Source: a virus
DNA: 6,098 bases
Reading direction: 5' to 3' (one strand)
UHGV virus genome: UHGV-0383223
Shown here: one piece after another, positions 1 through 6,098 of the stretch
Layout of the letters: each line of letters opens with the position of its first letter
Numbering within the stretch: position 1 is the stretch's first letter
Program-made: the position numbers and the translations under genes
The notes under the pieces: model-generated
Told to the model about the DNA's origin: nothing
Database searches by the model: none
What the model saw: the letters and a program-made list of their open reading frames with translations, nothing else

Positions 1-11
1 GGAACCTACTG
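1..11. repeat. Left arm (GGAACCTACTG) of an 11-bp perfect inverted repeat whose partner lies at 6080-6090
   Basis: This is an exact reverse complement of CAGTAGGTTCC at 6080-6090. If the ends are joined, the arms flank the 8-nt loop TTGTGTTT. Confidence 0.6.
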
Positions 12-62
12 TTTAGTACTTACTGATTACTAGACTTTCGCGAATAGTTGGAGGTGTGCCCT

Positions 63-1463
63 ATGTCCGTATACTCTAGGCGGTTCTTTTCAGCCCTCAT
101 TGTTCTTGTCATATCATTACTATATATTTTTAATTCGTTTGCGTCAACGGCTGGTTCCGCCACTCCTTCTGATGCAACCCAAGTCAAGGATAAACAATTT
201 GATATTGCTACATCCAGTAATGCAACGCCTTTAGATGACTTTATGGAATCAGATGGTTTTGATATGTTGGATGTTCCTATGCTTATGGCTTCAGGTGAAT
301 CTGATTTGCCTACTGTTACTAATACTGTTGATTATTCTGACTTACAATTGGCCTTGCGTTATTATGATATGAGTAATGCTGTTAAATATGTTTTGGTTCG
401 TTTTAATTCATCTCGTTACGCAACAATGTCGTTACCTTCTGATTGTGCGAAGCCTGACCGTTTTTATATTCGTGTCATGAAAGGTTCTTTGCCTTCTAGT
501 GGCCGTTATCGTGTTGAGGTCCGTTTTTCTTCTAATACCGGAGTTGAATATAAAGCAAATTCATTTTATATGCTCTCTCAAAAAGATAATTTAAATGCTA
601 CTTCTGACCGTTCAAGTATATCTGATGGTACTTTTATGGATTTCTCAGGTGACTGGTATTATTCAACGGTGATTGAACTTGGCAATATTGCATTTTTAGA
701 GTTTGGCCCTGTATTGAAAAACCCTTCTAACTCTGTTTTTCCTTATGGTGGTTATGTTTCTGTTAATTTTACAAAAACATCTGATACGCCAGCTTATACA
801 ACTGCTGGTGGTTCGTATACAAGTGATAATGCTACTCAGGATATTGCAAATAATACGGCACAGCAGGTTGAACAAGGGGACACTATCATTGAATTAATCA
901 AAAATACGATACAGACGATTAGTTCACAATTGACGGCTTTCTGGAATCAGTTGGCTGGGGAATTTACCAATCTTTATGCAAAGATGACCCAGCAACATTC
1001 CGAACAGTTACAGGCTGATAGGGATAACACGGATGATATTATAGCTACTGATGATGCCAATACCAATAAGGTCACTACTGCTATTGAATCCCATGGAAAT
1101 TTTATCATTGAGGGTTTGAAGAAACTTTTCATTCCCTCAGACGAATATTTTAAGGCTTATTTTGATGACCTCTATAGCTGGTTCAGTGAAAGGTTTGGGT
1201 TCCTCTCCTTCCCTATTGATTTACTATTGGAGGTCATTGATATTTTTGTTAATTCATCCCAGACAGATTGTGTGCTGGTACTCCCCTCTTTCACTATCAT
1301 GGAAAATCTGTTATGGCCTGAGATGTCGTTTAATCTGACTGAGTTTTTAGATACTAATTTTTCGTTTGTAGTTGTGGCAATCAAGACCGTAACAAGTATC
1401 TATTTAGTGATGGCGTTTGTACAGCTATGTGAGGAAAAATGGAATGAGGTGATGATGAATTGA
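63..1463 (+). CDS. pIII-like minor coat / adsorption protein (467 aa). The ORF track starts at TTG 48; the preferred start is ATG 63.
   Basis: GGAGGTG lies 6 nt upstream of ATG 63. The N-terminus is a signal peptide (MSVYSRRFFSALIVLVISLLYIFNSFA). Ser/Thr/Asp-rich linker-like stretches follow. A C-terminal hydrophobic anchor (FSFVVVAIKTVTSIYLVMAFVQL) is followed by a short tail. This topology matches Ff pIII. The stop overlaps the start of the next gene. Confidence 0.55.
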   Translation: MSVYSRRFFSALIVLVISLLYIFNSFASTAGSATPSDATQVKDKQFDIATSSNATPLDDFMESDGFDMLDVPMLMASGESDLPTVTNTVDYSDLQLALRYYDMSNAVKYVLVRFNSSRYATMSLPSDCAKPDRFYIRVMKGSLPSSGRYRVEVRFSSNTGVEYKANSFYMLSQKDNLNATSDRSSISDGTFMDFSGDWYYSTVIELGNIAFLEFGPVLKNPSNSVFPYGGYVSVNFTKTSDTPAYTTAGGSYTSDNATQDIANNTAQQVEQGDTIIELIKNTIQTISSQLTAFWNQLAGEFTNLYAKMTQQHSEQLQADRDNTDDIIATDDANTNKVTTAIESHGNFIIEGLKKLFIPSDEYFKAYFDDLYSWFSERFGFLSFPIDLLLEVIDIFVNSSQTDCVLVLPSFTIMENLLWPEMSFNLTEFLDTNFSFVVVAIKTVTSIYLVMAFVQLCEEKWNEVMMN

Positions 1464-1732
1464 TTCTGGAAAGTGTGTTTGACCTCTTCTCTTCCGCCCT
1501 GAAACTGATATTTGGATGGATTAACCTTCCGGAGTTGCCAGCGGAGATACAGACGGTAGTGGGTTCTCTCTTTCAATATATGCGCGCTGGTCTTGGGTTT
1601 GTATTTCTGTTCTTTAATATGGATCTGGTGAAAATCATGTTGCCATTCGTGATTGTTGTAGCGAATTTTGAGAAGGTCTATAAGATTGTGATGTATGTGT
1701 TGCGGAAGATTCCTTTCCTTGGGATTGAGTGA
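1460..1732 (+). CDS. pVI-like small hydrophobic virion/assembly protein (90 aa, TTG start)
   Basis: GAGGTGA lies 7 nt upstream of TTG 1460, and the start overlaps the upstream TGA (1461-1463). The protein is very hydrophobic with multiple predicted TM segments. It sits directly after the pIII-like gene, as pVI does in Ff phages. Confidence 0.5.
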   Translation: MILESVFDLFSSALKLIFGWINLPELPAEIQTVVGSLFQYMRAGLGFVFLFFNMDLVKIMLPFVIVVANFEKVYKIVMYVLRKIPFLGIE

Positions 1733-1741
1733 GTGGTTGGC

Positions 1742-1783
1742 ATGGCTGCCGGAACCGCACCAGCGGTGCGGTCCGGTAGCCAT
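1742..1783. promoter_or_regulatory. Long imperfect hairpin in the gVI-rep intergenic region; candidate (+)-origin or packaging-signal element
   Basis: The left arm is ATGGCTGCCGGAACCGCACC, the loop is AGC, and the right arm is GGTGCGGTCCGGTAGCCAT. That gives a stem of about 19 bp with one bulge and one G:T pair. No T-run follows, so it is not an intrinsic terminator. CTTGACA at 1786-1792 comes immediately after it. Confidence 0.5.
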
Positions 1784-1835
1784 TACTTGACAGTATAAAC
1801 ACTTAACACTCATTTTTATAAAAACAGGGGGTCAT

Positions 1836-2663
1836 ATGGAACCATATAATGTGAAGATAATCACTTATCCTGACCTTACTAAACAATACCGTATCTATCA
1901 GAATACGATTGGTAGTGATGATTTAAGTATCCCTGTACGGCCCCGTAATGGGGGTGATCGTAATCCGTTTGATGGTAAAGTGTGTAAGGATATATTGGTT
2001 GATATTAAGGATTATAAGGACCATGTGGATGAGGTGAGTATAAAAAGGACAAAGAAAAAAGTCTATGATTATGCTAAATCAAATGAATGGCAATGGTTTG
2101 TTACTTTTACTTTCAGTCCTGATAAAGTGAATCGATATGATTATGATGAATGTACAAAGTATCTCAGTAAATGGTTTAATAATCTAAAGCGTTCCTCTCC
2201 TGCTCTCTCCTATCTGGTTGTGCCTGAACAACATAAGGATGGTGCATATCATTTTCATGGATTATTTAGTGGGATTAATGAACGTCAGATAGTATGGACT
2301 GGTAAGTATGTTGTCAAGAGGGTCCGGGGACTTAGAAGTAAGTTTGTGCGGACGAAAGAAAAGATATATAAGATAGGCAGTTATAAGTTAGGTTGGATGA
2401 CCGCAACAAGGGTCAGGGAGATGGAAAAGGTCACGTCCTACATAACAAAGTACATCACGAAGGATATGTTAAATGGTCTGCATGGTAGGAAGCGTTATTG
2501 GTGTTCCAGGAATTTGGTTTTGCCTTTGGAAGAGGTTTTTACCCTGGATGCTACAGACCGTTTTATCCTGTCTCAGGAACTGGATGACAGTTCAAGGTTC
2601 AAGAAGGTTTCGCAAGTATGTTATGGGGACATGACCCAATCAGTTAATATATATGAGGTTTGA
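1836..2663 (+). CDS. Rolling-circle replication initiator of the HUH superfamily (phiX174 A / inovirus gpII-type with two catalytic Tyr), 275 aa
   Basis: The three Rep motifs appear in the canonical order. Motif 1 is FVTFTF. Motif 2 is the HUH motif AYHFHGLF. Motif 3 is SYITKYITKD (YxxxY..K). GGGGGT lies upstream of ATG 1836. Confidence 0.85.
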   Translation: MEPYNVKIITYPDLTKQYRIYQNTIGSDDLSIPVRPRNGGDRNPFDGKVCKDILVDIKDYKDHVDEVSIKRTKKKVYDYAKSNEWQWFVTFTFSPDKVNRYDYDECTKYLSKWFNNLKRSSPALSYLVVPEQHKDGAYHFHGLFSGINERQIVWTGKYVVKRVRGLRSKFVRTKEKIYKIGSYKLGWMTATRVREMEKVTSYITKYITKDMLNGLHGRKRYWCSRNLVLPLEEVFTLDATDRFILSQELDDSSRFKKVSQVCYGDMTQSVNIYEV

Positions 2664-2708
2664 TATCAGTGTAGCTTATAAATATTGGTTTGTCAAGGGG
2701 GTGATTTT

Positions 2709-2891
2709 ATGGATTCATTTACATCTTTTGTATCAATGTGTTATATGGCCTGTATGTTCCTGTATCTGACAGGTATGGTATTTGGCTTTTTTATAGGTCT
2801 GCTTTCCAGGTCCCTTTTTAGGGATATCACTTTATTAGTTTCTGAAGCCATTGGAAAGATAAAAAATCGGTCATTATCCAATGAGCTATAA
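2709..2891 (+). CDS. Small hydrophobic membrane protein (60 aa); possible pVII/pIX-like minor coat or assembly peptide
   Basis: AAGGGGGTGA lies 4 nt upstream of ATG 2709. There is an N-terminal TM segment (SFVSMCYMACMFLYLTGMVFGFFIGLL). The ORF track lists a longer TTG-started version from 2685. Its 3' end overlaps a convergent minus-strand gene. Confidence 0.4.
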   Translation: MDSFTSFVSMCYMACMFLYLTGMVFGFFIGLLSRSLFRDITLLVSEAIGKIKNRSLSNEL

Positions 2892-2949
2892 GACCAACGA
2901 GAAATAAACCTAAAAGGCTTAGTATGATTAGGAATATTTTTTGTTTCAT
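2827..2949 (-). CDS. Small hydrophobic peptide (40 aa, MKQKIFLIILSLLGLFLVGLIAHWIMTDFLSFQWLQKLIK), second gene of the minus-strand RHH operon
   Basis: On the minus strand AAGGAGA lies 5-6 nt upstream of ATG (plus coordinates 2947-2949). The peptide has a single TM helix. It is an internal start of the 82-aa ORF 2827..3075, which lacks comparable RBS support. It overlaps the 3' end of the + gene 2709-2891 by 65 nt. Confidence 0.45.
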   Translation of the reverse strand: MKQKIFLIILSLLGLFLVGLIAHWIMTDFLSFQWLQKLIK

Positions 2950-3004
2950 AGTATTCTCCTTCCAGCGGAGCAGCGTATACTGCTCCGTTTTATCATGAGT
3001 TTCT

Positions 3005-3211
3005 TTAACCAGTCCTTGAGATAGATGACTTTTCCAGCTTACCCTTCTGTTCTGCCCGGTTCTGTTGGGCTTCAAAATTTTTGATATAGTTTTCGATTAT
3101 TATACTTCCCATTTGGCTTATGCTTCTTTTGTCTTGTTCTGCTATATCCTTTAATTTTTGATAAATGTTTTCGTCTAATATAATTTGTACTTTGGGTTTT
3201 TTTGTTGGCAT
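3005..3211 (-). CDS. Ribbon-helix-helix (CopG/Arc/MetJ-like) DNA-binding regulator, 68 aa; candidate phage repressor
   Basis: The N-terminus KVQIILDENIYQKLKDIAEQDKRSISQMGSIIIENYIK fits a beta-strand then helix then helix RHH pattern. GAGGAG lies 5 nt upstream of the ATG on the minus strand. It is transcribed divergently from a + strand promoter that is wrapped in inverted repeats. Confidence 0.6.
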   Translation of the reverse strand: MPTKKPKVQIILDENIYQKLKDIAEQDKRSISQMGSIIIENYIKNFEAQQNRAEQKGKLEKSSISRTG

Positions 3212-3228
3212 AATTTCTCCTCAAAAAA

Positions 3229-3304
3229 GGGATTGACGGTTAATCCCCTCATGTGATATACTGAGGGTATTCCAGGGGAGTAACCTTTAATCCCCAAATG
3301 TCAA
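3229..3304 (+). promoter_or_regulatory. Sigma70-type promoter (-35 TTGACG 3233-3238, 18-nt spacer, extended -10 TGaTATACT 3254-3262) embedded in three inverted repeats; candidate operator region for the RHH regulator
   Basis: IR1 is GGGATT(3229-3234)/AATCCC(3242-3247) and brackets the -35. IR2 is CCCTCA(3246-3251)/TGAGGG(3262-3267) and brackets the -10. IR3 is GGGGA(3275-3279)/TCCCC(3291-3295). The direct repeat TTAATCCCC occurs at 3240-3248 and 3287-3295. Confidence 0.6.
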
Positions 3305-3427
3305 AGTGGTTGTTGTAGGTGCATTGGTAACCTTCCGAAAATCTGAGTCATTCCGAATAGGTGTAGGGGTACAACTATTTTACCATGATTTCAGATTTTT
3401 GTATATTACGATTTTGGAGGTGTGAAT

Positions 3428-3550
3428 ATGTGGGTAGTAGAAAACGTGAATGGCGATGGTTCTCTGGTAAAAAAAGAATTTGAGACATACCAGGAGGCAA
3501 AAGCTTACGCAGAGTGGACTTTGGGAACTGTTTGTTATGTGAAAATTTGA
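3428..3550 (+). CDS. Small hydrophilic hypothetical protein (40 aa, MWVVENVNGDGSLVKKEFETYQEAKAYAEWTLGTVCYVKI)
   Basis: GGAGG lies 7 nt upstream of ATG 3428. The ORF is below the size cutoff of the ORF track. It is the first ORF of the transcript from the 3233-3262 promoter. Support is RBS and position only. Confidence 0.35.
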   Translation: MWVVENVNGDGSLVKKEFETYQEAKAYAEWTLGTVCYVKI

Positions 3551-3589
3551 GATTTTAGTAATTAGTTGGATGGTTAAGGAGGTTAAGTC

Positions 3590-3823
3590 ATGAAAGTACA
3601 AGGTGAATTTAAGTTTTTAGGTGTGGAAAAAAGGCAAGGTTTTAAGGACCCGTCCCAGACATTCTATGTTGCCGGCTTTGCCCAGGGATTGGATTCCCTC
3701 CGCTGTTATGTGGATGCGGAGGCATATGGCAGGTATTCCGGTATTGAACCTTATTCCGATGTGACGGCGGAATTAGAATATAACCCGGTATCGGGTAAGG
3801 TTGCACTTGTGGACATTAACTAG
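3590..3823 (+). CDS. gV-like ssDNA-binding protein candidate (77 aa)
   Basis: AAGGAGGT lies 7 nt upstream of ATG 3590. Its size and position immediately upstream of the major coat gene match Ff gV. A short LRCYVDAEAY segment resembles the M13 gV LCYVDLGNEY region, recalled from memory and not verified. Confidence 0.45.
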   Translation: MKVQGEFKFLGVEKRQGFKDPSQTFYVAGFAQGLDSLRCYVDAEAYGRYSGIEPYSDVTAELEYNPVSGKVALVDIN

Positions 3824-3838
3824 AAAGGAGGGTTTAAG

Positions 3839-4126
3839 GTGAAGTTGTATCGGTCTTTGAAAAAGTATGGCACTCTCCCGGTTGCTACTGGTCTTATGGC
3901 AGTTTCATCTTTTCCGGCTTTGGCATCTGAATCCGGCACTGTCACTTCCACGGATTGGGCGCCTATCATCTCGGCTATGACAGGTCAGATTTCTGTATCA
4001 ACTGTGGTCGGTGTGATTGCTACAGCCATTGGCGCCGGCATTGGCCTGGTGTTCATGTGGTGGGGCGGTCGCAAGGCGGTCCGTACCCTTATGGCAGCAT
4101 TCCGTAAAGGTAAGGTGTCCATGTAG
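3839..4126 (+). CDS. gVIII-like major coat protein precursor (95 aa, GTG start)
   Basis: AAAGGAGGG lies 6 nt upstream of GTG 3839. The signal peptide is MKLYRSLKKYGTLPVATGLMAVSSFPALA, with an AxA cleavage site. The mature part has an acidic N-terminus (SESGTVTSTD), a hydrophobic core (VVGVIATAIGAGIGLVFMWW), and a basic C-terminus (RKAVRTLMAAFRKGK). This is the classic inovirus major capsid layout. Confidence 0.8.
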   Translation: MKLYRSLKKYGTLPVATGLMAVSSFPALASESGTVTSTDWAPIISAMTGQISVSTVVGVIATAIGAGIGLVFMWWGGRKAVRTLMAAFRKGKVSM

Positions 4127-4134
4127 CACAGGGT

Positions 4135-4166
4135 TGGGGGTGGCGGTTGCCACTCCCTTTTTTATT
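4135..4166 (+). terminator. Rho-independent terminator after the major coat gene
   Basis: The stem is GGGGGTGGC(4135-4143)/GCCACTCCC(4148-4156), 9 bp with one G:U pair. The loop is GGTT. It is followed by TTTTTTATTT (4157-4166). Its position mirrors the strong terminator after gene VIII in Ff phages. The ATPase RBS follows immediately, which suggests partial read-through. Confidence 0.75.
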
Positions 4167-4177
4167 TGGAGGTTGCC

Positions 4178-4846
4178 ATGTCTTTTAAATGGTATATGGG
4201 TTCCCTGGATATTGGGAATGTGTTTAAGGTCTGGAAGTATAACAAGGAGTTCCGTAAACAGCACCCTGAGTATTTTGACCCGGATGGGATTATCGTGTTC
4301 TGTGGGATGCAGGGTGCTGGTAAGACAATCAGTGCCGTCCAGTATGTACAGAAACTTTGTGAACTGTATCCCCAGGTGAAGGTATGCAGTAACATGGACT
4401 TGAAACTGCCTGAGGGTATTGAGGTATATCCCTGGGATGGTGTCCACTGTTTCACGGATATCAATAACGGTTATGCCGGGGTGATATACCTGATAGATGA
4501 GATACATCTGGAGTTCAATTCGCTTGAGTCGAAAAAGATGGACAGCAATATCTTTACGGTGGTATCCCAGCAGCGCAAACAGCGTAAGCATATTGTCGGC
4601 ACATCCCAGGTATTCAGCAGAATTGCGAAACCCTTCCGGGAGCAGTTTCGCTATGCGGTCGCCTGCCGCACGGTGCTGCGGTGCATTCAAGTTAATGCGT
4701 TGATTGACGCGAAAAATGCCCGGGAGGTTGACGGCGAGGTTGTTGCCAGCAGTATCAAGCGGTTCTTCTGGTTCCACTCCCCTGCGCTGTATGACAGCTA
4801 TGACACTTATGCGGTAATGAACCGGTACCGTCAGGATTGGGGGTGA
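4178..4846 (+). CDS. Zot/pI-like P-loop NTPase (assembly ATPase), N-terminal domain only, 222 aa
   Basis: GGAGG lies 4 nt upstream of ATG 4178; the ORF track starts at TTG 4166. Walker A is GMQGAGKT. Walker B is GVIYLIDEIH. The downstream region (FN..RK..I...Q...CR) resembles the M13 pI region after Walker B, recalled from memory. There is no TM segment and no periplasmic domain. Confidence 0.7.
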   Translation: MSFKWYMGSLDIGNVFKVWKYNKEFRKQHPEYFDPDGIIVFCGMQGAGKTISAVQYVQKLCELYPQVKVCSNMDLKLPEGIEVYPWDGVHCFTDINNGYAGVIYLIDEIHLEFNSLESKKMDSNIFTVVSQQRKQRKHIVGTSQVFSRIAKPFREQFRYAVACRTVLRCIQVNALIDAKNAREVDGEVVASSIKRFFWFHSPALYDSYDTYAVMNRYRQDWG

Positions 4847-4850
4847 TTGG

Positions 4851-4982
4851 ATGCAGGTTGCGATTGGTTTATTTGCGGATGTGATTCGGGAAGCAATGCC
4901 CTATGCAATTGTGTTTGCCCTTGGCCAGCGGGTTGTTACATTGTTCCTTGGGATGGCCTTTAGGGGGGATGTGCGCTTATGA
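4851..4982 (+). CDS. 43-aa hydrophobic peptide (MQVAIGLFADVIREAMPYAIVFALGQRVVTLFLGMAFRGDVRL); possible separate TM partner of the ATPase or a pVII/pIX-like protein
   Basis: GGGGGTGA lies 4 nt upstream of ATG 4851, which is 5 nt after the ATPase stop. Its stop TGA (4980-4982) overlaps ATG 4979 of the next gene. The ORF is not in the ORF track because it is below the size cutoff. Confidence 0.4.
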   Translation: MQVAIGLFADVIREAMPYAIVFALGQRVVTLFLGMAFRGDVRL

Positions 4983-5788
4983 TGTGGAGGAGGATGTATT
5001 GTGTATTACTTTGTCTGGTTCTGTGTGCTCTATACTGTTTTCGGTCTTTTGCGGATGAGTATACGCTCACTGAGGAAGATTTTATGGCTCCTGAGGGATA
5101 TCCTCAGGCTGCGCAGGATGATGTGAATGGGTGGCTTTCCAGCGTCCCTGATGAGGATATGGATTTTGACCAATACCAGCAGATAATGGAGATTCTGTAT
5201 CCTGAACTGGCGGAGGAGGAAGAAAATGAAGATGATATGGATGATACTGAGGACGATGATGACATGGAAGATATTCCTGTTGCTTCTGGTTCTAATGCTC
5301 GCGTTGCTAGTGCTTCTAATGCTGGACGCACAAAAAAGGCCCAGACGGTAGCGAATATTCTGACTGTGAATTCTCCTGTGCTTTATAGTTCGTATACGCC
5401 TTATGATTCGTCCATTTCCACCACAGTGGTGACTTATATGTCCGATGTGCTCCCAAAGCTGGGGAATGTACATTACGTGCTTTTCCGCCATGGTCAATAT
5501 GCTTACCGTCTGGTTTATGCAAAGGATATGGTCTGTAACGGTACTACCTTCACGGCTGAGGATGCGCAGTATGTTGCCTATGATTCCAGGTACTATACCT
5601 GGACTTCCGGGTCGGAAGGTTCCTTCCGGCTCCAGGCCAATAACTATATTGTGTACAGTGACCTTGAGGGTTATCCGATGCTCCAGAGTGAGGCTACCTA
5701 TTATTGGCTGGTCATCTTCTTTGCCGGGGTTGCGTTGCTGTTTGTAATTTACCGCTCCCTGTTCAGTCCGGGCCGTATGCGGATATGA
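4979..5788 (+). CDS. Secreted, C-terminally membrane-anchored acidic protein (269 aa; alternative start ATG 4994 after GGAGGAGG); candidate minor virion or assembly protein
   Basis: The signal peptide is (MMWRR)MYCVLLCLVLCALYCFRSFA. A polyacidic stretch EEEENEDDMDDTEDDDDMED follows. The C-terminal TM is YYWLVIFFAGVALLFVIYRSLF with a short tail. The start is coupled to the upstream stop by ATGA. Confidence 0.55.
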   Translation: MMWRRMYCVLLCLVLCALYCFRSFADEYTLTEEDFMAPEGYPQAAQDDVNGWLSSVPDEDMDFDQYQQIMEILYPELAEEEENEDDMDDTEDDDDMEDIPVASGSNARVASASNAGRTKKAQTVANILTVNSPVLYSSYTPYDSSISTTVVTYMSDVLPKLGNVHYVLFRHGQYAYRLVYAKDMVCNGTTFTAEDAQYVAYDSRYYTWTSGSEGSFRLQANNYIVYSDLEGYPMLQSEATYYWLVIFFAGVALLFVIYRSLFSPGRMRI

Positions 5789-6098
5789 TGGAATATATGC
5801 ATTTCCTTGTCCGCTCCCAGTGCCAGGTTTCTAATGCTCTCGAATCGTCATTGTCTGGATTATCTACGTTATGGAGGTTTATTATGCTGGTGGATTTTGA
5901 TAAGACAGAACTGCTTTACCTGGACATATTAGCAACGGAGAAACTGGATATCGTAAAGCACCGCTATGAACGCGATAAACGGATTTTTGATACTTTGGAC
6001 ATTGATGTTCATGAACGTATGGTCTTATATGAATCCCAGATAAAAGCGTTTACTGATATACATAACAAAATAGTTTTGGCAGTAGGTTCCTTGTGTTT
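5785..6098 (+). CDS. Hypothetical protein, 3'-partial in the window (alternative start ATG 5884 with GGAGGT 6 nt upstream). It would terminate at TAG 14-16 if the window ends are joined.
   Basis: The reading frame is open from the ATGA overlap at 5785 to the window end. There is a strong SD before the in-frame ATG 5884. The product is a helical, charged protein (DFDKTELLYLDILATEKLDIVKHRYERDKRIF...). I recognise no motif in it. Confidence 0.4.
   Translation, partial: MMEYMHFLVRSQCQVSNALESSLSGLSTLWRFIMLVDFDKTELLYLDILATEKLDIVKHRYERDKRIFDTLDIDVHERMVLYESQIKAFTDIHNKIVLAVGSLC
6080..6090. repeat. Right arm (CAGTAGGTTCC) of the 11-bp inverted repeat paired with 1-11
   Basis: See the 1-11 feature. 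Together with ORF closure across the junction, this suggests the window is a linearised circular genome. Confidence 0.6.

Follow-up and report, generated by a model that had tools for sequence, protein, structure and literature searches.

A probable immunity module of a predicted ribbon-helix-helix repressor and paired operators in an integrating Enterocloster inovirus

The window analyzed here, a 6,098-nt stretch of DNA, is the genome, circular and 6.1 kb in size, of an inovirus that integrates in Enterocloster. It encodes a 68-residue protein with a predicted ribbon-helix-helix (RHH) fold and carries two palindromes on P(+), the promoter of the oppositely oriented main operon. Together, the RHH protein and these paired sites probably constitute a repressor-operator module that sets immunity and virus output. 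We read the module as an immunity/output switch because relatives of the phage carry at least five interchangeable versions of repressor and site. An earlier note on this DNA had located the open reading frame, the promoter, three inverted repeats (IR1, IR2, and IR3), and a duplicated motif, all of them at the correct coordinates; the elements are as follows.

3005..3211, - strand: putative RHH repressor gene, 68 aa (ORF call with profile and structure evidence)
3051..3300: exchangeable immunity cassette, sharply bounded, comprising codons 1 to ~50 of the RHH gene, P(+), O1, and O2
3229..3247: putative operator O1, GGGATTGACgGTTAATCCC = GGGATTGAC-G-GTTAATCCC, a 19-bp palindrome with 8/9 arm pairs that spans the -35 element and the early spacer
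3233..3262, + strand: P(+), with -35 TTGACG at 3233-3238, an 18-nt spacer, and the extended -10 TGaTATACT at 3254-3262 (promoter scan)
3276..3294: putative operator O2, GGGAGTAACcTTTAATCCC = GGGAGTAAC-C-TTTAATCCC, a 19-bp palindrome with 7/9 arm pairs at about +8 to +26 of P(+)
3229-3234 and 3242-3247: IR1, GGGATT/AATCCC
3246-3251 and 3262-3267: IR2, CCCTCA/TGAGGG
3275-3279 and 3291-3295: IR3, GGGGA/TCCCC
3240-3248 and 3287-3295: duplicated motif TTAATCCCC
3262..3272: TGAGGGTATTC, the right arm of IR2, just 3' of the -10 element

The suspected link to lysogeny is borne out by the relatives of the window, which are prophages in Enterocloster and Lacrimispora chromosomes, bounded by a direct repeat of 20-24 bp. 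The attachment site in the prophage lies between rep and the P(+) operon. ORF and Pfam searches identify no integrase gene in the 6.1-kb genome. A close relative from E. citroniae is reported to be secreted as virions, with an output that depends on osmolality (PMC10061712). For the E. citroniae phage, the supplement of that paper lists Zot, coat, gV-like, and Rep proteins and does not include the RHH sequence, and the present regulator is absent from the version of the paper's annotation table that was examined. For RHH/CopG repressors of inoviruses, literature searches yield only omega-like annotations, in PMBT54 and E. bolteae inoviruses, which are annotation alone. A megablast search of phage records returns no similar sequenced inovirus in that collection; its single match, 153 nt to the tailed phage PMBT24, falls within an accessory 42-aa ORF. 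A search for LexA (Cheo) boxes with up to two mismatches gives no match, and no inducer or antirepressor was found either.

P(+) is the top sigma70-type match of the promoter scan in the window, agreeing at 10/12 positions plus the TG (3254-3255) ahead of the TATACT hexamer (3257-3262), and transcription would start near 3269. This near-consensus promoter is conserved in the relatives: all lineages examined have TTGAC and the -10 hexamer, even where the intervening sequence has been replaced, and the TG extension is kept in most. On the + strand, P(+) leads into the accessory 42-aa ORF, a 77-aa gV-like protein (ssDNA-binding), the coat protein, a Zot-like assembly ATPase, and onward.

The 68-residue protein and its neighbors

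The RHH gene, which has the Shine-Dalgarno sequence GAGGAG at 3222-3217, encodes a β-strand (K7-V-Q-I-I-L12), helices at ~14-26 and from residue 31 onward, and a C-terminal tail. In a PDB profile search, RHH proteins account for all but the weakest of 15 matches, with EndoAI (E = 5.6e-4) and CopG (1.3e-3) at the head and CopG-family proteins, ORF56, and Arc among the others. A PHROG search matches four "Arc-like repressor" families, down to 6.9e-5, and Pfam RHH_5 gives E = 7.7e-4 with 19.6 bits, which is under the curated 26-bit cut-off. We find 13 homologues, with an inovirus context in every one looked up, and five of them (P0009-P0013) have precomputed RHH_5/Arc/RHH_1 matches. NCBIfam searches with the RHH protein, the gV-like protein, and Rep produce zero matches. 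The AF2 monomer model of the RHH protein has a pLDDT of 84, and its top Foldseek matches are CopG, CopA(SO), ORF56, and Arc; the best are CopG-DNA complexes, with 34% identity over 41 residues, an rmsd of 1.3 A, and a target TM of 0.82. Such modest scores from Pfam and Foldseek are the rule with RHH domains, which span 45 residues. The K7-L12 segment aligns with the CopG strand R4-L-T-I-T-L9 in the PDB profile alignment; it does not appear as a strand in the AF2 monomer, as expected for the RHH sheet, which forms only in the dimer. The agreement of PDB, PHROG, and Pfam profiles with the comparison of the AF2 model to solved structures thus supports the RHH fold that the earlier note had named, here of CopG/Arc type. 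RHH proteins are obligate dimers that bind repeated or palindromic sites, usually as higher oligomers.

Two elements follow the RHH gene.

2827..2949, - strand: ORF for a 40-aa single-pass membrane peptide, 3' of the RHH gene and co-oriented with it
2966..2987, + strand only: hairpin CGGAGCAG-N6-CTGCTCCG followed by TTTTAT, between the RHH stop codon and the peptide ORF

The hairpin is likely the terminator of the rep transcript, and the promoter/terminator scan does not list it because its T-run is short. The peptide ORF is probably co-transcribed with the RHH gene. Its conserved Shine-Dalgarno region, GGAAGGAGAATACyATG, is kept together with the ATG in the Enterocloster-type loci examined; the exceptions are L011, which has a related Shine-Dalgarno with a TTG start, L009, which has a different gene, and the Lacrimispora locus L035, which has none. 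The peptide behind this conserved start is one of at least four unrelated hydrophobic sequences.

A type II antitoxin or addiction module, in which the membrane peptide is the toxin and the palindromes are autoregulatory only, would also suit the arrangement: the RHH domain has a C-terminal tail, and the next ORF on its strand is short, hydrophobic, and equipped with a strong Shine-Dalgarno of its own. The top PDB sequence match, EndoAI, is an RHH antitoxin, and the antitoxins CopA(SO), AtaR, KacA, and MazE are among the structural matches. However, the peptide is swapped among its unrelated versions while the RHH tail remains identical; the partners therefore do not co-vary, and the toxin-antitoxin reading was rejected on this ground. 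L035 also does without the peptide ORF, and the palindromes are positioned on the -35 and start region of the opposing P(+) rather than on a promoter immediately 5' of the RHH gene. Overall, we consider an antitoxin role highly improbable.

Putative paired operators and an exchangeable cassette

The repeats IR1, IR2, and IR3 are indeed present around P(+) as described, but their layout is better read as two 19-bp palindromes and perhaps a partial third box. A repeat finder reports a unit of 19-21 bp, itself palindromic, in two copies 47 bp apart, which correspond to O1 and O2. The full arms of O1 are 3229-3237 and 3239-3247, of which IR1 is the outer portion, and IR3 and the second copy of TTAATCCCC are outer portions of O2. 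The IR2 arm TGAGGGTATTC may be a weak, partial third GGG box; L008 and L050 have GAGGGAGTAG at the matching position. Lone palindromes with 7/9 arm pairs are not rare in the window (13 observed vs 8.7 expected). The consensus palindrome GGGATTAACNGTTAATCCC, with up to three mismatches, matches the window twice, at O1 and O2, vs 0.01 expected, and two similar palindromes (>=15/19 identical) within 60 nt of each other occur in 0/300 Markov simulations. The pattern KTYAMTCCC, set post hoc, marks four 9-nt boxes at O1/O2 and nowhere else in the window. Searches with the box and palindrome patterns reveal no operator-like sites elsewhere in the window, including near rep.

Comparison with relatives shows that the repeats are conserved across genera while the nearby intergenic DNA diverges. 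The O1 half-sites are identical in L008, L050, and Lacrimispora L035/L036 despite diverged flanks. The O2 sequence is also found in L035/L036, and O2 is present at all type A loci. From Enterocloster to Lacrimispora, the half-sites of both palindromes are kept, with different spacers and flanks. The distance between O1 and O2 is 47 bp in the window, 45 bp in L008, and 34 bp in type C; helical phasing is therefore not conserved, which leaves cooperative looping unsupported. These comparative data support O1 and O2 as putative operators of the RHH protein.

The two sites could instead be arms of a hairpin in the packaged (+) ssDNA, with a role in packaging, in minus-strand initiation, or in recognition by Rep, and the RHH protein would then act elsewhere. 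They are 86% complementary to one another over 21 nt, the predicted ssDNA fold of 3212-3420 pairs them (z-score -3.5), and the type C sites form a perfect 18-nt inverted repeat that reaches past the palindromic core. Moreover, no other non-coding region of this ssDNA phage is as large as the one that holds them, and other conserved hairpins are present there. Yet each site is palindromic by itself, which a dimeric protein needs and an O1-O2 hairpin does not, and the flanks in types A and F match as direct rather than inverted repeats (type F has AGTGGTACYACTGTAGTA twice), so that two copies of a palindrome are the only constant feature. In addition, the site sequence shifts with the RHH β-strand, whereas the genuine neighboring hairpins are constant, and the positions of the sites are fixed relative to the -35 and -10 elements. 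Hairpin arms in place of protein sites are thus very unlikely, although pairing of the two in the single-stranded genome may add a structural role, and we retain O1 and O2 as candidate operators.

The cassette is most evident in the comparison with L037, L005, and L006, where identity in 50-nt bins falls to 62-80% within it (62-74% from position 3101) vs ~90-100% on both flanks. Two different backbones carry cassette A, and two carry cassette C. The overall layout, a repressor gene opposed to the main operon with operators on the promoter of that operon, is kept in all relatives. Across 52 loci of up to 16 kb each, every RHH type goes with a single operator type and vice versa, and a different palindrome is substituted at each change of the RHH β-strand. 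The boxes in these loci are confined to the 130 nt upstream of the RHH ATG. Five β-strand types are paired with boxes below, the box patterns having been drawn up after inspection of the loci.

KVQIIL/KLQVIL: GTTAMTCCC
RVQTIL: GTTACTCAC
RLTVRL: GTGACGTCAC
QVKAYI: GTGGTACYAC
RVTVYT: GTACATGTAC

The operator specificity of the RHH protein thus appears to track its N-terminal β-strand. This relationship is correlative; the RHH N-terminus adjoins the operators, so linkage alone would yield part of the correspondence.

The exchangeable cassette also bears on whether the RHH protein is a CopG-like controller of copy number or replication, or an activator, that tunes a chronic producer with no bistable switch. 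Among solved structures CopG is the nearest, secretion of Enterocloster inoviruses is continuous (PMC10061712), the 6.1-kb genome has no integrase, and the facing promoter of the distant relative L011 leads into an ssb-like gene and rep. On the other hand, rep in the prophage is not downstream of P(+). Control of rep by the RHH protein is not implied, since there is no operator-like site near rep and the attachment site splits rep from the P(+) operon. Sharply bounded, interchangeable cassettes are the signature of an immunity region, and operators over the -35 element and +8 to +26 fit repression rather than activation. We regard such a controller or activator without a switch as unlikely, noting that "expression throttle" and "immunity repressor" can both hold. 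An immunity repressor remains the preferred reading.

A candidate facing promoter and comparison with known switches

The earlier note had called the regulator divergent. The RHH gene does point away from P(+), but its likely promoter is convergent with P(+), about 100 bp off.

3377..3405, - strand: candidate promoter P(-), TATACA, 17 nt, TGgTAAAAT (promoter scan and conservation)

No other minus-strand site upstream of the RHH ATG resembles a promoter in the window. Of nine lineages scanned, seven conserve P(-) (the window, L001, L005, L008, L010, L035, and L037), and L011 has an equivalent promoter-like site. The conserved motifs of P(+) and P(-) face each other ~100 bp apart, and the P(-) motif is inside a conserved ssDNA hairpin, possibly with another role. 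A promoter back to back with P(+) was rejected: only 17 nt separate the RHH ATG from O1, and there is no conserved minus-strand -10 within O1-O2 in any lineage. The RHH gene is therefore probably transcribed from P(-), with a start near 3370 and a leader of ~160 nt that would cross O2, the -10 element of P(+), and O1. Since P(-) is located past P(+) and points back at it, this pair would be convergent rather than back to back, and any autoregulation would then operate through a roadblock or interference.

By analogy with Arc and CopG, the RHH protein would bind the 19-bp palindromes as dimers of dimers, the paired N-terminal β-strands entering the major groove, with base contacts expected from K7, Q9, and I11. 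With both O1, at the -35 element, and O2, just past the start, occupied, RNA polymerase would be excluded from P(+) or trapped there. Repressed P(+) would mean low virion production in the prophage or episome, together with type-specific superinfection immunity. Active P(+) would interfere with repressor synthesis from the facing P(-); bound repressor would lift this interference, yet restrict read-through of its own gene. The outcome would be a two-state switch, in which both the interference logic and the stoichiometry are our inference.

A close functional parallel is RstR/ig-2 of CTXφ from Vibrio cholerae. CTXφ integrates by the host XerCD recombinases and, like the present phage, is an integrating inovirus without an integrase of its own. 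The two share a small repressor gene opposite to all other phage genes and adjoining the main promoter, a bounded cassette of repressor and operator that varies among near-identical phages (heteroimmunity), and tandem arrays with other filamentous prophages, here represented by L002 and L003, at the same chromosomal site. RstR, however, is a helix-turn-helix protein and is not homologous to the RHH protein. PrstA leads directly to rep (rstA), whereas P(+) leads to the ssDNA-binding, coat, and assembly genes, with rep last. Furthermore, no LexA box is found here, and the RHH promoter seems to face P(+) rather than diverge from it. The RHH module would work like the CTXφ rstR/ig-2 family and is not a member of it by descent.

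Arc/Mnt of P22 (immI) and the phage "Arc-like repressors" have the same β-α-α fold and size class, an operator of ~20 bp that overlies or lies within a strong promoter and has two half-sites spaced by one helical turn, and recognition through the N-terminal β-strand, which is the site of the specificity differences here. Sequence identity to Arc is only ~15-20%. Arc and Mnt are secondary regulators of an antirepressor in a tailed dsDNA phage, whereas the RHH protein is apparently the sole primary regulator, and they have one operator vs the two separated sites found here. CopG (RepA) of pMV158 belongs, like the present protein, to a rolling-circle replicon of Gram-positive bacteria, and its pseudo-palindromic site overlaps the -35 element of the promoter that it represses, as O1 does in the window. 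Unlike CopG, which is co-transcribed with rep from the promoter that it represses, the RHH gene is on the strand opposite to rep, with a terminator-like hairpin between them; the RHH protein also has a 20-residue C-terminal extension, and rep is not the adjacent target.

Face-to-face promoters, whose interference sharpens the switch, are known from coliphages 186 (pR/pL) and P2 (Pe/Pc). If P(-) is real, the promoters for the repressor and the productive cycle would likewise converge over ~100 bp, with the repressor acting on the productive one. The repressors of 186 and P2 are unrelated HTH proteins, the interference proposed here derives from promoter motifs, and transcription of the RHH leader would have to pass through the operators of the RHH protein. 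An HTH repressor resembling C of P2, Pf4r, comes from a Gram-negative phage with its own integrase and excisionase. It resembles the RHH protein as the repressor of an integrated inovirus and differs in fold and host. In Pseudomonas, Pf4r (repressor C) of Pf4 is reported to govern both superinfection and production of the integrated phage (PMC8402870).

The module offers a testable candidate control point of virus output, made up of 70 bp of DNA and a repressor of 68 residues. Its five or more putatively orthogonal RHH/operator pairs, which share one scaffold, would provide a natural panel for studies of DNA specificity in β-strand recognition, for prediction of cross-immunity among co-resident Enterocloster inoviruses, and as a source of small orthogonal repressors for Clostridia. 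The logic of heteroimmune cassettes as in CTXφ would also be extended to a Gram-positive inovirus with another DNA-binding fold.

Hairpins downstream of the operators

Two conserved hairpins lie beyond O2.

3317..3333: small hairpin AGGT-GCATTGGTA-ACCT whose 9-nt loop is conserved, ~22 nt 3' of O2
3336..3401, + strand: long imperfect hairpin with a GGGG apical loop, overlapping the spacer and -10 of P(-)

Over the long hairpin, the ssDNA folds of five lineages are alike (z-scores -4 to -8). Its consensus of 17 pairs includes compensatory changes, and G-T wobbles are tolerated on the + strand only. This hairpin may be a packaging signal or the origin of the minus strand, and it may belong to the switch. 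The RHH gene is the only gene templated by the packaged (+) strand, and P(-) sits in this + strand hairpin, whose stem forms the spacer duplex. Single-strand promoters are known from Frpo of conjugative plasmids and the ssoA origins of rolling-circle plasmids. The P(-) hairpin could conceivably act in the same way, so that incoming viral ssDNA is transcribed into repressor mRNA, the transcript primes minus-strand synthesis, or both; we hold this to be doubtful. If true, immunity would be set at the first step of infection, before a dsDNA template for P(+) exists.

A 39-aa + strand ORF (3306-3425) over the conserved 3305-3405 region was considered and rejected, its frame being broken in L008. 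An Rfam search of the whole window, with E-values up to 1, returns only a chance snoRNA match, and the non-coding region falls in no known family. The small hairpin shows compensatory double changes at three of its four pairs among six lineages.

The RHH protein and its putative operators

As the earlier note proposed, the 68-aa protein encoded at 3005-3211 on the minus strand is assigned, from its sequence and a predicted model, to the ribbon-helix-helix (RHH) superfamily. Pfam matches it to RHH_5 (E=7.7e-4, below the curated cut-off), a PDB search with a profile of eight homologues returns almost only RHH proteins (EndoAI, CopG, CopG-family, ORF56, Arc, Reg576, AvtR, and TraM), and four 'Arc-like repressor' families of PHROGs match as well. 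In the AF2 model (pLDDT 84), an extended N-terminus precedes a helix at residues 14-26 and a long helix from residue 31; the structures that match it best are those of CopG-DNA complexes (34% identity, 1.3 Å). The Pfam, PDB-profile, PHROG, and model evidence agree, and since the profile searches find an RHH fold, one of the outcomes that the note named as fatal to its reading did not occur. CopG, together with the Arc/Mnt class, is structurally nearest, but the locus does not share the CopG operon organisation.

All coordinates in the earlier note agree with the window sequence, and the promoter facing the RHH gene, P(+) (TTGACG-18-TGaTATACT, 3233-3262, plus strand), is the window's top σ70-type match in a promoter scan. 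The inverted repeats described there are present, but according to the repeat finder IR1, IR3, and the duplicated TTAATCCCC are not separate elements; they are parts of a 19-bp palindrome that is present twice, at a distance of 47 bp:

3229-3247, O1, putative operator, palindrome GGGATTGAC-G-GTTAATCCC (repeat finder)
3276-3294, O2, putative operator, palindrome GGGAGTAAC-C-TTTAATCCC (repeat finder)

IR1 is the outer portion of O1, and IR3 with the TTAATCCCC copies makes up the outer portions of O2. The two arms of IR2 (CCCTCA/TGAGGG) lie on either side of the -10 of P(+), the right one perhaps representing a third, partial GGG box. A lone 7-of-9 palindrome is no rarity in the window (13 observed vs 8.7 expected); a similar pair within 60 nt arises in 0 of 300 simulations, and O1 and O2 are the window's only matches to the consensus palindrome at up to three mismatches (0.01 expected).

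O1 covers the -35 of P(+), and O2 lies at about +8 to +26, assuming a start ~7 nt past the -10. RHH occupancy of these sites would prevent RNA polymerase from binding or escaping. Within each 19-bp site, the half-sites are spaced by roughly one helical turn, like those of the Arc operator, which makes a dimer of dimers per site likely by analogy with Arc and CopG. P(+) faces an accessory ORF and the gV-like, coat, and Zot-like genes, and the promoter/terminator scan finds no terminator-like site between P(+) and the one after the coat gene. The 6098-nt window carries:

1836-2663, rolling-circle Rep gene (Pfam REP_ORF2-G2P, 1.1e-13)
3590-3823, plus strand, gV-like ORF, 77 aa
3839-4126, plus strand, coat protein gene, 95 aa
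4136-4157, terminator after the coat gene (promoter/terminator scan)
4166-4846, plus strand, Zot/pI-like ATPase gene
plus strand, additional ORFs in the window

The rep gene is the last of the circle, the attachment site severs it from P(+) in the prophage, and pattern scans of the window find no operator-like sequence near it. Direct control of rep is thus not indicated, and the contrast with the rep arrangement of CTXφ drawn in the note holds. The heteroimmune rstR/ig-2 region of CTXφ is the closest functional analogue of the module; RstR and the RHH protein are not homologous.

Palindrome types and cassette exchange among relatives

The loci compared are those of 13 homologues and of more relatives, drawn from genomes, viral contigs, and metagenomes. 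P(+) is retained in all lineages as TTGAC(A/G), a 17-18-nt spacer, and a -10 hexamer, in most with the TG extension, and these elements persist even where all sequence between and around them differs. Where the RHH β-strand is KVQIIL/KLQVIL, as in the window (proteins 58-71% identical overall, two Lacrimispora genomes included), both palindromes are conserved despite diverged spacer and flanks. When the β-strand changes, both sites are swapped for another palindrome at unchanged positions:

RVQTIL β-strand, box GTTACTCAC/GTGAGTAAC
RLTVRL β-strand, box GTGACGTCAC, two copies
QVKAYI β-strand, box AGTGGTACYACT, two copies
RVTVYT β-strand, box GTACATGTAC, three to four copies

β-strand and box types correspond one-to-one in 52 loci, and each box type is confined to the 130 nt upstream of its own RHH gene, the loci being as long as 16 kb; the RHH N-terminus adjoins the operators, so linkage contributes to this correspondence, and the box patterns were defined post hoc from loci already inspected. 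The comparison also bears on whether O1 and O2 are instead the arms of a single-stranded DNA hairpin, which we consider very unlikely. The two can pair in single-stranded DNA, and the sites of operator type C form an 18-nt perfect inverted repeat; however, O1 and O2 are each internally palindromic, the site flanks match as direct repeats in types A (that of the window) and F, and the sites change with the protein while adjacent genuine hairpins stay constant.

Against three relatives (L037, L005, and L006), identity in 50-nt bins falls to 62-80% (62-74% from 3101) within a cassette with sharp boundaries, ~3051-3300; the conserved backbone flanking it on both sides keeps about 90-100%. Two more slots are variable, one at about 2700-2950 and one, only in some relatives, at 3400-3560. 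Cassettes A and C each occur in two different backbones. The last ~20 RHH residues follow the phage backbone, not DNA-binding specificity, which places a recombination breakpoint inside the RHH gene. This conserved tail, QQNRAEQKxKLEKSSISRTG (residues about 50-68; 3005-3065, minus strand), may serve in oligomerisation or as a contact surface for a conserved partner.

Cassette swapping with box/β-strand pairing is, at the sequence level, the pattern of a phage immunity region. CopG-like copy control, or a throttle, fits much of the data and is compatible with immunity rather than exclusive of it. For inovirus production in gut commensals, the module is a well-supported, easily tested candidate control point, and its types offer a natural set of putatively orthogonal RHH/operator pairs. 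Other inoviruses have RHH annotations too (omega-like, in PMBT54 and the E. bolteae inoviruses); our literature search turned up no inovirus RHH immunity repressor that had been tested, and the text version of the supplementary annotation tables of PMC10061712 contains no RHH sequence of the window's family.

A candidate promoter of the RHH gene and neighbouring elements

The gap between the RHH ATG and O1 is just 17 nt, and the O1-O2 interval holds no conserved minus-strand -10. The sole promoter-like site on the RHH strand upstream of the gene is TATACA-17-TGgTAAAAT (P(-), 3405→3377), kept in seven of nine lineages scanned (window, L001, L005, L008, L010, L035, L037); L011 has an equivalent promoter-like site. 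If this candidate is used, P(-) and P(+) would be convergent, with starts ~100 bp apart, and the RHH leader would cross O2, then O1. Such a layout would allow P(+) to interfere with repressor synthesis, and the repressor to limit itself by roadblock.

The ~100 nt directly 3' of O2 are nearly invariant across cassette types and include the small and the long hairpin listed next. Hairpins and small ORFs around the module are:

1742-1783, plus strand, strong GC-rich hairpin, ~19 pairs, single-stranded DNA z-score -6, directly upstream of rep
2827-2949, minus strand, 40-aa membrane peptide ORF, overlapping the 3' end of plus-strand ORF 2709-2891
3317-3333, small hairpin AGGT-GCATTGGTA-ACCT, conserved 9-nt loop GCATTGGTA, compensatory changes
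3336-3401, plus strand, long imperfect hairpin, GGGG apical loop (single-stranded DNA folding, lineage comparison)
3422-3550, plus strand, 42-aa ORF in the variable slot between conserved hairpin and gV-like gene

In relatives, three of the four pairs of the small hairpin differ at both positions (CGGT/ACCG, GAGT/ACTC); possible roles for it are a Rep nick site/origin or a leader RNA element. A conserved GGTTGTTGT lies 5' of it. The long hairpin has a common fold in five lineages (z-scores -4 to -8), tolerates G-T wobbles on the plus strand only, and overlaps the spacer and -10 of P(-), whose motif its complement carries. Packaging signal and minus-strand origin are candidate roles for it, or it may be a single-strand promoter; together, the two hairpins may be packaging signal or origins. 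Rfam has no family for either. The hairpin upstream of rep, a candidate origin or packaging structure or rep regulatory element, has no trailing T-run and is followed by TTGACA at 1787.

The membrane peptide, single-pass and 3' of the RHH gene on the same strand, is headed by a conserved SD and ATG (GGAAGGAGAATACyATG; SD 2953-2962) and has several unrelated versions among relatives (40 aa in the window; 26 aa, MNIESPNFW..., elsewhere). Its slot looks like one for cargo that is co-expressed with the repressor and perhaps serves superinfection exclusion. A toxin-antitoxin reading fails because this peptide is swapped independently of the RHH tail. The tailed Enterocloster phage PMBT24 (100 kb) has a hypothetical gene whose DNA is 83% identical to the 42-aa ORF. 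In the position of this ORF, relatives have a 61-aa ORF, cysteine-rich ORFs, or non-coding DNA of ~190 nt.

Prophage state and attachment site

Both window ends are contiguous in the relatives' loci, so the window is a circular permutation of a circular genome. Near relatives are integrated in chromosomes of Enterocloster bolteae, E. citroniae, E. aldenensis, and Lacrimispora, bordered by a direct repeat with core CTAGACTTTCGCGAATAGTT (window 30-49; L001 about 4990-5010 and 11225-11245), and are found also as 6-7-kb contigs. An inverted arm, AACTATTCG, precedes the core on the host side. The E. citroniae WAL-17108 inovirus, whose Zot, coat, gV-like, and Rep proteins are near-identical to those of the window, is reported to be released as DNase-protected virions with osmolality-dependent output (PMC10061712).

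In E. bolteae, other Zot-encoding filamentous prophages lie in tandem at the same attachment site (L002, L003), recalling CTXφ/RS1 arrays at dif. The window genes include no integrase. A tyrosine recombinase gene lies ~0.7-0.9 kb past the right attachment site in E. citroniae loci (L005 12072-13124; L006 11885-12937) and might supply integration in trans; a distant relative, L011, carries such a gene inside the element, at 1548-2606.

Follow-up and report, generated by a model that had tools for sequence, protein, structure and literature searches.

Does the perfect palindrome that joins the two ends of this phage genome mark the place where the phage recombines with its host, and if not, where does the phage integrate? 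The window, by which we mean the whole stretch of 6,098 nt analysed here (UHGV virus genome UHGV-0383223), begins with 11 nucleotides (GGAACCTACTG, positions 1-11) that are the exact reverse complement of positions 6080-6090 (CAGTAGGTTCC). The original prediction took this repeat as the sign of a complete circular genome cut inside a hairpin, and proposed that the hairpin could be a tyrosine-recombinase or dif-like core, a terminator or a packaging signal. Folding the joined junction gave the structure that had been predicted, with an 11-bp stem and an 8-nt loop, TTGTGTTT. The elements at the junction are as follows.

Positions 6080..6090, + strand: 5' arm of the hairpin, CAGTAGGTTCC, within the codons ..A V G S.. 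of the 76-aa ORF.
Positions 6091..6098, + strand: loop of the hairpin, TTGTGTTT, from sequence and fold.
Positions 1..11, + strand: 3' arm of the hairpin, GGAACCTACTG, which codes for the end of the 76-aa ORF (..E P T V), a C-terminal tail that is not conserved.
Positions 5884..6098 (71 codons and 2 nt), then 1..16 (last 5 codons and stop), + strand: the 76-aa ORF (ORF76), translated across the junction.

The Watson-Crick stem stops at 11 bp, where G6079 lies opposite T12, and in the RNA form two G.U pairs (6078-6079 with 12-13) lengthen it. Its fold energy is -22.9 kcal/mol as RNA and -11.2 kcal/mol as DNA, with z = -5.4 in both cases. In the circularised genome, the junction hairpin is the sole perfect stem of at least 9 bp with a loop of 3-20 nt. 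Mononucleotide shuffles give an expectation of 0.08 stems of at least 11 bp per genome; the hairpin is unusual, yet there is a chance of about 8% that such a stem arises somewhere in the genome. Rfam, searched with a contig that spans the junction, returned a single match, sR52 (E = 0.72), away from the hairpin. The open reading frame that runs off the end of the window closes where it was expected to: translation from ATG 5884 passes 6098 and continues as TTG GAA CCT ACT GTT TAG, with the stop at 14-16. The 76-aa product is also called by gene callers in related contigs (L034-L051). Neither Pfam nor PHROG gave a significant match to it, the lone Pfam row being PF21907 (E = 0.041; 14.6 bits against a 26-bit cutoff), and the possibility that it is a known Xer activation factor was rejected on the same searches. 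The C-terminal tail (..LEPTV) is missing in L005, where the ORF ends ..KAVGDMSL*.

That the genome is circular was confirmed by an independent NCBI record, L035 (GCA_019971255.1), which is 6225 bp long with a 127-bp direct terminal repeat, which leaves a unit of 6098 nt; between this unit and the window there are 6 mismatches, and the record holds the junction 6098->1 internally. The junction is also crossed by L001-L003, L013 and many further contigs, and a chromosomal prophage (L004) is a permutation of the window without interruption. The window is thus one complete circular inovirus genome of the type found in Enterocloster, a genus of gut bacteria. Its cut falls exactly where the loop meets the 3' arm, and 9 of the 6098 possible cuts (0.15%) would fall in the loop or at its two edges. 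Since L035 is the same genome opened elsewhere and its assembly runs on across the hairpin, the break seen here is peculiar to the assembly of the window. We conjecture that a bubble at the loop in the de Bruijn graph (a loop variant or a flip) would place the contig start at position 1.

The gene content is that of a filamentous phage (Inoviridae sensu lato / Tubulavirales), for which we looked for a Zot/pI-type assembly ATPase, a short hydrophobic major coat protein, a rolling-circle Rep and genes mostly on one strand. Besides its small circular genome, the phage has a Rep (PF23343, E = 1e-13; phrog_3419, E = 1e-22), a coat protein (phrog_2186 and phrog_6548) and an ATPase that matches Zot (PF05707) just under the cutoff as well as phrog_197 and phrog_1675. 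The closest GenBank records bear the name Inovirus sp. No integrase or recombinase family was found by Pfam in the ten longest ORFs of the window or by PHROGs in the nine scanned. The gene that follows the junction is the first gene once the prophage is integrated, and its upstream region turned out to hold the attachment site.

Positions 50..56, + strand: RBS of the pIII-like gene, GGAGGTG, read from the sequence; it abuts the att core directly.
Positions 63..1463, + strand: pIII-like (receptor-binding) gene, 466 aa with start ATG 63 according to gene callers.
Positions 29..50, + strand: attP core, ACTAGACTTTCGCGAATAGTTG, identical to the host attB and duplicated at both prophage ends.
Positions 30-35, + strand: the 6-bp centre CTAGAC within the attP core.
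Positions 36-49, + strand: attP right arm, TTTCGCGAATAGTT, within the attP core.
Positions 16..29, + strand: degenerate position of the attP left arm, GTACTTACTGATTA; by eye against the host arm AACTATTCGTTAAA, only the innermost bases resemble it.

The attP core begins 18 nt downstream of the hairpin. In the chromosome of E. aldenensis, a perfect 22-bp direct repeat equal to window positions 29-50, with copies 6221 bp apart, bounds a prophage. This core also flanks the prophages of L005, L010 and L012 and marks the left end of one in L011, and chromosomes with prophages bounded by the 22-bp repeat belong to Enterocloster and Lacrimispora. The palindrome had been proposed as the recombinase core on account of its 11-8-11 geometry. 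This proposal fails: the repeat that bounds the prophage is 29-50, where the crossover lies, and the hairpin sits unbroken inside the prophage. What stands of the wider suggestion of an integrative filamentous phage with a dif-like site is the dif-like attP next to the hairpin; the hairpin itself is not the core.

The empty site was found in L027-L029 and reads AACTATTCGTTAAA-CTAGAC-TTTCGCGAATAGTT, a 14-6-14 arrangement with the predicted flanks. The attL is identical to the empty attB, and the attR consists of the degenerate phage arm, the centre and the right arm of the host. The site has two inverted arms around its 6-bp centre, and the two arms match in their outer, not their inner, halves. 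A chromosomal dif is a unique, intergenic site close to the terminus, with varying flanks and two inverted arms about a centre of 6-8 bp. Here the flanks of the site vary in three host backgrounds, and the arms are conserved across genera, including Enterocloster, Lacrimispora, Hungatella and other hosts. The centre is variable (CTAGAC, GTGTTG, GAAGTG, GTAGAC, GTATTG and CTATTC were seen), and the centre of a resident phage matches that of its host, for example in L015/L016. The same site is occupied by unrelated inoviruses, and tandem arrays are frequent. A canonical XerCD dif was considered and rejected, as the site is unlike the dif of E. coli or B. subtilis (compared by eye) and unlike the Bacillales entries of Kono et al. 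2011.

A gene for a 350-aa recombinase (PF00589) is linked to the site in every host context examined, between 52 bp and 5.6 kb away. The repeats do not enclose the gene, which occurs at empty sites too, and the protein is 80-90% identical across genera. The distances between gene and site are listed here.

52 bp in L005; 735 bp in L010/L011; about 860 bp in L016; 887 bp in L053 and L055-L057.
3.2-3.4 kb in L027 and L004; 5.6 kb in L030.

The closest solved structures are XerD, XerA and XerC-like proteins. Among NCBIfam models the best is XerS (NF003462) with 212.4 bits, ahead of XerC (178), XerA (167) and XerD (165); as the XerS equivalog cutoff is 267 bits, the protein is XerS-like only. GC skew (20-kb windows) and gene orientation switch at this module in three host backgrounds (L027, L053 and L055), and the site lies at 49.8% of a 6.37-Mb contig, a position that would mean the terminus provided that the contig starts near the replication origin.

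We consider it probable that the phage is an integrase-less circular inovirus whose attP at 29-50 copies half of a dif-like site of the host, and that the hairpin is not a recombination site. The phage looks like an IMEX (integrative mobile element exploiting Xer) because it encodes no integrase of its own among the ORFs scanned and its attP copies the dif-like site of the host, with the prophage lying between an intact and a modified site. The phage attP would supply the 6-bp centre and one 14-bp arm of the 14-6-14 host site. The linked XerS-like host recombinase would most likely exchange strands within the shared centre and so integrate the phage, restoring an intact dif at attL and leaving a half-degenerate site at attR. 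Tandem arrays may, by analogy with CTXphi, allow rolling-circle production from the chromosome without excision. From gene linkage and site architecture we infer that integration is the work of the 350-aa recombinase and that the host uses this site as its true dif. On balance, we also favour the broader proposal that the 14-6-14 dif and its linked, conserved XerS-like recombinase form an undescribed dimer-resolution module of Lachnospiraceae, with at least three unrelated lineages of Gram-positive inoviruses as its centre-matched IMEXs.

How does such a module compare with known systems? The IMEX phages of Vibrio cholerae (VGJphi and TLCphi types), the GGI of Neisseria and LME-1 of Legionella likewise have no integrase of their own (PMC5357621, PMC9765430). 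As in the phage studied here, their attP imitates the dimer-resolution site of the host in its centre and in one arm, and the second arm is degenerate. The integrated element has an intact dif at one end and a modified site at the other, different elements use the same site, and tandem arrays occur. Unlike the V. cholerae type, the host here is a Gram-positive member of Lachnospiraceae, the 14-6-14 site has two almost identical arms, no XafT-like activation factor was identified, and catalysis would apparently depend on one adjacent XerS-like recombinase rather than on XerC and XerD. The XerS/difSL system of streptococci and lactococci is similar in having a single recombinase of ~350 aa beside its site at a terminus-like position (PMC1914069, PMC2965235, PMC5357621). 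Genetic linkage of the xer gene to the site is common to both, XerS is the top NCBIfam model, and the arm motifs bear a loose, by-eye resemblance to TTCnnGAAA. The difSL measures 31 bp, of which 11 bp form the centre, and its arms are TTTCCGAAAA / TTTTCTTGAAA (PMC5357621); in contrast, the site here is AACTATTCGTTAAA-N6-TTTCGCGAATAGTT with a centre of 6 bp, its arms are longer and more symmetrical, and the gene in Enterocloster is up to 3.4-5.6 kb away. Among the searchable papers that mention IMEX, none describes one that exploits XerS.

Inoviruses of Enterocloster and Hungatella have been described as prophages with flanking direct repeats, and secretion of their virions was reported both in vitro and in vivo (Burckhardt et al. 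2023, PMC10061712); they share hosts, genome size and gene content with the phage studied here. That paper uses the terms Xer, dif and recombinase 0 times, the displayed 'dif' strings being parts of words such as 'different'; what the present analysis adds is the architecture of the att site, the empty site and the host recombinase. CTXphi is another filamentous phage that integrates at a dif site and has a hairpin-forming region at attP. Its recombinase substrate arises when two inverted dif-like sites of attP pair with each other within the + strand; here, however, there is no second inverted dif-like site, and the double-stranded attP already has a perfect arm and centre. A CTXphi-like folded ssDNA attP was rejected, as a DNA fold of 191 nt gave the junction hairpin only and left the att core unpaired or weakly paired.

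If the attachment site lies elsewhere, what is the hairpin? The repeat is perfect in more than 20 contigs of the window type, which are nearly identical overall, but it is absent from L005 and L015 and has decayed in L012/L013/L014. Compensatory changes were seen at 0 of the 11 stem pairs, while 3 pairs are broken and 2 have become wobbles. In the 5' arm, A6081G and C6090T give wobbles and A6084T breaks its pair; in the 3' arm, A4C (L012 type) and G11T (L037) break one pair each. Two substitutions in L010 retain pairing as G.U on the + strand only, and the loop of the L012/L013 type is TTGAGTTT. The window and L013 differ at 3 of 22 stem positions, at 30 of 196 positions (15%) of the flanking ORF and at 0 of 22 positions of the att core. 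The stem next to attP has z = -4.9 in the window type, -0.6 in L013, and -1.9 in both L005 and L015, where the stems at the same place are borderline and unrelated in sequence. Since there is no compensatory change, the rate of divergence is like that of the flanks and the hairpin is absent from L005 and L015, we argue that it is not under selection. It is most likely a recent, lineage-specific palindrome, which acts at most as a weak attenuator or an RNA 3'-end stabiliser upstream of attP and the pIII-like gene.

These data bear on how far the hairpin has a function at all. That it has none is a serious reading to which we would give somewhat less than an even chance: it would be a palindrome that arose by chance or recently, for example when template switching altered a quasi-palindrome, in a C-terminal tail under little constraint, and its coincidence with the contig end would be an accident or artefact of assembly. 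At 0.08 per shuffled genome, such stems are not vanishingly rare. The stem changes uncompensated and much as the flanking ORF does (3/22 against 30/196 in L013), its right arm codes for the ..LEPTV tail that L005 lacks, and the same genome was cut elsewhere in L035. Against this, the presence of attP within 20 nt and of the contig end are two coincidences beyond the base chance of 8%, and the perfect stem is kept in the more than 20 contigs of the window type, to the extent that such nearly identical contigs can speak to it.

It is possible, and we put it tentatively, that the hairpin works as a weak intrinsic terminator, an attenuator or a stabiliser of the mRNA 3' end, closing the late operon (coat, Zot, ORF269 and ORF76) before attP. 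Read-through would then be reduced into the pIII-like gene in the circular form, and across attR into the convergent host vanZ in the prophage. The stability of the RNA stem-loop (-22.9 kcal/mol, z = -5.4) is consistent with such a role, as is its position: it closes the final gene of a co-oriented block, with attP 18 nt and the RBS of the pIII-like gene 39 nt further on. Within the prophage no other structured element lies between it and host DNA, and the host vanZ converges on it; moreover, the changes in L010 preserve G.U pairing on the + strand only, and L005 and L015 carry unrelated borderline stems at this place (z about -1.9). The sequence that follows fits less well. A rho-independent terminator is a G+C-rich stem-loop followed by a U-tract, but the tail here, TTTAGTAC, has 4 T in 8 (4 U in 8 in the RNA, UUUAGUAC), and a consensus scan that picks up the terminator after the coat gene does not call the hairpin. 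The stem is also lost without replacement in L012/L013/L014 (z = -0.6), and its uncompensated changes and its divergence at the neutral rate of the flanking ORF argue against selection for termination. Of the original suggestion of a terminator-like hairpin, the stable stem stands, and a terminator is possible but weak.

An accessory role in recombination appears improbable, although a perfect 11-bp stem less than 20 nt from attP is itself improbable by chance and leaves such a role a small share of the probability. A cruciform or ssDNA stem would help the recombinase to assemble at a one-armed attP, or would be part of a folded attP of the kind used by CTXphi (PMC5357621), and the hairpin does end 4 nt from the degenerate arm position (16-29). 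However, the 191-nt ssDNA fold forms only the hairpin and the att core rebuilds no dif-like duplex, the stem is unlike the dif arms by eye, and L012/L014 and L005 are integrated with the same attP core at the same site and have no hairpin.

Hairpins serve as origins in ssDNA replicons and as the packaging signal of Ff phages, and the genome has a second stable hairpin.

Positions 1742..1806, + strand: hairpin 1742-1783 and the overlapping invariant block 1780-1806, upstream of rep.

The RNA fold of 1742-1783 has -38.2 kcal/mol (z = -5.3), and six of its pairs are maintained by two-sided changes in L005 and L015, as would be expected of a packaging signal or an origin; the block at 1780-1806 is invariant over its 27 nt. 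Judged from its conservation and position, the segment 1742-1806 is probably the replication origin or packaging signal. That the junction hairpin itself is the packaging signal or the replication origin (a Rep nick site or minus-strand origin), with the contig end at the loop edge being a real nick in the loop, is very improbable, as this hairpin lies in coding rather than non-coding sequence, is not conserved in structure (0/11 compensatory pairs and 3 broken) and decays in relatives that keep the 1742-1783 hairpin instead, is absent from related phages that share rep, was assembled straight through in L035, and has a far better rival in 1742-1806 directly upstream of rep. The intergenic hairpins of Ff (M13/f1) are likewise stable + strand hairpins of an inovirus; compared with them, the junction hairpin is coding, not conserved and far from rep, and the Ff-like element here is 1742-1783 with 1780-1806.

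We return to the integrase-less inovirus with an attP copied from the host. The hairpin that drew attention to this locus is of little consequence, and it is the neighbouring attP that leads to a candidate dif/Xer module in one of the major families of human gut bacteria. For Clostridia, only a few dif predictions have been published, and they are not reliable; those in the table of Kono et al. 2011 are ~175 degrees off the skew shift point, and there is none for Lachnospiraceae. If our model is true, prophage predictions that include the neighbouring 'integrase' would over-extend into a host housekeeping gene, and automated calls, for example those in IMG/VR for L010, L011 and L016, do include this host gene. 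The 76-aa ORF and the hairpin that abut attP would then be candidates for an accessory or insulating role. As a practical matter, the site gives exact prophage borders, and its 34 bp may serve as an integration target in Enterocloster for genetic tools. The attP would give a mechanistic basis for the lysogeny of Enterocloster inoviruses, earlier described only as prophages flanked by direct repeats, and the Xer-exploiting lifestyle would be extended to filamentous phages of Gram-positive bacteria and to a single-recombinase, XerS-like system.

When position 6098 is joined to position 1, the two ends of the window form a hairpin with an 11-bp stem and an 8-nt loop, the arms being exact reverse complements of each other. 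The original prediction was correct in all elements of its observation on this hairpin and on the reading frame left open at the window's end: the frame starting at ATG 5884 continues across the junction as TTG GAA CCT ACT GTT and closes at TAG 14-16, giving a 76-aa product that gene callers also predict on related contigs. The parts of the hairpin are as follows.

6080-6090: 5' arm, CAGTAGGTTCC
8 nt up to 6098: loop, TTGTGTTT
1-11: 3' arm, GGAACCTACTG

The hairpin folds at -22.9 kcal/mol as RNA (z = -5.4), with two additional G.U pairs, and at -11.2 kcal/mol as DNA (z = -5.4). It is the sole perfect short-loop stem of at least 9 bp across the circularised genome, and stems of at least 11 bp arise 0.08 times per shuffled genome.

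Two sources show that the window is one full circular genome that lacks no sequence between 6098 and 1. Scanning metagenomes with the joined palindrome yielded three contigs in which the palindrome is internal and which align to the window unbroken over the junction. An exact-protein look-up using the window Rep found a separately deposited NCBI contig (L035; GCA_019971255.1, JAHXEC010000017.1) of 6225 bp, whose initial and final 127 bases are the same, which sets its unit at exactly 6098 nt. L035 differs from the window at 6 positions, carries the junction internally and is the same genome cut elsewhere. Of the 6098 possible cut positions, 9 lie within the hairpin loop or at its edges. A contig would start exactly where the 3' arm begins if, as we conjecture, the assembly graph had a bubble at the loop, caused by a loop variant or by a flip of the loop between the arms.

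The gene content of the window is that of a filamentous phage, with a rolling-circle Rep (PF23343), a coat protein, a Zot/pI-like ATPase, an Arc/RHH regulator, and pIII-like and pVI-like genes; the GenBank records closest to it are gut 'Inovirus sp.' entries. Directly 3' of the gene for the major coat protein, at 4136-4163, stands a classical intrinsic terminator (GGGGGTGGCGGTTGCCACTCCC, then TTTTTT), an arrangement also seen in Ff phages, and the terminator scan makes a call at the equivalent position (9971-9992) in L004, an Enterocloster aldenensis chromosome with a related prophage. Positions 340-841 and 2807-3415 form mosaic modules. The L004 prophage, elsewhere 90-95% identical, fails to align with the N-terminal portion of the pIII-like gene, and the regulatory region is swapped among relatives, with an Arc/RHH repressor in the window and an HTH_3 protein in the related contig L042. 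At 3403-3555, 153 nt over a 42-aa ORF (3422-3550) are 82% identical to a hypothetical gene of PMBT24 (OQ326496.2), a 100-kb Enterocloster phage; thus this inovirus has a small gene in common with a large phage of its own host genus.

The original prediction also proposed the palindrome as a possible tyrosine-recombinase or dif-like core site, as used by integrative filamentous phages. In two of the three metagenome contigs, similarity to the window ends at position 50, with bacterial genes beyond. A genome scan with the Zot-like protein located the phage integrated in E. aldenensis (L004) and a 75% relative in Lacrimispora (L005). The L004 prophage is bordered by a perfect 22-bp direct repeat, ACTAGACTTTCGCGAATAGTTG, whose copies lie 6221 bp apart and which corresponds to window 29-50. 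The hairpin lies intact and entirely within this prophage, ending 18 nt ahead of the right-hand repeat copy, so crossover takes place not in the hairpin but in the neighbouring repeat. The proposal thus missed the site by 18 nt but was right about an integrating filamentous phage that carries a dif-like site. In the phage site (attP), the centre and the right arm are intact and the left arm is degenerate, GTACTTACTGATTA; after integration, the left prophage site (attL) reproduces the host site intact and the right one (attR) is half-degenerate. In L042/L043, L047, L048, L016 and L005, two or three prophage copies stand in head-to-tail tandem arrays at the same chromosomal site, with attP sequence at the junctions between copies. 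These arrays recall those of CTXphi, which allow virion DNA to be made without excision.

Comparison of the window with the phage relative L013 shows that the hairpin stem has diverged as fast as the sequence around it, with no change at all in the att core.

Positions differing between the window and L013
5884-6079, ORF upstream of the stem: 30 of 196 (15%)
1-11 and 6080-6090, stem arms: 3 of 22 (14%)
29-50, att core: 0 of 22

Among distinct versions of the region, none of the 11 hairpin pairs shows a double-sided change, two become G.U and three are broken in one lineage or another. As a positive control, six pairs of a hairpin at 1742-1783, upstream of rep, are kept via double changes in the same relatives. 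This strong imperfect hairpin overlaps a 27-nt block, CCATTACTTGACAGTATAAACACTTAA (1780-1806), that is invariant even among relatives of 68-75% identity, and 1742-1806, just upstream of rep, is likely the plus-strand origin or packaging signal. The junction hairpin is absent from both more distant relatives, L005 and the phage L015, and its right arm codes for a C-terminal tail that is missing in L005. Hairpins adjoining attP are not consistent across lineages (z = -4.9 for the window type, -0.6 for L013, -1.9 for L005 and -1.9 for L015).

We regard the junction hairpin as a palindrome specific to its lineage. It may quite plausibly be neutral, a reading we hold tentatively. It is possible, if rather doubtful, that it acts as a weak attenuator or RNA-end stabiliser ahead of attP and the pIII-like gene. 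The case for a terminator, as originally suggested, is weak: the terminator scan makes no call at the junction hairpin, although it does call the one 3' of the coat gene, and T occupies just 4 of the 8 positions after the stem. Rfam gives no match at the hairpin. An accessory role in recombination is unlikely, since the single-stranded DNA fold around attP gives this hairpin only and rebuilds no dif-like duplex. That it is an origin or packaging element, packaging being another of the original suggestions, is very unlikely given the lack of compensatory pairs. A second, weak stem at 11-35 pairs GTTTAGTA (11-18) with TACTAGAC (28-35), one G.T pair included, and would bring together the stop-codon region of the 76-aa ORF and the att centre; A18G in the type of the phage relative L012 changes its closing pair from A-T to G.T.

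Starting from the host gene vanZ, beside attR, three contigs were found that share this neighbourhood but lack the phage. Their empty site reads ...ccctgct AACTATTCGTTAAA CTAGAC TTTCGCGAATAGTT gtctgcg..., one flank being that of attL in L004 and the other that of attR. It consists of two inverted 14-bp arms, symmetrical at 12 of 14 positions, around a 6-bp centre. The arms recur amid unrelated flanks in Enterocloster, Lacrimispora, Hungatella and further hosts, while the centres vary (CTAGAC, GTGTTG, GAAGTG, GTAGAC, GTATTG, CTATTC), and the GAAGTG centre of the L015/L016 phage lineage is that of its host. Such a combination of conserved binding arms and a variable centre to be matched by the mobile element typifies the core sites of tyrosine recombinases. 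In L027, L053 and L055 the sign of the GC skew changes across the module, from positive on one side to negative on the other, and gene orientations converge on it. In a 6.37-Mb E. aldenensis contig the site is found 49.8% of the way along, a position that is informative only on the assumption that the contig begins close to the origin.

The host site is a hotspot for different elements, including tandem arrays of the window type. Unrelated filamentous-phage-like elements also occupy it: a second Zot-like element, its Zot-like gene faint, in L025/L026 (L025 10349-18138), and, in Hungatella (L052/L054 3329-9114), a Rep_trans-type inovirus with Zot whose attL/attR topology is the same. A second dif-like palindrome lies ∼100 nt inside this Hungatella inovirus (L052 3446-3480). 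Some E. aldenensis-type hosts have, between genes and ∼380 bp from the dif-like site, a single inverted dif right arm, GTTTCGCGAATAGTTG (L004 5337-5358; also L034 and L043); an earlier element may have left it behind, or it may serve as an accessory binding site.

No recombinase was found among the scanned ORFs of the window. A gene for a 350-aa tyrosine recombinase (PF00589) is located beyond the repeats and also occurs where the site is empty; in all host contexts examined it is on the side of the left arm.

Distance from recombinase gene to site
L005: 52 bp
L010 and L011 (IMG/VR viral records): 735 bp
L016 (IMG/VR viral record): ∼860 bp
Hungatella and one further host: 887 bp
L027 (empty-site host contig) and L004: 3.2-3.4 kb
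L030: 5.6 kb

Its top NCBIfam model is XerS (212 bits against a cutoff of 267), followed by XerC, XerA and XerD, and the solved structures nearest to it are XerD, XerA and XerC-like. Homologues number in the thousands and are 80-90% identical between genera; in Hungatella and the further host, the gene sits amid housekeeping genes (lexA, obg, and the L21 and L27 genes). The recombinase thus appears to behave as a core gene, not a phage integrase. Three IMG/VR records open with this gene (L010 4-1053, L011 4-1053, L016 7-1053); as it lies outside the att repeats, their predicted prophage borders appear over-extended into host DNA. Roux et al. (2019) scored repeats 'next to an integrase' as canonical att sites, a rule that may be why these records start there.

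The features of the host site are of the kind by which the Legionella dif was recognised, via the element LME-1 (PMC9765430), and the linkage of gene and site is like that of XerS/difSL and XerH/difH (PMC1914069, PMC5357621). The site is not difSL itself, the XerS site of streptococci and lactococci, which has an 11-bp centre rather than 6 bp and arms of loose resemblance. [quoted passage not shown] The main value of the junction lies in the adjacent attP and in what attP tells about the host. Comparative evidence suggests that this Gram-positive inovirus is an IMEX of a putative XerS-like single-recombinase dif module.
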